Shown piece after piece: positions 1 through 64,000 of a DNA stretch of 64,000 nt. The DNA comes from Fimbriimonadales bacterium (GTDB taxonomy: Bacteria; Armatimonadota; Fimbriimonadia; Fimbriimonadales; Fimbriimonadaceae), in assembly GCA_038202925.1 (NCBI GenBank), contig JBBREM010000001.1, positions 3,509-67,508 on the forward strand. The letters run 5' to 3'. Below the pieces are notes generated by a model. The model was not told where the DNA came from. It was given only the letters and a program-made list of their open reading frames with translations, and searched no databases. Each line of letters starts with the position of its first letter. Positions within the stretch are counted from its first letter, which is position 1. Position numbers and translations under genes: made by a program.

Positions 1-16
1 TAAGAGCCAGCGCTCC

Positions 17-1096
17 TTAAGAAACTTTGGCGAGCTCCGATTTTAGCGTGTTGATCGCGTCGATGTTTTCGGGGTCGATGCCATTTAGCGCGGCGAGGTA
101 CAGGGAGACGAAATCTCCGTACAGGGCTAGGCTGAGCATCTTGGCGAGAAGGGTGTCGCCCTTGGCCCCGACCACGTGAAACGCGGCGGTCTTGCCGACT
201 AGCTGTTCGGTGACTTGGGCTCGCTTCTTCATCTTTGCCGTTTCCGATCCATCCTCCAAGATAACTGCGGCCCAGCATTGCACGCCTTGCTCGCGGGCCT
301 TGCCCCAGCCGAGGATCTCATTGTGATTGAGCTCGGGGAAGGCGTTGGCAAAGGCCATATTTTTCGCATTTTCGTTGATTTGGCCCTTCCAGCGGTTGGC
401 GACGGTGCCCTGCCAGGAGCCAAGGCCGTAAAGGACGGCGAGCTTTCCGTGAAGGGCTTGAGCGAGAATTTTGGGCTCGCTGCTTCGGGCTTCGACCGTC
501 CAGGTGGGAATCAGCTGATCGAGGAGGGCGAAGGCGGCTTCGTAGTCTTGCTCAGGGATGAGCTTGAGGCGCTCGCAGGCGACGAGGACGGGGATGAGCA
601 TGAAGCCGAGCGCGGTGCGGGGAGGCTGGCCGCCGGGGATTTGGATGACGGCGTTGCCATCTTGGCGGGCGATCTCGGCGAGCTTGCCTCCGCTTGTCAC
701 GCAGATGATGCGAGCACCAGCCTTCTTGGCGTCAGCGTAGGCGCTTAGGGTTTCTTCGGTGTTGCCCGAGTAGCTGGCGGCGAAGACGAGATCGCCGAGG
801 CCGACGAAGTTGGGGAGATGATAGTCGCGGTTGACGATGAACGGCGCGCCGCCGTGGGCCTCGAAGATCGCCTTGGTGAAATCTCCACCAGCGGCGGAGC
901 CGCCGAGACCGGTGAGCATCACGAGGCTGGGTCGGTTCTCGAGCTTGGGGAGATCGGCTTGGCGGGCGATCTCCAGCGCTTTTCGGCACTGGGCCGGGAA
1001 CTGCTCGGTGAGGCCGAGCATGTTTTTGGGGTCGAGGCGGGTGACGTAGGCGCGATCGTCGAGGATCATGGGTGCTAGCTTATCCCTGAGCCTCAC
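17..1096 (-). CDS. bifunctional phosphoglucose/phosphomannose isomerase (SIS-domain PGI/PMI family)
   Basis: 359-aa ORF with SIS-type motifs LTGLGGSAAGGD and ASYSGNTEET. Length and C-terminal region fit the bacterial/archaeal PGI/PMI family. Confidence 0.8.
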   Translation of the reverse strand: MRLRDKLAPMILDDRAYVTRLDPKNMLGLTEQFPAQCRKALEIARQADLPKLENRPSLVMLTGLGGSAAGGDFTKAIFEAHGGAPFIVNRDYHLPNFVGLGDLVFAASYSGNTEETLSAYADAKKAGARIICVTSGGKLAEIARQDGNAVIQIPGGQPPRTALGFMLIPVLVACERLKLIPEQDYEAAFALLDQLIPTWTVEARSSEPKILAQALHGKLAVLYGLGSWQGTVANRWKGQINENAKNMAFANAFPELNHNEILGWGKAREQGVQCWAAVILEDGSETAKMKKRAQVTEQLVGKTAAFHVVGAKGDTLLAKMLSLALYGDFVSLYLAALNGIDPENIDAINTLKSELAKVS

Positions 1097-2069
1097 CGCT
1101 GGAGGCAGGCTCAGACGATTTCCCCATTTGCGTCCAGAAGAGTGCCCAGGCGGCGGCGCTGCTCAGGGCGAAGGCGACCTTGAGGGCGTCGGGAATGCGG
1201 GGATTGAAGCTGAAAAAGCCTTCAATCGGGGCCGCCATGAACATCATGAGGATCGAGGTGGTGAGCAGGACGATCGCGTCCTTTCCGGCGGATTTGAGCG
1301 CCGCGGCGCGGCGACGGCGGCCAGGATTGATCAGCGCATAGCCCATGACCAGCCCGGCGGCTCCCGACAACACGAGGCCGGATATCTCGGTCACACCGTG
1401 AGGCGAAACGGAGATGAACAGGTGCGGCATCTTGCCAGCGGGGGCCATCTCGTGGGCGAGCGCACCGAACAGCGTGCCGTTGCGATACAGGATGCCAACG
1501 GTGCCGAGGCCGAAGGTCGACGCCGCGACGCCCCCGCCCAGCACGGCCTGCAGCGGGTTGTTGGTCATGTAGAAGCCGGTCATCATGATCGACTGATCGG
1601 GCGATGCCTCGTCGAATTCGCCCGATTTCCACTTTTCGAAGACCTGCTCCCAGCCTTCGGGGACGAAGACGGTGCGGCTCTGCGGGAACAAGTCGAGCAT
1701 GTGGAAGGCGAGAAAGCCGGAAAGCACGAAAGTGAGGGCGCTGGTAAGCGCGAACCACCGGCAGCGGCGGACAGTTTGGGCGGCGAGGTTCATGCCTTCT
1801 ACCAGCGAACGCCACAGCGGATGGCGCGGACTTCGGTATAAGATGCCATAAGCGCGCGCAACCGTATCGTTCAAGAACTGGATCAGTTGTATATTGTTCG
1901 AACGCGTGCGCGCGGTAGCTAAGTCCGCCGAGACACGGCGGTACAGCTTGATGAAGTCATGAAACTCTTCACCCTTGAGTTTGGCCGGCGAGATGTCGGC
2001 ACGGTCGCACAGGTGGGTCAGGCGCTGCCAGTCCGCCTCTCTCTTTTGCACGAAGGCTACTTCGTTCAT
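1080..2069 (-). CDS. SpoIIM-like (DUF95) integral membrane protein
   Basis: 329-aa ORF with a soluble N-terminal region of about 100 aa followed by several hydrophobic segments. The N-terminus (FVQKREADWQRL...LYRRVSADLATART) resembles the stage II sporulation protein M family. Confidence 0.6.
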   Translation of the reverse strand: MNEVAFVQKREADWQRLTHLCDRADISPAKLKGEEFHDFIKLYRRVSADLATARTRSNNIQLIQFLNDTVARAYGILYRSPRHPLWRSLVEGMNLAAQTVRRCRWFALTSALTFVLSGFLAFHMLDLFPQSRTVFVPEGWEQVFEKWKSGEFDEASPDQSIMMTGFYMTNNPLQAVLGGGVAASTFGLGTVGILYRNGTLFGALAHEMAPAGKMPHLFISVSPHGVTEISGLVLSGAAGLVMGYALINPGRRRRAAALKSAGKDAIVLLTTSILMMFMAAPIEGFFSFNPRIPDALKVAFALSSAAAWALFWTQMGKSSEPASSGEAQG

Positions 2070-2912
2070 CGGCTGTTTGCCAGTGTACTGCTGCTTCTCG
2101 CGTTGGCAGCCGGGGCGTGGGCGGGCGGGACGACGCAGATCGTGGACGCGAAGATCGCGGAAGTGACGGAGCGCGGCTTCGTGCTGCAGGTCGGGACGGA
2201 CAGCATTTCGGTCGAGGACTCGGGCTCGACCAAGTTTTGGAAGGGCAAGGCGGCGGTGAAGCGCGGTGCATTCGCGGTCAGTGATCTCGTTACGGCACGG
2301 ATCAAGACTTCGACGGATACTCCCGAGCTGCGGGAGATCGCTGATCGCGAGTCGTGGAAATGGCTGGACAACGTGCGCAAGCAGCCGGTGGTGGGCACGA
2401 TCGAAAAGGTCGATCCAAAGTATCTGACGCTGAAACTCGAGGATGGCACTTCATTCTCGTATCGCGCGACAGAGAAGAGCAAAGTCGAGATGAAGGGCAG
2501 GCCAGATATGAAGCTGACGGACCTGGAGGTCGGGCAAAAGGTGTATGCGAAGGGCCGCACGCTGGCGACGCTCGACACCTGGCTGGCGCTCATCACCGAT
2601 ACGCCATTGGCGCCGAAAGCAGTGAAGGGCAAGTCGAGCGGCGGCAAACGGGGAAGCAAAGCGAAGGTGCTGCCGGCTCACGGCTCGATCGACGGACTGG
2701 TGCTGGGCCATACGGCGCAGTTCCACATGTTCGATATCGCCCACGACGCGGCGACCTTGCATATCACCTACACAAGCACCACAAAGTTCATCCTTGATGG
2801 CATTGCTGTCAAAGCTGTAGCAATTCAGCCTAACCAGAAAACAATTGTCTTTTACTCGCGCGACAAGTTCGGTAGAATTGTCGCCTCTAGAGTCGAACTT
2901 TCTACCCGGTAG
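2046..2912 (+). CDS. secreted hypothetical protein with repeated beta-rich modules
   Basis: The ORF track gives 1959..2912. An in-frame TTG at 2046 sits just before a clear signal peptide (HRLFASVLLLLALAAGAWA). No recognisable catalytic motif. The start is uncertain. Confidence 0.5.
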   Translation: MHEGYFVHRLFASVLLLLALAAGAWAGGTTQIVDAKIAEVTERGFVLQVGTDSISVEDSGSTKFWKGKAAVKRGAFAVSDLVTARIKTSTDTPELREIADRESWKWLDNVRKQPVVGTIEKVDPKYLTLKLEDGTSFSYRATEKSKVEMKGRPDMKLTDLEVGQKVYAKGRTLATLDTWLALITDTPLAPKAVKGKSSGGKRGSKAKVLPAHGSIDGLVLGHTAQFHMFDIAHDAATLHITYTSTTKFILDGIAVKAVAIQPNQKTIVFYSRDKFGRIVASRVELSTR

Positions 2913-3056
2913 CGGCGTAAAGGTTTGAACAGGGTCGGGGAAACGCACGTCTGCAGTAAGACTGTCGCAAAAGCCATTGGCATGGCCCTTGCAACAGGCC
3001 TTCGGGAGAGGCAGAAATCGTTGTCCGCCTGCACCGTCGCAGGGACAGCCTTAATC

Positions 3057-3911
3057 ATGAGCGCACATCCGCATCCATCGGATCACGAGGAAGGGATACC
3101 CAGTTATCTCGGCCGGCTGACCCAAGCACCGCTCCTCACCGCCGAGGCAGAGGTCGTTTTAACTCGCGCCGTGCAGCGCGGGGATTGTTGCGCCAAGCAG
3201 CGACTGATCGAGTCGAACATGCGGCTGGTGATCAACATCGCCAAGACCTACCGCAACCGAGCCATCCCGCTCGAAGATTTGATCCAAGAAGGCGCCATCG
3301 GCCTCATGCAGGCAGCCGAGCGTTTCGATCCTGAAAAGGGCTTCCGCTTCTCGACCTATGCCACCCACTGGATCAAGCAGGCGATCGGACGAGCCATCGA
3401 CAACAAGTCCAAGGCGATCCGGCTACCCGCTCACGTTTCGCAATCATTGCGGAAGGTGGAGAGGGAAAGGTTGCGGCTGTCTCGCGAACTCGGGCAGGAT
3501 CCGACGCCCGAGCAGCTTGCGGCGGCGATCGGAATTTCTCCTAAGAAGCTGTTGGGCCTGATGCAGTCGTCGCAGGAGCTGCTTTCGCTTGACATGACGG
3601 TTGGAGAATCGGGCGGGATGACGCTGGGCGGGCTGATCAAGGACACCGCGAACGGCGATCCCGAGAGTCTGATGTTGAGCCAGGAAATGATTCACGAGTT
3701 GCAACGCATCATGCTCGAGCTGAACGAGCGCGAGCAGCGTGTCATGCGCCTGCGCTTCCGCCTGGATGGCGATCAGGCCCCGCTGCAGGATGAGATCGCG
3801 AAGGAGATGAAGCTCTCACGCGAGCGCATCCGGCAAATCGAGGTCCAGGCGATCAAGAAGCTGCGAGCGCTGGCCCAGCGGCGGCGTCTTCGCGACATGC
3901 TTACGCAATAG
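3057..3911 (+). CDS. RNA polymerase sigma-70 family factor (RpoD/SigA-like, lacks region 1.1)
   Basis: Regions 1.2-2.4 (LIESNMRLVINIAKTYRNRAIPLEDLIQEGAIGLMQAAERFDPEKGFRFSTYATHWIKQAI), region 3 and region 4 (LSRERIRQIEVQAIKKLR) are all present. ATG 3057 was chosen over the ORF-track start at 2925. Confidence 0.9.
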   Translation: MSAHPHPSDHEEGIPSYLGRLTQAPLLTAEAEVVLTRAVQRGDCCAKQRLIESNMRLVINIAKTYRNRAIPLEDLIQEGAIGLMQAAERFDPEKGFRFSTYATHWIKQAIGRAIDNKSKAIRLPAHVSQSLRKVERERLRLSRELGQDPTPEQLAAAIGISPKKLLGLMQSSQELLSLDMTVGESGGMTLGGLIKDTANGDPESLMLSQEMIHELQRIMLELNEREQRVMRLRFRLDGDQAPLQDEIAKEMKLSRERIRQIEVQAIKKLRALAQRRRLRDMLTQ

Positions 3912-3974
3912 CTCCAGGAATGTCCGAGCCGCTGATTGACCGTAGAGGCTGAAGCTTAGCTTCAGCACTCCGAA

Positions 3975-4034
3975 GGCGGCTTCGCCGCGGCTCCGGCTTT
4001 GACGGATTCGGGACAGGAATGTCCCCTCACAGTG
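3975..4034. repeat. double-hairpin dispersed repeat (family B), degenerate copy
   Basis: GGCGGCTTCGCCGC hairpin followed by GGGACAGGAATGTCCC hairpin and CACAGTG. Related copies lie at 4641, 44494 and 50039. Confidence 0.7.
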
Positions 4035-4067
4035 TTCCTCCCAATAGGTTCTGACCCACGCTGGCTC

Positions 4068-4089
4068 CCTCGGCTTCGCTCGGGATGAT
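4068..4089. repeat. CCCTCGGCTTCGCTCGGGATGA arm (family A)
   Basis: Near-identical 22-26 nt motif also at 4709, 41781 and 62605, and related to the ends at 11355, 14348 and 47891. Confidence 0.75.
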
Positions 4090-4111
4090 AGTTGTTGGCT
4101 TGGGGTGCTGA

Positions 4112-4471
4112 GCTGCGCGGGTCCAGGCGATCGAGCCGCTCAGCGGCATCTTTGGCCGAGTTGGCGCGGGCGGGGTTCACCATGTGGCGTTTCGTGTCAA
4201 GGACGAAGAAGAATTGCTCAATCTGGAGTCGAAGGTGCGCGCGGCGGGTTTGCAGACTTCGGGTGAAGTGGACCGGTTCTGGTTCCGAAGCGTATATTTT
4301 CGGGAGCCGGGCGGGATTCTCTTTGAACTGGCGACGGACGGGCCGGGGTTCGGTGCGGACGAAGACATGGAGCACCTCGGGGAGAAGCTGGTGCTGCCGC
4401 CGTTCCTGGAGGCCAGGCGCGCGGAGATCGAAGCGGGGTTAACGCCGCTGCCGGATTTGGCGGTGCGTTGA
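4112..4471 (+). pseudogene. C-terminal remnant of a glyoxalase/VOC-fold ring-cleaving dioxygenase (MhqO/YfiE-like)
   Basis: The frame is open only from 4112. It encodes ...[19 protein letters not shown]...[31 protein letters not shown]...[15 protein letters not shown]. This matches only the last third of the roughly 310-aa family. The upstream part is replaced by repeats. Confidence 0.6.
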
Positions 4472-4577
4472 GGAGATACCAGACCGAAGGAATATGAATT
4501 TTAGGTCCGTACGTGCGCAACACGTGTGGCCGTCACGGCACGTGACGCCCAAATTTCGCGACGTTTCCGAATCGTGG

Positions 4578-4610
4578 CATGCCGCCACGGCTACACGCCT
4601 TCGGCGTAGG
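4578..4610. repeat. CATGCC..ACGGCTACACGCCTTCGGC repeat (family D)
   Basis: Second copy at 14293..14324 shares the ACGGCTACACGCCTTCGGC core. Confidence 0.65.
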
Positions 4611-4640
4611 CAAGCGGTCGACGACGAGTCCTTCGTCTAC

Positions 4641-4690
4641 TCCACTTCGTTCTGTGGGTGAATCGGGGACAGAAATGTCCCCGCCACTGG
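4641..4690. repeat. double-hairpin dispersed repeat (family B)
   Basis: GGGGACA-GAAA-TGTCCCC hairpin (7-bp stem, GAAA loop) followed by GCCACTGG. The first hairpin is degenerate. Confidence 0.7.
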
Positions 4691-4708
4691 GTCAGTAGTG
4701 TCAACCGA

Positions 4709-4734
4709 GATCCTTCGGCTTCGCTCAGGATGAC
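4709..4734. repeat. GATCCTTCGGCTTCGCTCAGGATGAC arm (family A)
   Basis: Same motif as 4068, 41781 and 62605. Confidence 0.75.
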
Positions 4735-4744
4735 GAGATTGGGT

Positions 4745-5977
4745 CTATCCAAAAACAGGGACGTGCTGGAACTTCTCTCCTAGGACAAGCTCCGAGTCGC
4801 CGCCCATCCACTGATCGAGCGTCGCCGAGTACACCTGGCGGAAGTCGGTGCTGAACGGCACGTCGCCGTTGATGAGGTTCTGCAGGTCCGGGTTCGCTCC
4901 GTAGAAGCCTCCCTTTACGGGCTTGCCGATGAGGAACATGGAGTTGGCAGCGCCGTGGTCGGTGCCTTGGCTTGCGTTCTCCTGGACCCGGCGTCCGAAC
5001 TCTGAGAACACGAGAACGACGACCTTATCGGCCTTGCCAACGGCTTCCATCTCGGCCTGAAAGGCGCTGATCGCGTTTGCAAAGTTGCCGAGCAACTTGG
5101 CCTGGGTGTCCGCTTGACGGGCGTGGGTGTCAAAGCCCCCGGCGCTAAAGTAAACAACCCTGGTCTTAGGCGACGTGGCGATCAGTTGGGCGATCTGCTT
5201 GAAACCGTTACCGAACGGATCATTGCCGTAGGTCTGCTTCGGCGTGTAGGTTTTAAGCTGCTTGCTCAGAATATCCATCGCATCGAGGGCCGCCTTGCTC
5301 GCCTGCTGGACGACTCGCGTGTTCGAGCCGGCCGGCGCGTCCATGCCTTGAATGTCGCGCAGCATTTGCTCCGAGGCGGGGTCGCCGATCAGGTTCTGGA
5401 CGTCGGTAAGCGAGGCAAAGCAAGGGATGCTCGCGTTCTTTGCCGATAGAGCGAGCGGCTTCTCAGTCGAAAGGCCGAGGGCGATAACCGGGTTCATCGG
5501 GCCGACGCTGAGCTGATTGTCAAAGTGCCGGCCGATCCAGCCGTTGTGCAGCTTTGAATCGGGGCTGGCGGACTGCCAAATCTCCATGCTCTTGAAGTGG
5601 GAGCGGTTGGGCTGGGGATAGCCGACACTCTGGACGACGGCAACCTTGCCCTGCTTATACAGCTCGGCAAGCGGGGCCATCGACGGGTGGAAGCCCATCT
5701 GCTCGTTCAAATGAACGACGTCTTTGTCCGCAATACCGAGTGTGGGCCGATAGGTGTAATAAAGCTTGTTGGCGTAGGGGATGACGGTGTTGAGGCCATC
5801 GTTGCCGCCGCTCCATTGGCAGACGACGAGGACGGTGTCGCTGGCGGGCTTGCCGCCCCTTGCGACTCGAAGCATATCGGCTTGGGCGATGGTGGATAAC
5901 CACCTTGGCGCCATGAGGCCGATCGCAATCACTCCACCCCGCTTGACAAGATCCCTTCGGCTAATCAGATCACTCAT
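4745..5977 (-). CDS. DUF1501 domain protein (sulfatase-fold, Tat signal)
   Basis: 410 aa with a twin-arginine-type N-terminus (SRRDLVKRGGVIAIG) and typical DUF1501 blocks (GGNDGLNTVIPY, GGFDTH, FSEFGRR, GTDHG). Confidence 0.85.
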   Translation of the reverse strand: MSDLISRRDLVKRGGVIAIGLMAPRWLSTIAQADMLRVARGGKPASDTVLVVCQWSGGNDGLNTVIPYANKLYYTYRPTLGIADKDVVHLNEQMGFHPSMAPLAELYKQGKVAVVQSVGYPQPNRSHFKSMEIWQSASPDSKLHNGWIGRHFDNQLSVGPMNPVIALGLSTEKPLALSAKNASIPCFASLTDVQNLIGDPASEQMLRDIQGMDAPAGSNTRVVQQASKAALDAMDILSKQLKTYTPKQTYGNDPFGNGFKQIAQLIATSPKTRVVYFSAGGFDTHARQADTQAKLLGNFANAISAFQAEMEAVGKADKVVVLVFSEFGRRVQENASQGTDHGAANSMFLIGKPVKGGFYGANPDLQNLINGDVPFSTDFRQVYSATLDQWMGGDSELVLGEKFQHVPVFG

Positions 5978-6132
5978 GTTTCGCTATCCTCGTTCCCCAC
6001 TAGTATCAGGCGTTTCACCTTGCGATGCCAACCGGTCCTAGCGATTCTTGCCCGGATAAACGAATATCTCTCGTCGTGGTTCAGTGGCTTTTGTCCAGCA
6101 CACGATGCTGCGTCAATCGGTAATCTCGATGC

Positions 6133-6549
6133 GTGAAGCCGCCGAAGCCGATTTATTCGTTCCTTGCGGCGGCAATTTTGGCGGCCATCACCCTTGTTAC
6201 CTTCGCGGTTTTTCAGGATTACGGGCCCCAGAGCGCGATCCGCCGATTTCATCGAGCTGTGCTGAGGAAGGATGGGGCCGAAGCCAACCAACTCCTGGCG
6301 GGAGGGCTTAACTCGCCGGAGGGGCAGGCTCTCGTGAACTTCGTCGATGAGATTGCGCGGTCCAGCAACAGCTATGAGATCGTCGGGATGCGTCGAGACA
6401 GGGGGGCGGTAGTTGCCTCCGTCGAGTATCACATGCCCAATGGGATGGCGGCTTCACGAGTTTGGTATGTCCGAAAGCAAGGGGGCGAGTGGAAAATCGA
6501 CGCCTTCAACACGCTCACCGGCATCCCGCGGCAACTCTTTGGAGGCTAA
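6133..6549 (+). CDS. membrane-anchored hypothetical protein (NTF2/DUF4878-like)
   Basis: GTG start, one N-terminal TM helix, then a small domain ending in GGEWKIDAFN. Resembles the next gene in layout. Confidence 0.55.
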   Translation: MKPPKPIYSFLAAAILAAITLVTFAVFQDYGPQSAIRRFHRAVLRKDGAEANQLLAGGLNSPEGQALVNFVDEIARSSNSYEIVGMRRDRGAVVASVEYHMPNGMAASRVWYVRKQGGEWKIDAFNTLTGIPRQLFGG

Positions 6550-6580
6550 CCGTGTTACTGAGGTTTAATAGGTTCGCCAT

Positions 6581-7027
6581 ATGACTCGCTCAACTCGTCG
6601 TTCCGGACGCACCTCGTTCGTGCTCATTGCCGGTGCCGCCGCGCTCGGCCTGGTCCTGCTGCTGTTCTTTTATGTGGGCGACTCGCCCGCGGGCGCGGCG
6701 AGCCACTTCATGACCGCCTTAGCAAAAGCGGATGCCGGCGAGTTGGCAAAATACGCGGTTCATGGCAGCAAGACCGAGCCCGAGATGAAGAAAGAGTGGG
6801 AGGACACGCTCAAATACAGCAAATATCTTCTCCTTCAATGGAAGGTAACGGACTCTCAAACCCAGGGCGAAAACCAGGCAACAGTGCGCCTCGACTACGC
6901 GAAATCGTCTTCGGTAAGCGAAACGAATACCGAGCACTACGAACTTCAGCTCCAAAAGGTGAACGGCAAGTGGAAGGTCGACGTGTCGCAGATCCCTCGC
7001 GACATGTATCCATTCCTGCCTCAGTAG
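6581..7027 (+). CDS. membrane-anchored hypothetical protein (NTF2/DUF4878-like)
   Basis: N-terminal TM helix, then a small domain ending in NGKWKVDVSQ. Same architecture as 6133..6549. Confidence 0.55.
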   Translation: MTRSTRRSGRTSFVLIAGAAALGLVLLLFFYVGDSPAGAASHFMTALAKADAGELAKYAVHGSKTEPEMKKEWEDTLKYSKYLLLQWKVTDSQTQGENQATVRLDYAKSSSVSETNTEHYELQLQKVNGKWKVDVSQIPRDMYPFLPQ

Positions 7028-7033
7028 GCAGGC

Positions 7034-8281
7034 ATGTATCTCCTCTACAACCTCCTCATCACGGTGCTGTCCCCGCTTTGGCTGCCGTGGATGTGGCTGC
7101 GCAGCCGCGCGAGGAAGGAGCAGCCGAACTGGCAGGAGCGCATGGGGAATTACTCCTTCGAGCGCCTTCGCGAGGGGCGGCGGATATGGATTCACGCGGT
7201 TTCGGTAGGCGAGGTCGTGGCGGCAATGCCGCTGCTTTCGGCGCTACGCCGGTTGCTTCCTGCGGATGAGATCGTGCTCTCGGTGACGACTAGCTCCGGC
7301 CACCAGACCGCGCGAGAAAAGGCGACCGGCCTCTACGACCACCTCGTCTACTTCCCGATCGACTTCGCCCGCTTTCAGCTTGGCGCGATGCAACGGGTTC
7401 AGCCCGCAGTGGTGGCGGTAATGGAAACCGAGCTGTGGATGAACTTCCTGTGGGCGGCGAAGGTATTTGATGCCCGGACCCTGCTGGTGAACGGACGCAT
7501 CTCCGATCGGTCATTTCGTCGGTCTCGCTGGGTTCGGTTTTTCTACCGGTCGCTGCTATCGCGGATGGATCGCTGTCTCATGCAGAGCTCGGTCGACTCC
7601 GAGCGTATTCTCGCGTTGGGGGCTCGCTCTGCGGAAGTGCTGGGGAACGTCAAGTTCGACCAAGCGGCCTCGGTTTCAGGCGACGGGGCGGAATGGCGGG
7701 CGAAGCTTGGGCTTGGCGACTTGCCGGTGGTGGTGGTGGGATCGACGCGCGGCGAGATGGAAGAAGATTTCGTTCTTGCCGCACTTCACGAGTTCTCGGA
7801 TGTACAGATCATCCACGCGCCGCGCCATGTGGAACGAGCGAACGCGCTCGCTGATAAGGCACGGCCGCATTTCACATCCGTGGGCTTCCGGTCCAAAGGT
7901 GAGACTGCGCGCTACCTTATCCTGGACACCTATGGCGAGCTCGACAAGGTGTATGCGGTGGCCGATGTGGTGGTGATTGGCGGCGGGTTTGACAAGCTAG
8001 GCGGACAGAACATCATCCAGCCGCTGGCTCATGGAAAGCCGGTGCTGCATGGGCCGCACATGCATAACTTTCGCGACGTTGCGGCGGCGTCGGTGGCGTG
8101 CGGAGCCTCTGTAATCTGCTCTACGCCCCATGAGCTTCGGGACCAACTGAGCAAGTTGCTGGCGGACGCGCCGGCGCGGGACGCCATGGGTCGGGCCGCC
8201 CGCGAGCTGGTTGATCGCAACCTGGGGGCAAGCGAGCGCTATGCGCGCGCCATCGCGGAGGAAGCGTCTCGCTTACAATGA
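7034..8281 (+). CDS. waaA: 3-deoxy-D-manno-octulosonic acid (Kdo) transferase
   Basis: 415 aa with an N-terminal membrane anchor, the IWIHAVSVGEV motif and a GT-B C-terminal half (VVVIGGGFDKLGGQNIIQPLAHGKPVLHGPHMHNF). Confidence 0.85.
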   Translation: MYLLYNLLITVLSPLWLPWMWLRSRARKEQPNWQERMGNYSFERLREGRRIWIHAVSVGEVVAAMPLLSALRRLLPADEIVLSVTTSSGHQTAREKATGLYDHLVYFPIDFARFQLGAMQRVQPAVVAVMETELWMNFLWAAKVFDARTLLVNGRISDRSFRRSRWVRFFYRSLLSRMDRCLMQSSVDSERILALGARSAEVLGNVKFDQAASVSGDGAEWRAKLGLGDLPVVVVGSTRGEMEEDFVLAALHEFSDVQIIHAPRHVERANALADKARPHFTSVGFRSKGETARYLILDTYGELDKVYAVADVVVIGGGFDKLGGQNIIQPLAHGKPVLHGPHMHNFRDVAAASVACGASVICSTPHELRDQLSKLLADAPARDAMGRAARELVDRNLGASERYARAIAEEASRLQ

Positions 8282-8285
8282 AGCC

Positions 8286-9450
8286 ATGCGACGCGGACCG
8301 GCACCTTCATCCGCTCGCATCCGGCATCTGATCTTTCTCGCCCACATTTGGGCGATCTCGCCGTTCGCATTCGTTTGGCTCAACGATCCCAATGTCGCGC
8401 GTCAGCTAGCGCCTCAGAACATGGGCAATATGCGGCTGTTTACATTCGGCATCATCGCCTACTTCGCTATCCGCACGCTGCTCGGCTTTCGCGATCCTCC
8501 TTGGCTGAAGTGGGAATATCTGTATCCCCCGATCGACGTGCTGCTGGTGACGATGATGCTGTATATCGGCGATCGCGATCCGCTGGGCAACATCACGATC
8601 ATGTACTTCCTCCCGATCGCGGAGGCGGCGGGGACTTTGAACGTGGTTTTCGCTGGCTGCATCGGGGCGGCGTGTATCGCGGGCAGCATGATCGGCTCCG
8701 TCGATTCCAGCGCCCTGCACCTGATTAGCAGCCGGGAGAAGCCGTACAACGTGACGTTTCGGTTTACTTTCCTGCTTTTGATGGCGTCGCTCTTCACCTT
8801 TCTCGCTCGGCGGGCAGCGGAGTATCGGGCGGAGCTGGAGGTGGCGGCGGACCGGAATCAGCTTGCGCTCGACATGCATGATGGCGTGCAGGCGCAACTC
8901 ATTACGGCGGCGGCGCAGATGGAACTGGTGCAGCATCTGGCCGCCAAAGAGCCCGCGAAGGCGGCGGAGGTCGCCCAGGAGAGCCGCGGGACGCTTCGCA
9001 AGGCGGCGGACGAGCTAAGGTTCTTGGTTCAGCGGGCTGCGCACCCCGGCGCTCGGCGAAGGATTCATGCCCGCTTTGCGGCAGTACGCGCACAACTTCT
9101 GCACGCGCTTCGAGCTGGAGTTAGCCTTTGAAAGCGAGGGCCAACCACGTTCATTGGACGCAGAGACCGAGAACGCCGTGTTCCGCGTCGCGCAGGAGGC
9201 GCTGACGAATATCGCCAAGCATGCTCGGCATCGCGAGTCGAGGTGTGCATTTGCTTCGAGCGTGATACGCTGGAGATGCGGATCAGGGACGACGGATGCC
9301 GGCCTGTCGGCTGCGCCGGGGGACGACTCGGTAGGACTCGCGAGCATGAGAAAACGAGTGGAAGATATTGGCGGACGATTCTCGATGTCCGGAGGCGTAG
9401 GGACGACGCTGTCGATCGTGGTGCCCACTGGCCGGAGGAAGCGTGCCTAG
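8286..9450 (+). pseudogene. NarL/LiaS-type sensor histidine kinase, disrupted by three frameshifts
   Basis: Membrane domain plus HisKA_3 H-box (LALDMHDGVQAQL) lie in one frame. The conserved continuation LRTPALGEGFMPALRQY...QEALTNIAKHA, then ASRVEVCICFERDTLEMRIRDDG, then GLSAAPGDDSVGLASMRKRVEDIGGRF each lie in alternating frames. Switch points are near 9033, 9228 and 9300. Confidence 0.7.
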
Positions 9451-9522
9451 GGTTAGGTCTGCGCTTCTTCAAGAAGCCTCTCTGCCGCTTAGAGACCCGC
9501 TCCTGGGCACGCGACACGAGTT

Positions 9523-10164
9523 CTGCTTGCGGAAGATGATGCGCTGTTGCGGGGCACGTTGGGGCAATTGCTTCAAATGGATGGTGGGCTTGAGCTGGTG
9601 TCGGCAGTGCCGAATGGCGAACGGGCGGTGGCCGAGGCTCACGTTCTGCGCCCAAACGTGATCCTCATGGATATCGAGATGCCGAGGATGGATGGCATCG
9701 AGGCGACGCGCGAGATACGGGAGAAGCTGCCCGCGACGCAGGTCGTCATCCTCACCAAGTTCGGAGACGACGAGAAGGTATTCGCCGCGATCAAGGCAGG
9801 AGCGGTCGGTTACTTGCTGAAAGACGCGGGGCTCGATGAGATCAAGCGCGCCGTTCACGCCGCGCGCAACGGCGAGGGCGTGTTGAGCCCGGTGCTCGTC
9901 GCGAAGGCCTTGGCGGAGTTCAACCGGCTAACCCAAGTCGCGGTGAAGAATCGGGCGCTGTTTGCCGAGCTCAGTCGGCGCGAGGTCGAGGTGCTGGAGC
10001 TGCTCGCGACGGGGATGAAGAACGCGGTGACCGCGGACAAGCTTTGCCTCAGCGAACAGACGGTGAAAACGCACGTGGGCTCGATTCTGCGCAAGCTGCA
10101 TGTGAATGATCGAACGGAACCGGCGCTGGTGGCACAAAAGCATGGAATCAGGGTCCCAGAATAG
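9523..10164 (+). CDS. NarL/FixJ-family response regulator (start codon unresolved)
   Basis: Receiver domain (ILMDIEMPRMDG, VVILTKF) plus LuxR HTH (LSRREVEVLELLATGMKN...TVKTHVGSILRKL). The conserved RVLLAEDD beta1 is in frame upstream of the ORF-track TTG (9547). No ATG/GTG/TTG occurs between the in-frame stop at 9490 and 9547; only CTG 9523. Confidence 0.65.
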   Translation: MLAEDDALLRGTLGQLLQMDGGLELVSAVPNGERAVAEAHVLRPNVILMDIEMPRMDGIEATREIREKLPATQVVILTKFGDDEKVFAAIKAGAVGYLLKDAGLDEIKRAVHAARNGEGVLSPVLVAKALAEFNRLTQVAVKNRALFAELSRREVEVLELLATGMKNAVTADKLCLSEQTVKTHVGSILRKLHVNDRTEPALVAQKHGIRVPE

Positions 10165-10237
10165 TAGTTCCTCGACGCCATGTCTTTTGCGACCAACGGC
10201 CGATGGCAAGAGAGAAAACCTGGCTTAGGATAACAGC

Positions 10238-10423
10238 ATGGATATGCAAAGCATGTCGGCGGCGTTGACTCTAGTGGTGGGCGTATTCGCGCTGATCGGC
10301 ATCGCGAACCTGGTGGACTACAAGTTTCGGGTGATGGCGGCAAACAAGGCGCGGACGGCGGAAGAAGAGCGCATGCGGAGGTGGGACCTGCCTCCCACTA
10401 CCCCGATGAATTTCGACGTATAG
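10238..10423 (+). CDS. small single-pass membrane protein, hypothetical
   Basis: 61-aa ORF with one clear TM helix (AALTLVVGVFALIGIANLV). No homology recognised. Confidence 0.4.
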   Translation: MDMQSMSAALTLVVGVFALIGIANLVDYKFRVMAANKARTAEEERMRRWDLPPTTPMNFDV

Positions 10424-10463
10424 CTCAACCGCAGGCGGCGCGGGTCCGTAATACAATTCACCT

Positions 10464-11300
10464 ATGCGCACGCCCCGAAGTCGCGACCTTAGCCACCTGC
10501 GCGCATATCTCCAAGAGCAGCGACATCCGCTTGCCAGTCGCGCGCTTCCGGCGGGTCTCCTTGGCCCGGCAATCCTTATCGGTACGATTTTCTTAGCGGT
10601 GTGGTCGGTCGAGTTCATTCCGGGCTGGCTCGCCTTCCTGGCCTTTCCCTTTTGCCTTGGCATCGGGATGAGTGTTCTGTTTTCCGTGAGCAGCGCCCTT
10701 CAAAAGCCACGGAACGAGGAAGAAGCCCGCCGAGTTCGCAATTTCGAGATAGCTCAATCGATGAGCCATGCCTTGCAGCGCAAGCAGCTGCATCCCCTCG
10801 CGAGGAGGCTGCTCGAAGGGTGCGCTCATCATCGTTACCGGATCGTGCAGGCGGTGCTGACTCCTGGTTGGGAATCGACGTACTGGCGGGGCGTCCGTAA
10901 CCAGGCGGTCGAAGCCGCCGACGAAGGCATGGAGCAGGCGCTTGAGATTTGCTCGCGGTTTGCCGGTCCGCAATTCAGCCGGTCGGGCGCGTGGAAGGCG
11001 TTCGCTACCGATGTGGCTGAAGGGCAGCTTGGCGGCGCTTTGAAGCGGCTGCAGAAGATGCTGGAGGCGGACCACCCTGGCGATACCATCGACCGGCGGG
11101 ACCTGCCGCCGGAGCTTTGGCCAGTTTACGAGATCGCGTTGAAGCTGCAGCGGCTGGCCCCCGAGATGGACAAGGCCGCGCAGGATGTTTCGTCTGTCCA
11201 CCATGGCGAGGCGAGCCGGCTGGACCAGGTGCTGTCCGATCTCTCAGCGATGCGGCAGGCAGAGCAGGAATTGGAGTCGGAGCGCTTGCACCAGTATTAA
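10464..11300 (+). CDS. hypothetical membrane protein
   Basis: 278-aa ORF with two N-terminal TM helices and a helical C-terminal domain. The codon usage looks coding. No family recognised. Confidence 0.6.
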   Translation: MRTPRSRDLSHLRAYLQEQRHPLASRALPAGLLGPAILIGTIFLAVWSVEFIPGWLAFLAFPFCLGIGMSVLFSVSSALQKPRNEEEARRVRNFEIAQSMSHALQRKQLHPLARRLLEGCAHHRYRIVQAVLTPGWESTYWRGVRNQAVEAADEGMEQALEICSRFAGPQFSRSGAWKAFATDVAEGQLGGALKRLQKMLEADHPGDTIDRRDLPPELWPVYEIALKLQRLAPEMDKAAQDVSSVHHGEASRLDQVLSDLSAMRQAEQELESERLHQY

Positions 11301-11354
11301 TCGCGATTCCGGCCTACTGAAGTCCGCGCTCCTGTTATGCCGCCCTGTTGCGGC

Positions 11355-11398
11355 GGTCCTTCGACTCGCCCGCTGGGAGCGGCCTTGCTCAGGATGAC
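11355..11398. repeat. GGTCCTTCGACT...GCTCAGGATGAC element (family F)
   Basis: Same ends as 47891..47940 (same orientation) and 14348..14398 (inverted), with an internal short hairpin. Confidence 0.7.
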
Positions 11399-11405
11399 GG
11401 CCATG

Positions 11406-11780
11406 TCAGTTACCGCCGCCCGTTCCGCCCGTATCGCCGCCGGTTGTCGTGGGAGGGGCGACTGGGTCGGTTACCGGGGCGGTCGCGTCCACGACTGGCT
11501 TGGGCTTGCGCTTACGATGAGGGCGTACCGAGTGGTTCGGCCGGCCGGCCAGCGAGCCGACCTGAACCTCGACGTCCGGCGAGGGGTACTGGGTGCTCAT
11601 TGCGGTGGTGCCCGTATGGGTCTGGGTCGGGCCCGGTTGGGCGGTAGGCTGCTCATGCTGCAAGCCCGGAATCTTCAGCTTGCTGCCAATCCGGGGGGCG
11701 ATCAAGAAGTAGCCAATCGCAGCGAGAATGGCGGGCACGATCAGCCATTTGAGAACCACAAGCCCGGGCGAGCGCGCCAT
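11406..11780 (-). CDS. membrane-anchored Pro/Thr-rich hypothetical protein
   Basis: The internal ATG at 11780 precedes a TM helix (LVVLKWLIVPAILAAIGYFLIAP). The longer ORF-track version (to 11945) would overlap the divergent gene at 11814. Confidence 0.5.
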   Translation of the reverse strand: MARSPGLVVLKWLIVPAILAAIGYFLIAPRIGSKLKIPGLQHEQPTAQPGPTQTHTGTTAMSTQYPSPDVEVQVGSLAGRPNHSVRPHRKRKPKPVVDATAPVTDPVAPPTTTGGDTGGTGGGN

Positions 11781-11813
11781 ATCGATATTATGACGCGCGG
11801 GTAACCTGACCTG

Positions 11814-13427
11814 GTGCCGTCCCAGGTGTACGAAGAGGCTCTCGAACTTGAAATCGGCCTCCTGGAGGCCTTGGAGCCAACGCCCGGCAGCTATCCCTAT
11901 CCGGCTCTGCAGGTGACGGGGCGAGCCGAGAGCCGCGTGTTCCAATCGATCGTGCTCGAGAACGCCTACCTGAGGGCGACATTCATTCCGGCGCTCGGCG
12001 GACGGTTGCTATCGCTGTTCGACAAGCGAAGCGCGGCCGAGAAGCTGCACACCGGCCCCCTGATTTCGGCGAGCGGCGGACGGCGAGGCGCTTACGTCGA
12101 GGCCGGCACTGAAGTGCAGATCAGCGGCGAGCGGCGGGTCACCAGCCTAGGTGCGGTGCTCGCGGCGGCGATCGAGCCGGAGGACGATGAGGCTCCGGCT
12201 GCCCTATGGCTTTCGGAAGCAAGCTGCGGAGGCGGACTGAGCTGGCATCTGCGAATTGAGCTACCGGCGAACGCGGCGCAGCTCAGACTTCAAGGGCGAG
12301 TCTTCAACCGCACTTTTTCGAGCGTGCCTTATAACGGCGGGCTCATCGCTCCTGGGTTCAGCCCAATCGGTGCGGCGGCGGTCAAGGGTGGCCTGGTTAT
12401 TGAGAGCAAGCTTTCGGCGGTAGGCGGCGCGCTGTGCCGTTTCCCCTCGGCAGTGTCGCTCGCGCCGCGCCAGACCGATGCCTGGGAGGCCGCCATCGGG
12501 GTATTCGGCCTGGATGCGCCGGACGGGGCCTCTGCGGAGGTCGCGCTCGCGGTCGGTGCCTCGACGCTGGCACTTCATTCAAGCCGGGCGCGGCCCCGAC
12601 ATAAGCTGTTCCTTCTCACAGGCGGAGGGCAGACGGTGGAGACGACTGTCGATCTCGTCCCGGAGCAGGTGTTGGAAGTGCCCCTTGGCGAGCTGCGGCC
12701 GGAGGCGATCGTACTGCGCGACGCAGATGGCGTTGACGTGCTTCGCTGGCCCGTAGAAGTCCCAGCGATTGAGCCCGCGCCGTCCTCCCGAGAGGTTCAG
12801 GCGGCGGACAGCGACTATGGGGCGTTCGATCCCTCCACCCGCCACGGCGCACTTGTTTTGAGAGCGATGAATGATCATGGCGCGGCCGAATCTCATCTTG
12901 AACAGGCTCTCATGTACGACGCCGAGGATCACTTGGCGTGGTGGCTCAAAGCGGCGCTGAGCCGCGGGGAGGAAGACTCCCCCGAGTTGCTCAATGCGCA
13001 CTTCCTCGCTCCCTTGGAACCGGCGCTGCGGGCTGAGAGCTTCCTTCGTCAGCCGCGTGAGCAGGGCCGGGAGCCGAATCCACTCCTTAAACCCCTGGCG
13101 CAAACTCCGGATGCGTTTATCGAGGTGGCCGCGCTTCTGATCGAGGCCAACCTCGTGGAGGATGCAGCGCGTTGGATCGATGAGGCGCTTCGGCATGAGG
13201 ACATGGCGATGCTTCGCTATCTGCTCGCCAGCGCGTATCTCATGGCCAGCCGAATGGAGGTCGACGCGGCCCAGCAAGTCGCGGCGGCGGCGAAGCTCGG
13301 CGTGCGACCCCCGTACCCTTATCGGGATGTCGAATGGACTGCTCTGCGGTCGCTGCATGAGCGATTTCCGGCAGACGCGACGCTCACGGGCTACCTTGAC
13401 TTGGCTACGAAATTTGACGCACAATGA
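11814..13427 (+). CDS. hypothetical protein (beta-rich N-terminal region, TPR-like helical C-terminal region)
   Basis: 537-aa ORF with a GTG start. The N-terminus (VLENAYLRATFIPALGGRLLSLFDK) is reminiscent of mutarotase-like DUF families. The C-terminus is helical-repeat-like. Function not supported. Confidence 0.65.
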   Translation: MPSQVYEEALELEIGLLEALEPTPGSYPYPALQVTGRAESRVFQSIVLENAYLRATFIPALGGRLLSLFDKRSAAEKLHTGPLISASGGRRGAYVEAGTEVQISGERRVTSLGAVLAAAIEPEDDEAPAALWLSEASCGGGLSWHLRIELPANAAQLRLQGRVFNRTFSSVPYNGGLIAPGFSPIGAAAVKGGLVIESKLSAVGGALCRFPSAVSLAPRQTDAWEAAIGVFGLDAPDGASAEVALAVGASTLALHSSRARPRHKLFLLTGGGQTVETTVDLVPEQVLEVPLGELRPEAIVLRDADGVDVLRWPVEVPAIEPAPSSREVQAADSDYGAFDPSTRHGALVLRAMNDHGAAESHLEQALMYDAEDHLAWWLKAALSRGEEDSPELLNAHFLAPLEPALRAESFLRQPREQGREPNPLLKPLAQTPDAFIEVAALLIEANLVEDAARWIDEALRHEDMAMLRYLLASAYLMASRMEVDAAQQVAAAAKLGVRPPYPYRDVEWTALRSLHERFPADATLTGYLDLATKFDAQ

Positions 13428-13439
13428 GCCTCCTCGAGC

Positions 13440-13516
13440 GGCGGATATAGCTCAGGGGTTAGAGCGCCTGACTGTGGCTCAGGAGGTCGTGGGTTCAAGA
13501 CCCATTATCCGCCCCA
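13440..13516 (+). tRNA. tRNA-His (anticodon GTG)
   Basis: Manual cloverleaf: encoded G-1, acceptor GCGGATA/TATCCGC, anticodon arm CCTGA-CTGTGGC-TCAGG, T arm GTGGG-TTCAAGA-CCCAT, discriminator C, encoded CCA. Confidence 0.9.
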
Positions 13517-13732
13517 ATGCCTGTGGCTTGTACGGGGTCGAGAGGAAGGCCCGGCAGGATGCCGGCGCTCCCAGCTATCGCGATTTGTGCTGCGGGTCCC
13601 GGCAAATCTCCGAGCTTTGTGCCCTCTATGCCGGTTAAGGGGCGAAATCCTCGTATTTTTGCCCGCTTGTTCAGCGAACAACCTGTTGCTAACCTACATC
13701 GTGATTCTCGGGCTCGCCACCGGAGATTTGAT

Positions 13733-14275
13733 ATGGCAGGCATTAAGCATCCGGGGAAACGAATATCGTCCGTCGCGCGGGCGGAGTATCTTCTCGCGAG
13801 GGGCGATCCTCGAGCCGCCGCAGCCTGCGCCCGGCGGGTCCTACGTCACGATCCGGAGCAAATTGGGTGCCTCGAAGTACTTGCCCGATCGTTGTGGCAG
13901 CTCGGCTTGTACGATTCGCTGCTTGTTACGATAGCCACGCTTACTCGGCTGAACCCTTATGAGCCCGGCTATCACGAACTGCGAGGGGCGGCCCTGCAGG
14001 CTCTTGGCAGGCTAGGGGAAGCGGTCAAGGCTTTCGCGCGAGCGACTCCGAAATCCGATATCGCCGGAGCATCCGTGCAGGAGCTGCGAAACTGGCAGGA
14101 AACCGTGATTGCGGACATGATCCGCGACGATGAGGTATTCCGCATCGCCTATGCGCGGGATCCCGAATCCGCTTGTCGAGAGCGCGGCTTTGAGTTCCTG
14201 ACCGAGTGCCGCCCCGGCGACACCTGGCTCGCCAAGAGCGAAGCGCAGACTGCGTTGTATTCGCGCCCAAGCTAA
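13733..14275 (+). CDS. TPR-repeat hypothetical protein
   Basis: The start was moved to ATG 13733 because the ORF-track start (13517) abuts the tRNA. TPR-like helices are visible (ARGDPRAAAACARRVLRHDPEQ, ELRGAALQALGRLGEAVKAFARA). Confidence 0.6.
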   Translation: MAGIKHPGKRISSVARAEYLLARGDPRAAAACARRVLRHDPEQIGCLEVLARSLWQLGLYDSLLVTIATLTRLNPYEPGYHELRGAALQALGRLGEAVKAFARATPKSDIAGASVQELRNWQETVIADMIRDDEVFRIAYARDPESACRERGFEFLTECRPGDTWLAKSEAQTALYSRPS

Positions 14276-14292
14276 TCTGCTCGTTCGCTTCA

Positions 14293-14324
14293 CATGCCGT
14301 GACGGCTACACGCCTTCGGCATCA
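14293..14324. repeat. family D repeat copy
   Basis: CATGCCGTGACGGCTACACGCCTTCGGCATCA; compare 4578..4610. Confidence 0.65.
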
Positions 14325-14347
14325 TCACCCCTTATGAACATACTGTC

Positions 14348-14398
14348 GTCATCCTGAGCGTAGAGGCGAGCCGTGCGAGTGCTCGCAGTCGAAGGACC
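14348..14398. repeat. family F element (inverted orientation)
   Basis: GTCATCCTGAGCG...CGAGCCGTGCGAGTGCTCG hairpin...AGTCGAAGGACC. This is the reverse complement of the ends seen at 11355 and 47891. Confidence 0.7.
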
Positions 14399-14435
14399 GC
14401 CGCACGAGCGCGACACCTGTCTATTCGCTACCAGC

Positions 14436-15425
14436 CTAAGCGCCGGAACGCCCGGCGAACTGGTAGTACAGCCGCAGCACCTTGCGCACGTAGTTCTGCG
14501 TTTCCCGGTAAGGCGGAATTCCCTTGTAGCGCCGCACCGCGCCGGGGCCCGCGTTATATGCGGCGAGGGCTAGGACGAGCGATTCATAGCTCTTGCCGCC
14601 GGTCTGGGCGTGGTAGTCGTTCAGATGGCCGCGGACGAGGCGCACCGTCGCCGAGAGGTTCTGCATGGTGTCGTAGGCGTTGGTCACGCCCATCTCCTGC
14701 ATATTGCTCGGCATGAGCTGGCCCAGCCCCATCGCCCCGGCGTGGCTGACCTCATTTGGGTTAAAGTCGCTCTCCGTCATCACCATCGCCATGATTAGGC
14801 GCGCGTCGACTCCGTACTTCAGGCTGAAACCGATAATTCCGGCGGCGATCTCCATCGCCTGCGCGTTACTCAGCTTGGAGTTTTCCTTCTTGATGAATGC
14901 GGTGTAGATAGGGGCGACCTCGCTTGCCGGGAGGTTCCAGTTCTTGGGCGGCACCTGCTGCTTTAATGGAGTCGTCTCGCGGCGGCGTTTGATGTTTTCC
15001 TCGAATTGCTTCTTCCTGAGAGCGGCCTCGATCGGGCCGATCTGGTCCTCGCCGGCGGCGGCGATCAGCTGTGCTTTGAGGGGCGAATTCTCATCGGCGC
15101 GGGTGGCGCGGATGATCAGGCGAGCGCGGATCTCGTTGCCGTTCTTCAGCCAGGCGGGGATGACGTCGGCATCGACGACTTCTGTCTGGCCATCGGTGCG
15201 CTCGACCAGTAAGGCGAATTTGCCCGCCACGCCGAAGGTGCCTTTGACGATCCCTTTCAGTTCCATCACGCGCGTGCCGATAAGGATTTCCAGGGCGGGG
15301 ACTTCGACCGCTTGCTCGATTCCGTATTTCTTGCGCGTGGCGAGGTAGCCCTGCAGACTCTGAGCGAGCGTGCATGCGCATAGCGTCAGCGCGGCGAAGA
15401 TGATGGCAAGGCGGCGGGCGGTCAT
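14436..15425 (-). CDS. lytic transglycosylase (SLT domain) with N-terminal lipoprotein-like signal
   Basis: SLT motifs (MTESDFNPNEVSHAGAMGLGQLMP, AAYNAGPGAV). ATG 15425 gives the signal peptide MTARRLAIIFAALTLCAC. The longer ORF would run into tRNA-Ser. Confidence 0.85.
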   Translation of the reverse strand: MTARRLAIIFAALTLCACTLAQSLQGYLATRKKYGIEQAVEVPALEILIGTRVMELKGIVKGTFGVAGKFALLVERTDGQTEVVDADVIPAWLKNGNEIRARLIIRATRADENSPLKAQLIAAAGEDQIGPIEAALRKKQFEENIKRRRETTPLKQQVPPKNWNLPASEVAPIYTAFIKKENSKLSNAQAMEIAAGIIGFSLKYGVDARLIMAMVMTESDFNPNEVSHAGAMGLGQLMPSNMQEMGVTNAYDTMQNLSATVRLVRGHLNDYHAQTGGKSYESLVLALAAYNAGPGAVRRYKGIPPYRETQNYVRKVLRLYYQFAGRSGA

Positions 15426-15451
15426 GACGTGCGGCGTAGACCGGGCAAAGC

Positions 15452-15542
15452 TGGCGGAGAGATCGGGATTCGAACCCGAGAAGAGGTTAACCCCCTTACC
15501 CACTTAGCAGGCGGGCGCTTTCGTCCACTCAGCCATCTCTCC
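15452..15542 (-). tRNA. tRNA-Ser (anticodon GCT)
   Basis: On the minus strand: GGAGAGA acceptor, anticodon arm CCCGC-CTGCTAA-GTGGG, long variable arm, T arm CGGGTTCGAATCCCG, encoded CCA. Confidence 0.9.
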
Positions 15543-15554
15543 GCGCCAGGTCCG

Positions 15555-15590
15555 ATTATACATTTTCGGTTGGTTCTTAGAACTTCGTTT
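15555..15590 (-). promoter_or_regulatory. candidate promoter for tRNA-Ser
   Basis: A perfect TATAAT on the minus strand (plus-strand 15555-15560) lies 12 nt upstream of the mature tRNA 5' end. Only a weak -35 (TTCTAA) is present. Confidence 0.3.
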
Positions 15591-15663
15591 CTTACGCTTG
15601 ACTCTAGGCCCATATTTCAACACGGAGGAAAGGAGGAACCGAGGGGTATGGGCCACGATCAGC

Positions 15664-15731
15664 GTAGGGGCAAGGCGTGCCTTGCCCGAGGGTTTGCCGC
15701 GGGCATAAGGCACGGCACGCCGTGCCCCTAC
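15664..15731. repeat. GC-rich palindromic element (family E)
   Basis: GTAGGGGCAAGGCGTGCCTTGCCC ... GGCACGGCACGCCGTGCCCCTAC. The two arms are mutually complementary, and the left arm is also a palindrome on its own. A further left-arm copy lies at 63971. Confidence 0.7.
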
Positions 15732-15879
15732 GACCGCAGCCGCATCAACGAGAGTTTCAACGCAGAGACGCAGAGACTTTCTTGAGGATGCTGCTACGTT
15801 TGCCAGCATGGCGGCGGGTTCCCGATTCCGATACTTGACTTAGCGGGCATGGATGCCTGCGCCCAAGGAGAAACGGAGT

Positions 15880-17262
15880 TTGCGTCACGGACTAAACCAT
15901 TCCCATCGCGCGGAGACGAATTTGACGCTGCGCGTCGATCCGCGAGTCGTGCTCGCCAGCCAGATTCTTCAATTTACTCAGGCTGAGCTCGAGCAGGCCA
16001 TCGAGGCGGAGCTTAACGAAAATCCGGCTTTGGAGCGGCTGCAGGACGATCAAGATCCGCTGAGCGATGAGGCGATCCTCAAGTCGGTCGCACCGCAAGA
16101 GCTGCGTGTTAGTAGCGACGACTACGAATTCCGCCGCAGCATCGTGCAGGACGACGATCAGGTCGATTGGATCGAGCTTGCGCCAAGCGGAACCACTCTA
16201 TGGGAGCACCTGCGCGGCCAACTGCTGATCGCGATGGATCCGAAGCTCGCACACGTCGCGCACTACGTGATTGAGTGCGTCAATGAGAAGGGCTATTTGA
16301 CGGCGTCGGTCGAAGAGATCGCCCTCGCAACCGGCGTTTCGCTCGAAGATTCGGAGAAGGTCATCGCGAAGCTGCAGGCCTGCGATCCACTCGGAGTCGG
16401 CGCTTACAACATTCAGGAATGCCTGCTCCTGCAACTGCGCAACGCGGAGACGGTCGAAGAGAAGCTGGCCCGCGCGATTCTTCAGCACCACATGGAAGAG
16501 TTCATGGCTCGCCGCACGCACCGGCTGATGCGCAAGTATCGCGTGATGCCGGAAGTGGTCGAAGCCGCGTTCCAGGAGATACTCGCGCTGACTCCCTTCC
16601 CCGGAGAAGGATTCGACAACACTTCGAGCTACGTTCGCCAGGAGCGCAGCGTAGGGGTCTCGCCCGACCTAGTTTTGACTCGCAGCGAAGTGGGTTGGCT
16701 GGTGGAGATCAAGGGCGCGGAACCCTCGTCGTTCGGCCTCGAGCGTGAATACCGCACACGCCACGAGGCTCTGCAGAATGCGAGCCGAGCGCCCAAGGAT
16801 GAGAAACGGCACATCGCCGCCTACGTGCAGCGAGCCAACGACTTTATCACGTGCCTGCAGCAGCGGCGCAAAACGCTGCGTCTCATCGGCGACTATCTCG
16901 TTGAGCATCAGGTCAGCTTCGTCAGCACGGGGAGCTACGAATTCCTCAAATCGCTTACTCGCTCACAAATGGCGCGCGATCTGGGACTGCACGAAAGCAC
17001 GATCAGCCGGGCGACCCAGGGCAAGTTTGTTCAAATCGCAAATGGCGAGGTGGTCTCGTTCGACGTCTTCTTCAAGCCGGCGCTGCGGGTGCAGAAGATG
17101 ATCGAGGAGATTTTGCAGCACGAGAATCCCAATCACCCGCTATCCGACGACGCGATCTCGCACATGCTTGCCAAGCGTGGAATCCACGTCGCGCGGCGTA
17201 CCGTGAACAAATATCGAGATCGGAAGAAACTCCTCTCCTCGAGAAAGCGGCGTTCAGCCTAG
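15880..17262 (+). CDS. rpoN: RNA polymerase sigma-54 factor
   Basis: N-terminal Gln/Leu-rich region I (VLASQILQFTQAELEQAIEAELNENPALE), core-binding region, and C-terminal HTH and RpoN box (ARRTVNKYR). TTG 15880 has an AAGGAG 9 nt upstream; ATG 15853 is the alternative. Confidence 0.9.
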   Translation: MRHGLNHSHRAETNLTLRVDPRVVLASQILQFTQAELEQAIEAELNENPALERLQDDQDPLSDEAILKSVAPQELRVSSDDYEFRRSIVQDDDQVDWIELAPSGTTLWEHLRGQLLIAMDPKLAHVAHYVIECVNEKGYLTASVEEIALATGVSLEDSEKVIAKLQACDPLGVGAYNIQECLLLQLRNAETVEEKLARAILQHHMEEFMARRTHRLMRKYRVMPEVVEAAFQEILALTPFPGEGFDNTSSYVRQERSVGVSPDLVLTRSEVGWLVEIKGAEPSSFGLEREYRTRHEALQNASRAPKDEKRHIAAYVQRANDFITCLQQRRKTLRLIGDYLVEHQVSFVSTGSYEFLKSLTRSQMARDLGLHESTISRATQGKFVQIANGEVVSFDVFFKPALRVQKMIEEILQHENPNHPLSDDAISHMLAKRGIHVARRTVNKYRDRKKLLSSRKRRSA

Positions 17263-18315
17263 CGTTTTGTTGAGGAGGTCGATGTTGCCGAGCGCGAGCT
17301 TTTGAAGCTCCGCGCCCTTGCGATCCATGATCTTCACATTTCGGTCTCGCGACGCCTGATGCTGGACGAACATGTCATACACGCGCTGGGCGGTGAGTCC
17401 TTCGATCGCGGGCGCGGAGCCGATATCAAGCATCTTGGCAAAGGCGGCGACCTTGGGATCGTAGCTCACCATCAGCGGCGGGATTCCGACGGTCGTCGCG
17501 AGAATTCCGGCGTGGAGCCGCATGGCGATCACTCCATCCATTCGCGCGAGACGCTGCTGGAGCTGCATGGGAGTCTGAAGCTTCTTGAGATCGGGGATCT
17601 TGCCGCCCTGCGCCTTCGCGATCTCGAGCATGAGCGGTCCGTCGGCGTTGCGGTCCATTTCGATGAGGACGGGCATGTAGTTGTTTTGGAATAGCATCCT
17701 TGCGAGCTCGGCGAAGAGTTGCACAACCTGCTTCCCCTTGCCAAACGGCCGCACCGAAATGCCCACCGTTTTCATGTTGCCGACATTGAAGGCTTGGCCC
17801 TCATCGCCCATGGGTGGGGGCAGGAGAAAGGCCGCGTCGGCGGTGAGTTTGATCGGCTTCTTGATGCCAAGCCCCTGCAGGGTTGAGATCGAGTGCGGAT
17901 CACGGACGGCGATGGCGTCGGCCTTGGTGAACGCCTGGATGGTGGCCCGCTTGCCGAAGTAGCTGGTGACGGGGCCGACGCCCTGGCCGAGCAGTAAGAC
18001 CTTTTTGTTCTTTGCCTTCGCCCAGCTGACGAGCTGTGCGTAGTACATCGCGCTTTTCACCGAGGTGACGTCTTGGAAAATGCTGCCGCCTGGGAAGATG
18101 AGGGCGTCGCATTTATCGATGGCTTCCTTCACCTTCGCCATCTCCATCCTCGGCACGGATCGCAATCCGTACACGCGGTAGGTTTCTTCGGGGTGGCCGC
18201 TTAGAACGGTGATCTCGTGCTTGGCGTCGCCCAGGCCCTGGACGAATCCGAGCAGGATCGCATCGTCTCCAAGGTTTCCGCAACCGAAGTAGCCGGATAG
18301 AAGCAGTTGGGCCAA
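17254..18315 (-). CDS. csaB: polysaccharide pyruvyl transferase CsaB
   Basis: LLLSGYFGCGNLGDDAILLGF N-terminus typical of CsaB. TTG 18315 sits one nt after the upstream stop, with GGAGA upstream. Confidence 0.85.
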   Translation of the reverse strand: MAQLLLSGYFGCGNLGDDAILLGFVQGLGDAKHEITVLSGHPEETYRVYGLRSVPRMEMAKVKEAIDKCDALIFPGGSIFQDVTSVKSAMYYAQLVSWAKAKNKKVLLLGQGVGPVTSYFGKRATIQAFTKADAIAVRDPHSISTLQGLGIKKPIKLTADAAFLLPPPMGDEGQAFNVGNMKTVGISVRPFGKGKQVVQLFAELARMLFQNNYMPVLIEMDRNADGPLMLEIAKAQGGKIPDLKKLQTPMQLQQRLARMDGVIAMRLHAGILATTVGIPPLMVSYDPKVAAFAKMLDIGSAPAIEGLTAQRVYDMFVQHQASRDRNVKIMDRKGAELQKLALGNIDLLNKTLG

Positions 18316-18316
18316 G

Positions 18317-20098
18317 TTATGTGTCTCCGGCTGTAGCCCATCGCCGAACGATGGCCCAGAGCGCCAGACCAATAATACAGCCTGCGACCATTCCGACGCC
18401 GATTCGGGCCAGGCTCAAGGCGACCGGCGTGTGAATGTGGCACATCGTATTGACGATGTCGGTCTGGCCAACCGCGCCTCCGGCGAGGGCGAGGGCAGTC
18501 CAAATCGGCAGGCTCGATCCTTGCAAGCCGGCCCGCGCCTTTTGGATCGCCATCAGGCCGATCCCAATGATGAGGAGCGGATGGCCGATCATGAACTCCT
18601 TGGTTCTCGGCCTGACGAAGAGGATTTGATCGAGGAGAAAGCGGAGCTTCAGCTCAGTGTCGCTGACCCCGGCAGGATTGTCGTTCCCGGTCCGGCTGGA
18701 AAGGAATGTGAGCGCGCCCATGATAACTAGCGCGAGAAGGGCAGCGCCCCACGTCATTGGGTTGCGCATCGTCGCTTTCAAATCGGCACCGCGCATCAAG
18801 AAGTAGCCGAGAATGATGAATACGGGCAGGAACACCGCCAGCTTTACGCCCTCGAACTGCTCGGCGCGCACGAAATAGGGCAGGCCGTTTAGCAGGCCCG
18901 CGACGGCCAGTCCTCCGACTAGGCTAATTGCGCAAGTGAGCAGGAAGTCGAGGATCAGATTCGGGCGTTTCCGCGCATCGAGGATGAGGAAGGCGGCGAT
19001 CGGGAAGACGAGGGCGGCAAAGAGGGCGGTGAATGCCTTCTGGTGGTTTGTGGCTGACAATGCGCAGATTGCGACGGTGAGGATGAGTCCGGCGATGCGC
19101 CAACGCGTGCTCGTTACGAAGATCGAGCCGACCCAGTATGCGGTGGGGATGATGCTTAGTCCGATCACGATAAACAGCCACTTCGGCACGCCCGAATCCT
19201 CGTAGGGACGAGCGACTCCCATGCCCCCGCCCTGATCCTCAATGTCTCGGTTGATCAGCCGGATAAAGTCGCCAAAGCTGGTCAGCGGGTTTTGCGCCGC
19301 GAAACTGATGGGGCGCACGAGGAGCAGGCGCATGCCGCGCTCTCGGGCGGCGCGGGAATAGCGGTCGACGGCATCGTCGAGGGGCATCTTGTCGAGCTCC
19401 GCGGATTGGGCCGAGTGCAGCCGCACGACGATTTCGGGCGCCATCTTGAGGACATTGCTGTCGCCGCCGAGCTTGGCGAATTCCGGGCTCGCGTAGAGCA
19501 TGCCGAGCGATTTGAGCTCGTCAACCATGTCCTTCAGGGCGTCCCGCCGGCCGAGAACCTGGTCACCGAGCGGCAAGAACACGGTGGCTCCGAGATCGTG
19601 GGCCGATTTGAGCGTCTCGGTGACGTATCTGCCGGTTACGCCGGGCGGGTTGGACATTCTCGCGACGATGGTCAGTTGGGCTGCACGCACGATCTGCGCG
19701 TGATCGGGATCGAGGCTCGCAGGCGTCGTTTTTGCCGTGCCGGACGAGATTTCTTTCTGATCACCGAATCTCAGTGTTAGCGCCTGCTGGATGCGATTGG
19801 CCAGCGAAGAGTCGTCCGGTGCAGGGTTTTCCGCGGCTTTGCGGTCCGCGAGATCGCCGACCGTGTCCTCGGAGATGACCACCGCTCCAAGCCCTTGTTG
19901 CTTCAGGTCCTCCAGTGCCTGCGGGACGGACTTGCCGCTTGCCGCGGCAAGCGTTTCGACGGTCTCGTACTCGGCGGCGATGCTGACGGCCTTGTTGCGT
20001 TGCTCGACGCGGTAGCGCAGGGAGATCGAGTAGAGCGACAACGCCGCCATCAACGCGATGGCAAAGGGTAGCCACGTCGGAACTCTAGGCGCGTTCAT
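18317..20098 (-). CDS. large polytopic membrane protein, DUF5693-like (usual CsaB neighbour)
   Basis: 593 aa: N-terminal TM helix, a periplasmic domain of about 280 aa (RNKAVSIAAEYETVETLAAASGKSVPQALEDLKQQGLGAVVISEDTV), then about 10 TM helices. Immediately upstream of csaB. Confidence 0.6.
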   Translation of the reverse strand: MNAPRVPTWLPFAIALMAALSLYSISLRYRVEQRNKAVSIAAEYETVETLAAASGKSVPQALEDLKQQGLGAVVISEDTVGDLADRKAAENPAPDDSSLANRIQQALTLRFGDQKEISSGTAKTTPASLDPDHAQIVRAAQLTIVARMSNPPGVTGRYVTETLKSAHDLGATVFLPLGDQVLGRRDALKDMVDELKSLGMLYASPEFAKLGGDSNVLKMAPEIVVRLHSAQSAELDKMPLDDAVDRYSRAARERGMRLLLVRPISFAAQNPLTSFGDFIRLINRDIEDQGGGMGVARPYEDSGVPKWLFIVIGLSIIPTAYWVGSIFVTSTRWRIAGLILTVAICALSATNHQKAFTALFAALVFPIAAFLILDARKRPNLILDFLLTCAISLVGGLAVAGLLNGLPYFVRAEQFEGVKLAVFLPVFIILGYFLMRGADLKATMRNPMTWGAALLALVIMGALTFLSSRTGNDNPAGVSDTELKLRFLLDQILFVRPRTKEFMIGHPLLIIGIGLMAIQKARAGLQGSSLPIWTALALAGGAVGQTDIVNTMCHIHTPVALSLARIGVGMVAGCIIGLALWAIVRRWATAGDT

Positions 20099-20113
20099 GC
20101 CGACTCACCCGGT

Positions 20114-20791
20114 TTAGAAATCAAACTCAAACTCCTCCTCTCGGTCGCGCAGGATGGTGGTTCGGCCACCCATAACCAGGACGGTCAGCATGCCGGCAAG
20201 GAAGCCCCCCGCGTGGGCCCAGTTCGCCACTCCTTGCTGAGGGATCGCGATCTGATATACGAACCAGAGCCCAAGCAGCACCCAAGCGGGGACTTCGAAC
20301 GTGAGGAAGGCGAGAATCGGCACGAATATCTCGATGCGATTGCCGGGGAAGAGCAGGAAATATGCGCCCAGGACACCGCCGATCGCGCCCGAAGCGCCGA
20401 GCACGGGAAGCGCGGAATGGGGATCGACGAAAATATGAGTGGTCGCAGCTACAACTCCCCAGAACAGATAGTACAAGGCGTAACGCGGCGAGCCCATTGC
20501 GGCCTCGATGCCGGGCCCGAACACCAGCAGGAAGAGCATGTTGCCCAGCACATGAAGCACGTTCGCGTGCATGAACATCGAGGTGAAGATCGTAACGAGC
20601 GCGAACCGGTCCCCGCCTTTGATCGCGGCCACGACCTCGTTGGGGCGCATGACAAGGTCGGCGAAGGTGGTATTGGGCGCGGTGATGTGCCCGTGCCGAT
20701 CCCATAGGAAAATCAGGACATTGAGAGCAATGAGGGTCCATGTGACAACCGGAACGACCCTGCTGATTCGGTTGTCGCGGATGGGCACCAT
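20114..20791 (-). CDS. rhomboid family intramembrane serine protease
   Basis: Six TM helices, catalytic GASGAIGGVLGA and HAGGFLAGM, plus HANVLHVLGNMLFL. Confidence 0.85.
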   Translation of the reverse strand: MVPIRDNRISRVVPVVTWTLIALNVLIFLWDRHGHITAPNTTFADLVMRPNEVVAAIKGGDRFALVTIFTSMFMHANVLHVLGNMLFLLVFGPGIEAAMGSPRYALYYLFWGVVAATTHIFVDPHSALPVLGASGAIGGVLGAYFLLFPGNRIEIFVPILAFLTFEVPAWVLLGLWFVYQIAIPQQGVANWAHAGGFLAGMLTVLVMGGRTTILRDREEEFEFDF

Positions 20792-20813
20792 GCGGCGCGA
20801 TTCTACCGCCGGT

Positions 20814-21071
20814 TCAGGACTCGTCTCGCCGCGCTTCCCGCTTCTTCAGCTTGATTGGGATGGCGATGGAGACGTAGAAGGTTAGCCATGCGAAGGCGAA
20901 TACGGTGAGGGCAAGCGGCGCCCAGCGCATCTCGCCGGTCAGGCCGATACCGGTAGCGAAGAGGCATAGGAAGGTGGCGATTGCCATCAAGGGGATGCTG
21001 ATTTCTCGGTCTCGCACGGGGATAAAGGGTACATCGGGCGGGTTAGTTGCCGATACACCGTTCCATGCCAT
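20814..21071 (-). CDS. small two-TM membrane protein, hypothetical
   Basis: ATG 21071 gives an 85-aa product with two hydrophobic helices. The longer ORF-track form is Arg/Pro-rich shadow and overlaps pepF. Confidence 0.45.
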   Translation of the reverse strand: MAWNGVSATNPPDVPFIPVRDREISIPLMAIATFLCLFATGIGLTGEMRWAPLALTVFAFAWLTFYVSIAIPIKLKKREARRDES

Positions 21072-21106
21072 GTTTTGCGCATGTTTCCGTTGGGCATAAT
21101 CCAGGC

Positions 21107-22927
21107 ATGGTTGCCACTGCCGAGCTCTCTCCTCCTCAGGTTCGCTGGGACCTTTCTGCGCTCTTTTCCGGGATGGACGATCCGAAGATCGATCTGACGT
21201 GGGCGGAGTGCGGGCGGCGCGCCGATGGGTTTGCCGCGAAGTATCGCGGCAAAATCGACAGTCCCGACCTTTCTGCGGCAACTCTGGCCGAGGCGCTGGC
21301 GGAGATCGAAAACCTGAGTGTGGAGGCGGCCAAGCCGATTGGATACTCCCATCTTCTGTTCGCGGTAGATGCGGCGTCGCCGGAAGTCGGCGCCTTCATG
21401 CAGAAGCAGATGGAGCACGCCAGCGAGTTGAGCGTCACGCTCATGTTTTTCGAGCTGGAGTTGCAGAACGCCCCTTCGGACGTCGTCGACCGCCTGAAGC
21501 TGGACTCCGCCCTCGCGAACTATCGGCACTACATCTCCCACGCTCGGACCTACAGCCCGTATCGACTGACGGAGAAAGAGGAGATCGTGCTCGAGCAGGT
21601 CGCCAATACCGGCTCACGCGCGTGGGTGCGCCTGTTCGACGAGGTCACCACCAATCAGGTTTTCAAGCTGAAGCGGCCCGGGTCGAGCACGGTCGAGGAG
21701 CTGAGTCAGCAGGAAGTGCTGGCTCTGATGCGCGAGCCTGACCGGATGCTGCGCCAGGCTGCAGCGGATTCCTTTAGCGAGGGATTGCGGGAGATCCAGC
21801 GGGTCCTCGTCTTCACGTTCAACAACCTGGTGCAGGACAAGGCAGTCGAGGACAAGATGCGGGGGTTTGAATACCCTGAGCAAAGCCGCCACCTGAGCAA
21901 CGAGCTGGATAAGGAGACCGTCGATCGGGTCATCCGGCTGTGCAAGGCCAACTACGGCTTGGTTGAGCGGTTCTACAACGTCAAGCGGGAGATTCTGGAC
22001 TTGCCAGAGTTGACGCACATCGATCGCTACGCGCCGCTCTTTGAGAGTGAGGAGCGAGTGAGTTGGGAGAGCGCGCGGCAGATTGTGCTCGACGCGTTCG
22101 GGGCGTTCTCGGCCGAGATGCAGAGACGAGCGGCTGAGTTCTTTGAAAATAGCTGGATCGACGCCGAGCCGCGCAAGGGAAAGCAGGGCGGAGCGTTCTG
22201 CAGCTACAACACCCCCGACACGCATCCCGTCGTATTCCAGACCTATCTGAACAAGCCTGACGACGTGATGACGCTCGCTCATGAGCTAGGCCATGGCGTT
22301 CACGCTTCGTTTAGCCGCGAGCAGAGCTATTTCAACTTTCACGGGACGCTTCCGCTGGCTGAACTTGCTAGCACGTTCGGCGAGATGCTCGTCTTCGAGA
22401 AGCTAGTAGCAGGGGCTACTACGAAGGACAAACTCGCGATGTACGCCGACAAGATCGAAGGCGTGTTTGCCACAGTGTTTCGCCAAGCCGCGATGTTTTC
22501 GTTTGAGCAGCGCATGCACAACGCGAGGCGGCAGGAAGGCGAGCTGCCGCTTGAGCGATTTGGCGAAATCTGGCAGGACGAAATGCAGGCGATGTTCGGC
22601 CGCTCGGTGAAGCTAGGAGAGCAGCATCGAAACTGGTGGAGCTACATCAGCCATTTCACCGCAGTGCCGTTTTACGTTTACGCCTATTCCTTCGGCGAGC
22701 TCCTCGTCCTGTCGCTGTATCAAATGGCAAAACAGGAAGGGCCATCGTTTGCCGACAAATACACCGACTTGCTGAGAGCCGGCGGATCAAAATCGCCCGC
22801 CGAGCTGATGGCAATGGTGGGCGTGGACCTGCGAAGCGAGCCGTTCTGGCAGGGCGGGTTTGCGGCGATGGAGAAGCTGGTCGCCGAATTCGAACTGCTC
22901 TGGGCGGAGCACCGCCGCGACTCCTGA
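21107..22927 (+). CDS. oligoendopeptidase F family (M3B) metallopeptidase
   Basis: HELGHGVH zinc motif and length typical of PepF. Start at ATG 21107 (MVATAELSPPQVRWDLSALF). Confidence 0.85.
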   Translation: MVATAELSPPQVRWDLSALFSGMDDPKIDLTWAECGRRADGFAAKYRGKIDSPDLSAATLAEALAEIENLSVEAAKPIGYSHLLFAVDAASPEVGAFMQKQMEHASELSVTLMFFELELQNAPSDVVDRLKLDSALANYRHYISHARTYSPYRLTEKEEIVLEQVANTGSRAWVRLFDEVTTNQVFKLKRPGSSTVEELSQQEVLALMREPDRMLRQAAADSFSEGLREIQRVLVFTFNNLVQDKAVEDKMRGFEYPEQSRHLSNELDKETVDRVIRLCKANYGLVERFYNVKREILDLPELTHIDRYAPLFESEERVSWESARQIVLDAFGAFSAEMQRRAAEFFENSWIDAEPRKGKQGGAFCSYNTPDTHPVVFQTYLNKPDDVMTLAHELGHGVHASFSREQSYFNFHGTLPLAELASTFGEMLVFEKLVAGATTKDKLAMYADKIEGVFATVFRQAAMFSFEQRMHNARRQEGELPLERFGEIWQDEMQAMFGRSVKLGEQHRNWWSYISHFTAVPFYVYAYSFGELLVLSLYQMAKQEGPSFADKYTDLLRAGGSKSPAELMAMVGVDLRSEPFWQGGFAAMEKLVAEFELLWAEHRRDS

Positions 22928-22948
22928 AAGGGTTTTCCCGTAGGCTAA

Positions 22949-24058
22949 GTGACCATGTACATCGGCGCGATCGTGGCCGGGGTTCTGATGATCTCGGCGG
23001 TCCTGTGGGACGCGTTTGAGGCGATCATCCTCAGCAAAACGGTTCGACGCCGCTTCAGCATCAACAGCCTGTTTTATGGAGCCATCTGGCGGGTGTGGCG
23101 GCTCATGGTCAAGGCCACGCGCGGCAGTTGGCGGCAGTGGGTTCTGATTGCATTCGGCCCGCTCTCGCTGATCTTTCTGATCGGCTTTTGGGCGGTCTTG
23201 CTTGTGTTGGGATTCGGCCTGATCCACCTCGGGGCGGGCACTCTGGGCGATGGTTCGGGGGTGGGCGATCACATCTATTTCAGCGGTGTCACGTTTTTCA
23301 CTCTCGGGTACGGCGATCTGGCTCCAAAGAACGGACTCGGCCAGTTCCTCGCCGTGTTCGAAGCAGGGGTTGGATTTGCATCGCTTGCGGTGGTGATCTC
23401 CTACGTTCCGGTCATGTATTCGCTTTTCGCCAATCGGGAGCACCTGATCACCTTGCTCGACTCGAAGGCAGGATCCGATCCCAGCGCGGGCGAACTCCTC
23501 AAGCGCTATGCCGAAGCCGGTGACATGGAGTCTCTGCACGTTCTGCTGCGGGATTGGGAGAAGTGGTCGGCGGAGCAGCTCGAAGGCTTTCTTTCGTATC
23601 CGATCCTCGCCTACTATCGTTCTCAGCACGACGACCAGTCGTGGCTGCTCTCCCTCACATGCATTCTCGACGCGTGCTCAATCATCAGCCTAGGCTTTGA
23701 GAACGAGGAAGATTTGGTCTGGGCGAAGCGGCTGAAGTTTCAGGCGAAAGCGACGTTCCAGATGGCGCGGCACGTTATCGTCGATCTGGCTTACATCCTC
23801 GACGTGCCGCCGGACGAGCGGCCGTACACTCGTTGCTCGGCGGGCGGGTTCAAATCCATCGTCGCCGAGTTGCGACGGGTCGGGTTGTCGCTTCGGACGG
23901 ATAGTCTGGAGTTTCTCGAGGAGCGGACGATGCTGTACGAGCCGTACGTGGTCTCCTTGGCTCGCGATCTTTACTTCACACTTCCCTCGTGGACACCGGC
24001 GCACGACGCGGTCGACAACTGGTCGACGAGTGCGTGGGAGAGCGCGAAGCATTTTTGA
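22949..24058 (+). CDS. two-TM potassium channel family protein with a C-terminal cytoplasmic domain
   Basis: Pore helix and selectivity filter (FFTLGYGDLAP) between TM helices. The C-terminal domain of about 200 aa was not recognised. Confidence 0.75.
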   Translation: MTMYIGAIVAGVLMISAVLWDAFEAIILSKTVRRRFSINSLFYGAIWRVWRLMVKATRGSWRQWVLIAFGPLSLIFLIGFWAVLLVLGFGLIHLGAGTLGDGSGVGDHIYFSGVTFFTLGYGDLAPKNGLGQFLAVFEAGVGFASLAVVISYVPVMYSLFANREHLITLLDSKAGSDPSAGELLKRYAEAGDMESLHVLLRDWEKWSAEQLEGFLSYPILAYYRSQHDDQSWLLSLTCILDACSIISLGFENEEDLVWAKRLKFQAKATFQMARHVIVDLAYILDVPPDERPYTRCSAGGFKSIVAELRRVGLSLRTDSLEFLEERTMLYEPYVVSLARDLYFTLPSWTPAHDAVDNWSTSAWESAKHF

Positions 24059-24079
24059 TCCGTCGCATAATGTAGAAGC

Positions 24080-26158
24080 ATGTCTACGGCAAGCGAGCTA
24101 ATCGAAGGGGCATTCAAACGGCTCGCGGAGCGACCGGGGTTCGTGTTGCGGGCGGACCAGCAGCAGCTTGCGCATCTGCTATCGGACATGATCGAGGGCG
24201 ACGCTTCGGGAGCCTTTGAAGCCCCGACCGGGCTCGGCAAATCCCTTGCCGCCCTCATCCCTGCGATTGCCCACGCGATTACTGAAAAGAAGCGAACCAT
24301 TATTGCCACGTACACTAATGTTCTCGCTGAGCAGTATTGGCGGCAGGACCTTCCGTTGGCCCTCAGCCTCTTTGATCTGGGGGGTTCTGGCGCTGGTTCG
24401 GAGCCTCCTTTGCGGACCCAGTTCTTGATCGGACGACAGCGCTACGCCTGCCTCGCGGCGATCCAGGACACGGCCCCGCAGCTTAAGCGAAACTTCGTGC
24501 CGCGGGCTCAGTTAGGCATCGAGACCGAACTGCGAGAGCACGGGGGAATATCGGGGCGGGAGGTCTCGCGTTTATGGCCGCAGATCGCCACCCCGCCCGT
24601 ATGTCCCGGGCGACTATGCAGCCACTACAATAGTTGCTTCTACTATAACGCACGGCGAGCCGCCGAGAAGGCCGAGGTGGTCATTACCAACCACAGCGTC
24701 GTCATTCAGCACGCCCTCATGGCTCGGGCCGGAGATGAGACGGGAGGGCTGCTCGGCGAGTACGACTTCCTCATTCTCGACGAGGCCCACGACTTCCCGC
24801 AGGCAGCCCTCAACGGATTGGAGTTTGAGCTGTCTCAGCCCAAGCTCGCCGCCCTCCTCGGGATCGGCACAAGGATGGAGAAGACTTTGGCACCTTACGC
24901 CGAATCGGCCGGCGACATGCTGCTATGGGCGGGAATGTGTGACGACTTTCGGAAAGACGTCGAGCGATGCCAGAGGGCGATCGTCGCCTACTCGCTGCGG
25001 CTTGGGCAGCCGGGAATTCTGAACGCAACGCCACCTGAAGTAATGGACCACCCGCAGGTGCAGGCGGCGAAGACCAGCGATGGGATATTCGGTGCGCAGC
25101 GGATCGCCGACGAGGTGAGCAAGTGCTGCATCGGCTTTGTCGAGAAAGTGCAGGACGTGCTGACGAGTTGGCGCGATCAGGGGATCGCTCTGGGGATGGT
25201 GGCGGAGAGCGTTCGCAACTACTCGACCTACATCGCGGGCTTCGGGGGCGGGTGCGTCTCACTTTTCAACCCGGAAGGCGTTGCCGTTAGCTACGTGGGG
25301 CGCACAGGCGAGGATGCGATGCTCCGGTCCGATCTGATTGGTCTCGCCCAGCCTCTGCAGGATCTGGTGTGGTCGCGCGGACCCTACGCCTGCATGTCGG
25401 CGACGCTGGCGCTCGATGGCAGCTTCGACTTCTTCAAGCGAACGACCGGCGCGGAGCCGGATTTTGAGGAAATTCTTCCTTCTCCGTTCGACTTTACAAT
25501 CCAGGCGGCCGTTTATCTTCCGAAGGCGGAGATCATTCCCGATCCGTCGACGGCTCGGCGCGAGGGGCTCGAGGAAGAGTATTACGCCGCGCTCGCACGG
25601 GAGCTGAGCGAGATCATCCAGACGCTGGAAGGCCGGACCCTTGCCCTCTTTCATAGCCGCCGGGAGATGGAAGGCGTGATGAAGTACATCTCGCTGCCAC
25701 CTGAGCTGCCGATTCTGATGCAATTCCGATCCGGTGCCGGCTCGACGGGCGAGCAGTTCATCAAGAACGTGAACGCCTCGTTGTTCGCGCTGCGCTCGTT
25801 TTGGACCGGCTTCGACGCCCCGGGCGAGACTCTATCTTGCGTCGCGCTGGTCCGGGTTCCGTTCGAGGTGCCGGTCGATCCGCCGCAGATCGCCCGAATG
25901 GCGTGGATGCAGACGCTTGGTCTCGATCCGTTCCAGGAGCATTCGCTGCCTCAGGCGAAGATGCTGATGCGCCAAGGGGCGGGGCGGCTGATCCGGCGAA
26001 GCGAGGACAAGGGGATCATCGCACTGCTTGATCCGCGCTTGCGGACGAAGCGCTACGGCGAAGCTATCCTGGCCAACCTTCCGCCGGGGATGCGAACCTT
26101 CGACGACTTCGCCGACGCGGCGGGCTGGCTAGGCCTCGGCCGCCGACTTGCCATTTAG
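24080..26158 (+). CDS. DinG/XPD-family ATP-dependent DNA helicase with Fe-S cluster cysteines
   Basis: Walker A (APTGLGKSLA), DEAH box (ILDEAHDF), a four-Cys cluster region (YACL...CPGRLCSHYNSC) and C-terminal helicase motifs (GAGRLIRRSEDKGII). Confidence 0.85.
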   Translation: MSTASELIEGAFKRLAERPGFVLRADQQQLAHLLSDMIEGDASGAFEAPTGLGKSLAALIPAIAHAITEKKRTIIATYTNVLAEQYWRQDLPLALSLFDLGGSGAGSEPPLRTQFLIGRQRYACLAAIQDTAPQLKRNFVPRAQLGIETELREHGGISGREVSRLWPQIATPPVCPGRLCSHYNSCFYYNARRAAEKAEVVITNHSVVIQHALMARAGDETGGLLGEYDFLILDEAHDFPQAALNGLEFELSQPKLAALLGIGTRMEKTLAPYAESAGDMLLWAGMCDDFRKDVERCQRAIVAYSLRLGQPGILNATPPEVMDHPQVQAAKTSDGIFGAQRIADEVSKCCIGFVEKVQDVLTSWRDQGIALGMVAESVRNYSTYIAGFGGGCVSLFNPEGVAVSYVGRTGEDAMLRSDLIGLAQPLQDLVWSRGPYACMSATLALDGSFDFFKRTTGAEPDFEEILPSPFDFTIQAAVYLPKAEIIPDPSTARREGLEEEYYAALARELSEIIQTLEGRTLALFHSRREMEGVMKYISLPPELPILMQFRSGAGSTGEQFIKNVNASLFALRSFWTGFDAPGETLSCVALVRVPFEVPVDPPQIARMAWMQTLGLDPFQEHSLPQAKMLMRQGAGRLIRRSEDKGIIALLDPRLRTKRYGEAILANLPPGMRTFDDFADAAGWLGLGRRLAI

Positions 26159-26162
26159 ACTT

Positions 26163-26417
26163 CTATTTCCACCACTTGCGGAAGATCAGGATGAGCAGCA
26201 TAGCGCCAAGCGTGGCACCAACGATGGTCGGAATGGTTCCGCCGAGTCCCTGGTCGTGCAGGAGATACCGCATGACAAAGCCCGTGATCAGCGAACCGGC
26301 AATGCCGAGCAGGATCGTGAACAGGCAGCCTTTCGGCTCTCGGTTCGATCCTGGCATGAATCCCTTTGCTAACGCACCGGCAATGAAGCCCACGATAATC
26401 CACCACAGAACGTGCAT
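26163..26417 (-). CDS. GlsB/YeaQ/YmgE family stress-response membrane protein
   Basis: 84 aa from ATG 26417 (MHVLWWIIVGFIAGALAKGFMPG...), typical of the transglycosylase-associated family. Confidence 0.8.
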   Translation of the reverse strand: MHVLWWIIVGFIAGALAKGFMPGSNREPKGCLFTILLGIAGSLITGFVMRYLLHDQGLGGTIPTIVGATLGAMLLILIFRKWWK

Positions 26418-26535
26418 GCGGCAAAGACGGGATAGCGGCGTGCGGGGATGCGGGAATGGGGCGAAATGGGTCAACGTTCCACGTGAAACATGGACGGGTA
26501 ATCTCGGCTCGCCCTTCACGACATGAAAGGCAGGA

Positions 26536-29142
26536 GTGGACATGACGAATATGGAACCGCGCTATGACGCGTCGACGGTGGAATCGAAGTGGTACGGCCG
26601 GTGGGAGGCCGCAGGGCTGTTTCAGCCCGATCCTGACCCTAACAAGAAGCCTTTCACGGTCACGATACCGCCCCCCAACATCACCGGCTCGCTTCACATG
26701 GGGCACGCCCTTTGCTATCCCATTCAGGACCTCTATGGGCGGTTTCAGCGGATGCAGGGACGCAGCGTCCTCATCCTCCCCGGCCAAGATCACGCCGGCA
26801 TCGCGACCCAGAGCGTCGTCGAGAAGATGCTGCGCAAAGAGGGGTCAAGCGGTGCCCAGATCGGACGCGACAAGTTCGTCGAGCGGGTGTGGGAGTGGCG
26901 CAAGGAAAGCGGCGACAATATCCTCCATCAGCTCCGCACTCTGGGCTGTGCGTTTGATTGGTCGCGATCCAGGTTTACGCTTGACGAGAAGTATCACGAG
27001 GCGGTTCTTAAGGCCTTTATTGACTGGTTCGACCAGGGGCTGATCTTTCGCGGCAAGCGGGTGGTCAACTGGGATCCCGTGCTGCAGACCAGCGTTTCGG
27101 ACATTGAAACCGAGCGCAAGACGGTCCGCGGGAAGCTGTACTACATCCGATATCCCTTCGCCGACGGCTCCGGTTCGGTGACGATCGCCACCACCCGGCC
27201 CGAAACCATGCTGGCCGACGTGGCAGTGGCGGTCCATCCTTCGGATCCGCGCTACAAAGGCCTGACTGGCAAGACGCTTATCCTCCCCCTTCTCAATCGT
27301 GAGCTTCCGCTGATCGCCGACCAATATCCCGACCCGGCATTCGGTTCTGGCGCGGTGAAGATCACGCCGGCGCATGATCCGAACGACTACCAAGTCGGCG
27401 TGCGGCATAACCTGCCGATGCCGGTGCTGTTGGATTCGCGCGGGCGCATCACCGAGGAGGGCGGTCCTTATGCGGGACTGGATCGCAACGAGGCGCGTAA
27501 GCGCATCGTTGCCGATCTTGAGGAGCAGGGCTTTATCGAGAAGATCGAGGACCATGACATTCCCATCCTCATCTCCGACCGCAGCAAAGAGCCCATCGAG
27601 CCGCTGCTCAGCGAGCAATGGTTCTGCGATCAGCCGAAGCTCGCGGCTTCGGCTATCGATGTCGTGCGAAATGGGGATGTCAAGTTCTTTCCCGAGCGCT
27701 ACGAGAAGATTTATCTCGACTGGATGGAGAACATCCGCGAATGGTGTATCTCGCGCCAACTATGGTGGGGGCACCGAATCCCCGTGTATTACGGGGAGGA
27801 CGGCACTGCGTATGCGGCGCTGAGCTGGGAAAAGGCTCAATCGAAGGCCAGTGCCAGCAAGATTGTGCGCCAGGACGATGATGTACTGGACACCTGGTTC
27901 AGCAGCGGCTTGTGGCCGTTTGCAACCCTCGGCTGGCCGGAGCAGACCGACGATCTGAAGCGGTTTTATCCGACGAGTCTCCTGGTTACCGACCGCAATA
28001 TCCTCTACTTGTGGGTCTCTCGGATGATCATGATGGGGCTCGACTTCGCGAAGTCGAAGCCGTTCGAAGATGTCTTCATCTATGCGACGGTGCTGACTGA
28101 AGATGGGCGGCGCATGTCGAAATCGCTCGGGACGGGGGTCGACCCGCTGGAAGTGATCCAGAAAGTGGGTGCCGACGCGTTGCGTTACACGCTGCTAAGC
28201 CAGACCGGAGCGAATCAGGACATCCGGTATAGCGAGCGCAAGACGGAAGAGGCGCGCAACTTCTGCAACAAGATCTGGAACGCGACGCGATTTGTGCTCT
28301 TAAACACGGAAGGATCGCTCCGACAGCAGCCGGCTGAGCTTGAAGATGTAGATAAGTGGCTGCTTAGCCGGCTCGCCATGACAGAGAAAACTGTCAAATC
28401 AGCTTTTGAGGGTTACGACTTGCAGACGGCGTGTCAGGCGCTGTACCAATTCTTCTGGAGTGAGCTTTGCGACTGGTATATCGAGGTCGCCAAGCCGCGC
28501 CTCATCGATCCCGGCAAGCGCGAGACACCGCAGTGGGTGCTGCTGACGAGCATCGATGCCTTCCTGCGGATGATGCACCCGGTCATGCCGTTCATTACGG
28601 AGGAGCTGTATGCCAACCTGCCGCTGCCGAAGAAGGCTGAGTTCATCATGTCCGCACCATGGCCGGAGATACCTCCCGAGTTTTCGCAGCCGGACGTCGA
28701 AGCGCGAATGGAGCGGGTGTTCGAGATCACGCGCGGCTTGCGTGCTCTGCGAGCGGAACTGGGGCTCACGCCGGGAGTATCGGTTCCCGTCGCCTATTGC
28801 GAGGGGGATATCGCGGGCGGAGATTGGATCGTGAAGTCGCAGGCGTGGGTTCAAGAAATCAGGGCCGGGAAGCCGGATGGGAAGCACATTTCCGCGACGG
28901 TAGAGGGGGTTGACATTCACTTGCCGCTCGGGGATCTCGTCGACCCCGCGAAGGAGCTAGACCGCATCGGCCGCGAAGAGATCAAAGCCCGAGAAGAGCT
29001 CGCCAAAACCGAGGAACGGCTCGGCGATGCCACCTTCATCGAGCGCGCGAAGCCCGAAGTGGTCGAACGAGCAAGAGAACAGGCTGAGGAGATTCGCAGC
29101 AGGCTCCGCAAGCTGGAAGAGCGCCGGAAGCTCTTCGGATAA
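26536..29142 (+). CDS. valS: valine--tRNA ligase
   Basis: PPPNITGSLHMGHAL (HIGH), KMSKSLGT (KMSKS), CP1 editing domain and C-terminal coiled coil; 868 aa. Confidence 0.95.
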   Translation: MDMTNMEPRYDASTVESKWYGRWEAAGLFQPDPDPNKKPFTVTIPPPNITGSLHMGHALCYPIQDLYGRFQRMQGRSVLILPGQDHAGIATQSVVEKMLRKEGSSGAQIGRDKFVERVWEWRKESGDNILHQLRTLGCAFDWSRSRFTLDEKYHEAVLKAFIDWFDQGLIFRGKRVVNWDPVLQTSVSDIETERKTVRGKLYYIRYPFADGSGSVTIATTRPETMLADVAVAVHPSDPRYKGLTGKTLILPLLNRELPLIADQYPDPAFGSGAVKITPAHDPNDYQVGVRHNLPMPVLLDSRGRITEEGGPYAGLDRNEARKRIVADLEEQGFIEKIEDHDIPILISDRSKEPIEPLLSEQWFCDQPKLAASAIDVVRNGDVKFFPERYEKIYLDWMENIREWCISRQLWWGHRIPVYYGEDGTAYAALSWEKAQSKASASKIVRQDDDVLDTWFSSGLWPFATLGWPEQTDDLKRFYPTSLLVTDRNILYLWVSRMIMMGLDFAKSKPFEDVFIYATVLTEDGRRMSKSLGTGVDPLEVIQKVGADALRYTLLSQTGANQDIRYSERKTEEARNFCNKIWNATRFVLLNTEGSLRQQPAELEDVDKWLLSRLAMTEKTVKSAFEGYDLQTACQALYQFFWSELCDWYIEVAKPRLIDPGKRETPQWVLLTSIDAFLRMMHPVMPFITEELYANLPLPKKAEFIMSAPWPEIPPEFSQPDVEARMERVFEITRGLRALRAELGLTPGVSVPVAYCEGDIAGGDWIVKSQAWVQEIRAGKPDGKHISATVEGVDIHLPLGDLVDPAKELDRIGREEIKAREELAKTEERLGDATFIERAKPEVVERAREQAEEIRSRLRKLEERRKLFG

Positions 29143-29161
29143 GTCGGTCACAATAGCCGGA

Positions 29162-30043
29162 GTGTCTCGGAAAGCCTTCGGAACGCTCCTCATTGCGATA
29201 TCGAGCACGGCGTTTGGCAGCTACGGCTACTTCGCCCTTAAGGCTGGTCAAGCCGGAATTGGGCCGTTTTCGCTGCTGGCGTACCGCTTTGGCATCGCCG
29301 TGGCCATCCTTGGGCTGGTTGCCGCTCTCACTCGCGGACGGCTCGAGAAGAGACAGATATTGCCGCTCATTGGGCTTGGCATGCTTTACGTCGGCCAGGC
29401 ATTTACCTTCTTGCAATGCCTTCTCGTAAGTGGCAGCCCGATCACGGCTTCGCTGCTGCTTTACATCTATCCGGCGTGGGTGACTTTGGGATCCGTTCTG
29501 TTCCTGCGCGAAAAGCTCACGACGGTCAAGATTATCGCGCTCGCGTGTGCCTTTGTCGGGTCATTCGCGATCATCGGGCCGGTGGCCAATGTGCAGCCGG
29601 CGGCGATCGTCTACGGGGTATGCACGTCCCTGTTTTTCGCAGCGTATTTGGTTTGCGGGAAGAAGGTGATGCAGTCGGCACCACCGGTAATGGCGACGCT
29701 GACGATCCTGACGACGGCCTTTCTCGTCTTCGGCCTTGGCGCTTTGATCACGGGGATTGATTCCATACGTTCCGCCGATGGCTGGATCGGCGCGGTGGGT
29801 TTGGCGATTGTGGCGACGGTGATCGCCATCGGGGCGCTCCTTGGCGGGCTATCCCGAGTGTCGCCCGTCGAAGCAGCAAGCCTGTCAGCGATCGAGCCTC
29901 TTGTCAGCGCGATCATTGCAATCACTGTTATGGGGCAAGCCTTACGAACGGGGCATGTCGTCGGCGGCGTGCTCGTCCTTACTGCCGTGCTCGTGCTAGC
30001 GCGTGAGGCGGCCTCGAAGCTTCGCGCAACCGGTGAGCGGTAG
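29162..30043 (+). CDS. EamA/DMT-family transporter
   Basis: Ten hydrophobic helices in two EamA-like halves. GTG 29162 was chosen because the ORF-track start overlaps valS by more than 100 nt. Confidence 0.75.
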   Translation: MSRKAFGTLLIAISSTAFGSYGYFALKAGQAGIGPFSLLAYRFGIAVAILGLVAALTRGRLEKRQILPLIGLGMLYVGQAFTFLQCLLVSGSPITASLLLYIYPAWVTLGSVLFLREKLTTVKIIALACAFVGSFAIIGPVANVQPAAIVYGVCTSLFFAAYLVCGKKVMQSAPPVMATLTILTTAFLVFGLGALITGIDSIRSADGWIGAVGLAIVATVIAIGALLGGLSRVSPVEAASLSAIEPLVSAIIAITVMGQALRTGHVVGGVLVLTAVLVLAREAASKLRATGER

Positions 30044-30055
30044 ACTCGGTTCGAC

Positions 30056-30784
30056 TTGGAAACGCCTCACCTGAGCGTGGTCGTCCCCGCCTACAACGAA
30101 GAAGATCGCCTGCTGCCCACGCTTGAGCGATTGTTCGAGTATTACGAGGCTCAGACCTATCCCTACGATGTCACAGTGGTGAGCGATGGCTCGACCGACC
30201 GGACCGGCGCCATCGTGACGGAGTTCGCCAAGTCGCATCCGACATTCAAGCTCTTGGAGTATCAGCCCAACCGGGGGAAAGGCTACGCAGTACGGACCGG
30301 GATATTGGTGGCAAAGGGCGATCTCGTGCTCTTTTCCGACGCCGATATGGCGACGCCGCAGGAAGAAACGGAGAAGCTGCTGGCGCGCATTAAGGACGGT
30401 GCCGACATCGCCATCGGCAGCCGTCCGCTGAAGGAAAGCAAGCTTGAAAAGCACCAACCGATGCTGCGGGAGATGATGGGGAGAGCGTCTAACCAGCTAA
30501 TACAGGTTTTGGCGGTTAGAGGCATTCATGACACGCAGTGCGGATTCAAGATGTTCACCCGAAAAGCGGCGCAGGATATCTTCGCGCGGTGCAAGCTCAA
30601 CGGGTTCAGTTTCGACTTCGAAGCTTTGATGATCGCACGTGATCTGGGTTACCGCATCGACGAAGTGGCCATTCGCTGGTTCCACCAGGAGGGGTCGAAG
30701 GTGGTGTTCTGGCGGGATTATCCGCGGGCGCTGAAAGACCTGGTGGGGTTGAGGGCGAAAGGCAAGCGGAGGCGGCTTAGTTGA
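30056..30784 (+). CDS. family 2 glycosyltransferase (polyprenyl-phosphate glycosyltransferase-like)
   Basis: LSVVVPAYNEEDRL, VSDGSTDRT and FSDADMATP (DxD) motifs; 242 aa; TTG start. Confidence 0.85.
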   Translation: METPHLSVVVPAYNEEDRLLPTLERLFEYYEAQTYPYDVTVVSDGSTDRTGAIVTEFAKSHPTFKLLEYQPNRGKGYAVRTGILVAKGDLVLFSDADMATPQEETEKLLARIKDGADIAIGSRPLKESKLEKHQPMLREMMGRASNQLIQVLAVRGIHDTQCGFKMFTRKAAQDIFARCKLNGFSFDFEALMIARDLGYRIDEVAIRWFHQEGSKVVFWRDYPRALKDLVGLRAKGKRRRLS

Positions 30785-30875
30785 TTGCGGAATGCGGATT
30801 GCGGATTGTGGAGTCCTCCGCGACCGTTTCCACCAGGCACATCTCGGCAATCGACAATCCACAATCCACAATTCG
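30783..30875. repeat. inverted arrays of heptanucleotide tandem repeats
   Basis: GATTGCG GAATGCG GATTGCG GATTGTG (30783-30810), then 37 nt, then CAATCGA CAATCCA CAATCCA CAATTCG (30848-30875). The arms are imperfect reverse complements. Confidence 0.8.
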
Positions 30876-31610
30876 ATGAATCCCAACGAATACACCCGGA
30901 TGTTCGAGATGGAGGACCGCTATTGGTGGTTCGTCGGGCGGCGGCGCATTGCGCTTCGGCTGCTTGATCGGTATCGAGCAGCAGGCGACCAATTTCTCGA
31001 CCTTGGCTGTGGGACGGGCGTTGTGCTTCAGGAGCTTGCGGGGCGCGGTAGTCCGACCGGACTCGACATGAGCGTTCTTGCCCTGGGGTTTTGCCGAAAA
31101 CGAGGGCTCTCTCGGCTGGTGCGCGGCGATGCGACGGCGATGCCGATGCGTCCAGACCAGTTCGCCGCCGTCGTCGCGCTGGACGTTTTTGAGCATGTGG
31201 AGGACGATGGGAAGGCGCTTGGCGAATCCTTTCGCAGTCTTGCTCCTGGTGGAGTTCTGATTCTAAGCGTGCCGGCATTTCGAAGCCTTTGGGGACCGCA
31301 TGATGTGGCCTTGATGCACTTTCGGCGATACACGCGGCCGGAACTGCGGGCCAAGCTTGTTGCGGCCGGGTTTCGGATCGAGAAGATCAGCTATTCCGTA
31401 TTCCTTCTCTTTCCTATCGTGGTCGTCGTTCGGTTTTTCGAAAAGCGCAAGAAGGGGCCGGCGAAGGCTTCGTTGGCGGCCTTGCCAAAGTGGCTAAACA
31501 AGCTGCTCATCTGGACCCAGGGGGTGGAGGCGACGGTCATCGGCGCGGTCAATCTTCCCTGGGGAAGCAGCTTAATCGCGGTGGCGCGCAAGCCGGAGCG
31601 CGGATCGTGA
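30876..31610 (+). CDS. class I SAM-dependent methyltransferase
   Basis: FLDLGCGTGVVLQEL (motif I) and ALDVFEHVEDD. ATG 30876 lies directly after the heptamer array; the ORF-track start (30792) lies inside the repeat. Confidence 0.8.
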   Translation: MNPNEYTRMFEMEDRYWWFVGRRRIALRLLDRYRAAGDQFLDLGCGTGVVLQELAGRGSPTGLDMSVLALGFCRKRGLSRLVRGDATAMPMRPDQFAAVVALDVFEHVEDDGKALGESFRSLAPGGVLILSVPAFRSLWGPHDVALMHFRRYTRPELRAKLVAAGFRIEKISYSVFLLFPIVVVVRFFEKRKKGPAKASLAALPKWLNKLLIWTQGVEATVIGAVNLPWGSSLIAVARKPERGS

Positions 31611-32443
31611 GGTTCACGGTTGGTTGCGTGCCGTATGTGAACGCAATCCCTCTGGCTGCCTGGTTCGAGGAGCAGGGGGAGGAATCACTGGTGAGGGTGA
31701 AGTACGCCGTGCCGTCAGAGCTTCCGGTGATGCTCGACTCGGGCGAAGCGGATGCGGTACTGGGGTCGAGCATCGACGCCTTGCTGACTCCGGGCCGGCG
31801 GATGGCGGCAGGGGTCTGCATCGGCTCGGATGGGCCGGTGAAGAGCGTGCGGCTGTTCAGCAAGGTCGCGCCGCGGTTCATTCAGAGCTTGGCGCTCGAT
31901 GCGAACTCCCTGACCAGCAATCGGCTAGCTCAGATTATCCTTGCGGAGCGGTACGGTTCGTACCCGCAGGTGTTCGCGATGCCGCCAGATCTTGCGTCGA
32001 TGCTGCAGCATCACGACGCCTGCGTCTTGATCGGCGACATCGGCATGATGGCCGACGGAGCTGGGCTGCATGTGCTCGATCTGGGCAAGGAGTGGACCGA
32101 ACACACCAAGAAGCCGTTTGTGTGGGCGGCATGGATCGGCGGGGAGGGGCTGACTCCTGAGCTGGCTGGTTTGCTTACCAGGGCCTGCCGGGCGAGCGGA
32201 TGCGGACGGTTCGTGGCCCCAACCGAACTGACTGACAAGACGGTTCGGCGCGCGATCGATCATGCAGGATGGACCGAAGAGCAAGTTCGCGACTACTTCT
32301 TCCAGGTCATGGTGTACGACATGGACTACCGCATGATCGACGGCTTGCGCGAGTTTGGCAAGCGGCTGCAGGCGAACGGCTTTACCGACTGCGGCCACTT
32401 CCCGGAGCTGGTCACGCCGGAGACGCCGGAGGCGTTGGTATAA
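31607..32443 (+). CDS. mqnA: chorismate dehydratase MqnA (futalosine pathway)
   Basis: The N-terminus VRFTVGCVPYVNAIPLA is typical of MqnA. GTG 31607 overlaps the upstream stop (GTGA). Confidence 0.7.
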   Translation: MRFTVGCVPYVNAIPLAAWFEEQGEESLVRVKYAVPSELPVMLDSGEADAVLGSSIDALLTPGRRMAAGVCIGSDGPVKSVRLFSKVAPRFIQSLALDANSLTSNRLAQIILAERYGSYPQVFAMPPDLASMLQHHDACVLIGDIGMMADGAGLHVLDLGKEWTEHTKKPFVWAAWIGGEGLTPELAGLLTRACRASGCGRFVAPTELTDKTVRRAIDHAGWTEEQVRDYFFQVMVYDMDYRMIDGLREFGKRLQANGFTDCGHFPELVTPETPEALV

Positions 32444-32456
32444 TCTCAGTTCCCGT

Positions 32457-32532
32457 GGGGGTGTAGCTCAGCTGGGAGAGCGCTGCAATCGCACTGCAGA
32501 GGTCGTGAGTTCGAATCTCATCATCTCCACCA
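32457..32532 (+). tRNA. tRNA-Ala (anticodon CGC)
   Basis: Manual cloverleaf: acceptor GGGGGTG/CATCTCC with G3:U70, D arm GCTC-AGCTGGGA-GAGC, anticodon arm CTGCA-ATCGCAC-TGCAG, T arm GTGAG-TTCGAAT-CTCAT, encoded CCA. Confidence 0.9.
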
Positions 32533-32566
32533 TGCACTTTAGTGCGCAGGATTGAACTGGCTCGTA

Positions 32567-33346
32567 TTATTCGACTTCATGACCAGATTCTGAGGTTTTC
32601 GCGGGCTTTTCAAGCATCCGTTGTGACGGTTCGGACCGGATGTGGTGCCTCATTTTCGCCAGCTCATCGATGCTGAGACGGCCGGTGTAGGCAGCCATGC
32701 CCAAGGCGACGTCGATATCTGAATCGAGAAGGGTTTGGACCTCATTCATCGTCGTGATCCCCCCGGCGGCGACAAGCGTGCGCCGAGTCAGACTTCGCAA
32801 GTTGAGAAACAGTGGAAGATCCGTGCCTGCGAGCATGCCCTCCCGGTCGACGTTCGTGCACAAAAATCCAGCGCAGTATGGTTCGACCTCCACAATGACT
32901 TCGCTGGGATGCAAGCTCAATGTCGCTCTCCAACCCCTGATGGCCAAGCAGTCTCCCTTTATATCGATTGCGACGACTACCCGCTCGGGGCCGATTCGCT
33001 GCGCGAGCCCTTCCAGAAATCCGTGATCGACACCGGTGGAGGTGAAGGCGGAAGTGCCGACAATGACCTGCTCTGCTCCGAGATCGAGAAGCTTGACGGC
33101 GCGTTCGATGGAGCGAACGCCTCCACCCGCACGAGCCCGAATTTGGCCCAGCAACACCCCGACCAACTGTTGGTTGGGCGGCCTTCCGAGCGCCGCATCC
33201 AGATCGATGACGTGCAGGAGAGGGAACTCCGCAAACATGGCTAGCGCTTCGGAAGCATTCTCGAGCTCAAGGGCTTTGCGCTCGCCGCGCACGAGCTGCA
33301 CTACTTTGCCATCCATGACGTCGATGCACGGGATGACCCGGCTCAT
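32567..33346 (-). CDS. hisA: ProFAR isomerase HisA
   Basis: [20 protein letters not shown]-terminus and (beta/alpha)8 HisA/HisF fold motifs. Last gene of the his cluster, with a C-terminal tail of about 20 aa. Confidence 0.8.
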
Positions 33347-34095
33347 CGAACCGGCACCCCCGCTTGGATGAGCGATTCTTTGACTGCAGCAATCGAGGAC
33401 GTTTTGTAGTGGAAAATCGAGGCCGCCAGAGCAGCGTCGGCTTCGGCCTTCTGGAATACGTCCACGAAATGCTGCGGCTCGCCCGCGCCCCCCGAGGCGA
33501 TTACCGGAACGCCAACCGCATCCGATACGGCCCTCGTCAGGTCGATATCGAAGCCCTGGCGCGCTCCGTCCGCATCCATGCTGGTGAGGAGGATTTCACC
33601 GCAACCGCGGCGTTCGCCCTCGCGAACCCATGCGATAGCATCCAAATTTGTGGGCACCTTCCCACCATTGACGTGAACGACCGAGCGCCCGCCGATTTGC
33701 TTGACGTCCACCGCCAGCACCACGGCTTGACAGCCGAAGGCAGCGGCCAACTCGGTGATCAAGTCCGGGCGCCGGACCGCCGCGCTGTTCACCGCCACCT
33801 TGTCCGCGCCTGCGTGCAGGAGGCGAGCGGCGTCATCGACGCTGCCGATGCCTCCGCCGACCGTGAGCGGCACGAATACGCGTCGAGCGGTTCGTTCGAC
33901 CAGGCTCGCGAGAGTGGCGCGACCTTCCTGAGTCGCCGTGATATCGAGAAACACGATTTCATCTGCGCCTTCGACGCTATAACGTTGAGCCAGCTCGACC
34001 GGATCTCCGGCATCGCTCAGATTCAGGAACTGCACGCCTTTTACCACTCTGCCTTCGGCAACGTCCAGACACGCAATCACCCGTTTCTTCAGCAC
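33343..34095 (-). CDS. hisF: imidazole glycerol phosphate synthase cyclase subunit HisF
   Basis: [19 protein letters not shown]...PLTVGGGI...SGGAG motifs. GTG 34095 gives 250 aa. The ORF-track N-terminal extension overlaps hisH. Confidence 0.9.
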
Positions 34096-34661
34096 GACCG
34101 GCACCAATCGTTGAGAAGGTCCAGCCCAGGGGGTCCCGACTTTTCCGGGTGGAACTGAAAACCGGCGATATTGTCCCGCATTATCGCAGCGGTGAAGTCT
34201 CGTCCGTAATGCGCGGTAGCGCTCGTCCACTCGCCGACGGGTGCATAAAAGCTGTTGGCAAAGTAGAAAGATTCGCACGTGCCATCTCGGAATTGCACAT
34301 CGTTCCAGCCCATGTGCGGCACCCGTGGAACGCCGGAAAAGCGCAGCACCGCTCCTGGGAGCAGGCCGAGGCCCTGTAAGTCGGGAGCCTCCTCGCTCGT
34401 CTCGAAAAGTGCCTGCATCCCCAGGCAGATTCCGAGCAGCGGAACGCCCTCCGCGGCCCGATCCCTGAGCCACGAAACCAGCCCGCGCTCCTCCAAGCGG
34501 CCCATCATTTGCCCGAAGTGGCCGACCCCGGGGAGCAGAATCGCGTCCGTTCCGTCCATATCGCGTGGGCTCGCTCCCAGCTTGTACTTGCGCCCAAGGT
34601 GGTCGAGCGCATTGCAAACGGAGCGCAAGTTTCCTGCGCCGTAGTCGACCAAACCGATCAT
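34089..34661 (-). CDS. hisH: imidazole glycerol phosphate synthase glutaminase subunit HisH
   Basis: [22 protein letters not shown] (catalytic Cys) and [11 protein letters not shown] 34661 overlaps the hisB stop (ATGA). Confidence 0.9.
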
Positions 34662-35245
34662 AGGAGCCCTTTGGTCGAAGGAAGCAAGTCCTTCAACCGG
34701 CCATTGGTAGAACAAGCGTATGCCAAAGCCCGCCCGAAACCCTTGAAAATTGCCTCCACCTTGTGGTGGCTGGAGCGGCCGTACATCACCTTAACGTGCA
34801 CATTCGCCTTCGCGGCCCTGGCAAAGGCCTCGAAGAAGTCGGGAAGCAGTTCGACAGTGAGTCCGCCGAGTTGCTTGATGCGCACTAAGTCAGAATAGAC
34901 GCAGGAAGCTCGCCCACCGAGGTCGATTGCAACCACGGCGAGGGCCTCGTCCATCGGTTGAACGAAGTATCCAGCCCGATTGATTCCAAGCCGTGCCCCG
35001 AGCGCTTGTGAGAAGAGCTCGCCAAGAACGATCCCGACGTCCTCGACCGTATGATGCTGATCCACGCGCAAGTCGCCTGCTGCCTCGATTTGGAGGTCAA
35101 AACCTCCATGCTTGGCGAATAGCTGCAGCATGTGATCGAGAAAGCCGACTCCGGTGGAGATCGCGTATTGGCCGGTCCCCTCGATATTGAGGCTGCCCCG
35201 GATCCGCGTCTCGCTCGTGTCGCGTTGGATTGCAGACTCTCTCAC
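34658..35245 (-). CDS. hisB: imidazoleglycerol-phosphate dehydratase HisB
   Basis: [15 protein letters not shown] and [11 protein letters not shown] motifs; 195 aa (dehydratase only). Confidence 0.9.
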
Positions 35246-36294
35246 TTTTCGTACATCTCCCGCAGGATGTTGATGAATGCCATGATTCGCTCGGGCGGCC
35301 CAGCAGTTACGCGGAGCGCTCCCGCCAATTCATGGCGGCGGTCGCGAATGAGAATGTCGGCCGCGCGGCAGCGCGCAAGGCACTCGTCTGCATGTTCCTT
35401 TGCATCAAAGAGCACGAAATTGCCGGCGGACGGCCAGTGCCGCACGCTCAAGCTCATGAACGCGTCCTCAATAAGCTTGCGCCCCGCCAAGGTTTCAGCC
35501 ACGTACCGCTGCGTGTAGGCGGGATCTCCGATCGCGGCAATGGCAGCCATGGCCGCCAGCATGTTCACGCTGTAAGGGGATTGAGCTTTTGCGAGGTGCG
35601 CGGCGTTTCGCTCGCACGTCATCAAGGATCCGACCCTCATCGCTGCCATACCGTAGGCTTTGCTGAACGTGCGGCAGACGAATAAGTTCTGGAAGTCACG
35701 AATGAAGCCGATCATCGTCTCGCCGTAGAACTCGTAGTAGGCTTCGTCGACAAGAACGCACGCTTGCGGCGCCGCCTGCAGAACCGCGCGGAGATCGCTT
35801 TGCGAGATCGTGCTGCCGGTTGGATTGTTCGGATTCGAGAGCAGGATGGCTTTCGTCTGCGCAGTGACAGCACTGAGCACGCAGTCCAAGTCAAAGCCGA
35901 AGTCCGCCTCACGCCAAGGAACTTCCACCACCCTCGCGTCTGCCAGTTCGGCATAGAAGCGGTACATGGCGTAGCTCGGCGTGAGCACGATCACCTCGTC
36001 GTGAGGCTCGACGAAGGTGTTGATCAGCAACTGAATCGCTTCATCTGTTCCGTTCGTCAAAAGGAGCTCGCCGCCTGAGACCCCGAAGAACTCAGCGAGC
36101 TGTTCCCTCACGCTGACGTAGTTCGGGTACGTGGCAAGCAACTCCGGCCCGATCGCCTGCCGCAGAAACTCGGATACTTTAGGCGAGGAGCCGGCCACAT
36201 TCTCGTTGAAGTCCAGACGCAGCTTGCCGAGTCGCCCGGAAGTTGGAGGCGTGTAAGCACGCATGTTCGCAACGGCGCTTCTCGGTTCAGGCAT
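35242..36294 (-). CDS. hisC: histidinol-phosphate aminotransferase HisC
   Basis: Class II aminotransferase with NPNNPTG and the [17 protein letters not shown]-lysine motif. Confidence 0.9.
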
Positions 36295-37549
36295 TTAAAA
36301 TCGCCTCCTGCTGACGGATTTCGATGCTCCGCGCATGCCCCTCGAGCCCTTCCGACCGCGCCAGCGATGTGGCGACGGGAGCGATCGCAATCAGCGCCAT
36401 CGGCGTCAGCTCTTGGGTAGTTATCACCTTGAGAAAATGCGAAACCGAAAGCCCGCCGGTGGACCGCGCAGCCCCTCCCGTCGGCAGTACATGGTTCGGC
36501 CCCGTCGCATAGTCCCCTGCCGCTTCGGGGCTGAACTCGCCGATAAATACGCTTCCGGCATGGCGTACAAGCGGCAACAGCGCCGGATCGTGAAGACACA
36601 GGTGCTCGGGCGCAATCCAATTCGCCAGATCCATCGACTCTTGATCGCTGCCGGTGACGATCACCGCGCTATTCGCGCCGATCGATTGTGCTGCGACCTC
36701 TCCCGTCGGCAAGCTCGCCAATTGACGATCGACCTCCCCCACCACTGCCTCCGCCAACTTACGCGAGCTAGTTACGAACAGCGCCGCCGCGTCCGTATCG
36801 TGCTCCGCCTGCGCAAGCATGTCCGCGGCAATCCAAGCGGCATTCCCCTCGTTGGCGACGACCAGAACCTCCGTCGGTCCGGCAACGAAGTCAATTCCTA
36901 CCTCGCCGGCAAGCAGCTTTTTCGCCGCGGCAACGTAGATGTTTCCCGGCCCCACGATTCGGTCGGCGCGGGGGATCGTCTGGGTCCCGAAAGCGAACGC
37001 GGCTATCGCCTGAGCGCCTCCCAACAGGGCCACGTTTATTACTCCCGCAATCGCCGCCGCCGCAAGCGTCTCGTCGCTCACCCTGGGCGTCGTTATCCAA
37101 ATGTTGGGCACTTGCGCAACGGTCGCTGGCACAGCCGTCATCAAAACCGTTGACGGAAGCGGGTAGCGCCCACCAGGAACGTAAGCAGCCACCGTGTCCA
37201 GCGGGCGCACAATCTGTCCCACGGTGTGCCCCGGGGCTAATTTCACCGTGAATTCCTTCGGCATTTGTAGCCGGGCAAACGCCTCGATCTTCGCCTTCGA
37301 GAACTCCATCGCATGCCGGAGATCGGCACTGATATTCCCTGCGGCTGCGGCTACCTTCTTGCGATCGACAACGAACGGCCCCGAGTGGCCGTCGAGTCGC
37401 TTCGCGTACTCCGCCAGCGCCGCATCGCCGCGTGCGGATACCGCATCTAGTATGGGCCCGACGGTGTCGATTGCCTCCGTCATTCTCCTGTTTCTGCCTT
37501 GGAGGAACGGCCTCGCCTCCGCTTCGATCAGGCTTCGTAATGAGCTCAT
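36287..37549 (-). CDS. hisD: histidinol dehydrogenase HisD
   Basis: 420 aa with motifs [18 protein letters not shown] and PEHL. Confidence 0.9.
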
Positions 37550-38415
37550 AGGACGATCTTGTTCAGCGGATACTCCACGATCCCTTGCGCCCCGGCTCCC
37601 TTCAGCCGCGGAATGATGCTTCGAACCATTGATTCCTCAAGGATTGTGTTGATCGCCAGCCACTCGCCGCCGCTCAGAGAGGAAATCGTCGGATGCTTCA
37701 AGGCGGGCAGGACCTCGAGGACCCCCGGCAGATTCCGTTGCTCGACGTTCAACATGAGGCCCACTTTGCCAATGGCTTCGATTGCCCCGGACAGCATCAC
37801 CCTGATATCGTCGAGCTTCTGACGCTTCCACTCATCCCGAATGGAATCGTTGTTCACGATGAGCTGCGTATTGGATTCCAGTACCGTGTCCACGATGCGG
37901 AGCTGGTTGGCTCTCAAAGAAGATCCCGTTTCGGTGACCTCGACGATCGCGTCGGCGAGCACGGGGGGCTTGACCTCAGTAGCACCCCAGGAGAACTCGA
38001 CCCGGGCTGAAACTCCGTTACTCTGGAGATATCGCTGGGTGGCTCCGACCAGTTCGGTCGCAATGGTTTTGCCTTGGAGATCGCATACATGCTGGACGTG
38101 GGAATTCTCCGGAACGGCAAGCACCCATCGCACCTTTCCGAAGCTCTTGCTGGCATAGATCAGATCGGCGATCGACACGACGTTCGCATCCGACTCGGCC
38201 ACCCAATCTGATCCGGTCAGTCCCGCATCGAGAACGCCGTTCTCCACGTAGCGGGCGATCTCCTGGGCGCGGATGAGCATGCATTCGATCTCTGGGTCGT
38301 CGATCGTTGGGAAATACGAGCGGCTGCCGATCACGATGTTGTAGCCTGCGCGTCGAAATAGATCGACGGTTGCGCCCTCCAGGGAGCCCTTCGGGATACC
38401 GAGCTTCAGCGTCAT
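37546..38415 (-). CDS. hisG: ATP phosphoribosyltransferase (long form) HisG
   Basis: [13 protein letters not shown]...DAGLTGSDW plus a C-terminal regulatory domain. ATG 38415 overlaps the hisI stop (ATGA). The ORF-track extension is antisense shadow over hisI. Confidence 0.9.
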
Positions 38416-38783
38416 GGGTAAACCTCGTCCGGATCGAAAGTCTTTTCGGCGGCGATGGTCCATTGGCCATTCTCGAGCTTCCTGAAGAAGCAGCTTCGAT
38501 AGCCCTCGTGGCATACTCCGGGCCCGATCGGATCGACCTTCAGGACAATCGCGTCTTGGTCGCAGTCGGTAAGAATCTCCCTGACCACGAGCTGATGTCC
38601 CGAGTCTTGACCCTTGAGCCACAATTTGCTTCTGCTGCGGCTCCAAAAGGTGGCAAACCCGGTCTCCACCGTGTGTTGCCACGCTTCCTCGTTCATGTAG
38701 GCCACCATCAAGACCTCGCCCGTCGCCGTATCCTGAGCGATCGCCGGGACCAGGCCGCCACCCTTGTTGAAGTCAATGTACAT
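38412..38783 (-). CDS. hisI: phosphoribosyl-AMP cyclohydrolase HisI (no HisE domain)
   Basis: [25 protein letters not shown]...[16 protein letters not shown]...[11 protein letters not shown]...[12 protein letters not shown] 38783 has AGGAGA 3 nt upstream. Confidence 0.9.
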
Positions 38784-38796
38784 AGTTCTCCTATAG

Positions 38797-38834
38797 CCAA
38801 ATAACAAAGAGCCCACCGCAGTTGCGGTGGGCTC
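38797..38834 (-). terminator. intrinsic terminator of the his leader (attenuator stem-loop)
   Basis: Minus strand: GAGCCCACCG-CAACTG-CGGTGGGCTC (10-bp GC-rich stem) followed by TTTGTTATTT, 14 nt before the hisI ATG. Confidence 0.7.
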
Positions 38835-38860
38835 AAGGTTGTGAATAGTCGATTAGGCTC

Positions 38861-38944
38861 TCAACACGGCGGCACCGCAGCTTTTGCTACGTGATGATGG
38901 TGATGCCGATCGTTGAAACCCAAAGCAGCCCTATTATGGCACAT
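38861..38944 (-). CDS. candidate his operon leader peptide (MCHNRAALGFNDRHHHHHVAKAAVPPC)
   Basis: 27-codon minus-strand ORF with five consecutive His codons (CAT CAC CAT CAT CAC, plus-strand 38891-38905), ending 26 nt before the terminator stem. The segment GCTGCGGTG inside it duplicates the terminator 3' arm and can pair with the 5' arm. Confidence 0.6.
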   Translation of the reverse strand: MCHNRAALGFNDRHHHHHVAKAAVPPC

Positions 38945-39277
38945 GTTGCTCGTGATCGCGCTGACCGTGATCGTACTTCGGCTTCCGCGAGGCGAAAGCC
39001 GCTTTAAGCGCGAATGGGTTTCCATCCACCGGCGACTTGTCGGGCCCCGCCGTGAATTACTGACAGTCAAAAGTCCGACAGCGGCCCAAGGATCATTCCC
39101 AGCCAACTCCATGCCTCACACCCATGGCCCTGATTTTGGTGCTCTTAGACCTAACCGGCTGGCGTGGAACGATCAGCGGGCCTTATGCACTTGGGTCGTG
39201 GGGTTGGATTTTTTGTCGATTGTGAGACCGAACCGGCCCACTGGAGTGGCAGCTGAGCTGCCAATAGGAGATTGTTC

Positions 39278-40501
39278 ATGGTTGTTAGCACTCGCTTTTA
39301 CGTCGGATCGGCGATTCTTGCCTTGGCCGTACCCGCCATTCTCATTGGAGTGGGTCGGTCCTCCGACCACGCGGACACGCCGGAGATCGCGGCGGCGCCG
39401 GGCCGGGATTTGACGGATGTTTATATCTTTCCGAGCCCGACCGATTCTTCGCGAGTTGTGCTTGCGATGAATGTTCACCCCCTGATCGGACCCGGCCAGG
39501 GCGGAAACGTCAGCTTCGATCCGAACGTGCTTTACCAATTCAAGATCGACAACAGCGGCGATTCCGTTGAAGATTTGGTCATTCAGGCGCGATTCGAGGG
39601 ACATGGACGACACCAGCGTGTGATCGTGACCGGACCGACCAGGCCGAAGCGGACAGACTCGATCAACAGCGTCGTCGACGGGCCGAGGGCGCGCGGCACG
39701 ATTAATCAGATTTTCTCCGGACACGACAAGATGCAAGTCTTCGCAGGCGCCCGGGAAGATTCGTTCTTCTTCGATCTCGAGCAGTTTTTCAACATCCTTC
39801 CGGATCGAGCGACTCCGCTGAATGGGATGCCGGTTGCCAACCCCAACGATCCGCAGCAGACGAGTTGGAGACCCGAGGGCGAGGCAGTGGACTTCCTATC
39901 GAACGGCGGCTACAACGTGCTCTCGATCGTGGTGGAGTTGCCGAAGAAGTCGTTGCGCAGAGGCCATGGCGAAAGCGTTATCGGTCTATGGGCGACGACC
40001 AACTACAACGTGTCGAACGAATCCGGCTCGGCCTTCCGGCAGGTGGACCGCTTGGCTCGGCCAGCGGTCAATGAGGTGTTTGCGACGGTGGCCAATAATC
40101 GCCACAAGGTGAACGACGAGACCCAGCCGAGCCAGGACTTCAGCGAGCTGGCGAACGACATTCAAGGCTTTATGACCTTCCCGGCGGGGCGCTCTCAGGC
40201 CATCACCAACGTTGTGAAAGCCGTGTTGGTGCCGGACGTTCTGAAGGCCAATCTCGACGGACACGGCGCGGCCTACCTCGGCTATGAGACTAACGGCGCA
40301 ACCGGCGGCACCTTCGGCGGGCGCGCGCTGAACGATGATGTCATCGATATCTCGCTCGGGATCATCTTCGGGAACACGGTGCCGGCTCTTGGGCTCGCGC
40401 CGGACGACGGTAAGGAGATTCCTTCGCTGACCAGCGACCACGTCGGTCCCGGCGGCAAGCACTTCACACCGCACTTCCCGTACCTAGGGTCGCCGCGATG
40501 A
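39278..40501 (+). CDS. DUF4331 domain protein (secreted)
   Basis: Signal peptide, then SDHADTPEIAAAPGRDLTDVYIFP, the hallmark DUF4331 N-terminal motif. ATG 39278 has AGGAG 7 nt upstream. Confidence 0.85.
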   Translation: MVVSTRFYVGSAILALAVPAILIGVGRSSDHADTPEIAAAPGRDLTDVYIFPSPTDSSRVVLAMNVHPLIGPGQGGNVSFDPNVLYQFKIDNSGDSVEDLVIQARFEGHGRHQRVIVTGPTRPKRTDSINSVVDGPRARGTINQIFSGHDKMQVFAGAREDSFFFDLEQFFNILPDRATPLNGMPVANPNDPQQTSWRPEGEAVDFLSNGGYNVLSIVVELPKKSLRRGHGESVIGLWATTNYNVSNESGSAFRQVDRLARPAVNEVFATVANNRHKVNDETQPSQDFSELANDIQGFMTFPAGRSQAITNVVKAVLVPDVLKANLDGHGAAYLGYETNGATGGTFGGRALNDDVIDISLGIIFGNTVPALGLAPDDGKEIPSLTSDHVGPGGKHFTPHFPYLGSPR

Positions 40502-41631
40502 GAACGCTCACTCCGGTCCTTGCAAGCGCTACAGTTGTCGGGCTAGGCTGGCTCTTCATCGCTTCGGCGATGAGGCCGGCCGCGGCCGCCGGCTATGTGC
40601 GCGCGGCGATCGTACACCCCTCGTTCGATCCGGGACGGATCGAACGGGAGATTACATTCCACCGAGGCCGCGTAGCTCGCGATCCGGGAGGGCCGCTTGG
40701 ATGGTCGATGCTTAGCGCGGCCTACTTGGCGAAGAGCAAAGAGCTCGACACCGATCAGGCGGCTTGGGACGCCGAGAACGCTTCTCGGCATTCCCTTAAG
40801 CTGCGCCGGCGCAACAATGCTTCGGCGGCGAAGCGGCTTGTGCAGAGCCTGCTCGAGCAGCATCGGTTTCAGGATGCGCTTCTCGCGGCCAATGACGCGA
40901 TCGCCATTGATCCTTCCGACGAGGGAGCGAAGCGGGCAAAAATCGACTGTCTCATCGAAATTGGGAAGTTGGACGAAGCCAAGAAGGAGCTCGCGATGTT
41001 TCCCGCCAGCGATGGGGCGATGCTTCCCGAGCGCGCTCGGATCGCCTCATTGGAGGGGCGGCATGACGAAGCCATCAGTTATTTGAAAGCTGCACTTGCG
41101 CCGCTCGATGACAACATGGATGTCGGGCCTGAGGGGCTGGCCTGGTTCCACGTAAAGATCGCGGCGGAGCTGACGGCGATGAACCGTCTCGACGACGCGG
41201 AGGCGGAACTGACGACGGCGCTGAGGATGCACCCCCGCAACTATAAGGCGTGCCTAGGCATGGCAAAGATTGCGCTCGCTCGCGGCGACGCAAATGGCGG
41301 GGCGCGATGGTCTCTTGCTACCCTCAAGATAAGCAACTCGCTGGAAGCGAAGAGCCTGCTTGTTCGTTCAAGCGAGCTAAGTGGGAACTCGGCTCAGGCG
41401 ACGTATTGGACTCAGCGCATCGTTAGCCAATGGGTTGATGAGGACGCTCGCTACGGACGCCTCCGCAAAGGTGGGCCCCTCTCGGTACGCCCGGAGGACC
41501 GGGCGTTTGCCACCTTTGCGGCGGGTCACTTGCAGGGTGATCGCCGCGCGGAGCTTGCTGCGCGGCGCGATCTGAGGAATCGGCCTGACGCGGTTGCGGT
41601 CACTAACGCGAAAGCGCTGGGCGTGGGCTGA
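40498..41631 (+). CDS. TPR-repeat protein, translationally coupled to DUF4331
   Basis: The ATG overlaps the upstream stop (ATGA). Signal/anchor helix, then several TPR-like helix pairs. Confidence 0.65.
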   Translation: MRTLTPVLASATVVGLGWLFIASAMRPAAAAGYVRAAIVHPSFDPGRIEREITFHRGRVARDPGGPLGWSMLSAAYLAKSKELDTDQAAWDAENASRHSLKLRRRNNASAAKRLVQSLLEQHRFQDALLAANDAIAIDPSDEGAKRAKIDCLIEIGKLDEAKKELAMFPASDGAMLPERARIASLEGRHDEAISYLKAALAPLDDNMDVGPEGLAWFHVKIAAELTAMNRLDDAEAELTTALRMHPRNYKACLGMAKIALARGDANGGARWSLATLKISNSLEAKSLLVRSSELSGNSAQATYWTQRIVSQWVDEDARYGRLRKGGPLSVRPEDRAFATFAAGHLQGDRRAELAARRDLRNRPDAVAVTNAKALGVG

Positions 41632-41725
41632 GTTTGGCTGGGTGCCTCCATCCTTCTGGGTGGAGGCCCTTGAACTGGGGTCCATCCCGAGCGGATTTGA
41701 ACCACTGGAGACACAGAGAGCACGG

Positions 41726-41746
41726 CATTGGGTATTGGGTATTTAT
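41726..41746. repeat. short heptamer tandem (CATTGGG TATTGGG TATTTAT)
   Basis: Direct reading. A related GTATTGG GTATTGG GTGTTCG lies at 59751..59771. Confidence 0.6.
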
Positions 41747-41780
41747 TGGCTTTTTGTTCGGTACAGCAGGGCGAGGTCTC

Positions 41781-41806
41781 GATCCCTCGGCTTCGCTCGG
41801 GATGAC
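41781..41806. repeat. family A arm GATCCCTCGGCTTCGCTCGGGATGAC
   Basis: Matches 4068, 4709 and 62605. Confidence 0.75.
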
Positions 41807-41843
41807 AATTATGAGCTTGCGCGGAGTTGTCGATTACGCGTGA

Positions 41844-42965
41844 CTACACCTTTGCGGCGCGGCCTGTTCGGTTGGACTCAAGCGCGGCGGCGAAAACTCT
41901 GTGGCTTTCGACTGCTTCTTGTGGAGTTACGCACCCGATTCTGTCTCCAAGGGCCCCCGCGCGCTCGGCGAGGTAGGCGGCCCACATTTGGAGCAGGCAA
42001 TCGGAAAAGCCGGGTTCGAAGATGCCACCCGTGATCGTTTTGAATGGGCCTTGGGAGCCTAGGTCGATCCGATCCCAGCTCTGCTCTTTGCCGCTTTTGA
42101 AGAGCCAAAGAGTCTTGGGCTCTTTGGTCGAGAATTTCGCCCCGCCCTCGGTTCCGAGCACTTCGATGAACCAGGTGTTGGTCTCACCGGGGGCCATTCG
42201 CTTCATTTCTAGCCGCATCGGGACTTGTTCGTCGCCCACCTTGATGTCGGTGTGCAGCATTGCATTATCCCAGGTGTCGCACTTCACCATGCCGCCCTTG
42301 CCGTCCGGCCGCTCGGGGTAGCCCTTTTGAAGTTGGGCGTAGACGCGGGTGGGCTGCCAGCCTAGACGCAGAGGGATGTGGAGGGTGTGCAGGCCGAGAT
42401 CGCCCATCACGCCGATCTGGCCGCAGGATTCGGTACGGCGCTTCCAGTTCGCGGGCTTCGTGGGATCGAGATCGCTGGAGTGCCAGAAGCCCGCGCGGAC
42501 CTCAAGGAGCCGCCCGATCTTGCCCGATCGGGCCATCTCGTACAGCCGCTGCGCAGCGGGAAAGTAGGGGAATTCCGAGCCGCACCGGACGAACCTCTTG
42601 GTCGCGTCGATCTCCTTCATCAGGCGCTCGGCGGCGGAGAGGTCGATGCCGAACGGCTTTTCGGCGAGGAGGTCTTTGCCGGCCCTCAGCGTCGCTGAGT
42701 AAATCTCCTCGTGCAGGTCGTGGGGGACGGCGACGTAGACGACGTCAACGTCGGTGGCCAGCAGAACCTGGTAGCTCGTGGTGAAGTGCCGGACGGTGGG
42801 GACTTTTCGGAACCACTCCAGCGCCTTCTCCGAGACGTCGCAGACGGCGGTGAGTTCGGCGCGGATCGGGTAGTCCTCCAGCGCGAACCACCGGCCGAAG
42901 GCGCTGGCGGCTTCCCGGCCCATAAGGCCGCCGCCGATGATGCCCACGCGGACGGCGTCTCTCAC
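41844..42965 (-). CDS. Gfo/Idh/MocA family oxidoreductase
   Basis: N-terminal Rossmann motif VRVGIIGGGLMGRE and typical length (373 aa). Confidence 0.85.
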   Translation of the reverse strand: MRDAVRVGIIGGGLMGREAASAFGRWFALEDYPIRAELTAVCDVSEKALEWFRKVPTVRHFTTSYQVLLATDVDVVYVAVPHDLHEEIYSATLRAGKDLLAEKPFGIDLSAAERLMKEIDATKRFVRCGSEFPYFPAAQRLYEMARSGKIGRLLEVRAGFWHSSDLDPTKPANWKRRTESCGQIGVMGDLGLHTLHIPLRLGWQPTRVYAQLQKGYPERPDGKGGMVKCDTWDNAMLHTDIKVGDEQVPMRLEMKRMAPGETNTWFIEVLGTEGGAKFSTKEPKTLWLFKSGKEQSWDRIDLGSQGPFKTITGGIFEPGFSDCLLQMWAAYLAERAGALGDRIGCVTPQEAVESHRVFAAALESNRTGRAAKV

Positions 42966-43789
42966 TTGAGGTGTTCCATCGCCTGGGCGGCGGTGGCCTT
43001 GTCGTGGACGATCGCCATCAGCGCCCGGGTCATGCCGGTTGGATTCTTGTGCTGGATGATGTTTCGTCCGTAGACGATGCCGGCGACGCCTTGGCGCATG
43101 AGGGCTTCGGTGCGCTGCAGGATGACGTCGTCCGCCGCCTTGCCTCCACCGCGAACGAGCACGGGCACGCGGCCCACCTTCACGACCTGGCTGTACTGCT
43201 CAGCGTCGTCGGTCGGATCAGCTTTGATGATGTCGGCACCCAGTTCGACGGCTTGCCGGACGAGAGGCACGATCTTGTTGAGATCGCCATCGACGGTGTA
43301 GCCGCCGGCTTCCGCATTAGGCCGAAAGACGAGCGGCTCGATCATGAGCGGTATGCAGTAGTAATCGCACTCCGGCTTGATGCGCAGGATGTTCTCGATG
43401 CACTGATCGGTGATCTCGGGCTCGCCGGGGATCTGGAAGAGGTTGAGAACGACGCAGGCTGCGTCGAGCCTAACTGCTTGCTCCACCGGATCCTCGATCA
43501 TGCGGGAGAAGAGGGTGCGGGGGAGATCCTTGCCGTAGACGTTGGCGACGTCGGTGCGCAGAACTAGAGCCGGTTTGTTTTTTCCCGGGATGCGCTGCAG
43601 GAGCTCGGCTTGGCCGACGGTGAGCTGGATGGCGTCGGGGGCGGCCTCGACGAGTGTCTTGACGGCGGCGTCCATGTCCTCGATCCCGCTCAGGAAGGCG
43701 AGCTCATTGAAAAATCCGTGGTCGACCGCGACATCCAGGCAGCAGTTTGACTCGGGGTTGAACAGGCGGTTCAGGCGGTATTGCTTCAC
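42962..43789 (-). CDS. class I aldolase (DhnA/FbaB/LsrF family)
   Basis: CLDVAVDHGFFN, ...IIKADPTDD and VLVRGGGK motifs; 275 aa; 4-nt overlap with the downstream oxidoreductase. Confidence 0.8.
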   Translation of the reverse strand: MKQYRLNRLFNPESNCCLDVAVDHGFFNELAFLSGIEDMDAAVKTLVEAAPDAIQLTVGQAELLQRIPGKNKPALVLRTDVANVYGKDLPRTLFSRMIEDPVEQAVRLDAACVVLNLFQIPGEPEITDQCIENILRIKPECDYYCIPLMIEPLVFRPNAEAGGYTVDGDLNKIVPLVRQAVELGADIIKADPTDDAEQYSQVVKVGRVPVLVRGGGKAADDVILQRTEALMRQGVAGIVYGRNIIQHKNPTGMTRALMAIVHDKATAAQAMEHLK

Positions 43790-43798
43790 TCGAGTTTT

Positions 43799-44474
<676 letters not shown>

Positions 44475-44493
44475 TTGCGGCTTGTCATGCGCG

Positions 44494-44540
44494 CTCCAGC
44501 TTCGCTGGAGACGGGGAGACAGGAATGTCCACGCCACTGG
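44494..44540. repeat. double-hairpin repeat (family B)
   Basis: CTCCAGC-TTC-GCTGGAG then ACGGGGAGACAGGAATGTCCACGCCACTGG. Confidence 0.7.
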
Positions 44541-44567
44541 CCACGTGGCGTGTATTCTCACCGCAAC

Positions 44568-47500
44568 ATGTCGCCTGCCCTGTTGCTTTTTTTGTTAGTT
44601 GGCACTCGCCAACAGCCGTTGCCGCCCAAAACCGATACTTGTCTCTGCTTCATCAGCGAAAACCTGGCGAAGGGGAATGGGAACTGGTTCACGTATTTCA
44701 AGATTTCCGATCAGCAGCTTGTCATCAAGGAAGGGGATGTGCTTCGGTATGAGGTGTTCCTCGATCCGCGAAACCCGGTTGCGAAGGGTGGGATGGATGT
44801 TGATCCGGCAGACAACAGCGATGCGTTGCGCGATACCGGTGCGGTGGATCAGAACGGGCTGCGGGCGCATGGCGATGCGATGCTGACCCCGGCGGTGGGC
44901 AAGTGGTACCGCCGCGAGATCTCGCTCGACCGACTGCGCGGGAAGACGAGCGCGGCTTGGAATTTGGTCTTCGAGGGCGACGATGCGGGGACCTATGTGC
45001 AATTTGTGGATGACATCGAGGTCGACCACAAAGACGGCACGAAAACGGTCCTCTACGGCGATGGGACGCCGAAAACGCGCGAGTTGCTGATGGCGAACGG
45101 CTATACGAATAACCCGGCGTGCGAGGCGGTGGACCGGTCGTTGGTGAAGGAAGGGGCGAACCTGGATGCGGTGATCCGGTCCGTGTCCGCGAGCGCGGCG
45201 AAGCTGCGCGTGCTGAGCGAGGTTCGCAAGGATATCGACGTCGCCAAAGAATTCTCCAAGCGCAACCCGAGCGCCCATTTGGAAGGCCATGTGGCGGAGG
45301 CAATGAATCTGCTGAGCTCGGTGGACAAGAAGCCGAACCCAACGACGGAGGAGTTGCAGGCGGCGCTGCACGCGGCTCAGCATGCGCTCTCCCATGTGCA
45401 CCCGGAGATGACGAAATACACGGGGCACCTAGTCGGCCACGCGCATATCGACCTCCAGTGGCTGTGGGAGTGGCAGGAAGGCATCGTGGCCTCTCGGGAC
45501 ACGTTTGCTCAGGCGGTGAAGTTCATGGACGAAGTGCCTGGCTTCACATTTAGCCAGAGCAGCTCGACGATCTATCAGGCGGTCGAGGAGACCTATCCGG
45601 AGCTGTTCACGAAGATTAAGGCGAAGGTTGCTAAGGGGCAGTGGGAGCTGCTTGGAGGGCGCATCTGCGAGGGCGACACGAACATGATCTCGCCTGAGTC
45701 GCACGCGATGCAGTTCCTATACGGGCAGCGCTACTTCCGCGAGCGATTTGGCAAGAGCGCGGTGGTCGGCTGGGAGCCGGACACGTTTGGCCATACGATC
45801 CAGATGCCGCAGATTCTAAAGATGGGCGGGTGCGACTACTACTACTTCTGCCGCGGCGGGAAGGGCAAGCCGCTTTTCTGGTGGGAGGGGCTGGACGGGA
45901 CGAAGATGCTCACCTTCGACGAGCCGGCGTCCGGTTCTTGGTACAACAGCGACCTCTCCTACAAGCAGTTTAAGGAGATGATCGACTTCTACGACGGCAC
46001 CGGCAGCAAGGACATGCTGTGGGTATACGGCGTGGGCAATCACGGCGGCGGACCGACCCGCGAGCACATTCAGGAAGCGGTCAAGTGGATGCAGAAGGGC
46101 TACCTGCCCAACGTGCGATTCTCAACGGCGACGAACTTCTTCAAGGCGCTGGAGAAGTACGACCTGTCGAAGATTCCGGCAGTGAATCAAGAGCTCAATC
46201 CGGTGTTCGACGGCTGCTACACAACGCATTCGGAGATCAAGCAGGCAAACCGCGACGCGGAGGCTTGGACGACGAGTGCGGAAGCGGTGGCGTCGGTGGC
46301 GTCGCTAAACGGTTTCCATTATCCGAAGGCCGAGTTTCGTCGCAACTGGGAGGAGATTTGCTACAACCATCACCACGACACGCTGCCCGGTTCCGGCATT
46401 CACGCGCCGTATGAGAAGACGAAGGTGATGCTGGCGCGGGTGATCCTGGAAGATAAGGACATCATCACGCGGGCACTGGAAACGCTGACGCAGCGGGTGA
46501 CGCCGCCCAAGGGCGGGATCAGCGTGATGGTGTTCAACCCGACGGGATGGAGGCGGAGCGCCTGGTGCGAGACGCTGCTCGTGCAAAGCGGATGGAATCC
46601 CGATGCGCCGCTTGATCCTAATCACTGCACGGCGGTCGCGCCGGACGGCAAGAAGTATGCGGTCGACGTGCTCGACGAACCGAGCCGAAAGGCGCGGTTC
46701 TGGGCGGCGGATGTGCCCGCCTTCGGCTACCGCGTGTTTCACATCGTCAACGGCGAGGTGGTGAAGCCGGCGGTGCAGGCGCGGGATGGCGGCTACACGC
46801 TGGAGAACGACAACTTCGTGGTCGAGTTTGACAAGACTCGTGGTTTGATCAAGCGGCTCTACGACAAGAAGGCGCAGCGGACGATCGCGGCAAGTGGGCT
46901 TGGCCGGCTGGAAGCTCACTTCGAGTCGCCGCAAGGCATGAGCGCGTGGGTGCTTGGCAAGATCGACCGCGTGGAGGCGCTGGTGCCTGATTCTAGCGAG
47001 GTTCAGCAGGGGGCGGATTACGGGGAGGTGAGCTTCTCGTACCGGATGCCGAGCGTGAACAATCCGAAGCACGACACGCTGGTGAGGCAGACGTTTCGCC
47101 TGGAGGGCGGAGGGAGCCAGATCACCTGCGACATGGATTGCACGTGGAACCAGATCGGGAGCCCGACTACGGCCAATCCGAACCTTCGAGTGGCGTTCGA
47201 TACTGGCGTGGCAAAGCCGGTTGCAACCTATGAAGTGCCCTTTGGAGCTTTGGCTCGTCCGCTGGACGGCATCGAGTATCCGGCGCTTAAGTGGGCCGAT
47301 GTGTCGGGCGACGACTATGGGGTTTCGGTGTTCAACGATTGCAAGCACGGGCACTCGGCGGAAGGCACGACGCTGCGGCTGACCCTGATTCGGTCCAGCT
47401 TCAGCCCCGATCCGGTACCGAATCCGGGGCAACACCACTGGCGCTATGCGATCTATCCTCATGCCGGAACTTGGAAGTCGGCGGGAACGGTGCAGAAGGC

Positions 47501-47939
47501 CACCGAGTTCAATCAGCCGATGCTCGATGCGACGGTGCCGTTTGAAGCGACGGGCAAGAACCCGCTCCAGTGGGGCCTCGTCGATATCAGCCATTCCAAC
47601 ATCGCGCCGACGGCTCTAAAGGCGGCGGAGGATGGCAGCGGCCTCGTGCTGCGCATGTATGAAAGCGCGGGAATGGCGACCGACGGCTCGATGAAGCTCA
47701 ACGCGCCGCTCACCAACGACCATTGGGTGAACTTCATCGAAGATTCGTTGGGAGTGGCCCAGATCCGGGGCAGCGTGCTGCCGCTCAAGCTCCACCGTTT
47801 CGAAATCCGTTCGATAAAGCTCGACTGGCCGACCATCTCCCGACCCCCTTCGCGGTCGAAGGCCCTGAAGAAGCCTGGCGCGGATGCGGCGGTCCTTCGA
47901 CTTCGCCCCTCGCACGGCTCGCGGCTTCGCTCAGGATGA
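44568..47939 (+). CDS. GH38 alpha-mannosidase with an extra N-terminal domain
   Basis: GHAHIDLQWLW and the EPDTFGH catalytic region, central and C-terminal GH38 domains. ATG 44568 was chosen because the ORF-track start (44406) lies inside the MITE. The last codons and the stop lie in a family F repeat. Confidence 0.85.
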   Translation: MSPALLLFLLVGTRQQPLPPKTDTCLCFISENLAKGNGNWFTYFKISDQQLVIKEGDVLRYEVFLDPRNPVAKGGMDVDPADNSDALRDTGAVDQNGLRAHGDAMLTPAVGKWYRREISLDRLRGKTSAAWNLVFEGDDAGTYVQFVDDIEVDHKDGTKTVLYGDGTPKTRELLMANGYTNNPACEAVDRSLVKEGANLDAVIRSVSASAAKLRVLSEVRKDIDVAKEFSKRNPSAHLEGHVAEAMNLLSSVDKKPNPTTEELQAALHAAQHALSHVHPEMTKYTGHLVGHAHIDLQWLWEWQEGIVASRDTFAQAVKFMDEVPGFTFSQSSSTIYQAVEETYPELFTKIKAKVAKGQWELLGGRICEGDTNMISPESHAMQFLYGQRYFRERFGKSAVVGWEPDTFGHTIQMPQILKMGGCDYYYFCRGGKGKPLFWWEGLDGTKMLTFDEPASGSWYNSDLSYKQFKEMIDFYDGTGSKDMLWVYGVGNHGGGPTREHIQEAVKWMQKGYLPNVRFSTATNFFKALEKYDLSKIPAVNQELNPVFDGCYTTHSEIKQANRDAEAWTTSAEAVASVASLNGFHYPKAEFRRNWEEICYNHHHDTLPGSGIHAPYEKTKVMLARVILEDKDIITRALETLTQRVTPPKGGISVMVFNPTGWRRSAWCETLLVQSGWNPDAPLDPNHCTAVAPDGKKYAVDVLDEPSRKARFWAADVPAFGYRVFHIVNGEVVKPAVQARDGGYTLENDNFVVEFDKTRGLIKRLYDKKAQRTIAASGLGRLEAHFESPQGMSAWVLGKIDRVEALVPDSSEVQQGADYGEVSFSYRMPSVNNPKHDTLVRQTFRLEGGGSQITCDMDCTWNQIGSPTTANPNLRVAFDTGVAKPVATYEVPFGALARPLDGIEYPALKWADVSGDDYGVSVFNDCKHGHSAEGTTLRLTLIRSSFSPDPVPNPGQHHWRYAIYPHAGTWKSAGTVQKATEFNQPMLDATVPFEATGKNPLQWGLVDISHSNIAPTALKAAEDGSGLVLRMYESAGMATDGSMKLNAPLTNDHWVNFIEDSLGVAQIRGSVLPLKLHRFEIRSIKLDWPTISRPPSRSKALKKPGADAAVLRLRPSHGSRLRSG

Positions 47940-47940
47940 C
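47891..47940. repeat. family F element
   Basis: GGTCCTTCGACTTCGCCCCTCGCACGGCTCGCGGCTTCGCTCAGGATGAC; same ends as 11355 and 14348 (inverted). Confidence 0.7.
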
Positions 47941-48127
47941 GGGGAGCCGCTTTGATTGAGGGTTTCCGTTTCTTCTTACGGAGCTGAGGAGAATTGCGGC
48001 AAGAGTTGATGCCCGCGCGCCCATCCTGCCGACCACCGTGTTGCAACTATCGCGCACAATACGATTGGATGCGTGACGACGAGCCTTTCGGCGAAGATTC
48101 GCGTAGACACATCAGAGAGAATTCAAC

Positions 48128-48553
48128 GTGAACGTCGTCCCGTCGGAGCTAAAGGAACTTGCGCAGTATTTACTTGTGCGTGAGGCTCGGAACACGACGA
48201 CCGAAAATGTTAACATCGAGACCGCGATCGAGGTTTGCCAACGGCTGCGACAGCCTCTCGCGACCTTTGCCGGCGAGGAGGGCTTTCGCTCTCTCCTTGC
48301 TCGGGCGCTAGCGCTTTCCAAGGCCCAGGACACGTCGCTCAGCGCACTTAATGTCCATGCGGATGGCACGATCCAGGTAGGCAACGCCAACGCCTGGCCC
48401 GACCAAAGCGCGGCCAGAGATGCGGGAATCGCCCTGGTCGGGCAACTCCTTGCCTTGCTTACGACCTTCATTGGCCCGTCGCTCACCATGAATTTGGTGC
48501 ATCGCGTTTGGCCAGACCTCGATCTCCAAACCGGAGGCCGGAAGAATCCATGA
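48128..48553 (+). CDS. hypothetical protein coupled to the KaiC-like ATPase
   Basis: 141-aa GTG-start ORF whose stop overlaps the KaiC-like ATG (ATGA at 48550-48553). No family recognised. Confidence 0.5.
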   Translation: MNVVPSELKELAQYLLVREARNTTTENVNIETAIEVCQRLRQPLATFAGEEGFRSLLARALALSKAQDTSLSALNVHADGTIQVGNANAWPDQSAARDAGIALVGQLLALLTTFIGPSLTMNLVHRVWPDLDLQTGGRKNP

Positions 48554-50034
48554 AACAACACGAAAAGGTGATTATCAACCAGCTCTCCACCGGAGTTCCC
48601 GGTCTCGACGAGGTTTTGGGTGGGGGCTTGCCTGAGTTCTCGTTCAACATTCTCGCAGGAGCGCCGGGATGCGGCAAGACGACCCTGGCCCACCAGATGA
48701 TGTTCGCCAATGCGACCACCGAGAAGCCGGCGGTCTACTTCACCGTGCTCGGCGAGCCGGCGATCAAGATGCTGCGATACCAGCAGCAATATGAGTTCTT
48801 CGATCAGTCCAAACTCGATAAGTCCATCAAGTTCGTCAATCTCAGCGCGCTCGTCATGGAGAAGGATCTGGGCGCGGTGCTCGATGAGATCATCAAGCAA
48901 GTCGAAGCCCTCGGTCCCAGCGTCGTCGTCGTCGATTCATTCCGCACCGTCGTGCGCAAGGCCCAGAGCCTGGGCAGTGAGATGGAGCTACAAGGCTTCG
49001 TCCAGCGCCTCGCCCTTTTTCTAACGAGTTGGCAGGCCACCACCTTCCTCATCGGCGAGTACGTCGAGGGGGAAATCCGCGACAACCCCGTCTTCACCGT
49101 CGCCGACGGCCTGCTCTGGCTCTACCAGTCGGTTGAGCGCAACTCCATCGTGCGCAAGATGCAGGTGATGAAGCTGCGAGGGCAGGAATCCGTGCCTGGC
49201 CTGCACACCTTCCGCATCACCGGCAATGGGTTGCAAGTATTCCCACGGACCTACGGCCTCTCAGAGCGCACCGGCACCAAGAAGGGCGCTCATCGGCTCG
49301 CCACCGGCATCCCCGAGTTGGACAAGATGCTGGGCGGGGGCATCCCCTCTGGCCACAGCATGCTCCTCGGCGGTCCCTCCGGCTCGGGTAAATCCATCTT
49401 GGCCACCCACTTCATCGCTGAGGGCATCAAGCAGGGCGAGCCCGGCATCGTCGCCGTTTTCGAGGAAATGCCCGAACAGTATGTCGATCGCGCGAGGAAC
49501 CTTGGTATGGATCTCGCCGCCGCCCTCAAGAAGGGCTCCCTCGAGGTCATCTACCTCCGGCCCCTCGATCTCTCGGTGGACGAGACGGTGCACGAGATCG
49601 TCGCCGCCGTCAAGCGGACCAAGGCTAAGCGCCTCGTAATCGATTCCCTCGTCGGATTCGAAATGGCCCTTGCCCCCGGCTTTCGCGATGACTTCCGCGA
49701 GTCGCTTTACCGGATGATCGGCGCCCTCACCCGCTTGGGTGTTACGATCGTCTCGACGGTGGAGATCGAGGAGAATTTCACCTCGATGGGCCTCTCCAAT
49801 TTCGCCATATCATTCCTCTCGGATGACATTATCCGCCTGCGCTACGTCTCGATCGACGGCCAACTTCGACGCATGATGATGGTGGTCAAGATGCGCAGCG
49901 GCAAGCACAGCATCGATATGCGCGAGTATGAGATCACCAATAAGGGCGTCGTCGTCGGCGATCGCCTGCGCGGTTACCAGGGCCTGACCACTGGCATCCC
50001 CGGTCCGTGGAGCGAGGAAGGCGCTACCAGCTAA
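48550..50034 (+). CDS. KaiC-like double RecA-domain ATPase
   Basis: Two KaiC/RadA-like domains with Walker A motifs GAPGCGKTT and GGPSGSGKSI. Each domain carries a GIPGLDE/GIPELDKMLGGG motif. Confidence 0.85.
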   Translation: MKQHEKVIINQLSTGVPGLDEVLGGGLPEFSFNILAGAPGCGKTTLAHQMMFANATTEKPAVYFTVLGEPAIKMLRYQQQYEFFDQSKLDKSIKFVNLSALVMEKDLGAVLDEIIKQVEALGPSVVVVDSFRTVVRKAQSLGSEMELQGFVQRLALFLTSWQATTFLIGEYVEGEIRDNPVFTVADGLLWLYQSVERNSIVRKMQVMKLRGQESVPGLHTFRITGNGLQVFPRTYGLSERTGTKKGAHRLATGIPELDKMLGGGIPSGHSMLLGGPSGSGKSILATHFIAEGIKQGEPGIVAVFEEMPEQYVDRARNLGMDLAAALKKGSLEVIYLRPLDLSVDETVHEIVAAVKRTKAKRLVIDSLVGFEMALAPGFRDDFRESLYRMIGALTRLGVTIVSTVEIEENFTSMGLSNFAISFLSDDIIRLRYVSIDGQLRRMMMVVKMRSGKHSIDMREYEITNKGVVVGDRLRGYQGLTTGIPGPWSEEGATS

Positions 50035-50038
50035 GTGG

Positions 50039-50083
50039 CTCCGGCTTCGCCGGAGACGGGGACAGGAATGTCCCCGTCACTGG
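50039..50083. repeat. double-hairpin repeat (family B), best-preserved copy
   Basis: CTCCGGC-TTC-GCCGGAG (7-bp stem), ACG, GGGGACA-GGAA-TGTCCCC (7-bp stem), GTCACTGG. Lies between convergent genes. Confidence 0.75.
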
Positions 50084-50117
50084 GTTGTGTGGGCTAATGC
50101 CTCCGCTGGCTCCTTGG

Positions 50118-51431
50118 CTATAGCGACTTCAGAAACTCGATCAGATCGCCCTTCTCGGCGGAGGTCAAGCCCAGCCGGAAGTGGTCATTGTAATGGTTCA
50201 CCACATCCATCAGGGTCCCGAAGCGCCCGTCGTGATAGAAGCCGCCCTTGTGGATCTTGTCCATATTCCAAAGCGCGCGCAACGGCACTGTACGATAGCG
50301 ATTGTCCGGCGCGCGCTGCGCCTGGAACTCGTCGATCCCGATCTCCGCGCCCTTATGCAGATTCCATCCCGGCTCCGTGTACAGCGGCGGGACATGACAG
50401 CTCGCGCACTTCGCCTTCGTGTCGAAGATCATCTTCCCGATGCGCGCCCGCTGCGGGTCGAAAGCGCCCATCGGGGGCTTTGGCGTTACGAGCGAGAGCT
50501 GATAGTAATGGAGGGCGGGCAGCTTGGACGTGATCATATCGACGGCGTCATGCTTGTGGCCCTGCATTGTGCGAGCGGCGACCGGATACTTCTCCGCATC
50601 GTCGAGCCGAGGATCGAAGAACGTGCCTTGCCCGTGCATTTCGAGGTTGGCCACGTAGGCGTTCCAGTAGCTCACGGTGCCCCATGAGCCCGTCCACGTG
50701 TGGTTATTGACCCCGGCGAGCCCGAACGCCGCCGGGTTGAGGGTGGCTGCCGGCTTGCCATCCGGCCGGAATGCCTTGCCGTCGAGGTTCAGCTCGGCAT
50801 CGAATTTGCCAGGCCCCCAGGAATTCAGAACCTTCTTGACGGTCGCCTCATCCACCTGCAGCATGTCGGTGTAGGGTTTCAGGTTCGGAGCCGTCGCCAC
50901 AATCGCGCCCACGTTGAGGTCGCGATTGGGCCAGCCGTCGAGCCGGTACCCGATGCCCGGCATAAACTTGTCGTCGACGGTGGAGTGGCACAGTGCGCAA
51001 GTGATGCCCACTGAGCGCAGGCTCTTTCCGTCGGCGTTGAAGAAGCCGCGAACGCCGATCACTGCGTTCGCTTTCAGCAAGGCGAGGGTCACGGCGGGAT
51101 CGTCCAGGTTCACCTTGCCCGCCTTGATGAGTCTCCCCATCGCCGGGGGAACCGCCGCGAGATCGACCTTCAGACCAAGCCCCAAGGCCATCTTGGGACT
51201 GACGCCAGGACCGACGCCGCCATTCGCGGCGCCTTCGATCGCCTCATGAAGCCGCACCTTGCCGCCCCAGAAGGCTTCGCTGCCAAAGGTGTCTTGGCGG
51301 AAGATCGCGCGGCCCTCTTCCAGCATCCTGCCGCTCTCCGCCGCCCCCGCTCTATCCTGCTGGGCGGCGAGGCCAACCACCAGTGCGCTGAAGCCAAGAC
51401 TCAAAGGAATCCATCGAACGAACGTCGTCAT
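50118..51431 (-). CDS. di-heme cytochrome c protein (CCP/MauG-like)
   Basis: Signal peptide from ATG 51431 and two CxxCH motifs (CALCHS, CASCHV). The family assignment beyond di-heme cytochrome c is tentative. Confidence 0.7.
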   Translation of the reverse strand: MTTFVRWIPLSLGFSALVVGLAAQQDRAGAAESGRMLEEGRAIFRQDTFGSEAFWGGKVRLHEAIEGAANGGVGPGVSPKMALGLGLKVDLAAVPPAMGRLIKAGKVNLDDPAVTLALLKANAVIGVRGFFNADGKSLRSVGITCALCHSTVDDKFMPGIGYRLDGWPNRDLNVGAIVATAPNLKPYTDMLQVDEATVKKVLNSWGPGKFDAELNLDGKAFRPDGKPAATLNPAAFGLAGVNNHTWTGSWGTVSYWNAYVANLEMHGQGTFFDPRLDDAEKYPVAARTMQGHKHDAVDMITSKLPALHYYQLSLVTPKPPMGAFDPQRARIGKMIFDTKAKCASCHVPPLYTEPGWNLHKGAEIGIDEFQAQRAPDNRYRTVPLRALWNMDKIHKGGFYHDGRFGTLMDVVNHYNDHFRLGLTSAEKGDLIEFLKSL

Positions 51432-51544
51432 CTTTTCCACCTCCGGAATGTCTCGAGCCGGATCCACAACAGGATGCGAGCGCGAGAATTCACCAAGTTA
51501 ATGGTGCTGCGCAGGGTTGAAAGTTGGTAGTCCGAGGATTCACT

Positions 51545-51680
51545 GTCAGTGAAACGACAGACGCAGCCCCAGTATGAGATCACGGACAAGGGCATCGCCA
51601 TCGGCGAATCGCTGCGGGGCTATCGAGCCCTAACCAGCGACATCCCCGGCCCGTGGAGCGAGGAAGTCGCTCGGGGCTGA
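51545..51680 (+). pseudogene. 3'-terminal remnant of a second KaiC-like gene
   Basis: Translates to ...QYEITDKGIAIGESLRGYRALTSDIPGPWSEEVARG*, collinear with the KaiC-like C-terminus EYEITNKGVVVGDRLRGYQGLTTGIPGPWSEEGATS* (49930-50034). The nucleotide alignment is clearly homologous. No upstream body is present. Confidence 0.65.
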
Positions 51681-51751
51681 GGAGTGCTGCGGGAACAACT
51701 GACAGTCGATCAAGTCAAGCAATTTGCAACACGATAGTTTGCGGAACAACC

Positions 51752-51898
51752 ATGCTTGAACTGATCATCGTCATCCTCGTCATCCTCTGGCTGCTCGGCT
51801 TCTTCGTCATCCACATCGGATCGTTCATCCACATCCTGCTCGTGATCGCGCTGATCGTGATCATTCTTAGGGTGCTTAGGGGTCGCAAACCGCTGTAG
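51752..51898 (+). CDS. lmo0937-family small membrane protein
   Basis: 48 aa: MLELIIVILVILWLLGFFVIHIGSFIHILLVIALIVIILRVLRGRKPL, matching the characteristic family pattern. Confidence 0.7.
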   Translation: MLELIIVILVILWLLGFFVIHIGSFIHILLVIALIVIILRVLRGRKPL

Positions 51899-52061
51899 GC
51901 GCGTCGTCTCGCCAACCCGTCGGGCTTTTCTTAGCGCACCGTGTCGCCATAAGAAAATGCCAGCAACAACTACAACGTCCTCTTCGAGGAGAAGTCCGGG
52001 CGCAAGAGCGACTCGCAGACCCTGACGCGTTCCGCTCCTTGCTCTAGTCTATTATTCTTAG

Positions 52062-53195
52062 ATGCAGTTTGCAGAGTTCTTCGCAGGGATCGGGCTGGTG
52101 CGGATGGGGTTGGAGCGATCCGGTTGGAAGTGCGCCTTCGCCAACGATATCGATCCGAAGAAGCTCGAAATGTATCAAGCCCAGTTTCCCGACTGGCGTG
52201 AGCATTTCGTCTTGGGCGATATTCGAAGCGTCGCCCCGCGCGACCTGCCCCGAGTGGACTTGGCAACAGCATCGTTCCCTTGCACTGATCTGAGCCTTGC
52301 TGGTGCCCGCAAGGGCCTAGCCGGCGAGCACTCATCAGCACTCTGGCCCTTCCTAGAGGTCTTGCATAAGGTTGAGCATGTGCGTCCGCGGCTCGTTCTT
52401 CTGGAGAATGTCCCGGCCTTTCTCAGTTCGCATAATGGAGCGGATTTCAAGAGTGCTCTCGTAGCACTGAATCGGCTCGGCTATTCCGTCGATGCTTTCA
52501 TCGTGGACGCAATCCACTTCGTGCCACAGTCCCGTCCCCGTCTTTTCGTAGTAGGCGTGTACGCGCCCGCGGCATCTCTCGTGGCCGAGCGTCGCAAGCC
52601 TCCGATCTTCTTCGAATCGCACGTCCGGCCCCCAGCGCTCGCTCGATTCATTCTGGAGAGCAATGACATCCGTTGGAATATTCGCGAGCTGCCAGCCCTT
52701 CCTCCCGAGAAGCATAAACTCGAATCGATCCTCGATGTGCTTCCCCCCGACGCGTCCGAGTGGTGGTCGGTGCCCCGTGTCGAGTATCTGCTGAACCAAA
52801 TGAGTGCGAAACATCGCTCGCTGGCCGACGGCATGATTGAGAGCACGACAGAAACAGCCGGGACGGTCTTCCGCCGCGTCCGCAACGGCAAGTCGATGGC
52901 TGAACTCCGCGTTGACGGGACTGCCGGGTGTCTTCGCACGCCGAAAGGCGGTAGCGGACGGCAGATTCTTTTCGTGGCCGGGTCGGGTTTCTGTCGCGCG
53001 AGGCTCCTGACGCCGCGGGAGTGCGCCCGGCTGATGGGGGCCGACGATTATCGGATTGACGTGCCAGCCAATCAGGCTCTCTTCGGCTTCGGCGACGCAG
53101 TTTGCGTTCCCGTGATCGACTGGATTGCGAGAAACTATTTGAACCCGGCCCTCTCAGAGGCATCAGCGCCGCAGGAGGCGCTCGCCAGAGGATGA
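52062..53195 (+). CDS. DNA (cytosine-5)-methyltransferase
   Basis: Motif I FAGIGL, motif IV FPCTDLS, motif VI ENV, motif VIII QSRPRLF and motif X GDAVCVPV; 377 aa. Confidence 0.9.
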   Translation: MQFAEFFAGIGLVRMGLERSGWKCAFANDIDPKKLEMYQAQFPDWREHFVLGDIRSVAPRDLPRVDLATASFPCTDLSLAGARKGLAGEHSSALWPFLEVLHKVEHVRPRLVLLENVPAFLSSHNGADFKSALVALNRLGYSVDAFIVDAIHFVPQSRPRLFVVGVYAPAASLVAERRKPPIFFESHVRPPALARFILESNDIRWNIRELPALPPEKHKLESILDVLPPDASEWWSVPRVEYLLNQMSAKHRSLADGMIESTTETAGTVFRRVRNGKSMAELRVDGTAGCLRTPKGGSGRQILFVAGSGFCRARLLTPRECARLMGADDYRIDVPANQALFGFGDAVCVPVIDWIARNYLNPALSEASAPQEALARG

Positions 53196-53908
53196 AACAA
53201 GTCGAACCGCTGGGCGTGCCTGCCGATGTCGCCGCCATCCGCAAACAAATCTCGGAGTTTTTCCGGCAGAAGACGGAACTGGGCCATTCCTTAGGCAGCT
53301 ATTTCGGAGCGTACGTCTTCTTCGACTACGATGAGGAGCCGATTTATGTCGGGCAGACGCATGAGGGCTTGGGAGGCCGCGTCAGCCGACACATGACGAA
53401 CCAGCGTACGGACGCGGTTGCGATGAATGTCCTCGACCCCTTTGAGGTTGCTTTCATCGAGGTTTATCCCCTGCATCACAAGAAGCAAAGCCCGCCCGAC
53501 CACAAGCAGCTTGTTCGAGAGCTGGATGCGCTGGAATACACCGTCTTCCAAAAGGTCCTTCGAGAATCAGCGCTGGGGGCCGTCCTAAATGAAAAGGACC
53601 TCATAGCCACGGACTTGGTGGAAATGCCCCAGGCATACCGAGCGAGGATAATCCCAGAGGAGCTCTTTAATCTCCGCAAGCACCCTGACATCAGAATCGC
53701 CAGGAGGGCCAGCACCATAGCTCGACTCGCGCAAGTTATCAGCGAGCGTGACGTCTCTCCCGGGCTCCGCAGAACCCTCGTCACCCAGGCTCGCCGTCTC
53801 GAAAAGCTTGCCGCAGAACGCTTCAAGTCCTTCCGAGAGACTGTTCCGAAGGCGGACCCTGGCGAGGAGACGGGCGAAAACAACGAGTACGAGGGCCGAA
53901 CCCTGTGA
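53192..53908 (+). CDS. GIY-YIG-like nuclease domain protein, candidate restriction endonuclease partner
   Basis: The ATG overlaps the methyltransferase stop (ATGA). The N-terminal region YVFFDYDEEPIYVGQTHEGLGGRVSRHM fits the GIY...YIG...R pattern. The rest was not recognised. Confidence 0.55.
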   Translation: MKQVEPLGVPADVAAIRKQISEFFRQKTELGHSLGSYFGAYVFFDYDEEPIYVGQTHEGLGGRVSRHMTNQRTDAVAMNVLDPFEVAFIEVYPLHHKKQSPPDHKQLVRELDALEYTVFQKVLRESALGAVLNEKDLIATDLVEMPQAYRARIIPEELFNLRKHPDIRIARRASTIARLAQVISERDVSPGLRRTLVTQARRLEKLAAERFKSFRETVPKADPGEETGENNEYEGRTL

Positions 53909-54089
53909 AGCGGGTTACTACGAGGACCCGTTCAACCCCGGCATCCGCTACCCGAGGCTTCAAATCCTGACCGTGCAGGACCTCTTCGACGGGAAGCATG
54001 CCGAATATCCCCGCTCGCACGACGAAACCTTCAAGAAGGCGCAACGCGCCGGGGGTAGCCCCGCGCGCCAGAGCGGCCTTGACCTTTGA
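53907..54089 (+). pseudogene. C-terminal remnant of an N6/N4 DNA methyltransferase
   Basis: EAGYYEDPFNPGIRYPRLQILTVQDLFDGKHAEYP...TFKKAQR resembles the conserved C-terminal tail (YP.IQILTI.ELL.GK...P) of stand-alone amino-methyltransferases. No catalytic domain lies upstream. Confidence 0.45.
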
Positions 54090-54108
54090 CCACTTTACGG
54101 ACTATCGT

Positions 54109-54276
54109 TTTCGCATCGTGGAAGGTCTAACTCCGAGTGAGATCACTTACTCTCGCATCGTGAAGGCTTTAACTCCGGGTGAGATTGCCTACTCTCGCAT
54201 CGTGGAATGTCATATCGCCAGTGAGATAACTCACTCTCGCATCGTGGAGGCTCGAACTTCGATTGAGGTCGCTCCA
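54109..54276. repeat. four tandem 42-bp repeats
   Basis: Units start at 54109, 54151, 54193 and 54235. Each opens with T(C/T)TCGCATCGTG(G)A and has a second conserved block, GTGAGAT, about 28 nt in (TTGAGGT in unit 4). A partial restart CTCTCGCT occurs at 54297. Confidence 0.85.
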
Positions 54277-54417
54277 ACTGTCTCCTCGGTGACGTGCTCT
54301 CGCTAAGAAATTGCGCTCAATATGATTGTTGAGCCCCCTGTCATTACGCAAGTGTTGTGATACTGTAGTTTTTGATTGCAGGCGTAACGCCATAAGGACT
54401 AGAGGGGATCCATTACC

Positions 54418-55389
54418 ATGCCAATTTCATCCACCGCATCCTACCTATCGACTATGCAAGCCTTCATCGCCCACTGGTTGGCGGTGAACTCGCAGCTCGA
54501 CGACGACGGCCTGCCGCACATCGTGCTGCCGACGGCCTACACCGTCGCAACCTTGACCACGGACCGCGCCGACATCGCGGATGCGATTACCGCCGTACAG
54601 CCCGCGCTGAATCAACTCCAGGCGGCGGCGAACAATCGCAACAACAAGAAGGTGCCGCTGCGAGAGCGCATCCGTCAGTTCCGCGCCGCCGCCCAGAGCT
54701 ACCTCAAGGGCTCGCAGTACATCAACGCGCTTCCTCGCCTCCCCCGCTTCGACGCTTCGCCCGGGGACTTCACGAAAGCGCTGGACGACATGTCGAGCCT
54801 ATGGGCCACTATCAACGCCTTGCCGCCCCCCGGCTTTACGGCTCCGCTGAAGCTGATTGGCGCGTATACCCTGGCTAACTTCAACACCGAGGTCACCGCC
54901 ATGAAGGCCGCGTTCACGGCGTGGGATGCGGCGTATCAGAACGCGGCGATCGTGCGCGGGCAACGCGATATGTTGCTGCCGCCGGTCAAGCCCAGGCTCT
55001 CGCAGTACCGCCAGGCGGTGCTCGCCACTTTCCCGCCCGGCAACGCGCTCGTGCTCTCGCTTCCGGCCGTTCGTCCGCCTTCCGGCTCGACGCCGAAGGC
55101 GGTGCAGATATCCGGCCTGTGGAATGGCACGAGCAGCAAGGCGCATCTGGAGTGGACGGCCTCGGCCAATCCGAACCTTGACCACTACAGCATCCGCTCC
55201 TGCGATCCGCCCCGCTACCGCGCCGCCGACGAATCAGTGGTGGCCAGCGTCGCAGCGGGGACGACCGTGTTCGATACCGACGACGGCTTACTCGCGGCGG
55301 GCTCGGCGAAGATCTTCAAGGTCTACGTCGTGACCCACGACGACAACGAGAAGGGCAGCAACTCGGTGAAGATCACGCACCCGGAGTAG
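54418..55389 (+). CDS. hypothetical protein with a C-terminal FN3-like domain
   Basis: 323-aa ORF with a purine-rich RBS. Helical N-terminal region of about 215 aa, and a C-terminal region of about 95 aa with an FN3-like pattern (AVQISGLWNGTSSKAHLEWTAS...YSIRSC...FKVYVVTHDDNEKGSNS). Confidence 0.7.
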   Translation: MPISSTASYLSTMQAFIAHWLAVNSQLDDDGLPHIVLPTAYTVATLTTDRADIADAITAVQPALNQLQAAANNRNNKKVPLRERIRQFRAAAQSYLKGSQYINALPRLPRFDASPGDFTKALDDMSSLWATINALPPPGFTAPLKLIGAYTLANFNTEVTAMKAAFTAWDAAYQNAAIVRGQRDMLLPPVKPRLSQYRQAVLATFPPGNALVLSLPAVRPPSGSTPKAVQISGLWNGTSSKAHLEWTASANPNLDHYSIRSCDPPRYRAADESVVASVAAGTTVFDTDDGLLAAGSAKIFKVYVVTHDDNEKGSNSVKITHPE

Positions 55390-55395
55390 TATTTC

Positions 55396-55420
55396 TTCCC
55401 TCCCGCAGCGCGGGAGGGAA
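55396..55420. terminator. hairpin between convergent genes
   Basis: TTCCCTCCCGC-AGC-GCGGGAGGGAA, a perfect 11-bp stem, 7 nt after the stop at 55389 and 16 nt from the convergent stop at 55436. Weak T tract. Confidence 0.5.
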
Positions 55421-55435
55421 TCCTGTAATGGAGAA

Positions 55436-55792
55436 CTAGCCGGTCGTGGTGGCGGCACCCGTTGTCCCGGCCGTTCCGGCCGTACCCGCTGCTCCGGCAG
55501 CACCGTTCGCGCCATTTGCTCCATTAGCACCGGCGGCTCCTGGAGCTCCAGCTGGGCCGGGCGCTCCTGCCGGACCGGGCGTCCCCGGCACAGGAACGGG
55601 AACGATCGTAGGCGCCGTTGGAGTTGGCTGGCCCGGCGTCTGGACAATCGTCGTTGATGGGACGACCTCGGTTGTATGTGAGGGAGCCCACAAGGCAAAG
55701 TAGCCGATCACGAGCAACACGATGACGACCGCGATCACGACGAACACTGCGGTCATGGATCGGGCATCGGCTCTATCTTCTGAATAGGACAT
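55436..55792 (-). CDS. membrane-anchored protein with a collagen-like Gly-X-Y tail
   Basis: ATG 55792 has AGGAGG 8 nt upstream. One TM helix (AVFVVIAVVIVLLVIGYFAL), a Pro/Thr linker, then 16 uninterrupted G-X-Y triplets (GTPGPAGAPGPAGAPGAAGANGANGANGAAGAAGTAGTAGTTGAATTTG). Confidence 0.55.
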   Translation of the reverse strand: MSYSEDRADARSMTAVFVVIAVVIVLLVIGYFALWAPSHTTEVVPSTTIVQTPGQPTPTAPTIVPVPVPGTPGPAGAPGPAGAPGAAGANGANGANGAAGAAGTAGTAGTTGAATTTG

Positions 55793-56188
55793 GGTCTCTA
55801 CCTCCTGGTAGTTAGCGAAATTGGGAAGCAAGTAGCGCCCTGTTATGGACGCTCCGGTTGCTTAGAGCGACTCTCGTATCGCTCTGGCAATACTAGACCA
55901 ACAGTAATCATCCGGTGTTCCGGGTCGGCTGCGCTGCGCTAGGGCCGGCCGCTGCCGGGCACGCTCCCCCTTTCCCCTCCCATCAAGGAGGGGATGCTAG
56001 GCCGAGCGGTGCAAGTACAGGAGCCGCCGCTGGGCGCTCCCCAGGTTTCCCCGTCAGCTAAGAGCTTGTCTTAGTTTTTACTGACAGACAAAAAAACATC
56101 GCCCTCTCGGGATCAATTCGATGCCGCTCGAAGCCTTACTCGATAGCCTTGCTCTTGGCTGGGCTTATTTTTTGGAGAGGAGATAGCA

Positions 56189-56929
56189 ATGAAAGCAGCA
56201 CGATTGGCATTACTGTCCGCATTCAGCGCGGGCTCGATTATCAGCGCGAACGCCCAGTTCGTTTTCGACAACTTTATGGAGGGGCCAGACAGCCTCACCG
56301 TAAACACGCCTACCGGATTCATCGAAGGCCAGGAGTCCGGTTTTTTGATCGCGGGCCAGCAGCGGGACGTACTCCTGCAAGCGCTCGGCCAAGCTTTTGG
56401 GCAGGTCAGCACCTTTAACGTTAGCGGCAGCGCGACTCAGGGAGCTTCGTTCCTGAATAACGGAACCGGTTCAAACGCATTCGTCCAACTCGATTACGAC
56501 GGCTTCGATGTCGAAGGCAACAACGGCGTTCAGACCGCGGGGCCGAATGAGCTGAACCTGAACCTGTCCACATCTGGACAATTCAATTTCGCGTTTCTGG
56601 CATCCGACAGCCCCGTGAAGATTGACGTCACCGCCTATACGGGCACGACTGCGTTCTCGACGGGCACGATCACGACGTCTCCGGCGAACTTCACGACGCC
56701 GACGACGTTCAGCATCGCGTTCTCGTCGTTGACGCCGGGCGTGGGTTCGACCGGAGCCTTCAACAGCGCCGATCTGGACCGCCTTGTCGTCCGCTTCACA
56801 CCTGTGAACGCGGGTGGCGACTTTGCACTCTCGTCGATCTCAGCCTCCCCGGTGCCGGAGCCGGCCAGCTTCGCCGCCGTCGGGATCGGCCTGATCGGCC
56901 TCACGCGCCGACGCCGAAATCGGAAGTAG
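56189..56929 (+). CDS. PEP-CTERM sorting-domain protein
   Basis: Signal peptide (MKAARLALLSAFSAGSIISANA) and a C-terminal VPEPASFAAVGIGLIGLTRRRRNRK motif. Confidence 0.85.
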   Translation: MKAARLALLSAFSAGSIISANAQFVFDNFMEGPDSLTVNTPTGFIEGQESGFLIAGQQRDVLLQALGQAFGQVSTFNVSGSATQGASFLNNGTGSNAFVQLDYDGFDVEGNNGVQTAGPNELNLNLSTSGQFNFAFLASDSPVKIDVTAYTGTTAFSTGTITTSPANFTTPTTFSIAFSSLTPGVGSTGAFNSADLDRLVVRFTPVNAGGDFALSSISASPVPEPASFAAVGIGLIGLTRRRRNRK

Positions 56930-56943
56930 CAGCGGCTGATCAG

Positions 56944-56993
56944 GGGTGAATAGGTGAGGGGATTGTGTTCGATCCGCCCTCACCTATTCACCC
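56944..56993 (+). terminator. 17-bp perfect inverted repeat downstream of the PEP-CTERM gene
   Basis: GGGTGAATAGGTGAGGG, 16-nt loop, CCCTCACCTATTCACCC, followed by ATTTACTTATT. Confidence 0.5.
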
Positions 56994-57096
56994 ATTTACT
57001 TATTCACCCCCAATCTGTGTCACATTAAAAACTCACGTGGTGGAAAACCCGCAGCATCTTAGGGGATCAAACGACCATCCAGGCGATCTCGCCGAC

Positions 57097-58662
57097 ATGT
57101 GCTGGCCCCTTGCTGAGCGCTCGCCGCAGCCGATGCTTGCGGTGGATGGGAGCCACCTCGTTCGCTACGCCAACCCTGCCTTTTACCGTCTCCTCGGCAA
57201 ACAGGAAGACGAGGTGCTGGGACTCCGGTACGACGAGGTCGTGCCCAGCATTGTGGGGGTCGTTTCATCAAGTCTGATTGACCGCGTCTTTGAAACAGGG
57301 AACCAGGAGCAGCAGACCGAAAAGGGCCGCCCTGGCGGCATCGTGGGCGTGCCGGGTTCCAACTGGCTCCTTTCGATGTGGGCCGTCCCCGATGAACAGC
57401 CTCTCGGAGTGATGATCCACGTAACGGACCTGGCGATCTCCGAGGCATTGCTCCAGGAATCGACGACGATCAACGAAGCGCTGCTGCTGTCGGCGATTCG
57501 GGAGCACGAACTCGCCGGCGCGCTGGCCGAGAGCGAAGAACGCTATCGCGCACTGTATGGAGCGCTCCCAGTCGCGGCATTCCTTTGCGACTGCAACGCG
57601 GTAATTCAGAACTACAATCCGCGGGCGGCGGAACTGTGGGGTCGCGAGCCGCTGATCGGAGTCGAGCGCCATTGCGGCTCGCTGAACTTGTATCTGATGG
57701 ACGGCACGCCAATGCCGCATTCGCAGAGCCCGATTATGTCGGTGTTGCGCACGGGACTGGCGGTGAGGAATGTCGAGGTGTTGATGGATCGGCCCGACGG
57801 CACGCGCATTCCCGTGACGGTCAATTTTTCCGCCCTCAGAGACCCCGTGGGCGAAATCGTGGGTGCGGTCACTTCATTCGATGACATATCCGAGCGCATC
57901 GAAGCCGAACGGGCCATGCTCCAAGCACAGGCTGAACTGACGGAACTGGCGGCGGTGCTCGAGGAGCGTGTCCAGGAGCGAACAGCTGAACTCATGTTTT
58001 CTAACGATGAACTGGAAGGCTTCACGTACTCGGTCGCCCACGACCTGCGGCAGCAGATTCGCGGCGTCAGCATCAACGCCGCGATTGTTCTCGCCGATGC
58101 CGGCGAAGTTTTGGATGCTCAGAACCGAGACCTTCTGAGGCGTTTGGAGCAATCGGCCAAGCAGCTCGGCAAGCTGGTGGACGACTTGTTGGGCTACGCC
58201 AGGCTCGCGCGGCTGGAGCCGGAGAAGAAGCCGTTTGATCTAAGCGAACTTGCTCGCGAGGTGAGTCGCCAGGTCGTCGATAGGGAATATTGCAGTTCCA
58301 AGACCCAATTTTCGGTCGCTCCCGGCCTCACCGCCCGCGGCGATCCTACGATGGTGAAATTCGCGCTGGAGAACCTGATCGACAATGCCTGCAAGTATTC
58401 AGCGTTGACGGCCGAGCCTCTGGTAGAGGTCGGCCAGGACGAGCAGGGCTTTTTTGTTCGGGATAACGGAATCGGCTTTGACATGGCCTACGTGCACAAG
58501 CTCTTCCAGCCGTTCGAGCGGCTATTGCGAGGCAACGACTACCCTGGGACGGGCATCGGCTTGGCGAACGTCAAGCGCATCGTCGAAAAGCACGGCGGCC
58601 GCGTCTGGGCCGACAGCGAACCCGGCGAGGGCTCGACCTTCCACTTCACGCTCGCTGGGTGA
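57097..58662 (+). CDS. PAS-domain sensor histidine kinase
   Basis: Two PAS-like regions, HisKA (FTYSVAHDLRQQIRG) and HATPase_c (DNGIGFD, GTGIGLANVKRIVEKHGGRVW). ATG 57097 was chosen because the ORF-track start lies inside the upstream hairpin. Confidence 0.8.
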   Translation: MCWPLAERSPQPMLAVDGSHLVRYANPAFYRLLGKQEDEVLGLRYDEVVPSIVGVVSSSLIDRVFETGNQEQQTEKGRPGGIVGVPGSNWLLSMWAVPDEQPLGVMIHVTDLAISEALLQESTTINEALLLSAIREHELAGALAESEERYRALYGALPVAAFLCDCNAVIQNYNPRAAELWGREPLIGVERHCGSLNLYLMDGTPMPHSQSPIMSVLRTGLAVRNVEVLMDRPDGTRIPVTVNFSALRDPVGEIVGAVTSFDDISERIEAERAMLQAQAELTELAAVLEERVQERTAELMFSNDELEGFTYSVAHDLRQQIRGVSINAAIVLADAGEVLDAQNRDLLRRLEQSAKQLGKLVDDLLGYARLARLEPEKKPFDLSELAREVSRQVVDREYCSSKTQFSVAPGLTARGDPTMVKFALENLIDNACKYSALTAEPLVEVGQDEQGFFVRDNGIGFDMAYVHKLFQPFERLLRGNDYPGTGIGLANVKRIVEKHGGRVWADSEPGEGSTFHFTLAG

Positions 58663-58704
58663 GCCAGACTACACTGGCTAATTCCCAGTACAACAATCAT
58701 CGGT

Positions 58705-58820
58705 TTGTCATCCTGGAACTGCGCGAGTGGAGGGATTTGACCCTGGGCGGCTCGGTTGTGGACTGCCGCGCATGTACGGTTAGATCCTTTCAGTTCGCCG
58801 GCTCACTTTCAGGATGACAA
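58705..58820. mobile_element. MITE-like element (family C, copy 2, shorter)
   Basis: TTTGTCATCCTGGAACTGCGCGAG ... AGATCCTTTCAGTTCGCCGGCTCACTTTCAGGATGACAA. Confidence 0.75.
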
Positions 58821-58834
58821 TTCTCGTCCGCGGC

Positions 58835-59737
58835 TTAGATGCCGGCGTAGTCCGAATAGCGCTGAAACAGATTGTGCGCGGCGGGATAGCAAGAGTTGGG
58901 CGACATGAAGTGCGGGAACTCGAAGGTGATGATCTTCTCCGCCACCTTGGATGCGGCTTCGAGCTTGAAGCGGAGATAGCGCCAATCGGCGGGCGGGAAT
59001 TTGATCGGCATGTCGCGGTCGAAGGTTTCGAGGTTCGACCAGATCGTCACGCCGTGTTTCTTGCCGAGCGCTCCGATGCCGCTTATGAAGCGGGGCAGCT
59101 CTTGGTAGTGGATCTGCCCGTCTTGGAAGGCGCAGATGTCGAACGCGCCGCGCGTCTCGGCGAAGATGCGGTCCCAGTGGTCGAAGGAGTCGTCCAGCGA
59201 CATCACGCCGCCTCCGCCTTGCTTCGCACCTTGGGGGTAGGGAGAGATGAGGACAGGGCGGTCGAGGGTTTGCTTGCAATGGCCGCCGATCTGATTGAAG
59301 AGCTCAATGATGTGGGCGTCGTTCTTGCTGGTTTCGTGGGTGAGGTACCAGCCCTTGAACGAAGGGTGATGGCCGTAGCGCCCGACAACCTCGTCGATGA
59401 AGGCCTTGTTGAGATCGACCTCCTTCCACCAGGTGCGCTGCCACCAGAAGTGGCCCGAGTCGTAGGTGCCGAAGTAGAGGTTGAGGTTGAGCTCGTCGGC
59501 GAGGCATAGGAAGATTTCGCCGAGATCCTCATAGACCGGCAGTAGGTCGGGGATCGAGCGGGCGGGGAAGATGCATTTGTTCTGATATCCGGCGCGGATG
59601 ACGATGACGGTGTCGATGCCGATCTGGGTGTAAAGCTCGAACTCCTTGCGCCAGTCGGCGGCGCTCCAGTTCTGGCTCGGGATGTCGTGGGTGATCTCGT
59701 CCAGGAAGGTGCCGGTGATGCGGGGGGAGGTGGGCAT
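58835..59737 (-). CDS. DUF4434 domain protein (glycoside-hydrolase-like TIM barrel)
   Basis: ITGTFLDEITHDIPSQNWSAADWRKEF...GIDTVIVIRAGY matches the DUF4434 N-terminal signature. Confidence 0.8.
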   Translation of the reverse strand: MPTSPRITGTFLDEITHDIPSQNWSAADWRKEFELYTQIGIDTVIVIRAGYQNKCIFPARSIPDLLPVYEDLGEIFLCLADELNLNLYFGTYDSGHFWWQRTWWKEVDLNKAFIDEVVGRYGHHPSFKGWYLTHETSKNDAHIIELFNQIGGHCKQTLDRPVLISPYPQGAKQGGGGVMSLDDSFDHWDRIFAETRGAFDICAFQDGQIHYQELPRFISGIGALGKKHGVTIWSNLETFDRDMPIKFPPADWRYLRFKLEAASKVAEKIITFEFPHFMSPNSCYPAAHNLFQRYSDYAGI

Positions 59738-59778
59738 GGAAGTGTTGCGGTATTGGGTATTGGGTGTTCGGCGTGGGT

Positions 59779-60273
59779 TTATTCTCTGCCCATGATTTGC
59801 TCTCGGTAGCGCTTGTAGCTATCGGTCTGCTCCACATTGAGTCCCAGGGCTGAGGCGACGGAGTAGGTTCGCTTCTCGATCCACAGGAGCCGGCGGCCGG
59901 ACATGAGCCTCGCCCAGCGGCCGCTGTTCCAGAGGACGGTCGCGCGGTAGATGCGCCAGGGCCGTAGGGGGACGTCCGGGCTTTTCGCCGCCTTGTGGTT
60001 GACCGAGAGTTTGATGCTGCGGAGTTGGTGGGCGGGGTGGATGTGCTTGGCGAGGACGGGCCAGATTCCGGTGATAGTCACGAGGTGCCGCTCATCTTCG
60101 TTTACGACGATCTTGCGCACGTAGAGCGCCATCAGCAGGCCAATGCCGCCCATCACCCAGCCGGGGTACCAGATCCATCCGCGCTGCCAGCATAGGGCGG
60201 CGGCGAGCAGGAGCAGCAGGGTGCCGATGAGCCGGATGCTCTGATAAGGCCGAAACACGCGCGTGAAGAACAT
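59779..60273 (-). CDS. hypothetical two-TM membrane protein
   Basis: 164-aa ORF with two N-terminal hydrophobic helices and a soluble basic C-terminal domain. No family recognised. Confidence 0.5.
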   Translation of the reverse strand: MFFTRVFRPYQSIRLIGTLLLLLAAALCWQRGWIWYPGWVMGGIGLLMALYVRKIVVNEDERHLVTITGIWPVLAKHIHPAHQLRSIKLSVNHKAAKSPDVPLRPWRIYRATVLWNSGRWARLMSGRRLLWIEKRTYSVASALGLNVEQTDSYKRYREQIMGRE

Positions 60274-60313
60274 CCGACCGGGAGCATATCATGGCTGGGT
60301 GTTGGGGTACATC

Positions 60314-60396
60314 GTGATTCGTGATTCGTGGATCGTGATTCCAAAGTCCAAATTCCAAATTCCAAATTCCAAATTCCAAATTCCAAATTCCAAATT
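60314..60396. repeat. two adjacent heptanucleotide tandem arrays
   Basis: GTGATTC GTGATTC GTGGATC GTGATTC (60314-60341), CAAAGT, then CCAAATT x7 (60348-60396), ending one nt before the recX GTG. Confidence 0.9.
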
Positions 60397-60397
60397 C

Positions 60398-60835
60398 GTG
60401 AACGCCCTCAGTCAAGCCCTCAAGCTCCTCGCGGTGCGCCCGTACTTCTCGTTGGAGCTGCGCGAGAAGCTGCTCGCTGCCGGGTTTTCGGATGGGGACG
60501 TAGAAGAGGTTGTAAACTTCTTGCGGGGGCGGAAGCTCCTGAATGACGACAACACGACTCAAAGCCTTATCGATCGCCGGTCCGGGAAGCGAGCGGTGGG
60601 GACAGAAAAATTGCGCGCCGAGCTGGAAAAGCGCGGCGCATCGGAAGACATAGCGGAGCAACTGCTGGCGGTGGCGAGCGAATCCGAACGCGCGCTCGAT
60701 GCCTTGCGCGGCAAGTTCAAGCTGGGCGCGGACAGGGCGAAAGCCGGCCGCTTCCTTGTTGGCCGGGGGTTCGCCGAAGAGGCGATCGAGACGGCGCTTG
60801 GCGAGTTTTGCGGAGACGAGACCTTCCCGGAATGA
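60398..60835 (+). CDS. recX: recombination regulator RecX
   Basis: Three-helix repeats typical of RecX (ALKLLAVRPYFSLELREKLLAAGF...VVNFLRGRKLLND...). The first start after the repeats is GTG 60398. The frame stays open upstream to GTG 60263. Confidence 0.8.
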   Translation: MNALSQALKLLAVRPYFSLELREKLLAAGFSDGDVEEVVNFLRGRKLLNDDNTTQSLIDRRSGKRAVGTEKLRAELEKRGASEDIAEQLLAVASESERALDALRGKFKLGADRAKAGRFLVGRGFAEEAIETALGEFCGDETFPE

Positions 60836-60844
60836 AGGTGAACC

Positions 60845-62389
60845 ATGGCGGATATCCTGATTGCCCTGCTTTCGGGCGGAGGAATTGCCGCGCTGGCGGT
60901 GGCTGGGCTGTACGGGCTCTGGTTGCGCTCCAGCTTGAAAGCAGCGCGCCGTAAGCGCGAGGAGGCGGCTTTTCTGCAGCACAAGCTGGAGAAAGAAGCC
61001 GAGTTTCGCCTGAATGAGGCGAACCTCGTTGCGAAGGAAGAGGCGTTGCGGCTGCGCGAAAAGACCGAAGAAGAGCTGCGCGAAAAGCAGCTCAATCTTG
61101 CGCGCCAGCAGGACAAGCTGGCGGCTCGCGACGACTCGTTGGAGAAGCGGCGGACCCAGATCGAAGATCGTGAACAGACACTGCTCGCCGACCAACGCCG
61201 CCTCCAGGAGCGGATGGAGGACATCGAGCGGCGCGGCATGCAGATCGACCAGGAGCTTCAGCGCGTTGGCAAGTTGAAGCGCGAGGATGCGCGTGAACTG
61301 GTGATCCAGCGCGTGGAGGATGAGGCGCGGGAGGCAGCGGTGCGGCGGGCGAAGCAGATCGAGGCAGAGGCCGTCCAGGAGGCCGAGCGGCGGGCGCGGA
61401 AGATCGTGCTGGATACGATCGAGCGGTCGGTGGTCGACTACGTGACGGAGGCGACGGTCGCGGTGATCGAGCTGCCGAGCGAGGACATGAAGGGCCGGAT
61501 CATCGGGCGCGAGGGGCGGAATATTCGCGCGTTCGAGCAGGTGACCGGCGTCGATCTGATCATCGACGAGACCCCGGAGGCCGTGGTGATTTCGAGTTTC
61601 GATCCGGTGCGGCGAGAGACGGCGCGGCTGACCCTGATGAACCTGATGATCGACGGGCGGATCCATCCGAGCCGGATCGAGGAACTGCACGAGAAAGCGC
61701 AGGCCGAGGTTGAGCGCACGATCCGCGAGGCAGGAGAACGAGCTGCCGAGCGCGCGAATGTGCACAGCTTGGGACCGCGAGTGATCGAGACGATTGGGCG
61801 GCTGCGGTTCCGCACGAGCTACGCTCAGAACGTGCTCGACCACTCGGTCGAGGTGTCGCGGCTGGCTGCGATGCTCGCCTCGGAGCTGGGGTTGAATGTC
61901 GAGATTGCGAAGCGGGCGGGATTCTTGCACGACATCGGCAAGGCTTTGGGGCCGGAATGGGAAGGGCCGCACGCGATCACGGGGATGGAATATTTGCGCG
62001 GCATGGATGAGAAGGAGACGGTGCTGCACGCGGTGGGGGCCCATCACCATGAGATCGAGCCTTCATCTCCGGAGGCCACGCTCGTCATCGTCGCGGACAC
62101 AATCTCGGCGGCGCGGCCGGGTGCGAGGCGCGAGAATTTGGAGAACTACATCAAGCGCCTTACCGCGTTGGAGGGGTTGGCGAACAGCTTCCCCGGTGTG
62201 GAGCGGTCGTATGCGGTGCAAGCGGGGCGGGAGATACGATTGATCGTGAGACCGCAAGAAATCGACGACCTTGCCGCGACGCGGCTGGCCAACGATGTGG
62301 CGAAGCGCATTGAGAATGAGCTGGAGTATCCGGGGCAGATCAAGGTGACGGTCATCCGCGAGACGCGCGTGCAGCAGGTGGCGAAGTGA
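60845..62389 (+). CDS. rny: ribonuclease Y
   Basis: N-terminal TM helix, long coiled coil, KH domain (GRIIGREGRNIRAFE) and HD domain (HSVEV...FLHDIGKA). Confidence 0.95.
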   Translation: MADILIALLSGGGIAALAVAGLYGLWLRSSLKAARRKREEAAFLQHKLEKEAEFRLNEANLVAKEEALRLREKTEEELREKQLNLARQQDKLAARDDSLEKRRTQIEDREQTLLADQRRLQERMEDIERRGMQIDQELQRVGKLKREDARELVIQRVEDEAREAAVRRAKQIEAEAVQEAERRARKIVLDTIERSVVDYVTEATVAVIELPSEDMKGRIIGREGRNIRAFEQVTGVDLIIDETPEAVVISSFDPVRRETARLTLMNLMIDGRIHPSRIEELHEKAQAEVERTIREAGERAAERANVHSLGPRVIETIGRLRFRTSYAQNVLDHSVEVSRLAAMLASELGLNVEIAKRAGFLHDIGKALGPEWEGPHAITGMEYLRGMDEKETVLHAVGAHHHEIEPSSPEATLVIVADTISAARPGARRENLENYIKRLTALEGLANSFPGVERSYAVQAGREIRLIVRPQEIDDLAATRLANDVAKRIENELEYPGQIKVTVIRETRVQQVAK

Positions 62390-62403
62390 GACCGGCCTTC
62401 AGT

Positions 62404-62532
62404 ATTGTCATCCTGGAACGGTGCGAGGCACGAGCGCGAGTGAAAGGACCTGACCCGGGTCCCGCTTACTTGTTCGCAGGGCGTGCCTACCGGCAGATCC
62501 TTCCAGTTCGCAAGCTCACTTCCAGGATGACA
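62404..62532. mobile_element. MITE-like element (family C, copy 3)
   Basis: TTGTCATCCTGGAACGGTGCGAGGCACGAGCGCGAGTG ... CAGATCCTTCCAGTTCGCAAGCTCACTTCCAGGATGACAA. Confidence 0.75.
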
Positions 62533-62542
62533 AATTATGGGT

Positions 62543-62630
62543 TGTCATTCCGAGCGCAGCCGAGGAATCGAACTGCGGATCACTCTATAAGTCAACCGCT
62601 ATCTCGATCCCTCGGCTTCGCTCGAGATGA
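62543..62630. mobile_element. second MITE-like element with GTCAT(T/C)(C/T)CGAGCG(C/A)AGCCGAGG(A/G)ATCG inverted ends
   Basis: The left end GTCATTCCGAGCGCAGCCGAGGAATCG and the right end GATCCCTCGGCTTCGCTCGAGATGAC are imperfect reverse complements. The right end is a family A arm. Confidence 0.7.
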
Positions 62631-62726
62631 CAGCTATAAGTTAGCGGTCAAGGGCTCCTTGCAATCCGCTGCAGAGATCCTTCCCAAGCTCAGGGCGACA
62701 ACTGTGACAACCGGGTGGCGACTGCT

Positions 62727-63896
62727 ATGAACCTCGTTCTTGGCGTGTCCGGGAGCGTCGCCGCGTATCGGGCGGCTGATCTGGCTCGTGAGCTGATGCG
62801 GCAGGGATTTACAGTTCGGGTGTGCCTCACCGACGCCGCGCAGAACTTCGTTACGCCGGCACTCTTTGCAGTTCTCACGGGGCAGCCGTGCCTTGTGGAC
62901 ACGTTCGAAGAGCCGGAGACGGGGCGCATGGCGCATATCGACTGGGCGCGGAAGGCCGATTTGATTCTCATCGCTCCCGCGACCGCGAATACGATCGCCA
63001 AGATCGCGCAGGGCATCGGCGACGACATGCTATCCACGATTTGCCTGGCGAGCGAGGCGCCTCTTGTGGTCGCGCCGGCGATGAACCCGCACATGTACGC
63101 GAGCGACGCCGCTCAGGAGGCTTTGCAGAAGTTGAAATCACGGGCGGCTCTTGTTGTCGAGCCAGCCGAGGGCGACGTGGCCTGCGGCGAGCAGGGGCAG
63201 GGGAAGCTGGCGTCGGTTGCCCATATTGTGGAGGCGGTTCTTACCGTTCAGAAGCGGTCCAAGAAGCTTGAGGGCAAGACGGTTTTGATCACGAGCGGAC
63301 CCACCCAAGAGGCGATCGACGATGTGCGATTCCTTAGCAATCGATCGAGTGGGAAGATGGGTGCCGCGCTGGCGCGGGCGGCGCTGCTGATGGGGGCTTC
63401 GCGGGTGGTTGTGGTCAGCGGACCAACCGCGGTTGCCTATCCGCTCGGTGCTGAGGTCTTGCGGGTGACGAGCGCCGAGCAGATGCTGAAGTGCGCTCTG
63501 CCGCTTGCTTCCGCCGCGGATTTGATTGTGGGGGCGGCGGCGGTTGCTGACAATCGCCCGGCGCATCGGGAGGACGGCAAGCTACGCCGGTCGGCGGAGC
63601 CTCTTTCGCTCAAACTGGTGCCGAATCCCGACGTGATCGCCGAGCTTGCGAAGGTGGCCAAGGGGCTTGTGATCGGATTCGCGGCCGAGCCATCGGCTGA
63701 TCTTGCCGCAGCGCGGGAGAAGGTCGTAAAGAAGGGGCTTCACGCGATCGCGGTGAACGATGTAAGCCGGGACGGGATTGGCTTCGACGCGGAAGAGAAC
63801 GAGTTGACGTTGATCCGAAAGGACGGGACTACGGCCTCGAGCGGGCGGCAAAGCAAGCTGGCCTGCGCACTTTGGCTTCTATCTCATCTCCCATAA
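62727..63896 (+). CDS. coaBC: bifunctional phosphopantothenoylcysteine decarboxylase / phosphopantothenate-cysteine ligase
   Basis: N-terminal flavoprotein domain (LVLGVSGSVAAYRAADLAREL, PAMNPHMY) and C-terminal CoaB domain (ITSGPTQEAIDDVRFLSNRSSGKMG). ATG 62715 is an alternative start. Confidence 0.9.
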   Translation: MNLVLGVSGSVAAYRAADLARELMRQGFTVRVCLTDAAQNFVTPALFAVLTGQPCLVDTFEEPETGRMAHIDWARKADLILIAPATANTIAKIAQGIGDDMLSTICLASEAPLVVAPAMNPHMYASDAAQEALQKLKSRAALVVEPAEGDVACGEQGQGKLASVAHIVEAVLTVQKRSKKLEGKTVLITSGPTQEAIDDVRFLSNRSSGKMGAALARAALLMGASRVVVVSGPTAVAYPLGAEVLRVTSAEQMLKCALPLASAADLIVGAAAVADNRPAHREDGKLRRSAEPLSLKLVPNPDVIAELAKVAKGLVIGFAAEPSADLAAAREKVVKKGLHAIAVNDVSRDGIGFDAEENELTLIRKDGTTASSGRQSKLACALWLLSHLP

Positions 63897-63970
63897 CGAG
63901 CTGGGTCAAAGAAAGTCTGAGCCGCTACCAGAAACGCCGGCACAAGTAGAACAGAGGCGCGAAGCGCCTG

Positions 63971-63992
63971 AGGGGCAAGGCGTGCCTTGCCC
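63971..63992. repeat. family E palindrome arm (AGGGGCAAGGCGTGCCTTGCCC) at the window edge
   Basis: The same 22-mer as the left arm at 15665; the element may continue beyond the window. Confidence 0.6.
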
Positions 63993-64000
63993 GCGATCGG

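Follow-up and report, generated by a model that had tools for sequence, protein, structure and literature searches.

A predicted histidine leader-peptide attenuator in front of the hisIGDCBHFA operon of Fimbriimonadaceae and Bryobacterales bacteria

What is the function of the short region that precedes the histidine biosynthesis operon in a bacterium far removed from the Proteobacteria? A first-pass annotation, made from the sequence alone, had proposed a leader-peptide attenuator of the kind known from enterobacterial hisL, in a genome whose gene content does not look proteobacterial. Our analysis points in the same direction. We estimate with a probability of roughly 85% that the region is a ribosome-mediated leader-peptide transcription attenuator, which would let the availability of charged tRNA-His decide how often RNA polymerase reads through into hisIGDCBHFA. 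The estimate draws on comparative sequence analysis and on modelled RNA folds.

The region is part of a 64-kb stretch of DNA, which we call the window whenever we mean the whole stretch that was analysed. The best named matches of the valyl-tRNA synthetase (ValRS) encoded there are to Fimbriimonadales/Fimbriimonadaceae (Armatimonadota), with 71% identity to Fimbriimonas ginsengisoli. Hence, the host is an Armatimonadota bacterium and indeed not proteobacterial. The eight his genes were assigned through Pfam matches to PRA-CH, HisG+HisG_C, Histidinol_dh, Aminotran_1_2, IGPD, GATase and His_biosynth (twice). The product of hisI has 123 amino acids and matches PRA-CH (E=5e-32) only, so it is monofunctional. 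An exact-protein look-up with the window's HisI returned no record; an identical protein (P0001) is present in the protein collection, in an unnamed cluster. A complete his operon follows the element directly, and the element has no gene on the same strand upstream of it that would need to be terminated. The nearest credible upstream gene encodes a divergent DUF4331 protein that starts at about 39272 on the plus strand. Hence, the terminator hairpin serves no upstream gene. The features of the region are listed in Table 1.

Table 1. Features of the his leader region and the operon behind it (positions are those of the window).
Feature	Position	Strand	Description	Basis
Putative extended -10-like promoter element	38933..38941	-	TGcCATAAT (TGCCATAAT); TG 38941-38940, hexamer CATAAT 38938-38933	conserved in relatives
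Leader ORF, conserved form (predicted start)	38861..38923	-	TTG 38923 to TGA 38863-38861, 20 codons, MGFNDRHHHHHVAKAAVPPC	in-frame TTG/GTG in 7/7 Fimbriimonadaceae-type loci
1:2 'protector' hairpin	38856..38921	-	covers nearly the whole leader ORF	minimum-free-energy structure without ribosome
Five consecutive His codons	38891..38905	-	CAT CAC CAT CAT CAC (CATCACCATCATCAC)	proposed sensing (ribosome-stalling) site
Segment 2	38873..38882	-	AGCTGCGGTG, upstream antiterminator arm, copy of terminator 3' arm	direct and inverted repeat
Segment 3 core	38820..38829	-	CACCGCAACT, common to antiterminator (with segment 2) and terminator (with segment 4)	
Predicted intrinsic terminator	38799..38834	-	hairpin 38834-38809 (11-12 bp, -23.8 kcal/mol) and U-tract TTTGTTATTT 38808-38799	fold, inverted repeat
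hisI RBS and start	38781..38792	-	AGGAG 38792-38788, ATG 38783-38781; both outside terminator hairpin	
hisIGDCBHFA operon	32567..38783	-	hisI-hisG(long form)-hisD-hisC-hisB-hisH-hisF-hisA	Pfam; directly 3' of leader

The RNA elements that the first-pass annotation had described can all be found. Between the leader ORF and the RBS and ATG of hisI there is a GC-rich hairpin with a U-tract. Its arms, GAGCCCACCGCA and TGCGGTGGGCTC, are 12 nt long and 100% complementary, and they begin 26 nt past the leader stop. Hairpin and U-tract form the sole terminator-like site between 38300 and 39700; the tract of the window is interrupted (UUUGUUAUUU). The claim that a segment of the leader repeats the 3' arm of this terminator also holds. 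The 8-nt sequence CTGCGGTG has two copies, one in the leader (38880-38873, 9-10 nt past the last His codon) and the other in the terminator 3' arm (38821-38814). As had been suggested, segment 2 can also pair with the 5' arm of the terminator: 9 out of 10 positions (90%) are complementary to 38829-38820, which comprises 5' arm and loop. Finally, a 1:2 structure had been proposed that spans the first His codons. When the RNA from 38960 to 38784 is folded (-65.6 kcal/mol, z = -3.46), the CGGC..CACC/GGUG..GCCG stem of this structure appears together with the terminator. The 5' half of the 1:2 hairpin (38921-38886) holds the His codons and the 3' half (38881-38856) holds segment 2. The pairings 1:2 and 2:3 are mutually exclusive, and so are 2:3 and 3:4.

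An alignment of orthologous his upstream regions had been suggested as a check, and it shows that the His run, the hairpin and double changes in the stems are kept in relatives. The closest relatives were found on six contigs whose HisI is 67-78% identical to that of the window; for L081, L163, L164, L167, L169 and the partial locus L166 the range is 72-78%. Our set of seven Fimbriimonadaceae-type sequences consists of the window, L041, L081, L163, L164, L167 and L169, while L166 is cut inside the leader. All seven have the whole layout in common: a -10 box, a TTG or GTG, the coding pattern R-HHHHH-V-A, the motif GCTGCGG(T/G)G, a hairpin of the form GCCCACCGC-loop-GCGGTGGGC and a U-tract. The genes upstream of the leader vary between loci (dtd, an aspartic-protease-like gene or a flavoprotein gene). 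Since these neighbours differ, the conserved unit starts at the leader.

The relatives also change the reading of the leader ORF. The first-pass annotation had seen a 27-codon ORF with five consecutive His codons, which runs from ATG 38944 to TGA 38863-38861 on the minus strand and encodes MCHNRAALGFNDRHHHHHVAKAAVPPC. The ORF and the His run are there, but the length has to be corrected, as the start that is conserved is TTG 38923, which leaves 20 codons. ATG 38944 abuts or overlaps the flank of a conserved extended -10-like box (ATGTGCCATAAT). In L081 its equivalent is in a different frame from the His run, and L163, L164 and L169 lack it. In L081, L163 and L169 a TTG or GTG is the sole possible in-frame start of the leader, and in L163 there is an in-frame stop 4 codons upstream of the TTG. 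Because an equivalent of the TTG is found in 7/7 sequences and the ATG is not conserved in frame, the conserved leader, judged by its sequence, most likely starts at TTG 38923. On these grounds we rejected ATG 38944 as the conserved start; it may nonetheless serve as a start in the window's own genome. A conserved Shine-Dalgarno sequence before the leader start is absent from the Fimbriimonadaceae-type loci (n=7) as well as from the Bryobacterales-type loci described below.

How far does the element extend beyond these close relatives? A scan of genomes for HisI yielded at least 80 loci with 60-71% identity, nearly all of them in Bryobacterales/Solibacteraceae MAGs (Acidobacteriota); among the matches listed there is one Fimbriimonadaceae MAG, L041. 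A scan of metagenomes yielded at least 80 further loci with at most 71% identity, which are nearly all of the Bryobacterales type. About 85% of the at least 160 Bryobacterales-type hisI loci with enough upstream sequence contain a His-rich mini-ORF, and about 15% of the related loci listed do not contain a clear one. The mini-ORF has 4-8 His codons (consensus M..ARHHHHHHA.RRA.S*) and ends 60-120 nt before hisI. In most of the listed loci it is followed by a GC-rich hairpin and a U-tract, and at least 133 distinct Bryobacterales-type loci have both mini-ORF and terminator.

One could argue that all this is a coincidence: an ordinary terminator or insulator hairpin that happens to lie beside a fortuitous His run, or a His run that is part of a real 83-aa gene (39112-38861). 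It is true that the leader frame is open upstream to ATG 39112, and that the antiterminator energy of the window alone is not clearly above that of shuffled sequences. The His run itself is unexpected, however. No other (CAY)5 run exists in the 64 kb of the window, whichever strand is read, and 100 dinucleotide-preserving shuffles of the window contained none. The 83-aa ORF has no Pfam match and its upstream extension is not conserved, as L163 has the in-frame stop and no start codon in frame exists further upstream in L081 or L169; we rejected it as a real gene. Furthermore, the layout occurs in more than 130 independent loci from two phyla, among which the upstream neighbours vary. These loci are not duplicates of one assembly, since their HisI proteins share 60-78% identity and the contigs come from many samples. 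Comparative data hence effectively refute a chance co-occurrence, to which we give next to no weight.

If the RNA structures are functional, then we would expect base pairs to be maintained where the sequence changes. We scored pairing on the alignment of the seven sequences (A2) and, as a control, repeated the scoring after the 3' partners had been shifted by 1-3 columns (the slid control). In the terminator helix 94.6% of cells are paired and 4 pairs are changed on both sides. For the helices of the 1:2 hairpin the values are 76-91% and 4 pairs. The whole terminator-state structure is paired in 86.4% of cells with 8 pairs changed on both sides, compared to 34-48% and 1-3 pairs in the slid control. 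The 7-bp antiterminator core, UGCGGUG with CACCGCA, is paired in 95.9% of cells and has 1 pair changed on both sides, compared to 29-67% and 0-1 pairs in the slid control of the antiterminator structure. The counts of covarying pairs are small and come from 7 close relatives only.

The changes in individual loci are instructive. In L163 the double change in the antiterminator core turns a U-A pair into a G-C pair (U to G in segment 2, A to C in segment 3), and segment 4 in the 3' arm of the terminator has changed from U to G as well, which matches the change in segment 3. L164 and L041 have an A.G mismatch in the terminator and a perfect 2:3 pairing. In Bryobacterales the sequences of the segments are slightly different; segments 1-4 are CCGUCGC, GCGACGGGC, GCCCGCCGC and GGCGGGC. 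The pairing is 81% for 1:2, 82.5% for 2:3 and 97% for 3:4, compared to 29-50% in the slid control; the terminator helix reaches 96.9% in 104 sequences. One position of segment 2 (A or G) co-varies with both of its partners, in sequences that are otherwise too conserved for many double changes. RNAalifold predicts only the terminator from the 104-sequence Bryobacterales alignment; the alternative helices were scored explicitly.

An attenuator requires more than alternative helices: which helix forms has to depend on the position of the ribosome. The nascent transcript, ending at the terminator loop, was folded with the nucleotides under a ribosome masked (assumed footprint of 28 nt). Without a ribosome, the fold contains the 1:2 hairpin and leaves segment 3 free. 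An A site on His codons 2-4 results in pairing of segments 2 and 3, and this pairing is absent when the A site is on the stop codon. This difference between stalled and terminating ribosomes is found in the window and in 6 relatives, and statistically in the 133 loci. Hence, the four-segment ribosome-stalling design of the first-pass annotation is kept in relatives and behaves in these folds as predicted.

The energies are less uniform. With everything 5' of the leading edge of the ribosome masked, the upstream pairing of segment 3 gains between -6 and -17 kcal/mol in the seven Fimbriimonadaceae-type sequences when the ribosome is stalled, and between -0.3 and -6 when it is at the stop codon. 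The antiterminator of the window is the weakest of the seven (net -6 to -7 kcal/mol, compared to -23.8 kcal/mol for the terminator), and its gain is equalled by 25 of 200 shuffles; in the relatives the antiterminator is strong. In a version of the test that lets the 5' end form pairs past the ribosome, the window cannot be told apart from its shuffles (106/200). Across the 133 distinct loci the median gain is -11.7 kcal/mol for a stalled ribosome, -5.2 for a ribosome at the stop codon, -5.9 without ribosome and -6.6 for shuffled spacers; in 61% of the loci at most 1 of 20 shuffles attains the real value.

A thermodynamically weak antiterminator and an interrupted U-tract in the window are what one would point to if the same ORF sensed histidine in the same way but control acted elsewhere, mainly through Rho-dependent polarity after release of the ribosome or through translation of hisI by unmasking its RBS. 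There is a precedent for a leaderless sensory uORF that acts on RBS sequestration, the polycysteine uORF of mycobacteria (bioRxiv 10.1101/834739). Nevertheless, we consider such control improbable here. The RBS of hisI at 38792-38788 lies outside every predicted helix, and a GC-rich hairpin with an immediate U-tract is kept in nearly all relatives. This is the case even in L081 and L169, where 80-90 nt separate the terminator from hisI.

Under transcription attenuation the leader would work as follows. The -10-like box at 38941-38933 would probably direct transcription to start a few nucleotides ahead of TTG 38923, and a ribosome would translate the 20-codon leader. If His-tRNA is plentiful, then the ribosome would pass the five His codons, reach TGA 38863 and cover segment 2 (AGCUGCGGUG). 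Segment 3 would then be left to pair with segment 4, and the hairpin with its U-tract would terminate transcription about 20 nt before hisI. If His-tRNA is scarce, the ribosome would stall on the His codons, melt the 1:2 hairpin and not cover segment 2. The exposed segment could pair with CACCGCA of the terminator 5' arm before the 3' arm has been transcribed, so that the terminator would be blocked and the operon transcribed. If the leader is not translated at all, the 1:2 hairpin would sequester segment 2 and termination would be the default. Our data show the sequence elements, their conservation and the exclusive pairings with their in silico dependence on where the ribosome sits; from these we infer the promoter and TSS, initiation at the TTG, termination at the hairpin and the response to histidine.

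Alternatively, the product of the ORF could matter rather than its translation. The His-rich ORF might encode a functional small peptide that binds metal or acts in trans, in which case the hairpin would merely be its terminator. For the leader peptide peTrpL trans-acting functions have been reported (PMC7298713), and our loci conserve the His run along with the adjacent R and V-A residues. We find this idea even harder to believe than control without the terminator, for the following reasons. First, outside the His run conservation tracks the RNA pairings and not the peptide, and the N-terminal residues are variable. Second, four loci (L081, L163, L164 and L169) have the stop codon before segment 2, whereas the window, L167 and L041 have it behind segment 2, which results in products of 13-22 aa with differing C-termini; a terminating ribosome overlaps segment 2 in either arrangement. 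Third, in the loci examined the ORF is always directly upstream of hisI. The lack of a Pfam match for the 83-aa reading also counts against a functional peptide.

Another aspect of the leader that deserves attention is its 5' end. TGnCATAMT is found at the equivalent place in L081, L164, L167 and L169, while L163 has TAATAT and L041 has TGtATGATC. The -10-like box is 9 nt from the in-frame TTG; L081 has a GTG at a distance of 7 nt, and the range in all 7/7 Fimbriimonadaceae-type sequences is 7-9 nt. From 127 Bryobacterales-type loci we obtain as consensus TGnTATACT, followed by 8 nt and ATG. A -10 element at a fixed short distance and no Shine-Dalgarno sequence are the signature of a leaderless uORF, as far as the sequence can tell. 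The leader transcript may hence be leaderless or near-leaderless, with a predicted 0-3 nt before the UUG. UUG is atypical for leaderless initiation. We know of no established initiation route for a UUG start without Shine-Dalgarno sequence that is 0-3 nt from the 5' end. In Acidobacteria 10-19% of genes have been predicted to be leaderless, and their start follows a TANNNT box at a distance of about 12 bp (PMC3160421).

Do these leaders belong to a known class of regulatory RNAs? At gathering score Rfam finds three tRNAs in the whole window and nothing else. The His_leader family (RF00514) has no match at gathering score in the window and none at E<=10 in 38700-39300. T-boxes and known riboswitches have no match in the window or in the permissive scan of 38700-39300 either. 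That permissive scan returned only noise and a sub-threshold match to Thr_leader (RF00506). We therefore rejected an assignment to the His_leader, T-box or riboswitch families. The Thr_leader match is weak but full-length (38924-38802, 25.8 bits, E=0.013), and the two elements have the layout of hairpin plus terminator in common. However, the score is far under the gathering score of 55, the codons here are His and not Thr/Ile, and the genes downstream are his genes.

In design the element resembles enterobacterial hisL. In both, a leader ORF with tandem His codons precedes the his operon, the RNA has 1:2, 2:3 and 3:4 alternatives of which 3:4 is an intrinsic terminator, and a ribosome stalled on the His codons favours (here by prediction) the antiterminator. 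There are also clear differences. No sequence or structure match to hisL can be detected, there are five His codons here versus seven, and the predicted UUG start lies beside a -10 box without a Shine-Dalgarno sequence. The host belongs to Armatimonadota, and there are relatives in Acidobacteriota. The enterobacterial his operon begins with hisG, whereas the first gene here is the monofunctional hisI.

Outside the Proteobacteria, His leader-peptide attenuators have already been predicted in Firmicutes, for hisZ/hisS paralogues (Bacillus cereus group), in Peptostreptococcaceae and in Erysipelotrichales (PMC2965389, PMC9413887). These are lineage-specific His leader ORFs with 3-5 His in a row, a terminator and an antiterminator, which comparative genomics brought to light and whose sequences are unrelated to RF00514, as is the case here (PMC2965389, PMC9413887). 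They differ from the present element in phylum and downstream genes, a comparison made by Rfam absence only. A search for His leader peptides in Actinobacteria is cited as ref. 18 of PMC4833913. Leader peptides of Corynebacterium glutamicum are located in the 5'-UTRs of trpE, leuA, ilvB and aroF, and the cited text does not call them leaderless (PMC3890552). The predicted 5' end has a parallel in the leaderless polycysteine uORFs of mycobacteria, where the sensory uORF likewise opens the transcript, its start codon comes right after a -10 box, and ribosomes that stall on tandem cognate codons control the downstream operon (bioRxiv 10.1101/834739), a likeness for which the leaderless status here is read from sequence. 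The mycobacterial uORFs begin with a 5'-AUG or GUG and act through RBS sequestration, whereas our leader has a conserved UUG about 9 nt past the -10 hexamer and a canonical intrinsic terminator. For Armatimonadota or Acidobacteriota a limited and incomplete literature search found no published description, and this absence is not proof. The view of the first-pass annotation that a non-proteobacterial setting is unusual hence stands for these two phyla but has to be qualified by the Firmicutes predictions. The mechanism is a classical one, and the lineage is one from which it has apparently not been reported before.

Are the leaders of the two phyla related by descent? We built a covariance model from the seven Fimbriimonadaceae sequences alone. 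In the window this model detects one forward-strand site (139 bits) and, besides it, only the palindromic stem of the terminator as read from the opposite strand (25.7 bits, E=0.015). About 65 Bryobacterales leaders are recovered at the correct position, with E-values between 2e-5 and 1. Hence, both branches fall into one family that can be detected as such. Going further, one may speculate that Bryobacterales and Fimbriimonadaceae possess an undescribed, sequence-coherent family of His-leader RNAs, which has a (near-)leaderless sensory ORF (in Fimbriimonadaceae with UUG 0-3 nt from the 5' end) and has moved between phyla with the hisI-hisG operon. We hold this full scenario to be doubtful at present and offer it tentatively.

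What do these leaders mean for the bacteria that carry them? The mechanism is textbook, and for this reason it will not surprise specialists. The interest lies mainly in the size of the family, its coherence across two phyla and the unexplained UUG beside the -10 box. Our results also flag short ORFs that gene callers miss or extend wrongly, such as the 83-aa ORF of the window. The collection, with more than 130 members, is ready to seed a new RNA family. Should the near-leaderless initiation at UUG prove real, the leader would be a useful natural system for the study of how the initiation of transcription and of translation is coupled to attenuation in the absence of a Shine-Dalgarno sequence. 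For two poorly studied soil phyla, we provide a concrete and testable annotation of how the his operon may be regulated.

The leader peptide in front of hisI may begin, as far as its sequence tells, by near-leaderless UUG initiation. The conserved in-frame start codon is TTG (GTG in L081) in the window, in the Fimbriimonadaceae MAG L041 and in the closer relatives L081, L163, L164, L167 and L169. It sits 7–9 nt 3′ of an extended −10-like box, and in none of these loci is it preceded by a Shine-Dalgarno sequence. In each of the five loci checked whose spacing is 9 nt (the window, L163, L164, L167 and L169), a G is kept 7 nt past the −10-like hexamer.

Features in and around the leader and tRNA genes of the window
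Feature	Position	Strand	Remark
Leader start region with extended −10-like box	38921-38941	-	equivalents in L041, L081, L163, L164, L167, L169
Conserved box TTGAGAAYCTAA	38852-38866	-	3′ of segment 2 (upstream arm of the antiterminator); equivalent position in relatives
83-aa ORF	38861-39112	-	overlaps leader and intergenic region
166-aa ORF	38913-39413	+	overlaps leader and intergenic region
tRNA gene	32457-32529	+	directly past 3′ end of his operon, opposite strand
tRNA gene	13441-13513	+	Rfam scan of window
tRNA gene	15455-15542	-	Rfam scan of window

Two relatives, L164 (about 1455-1478) and L041 (about 2941-2968), carry an A.G mismatch in the terminator stem, while the antiterminator helix, in which that A also takes part, is perfectly paired. 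This hints that the antiterminator (2:3) helix is under selection at least as strong as that on the terminator. Two reading frames meet a stop codon (TGA and TAA/TAG) within the box TTGAGAAYCTAA, which doubles as the 3′ base of the protector (1:2) hairpin. L163 has a co-varying variant in its place, in which TTCAGAA pairs with TTTCTGAA.

Among the matches listed, a simple pattern search found no clear His-rich mini-ORF in about 15% of related hisI loci. These are L014, L021, L023, L029, L030, L032, L045, L063, L069, L079, L100, L126, L146, L157, L158 and L161. Their His runs may be interrupted, or the leader may have been lost; several, such as L014, L021 and L023, keep the terminator and weakly match R1, a covariance model built from seven Fimbriimonadaceae-type leaders.

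The 83-aa ORF has no Pfam match, nor do the relatives conserve it. It is probably spurious, as is the 166-aa ORF, and the two might misdirect gene callers. About 330 nt of intergenic DNA (38945-39271) separate the putative leader promoter from a divergent DUF4331 gene; this interval holds no recognised features, with zero promoter-like matches and Rfam matches at noise level only.

The his operon (32567-38783, minus strand) lacks hisE (PRA-PH), and its hisI is monofunctional (123 aa). The hisF ORF as listed begins at TTG 34617, with a long, probably artefactual N-terminal extension that overlaps hisH.

At the sequence level, HisI and HisG of this Fimbriimonadaceae genome are unusually similar to those of Bryobacterales (Acidobacteriota). 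Among the matches listed for L001-L162, nearly all of them Bryobacterales hisI loci, HisI identity to the window is 60–71% and median HisG identity about 75% over the best HSP; 155 of the 162 loci share the hisI-hisG order. The leaders of the window and the Bryobacterales loci are also related, as judged by a covariance-model match. Taken together, this likeness, the common gene order and the related leaders suggest that the his operon and its leader moved together between phyla.
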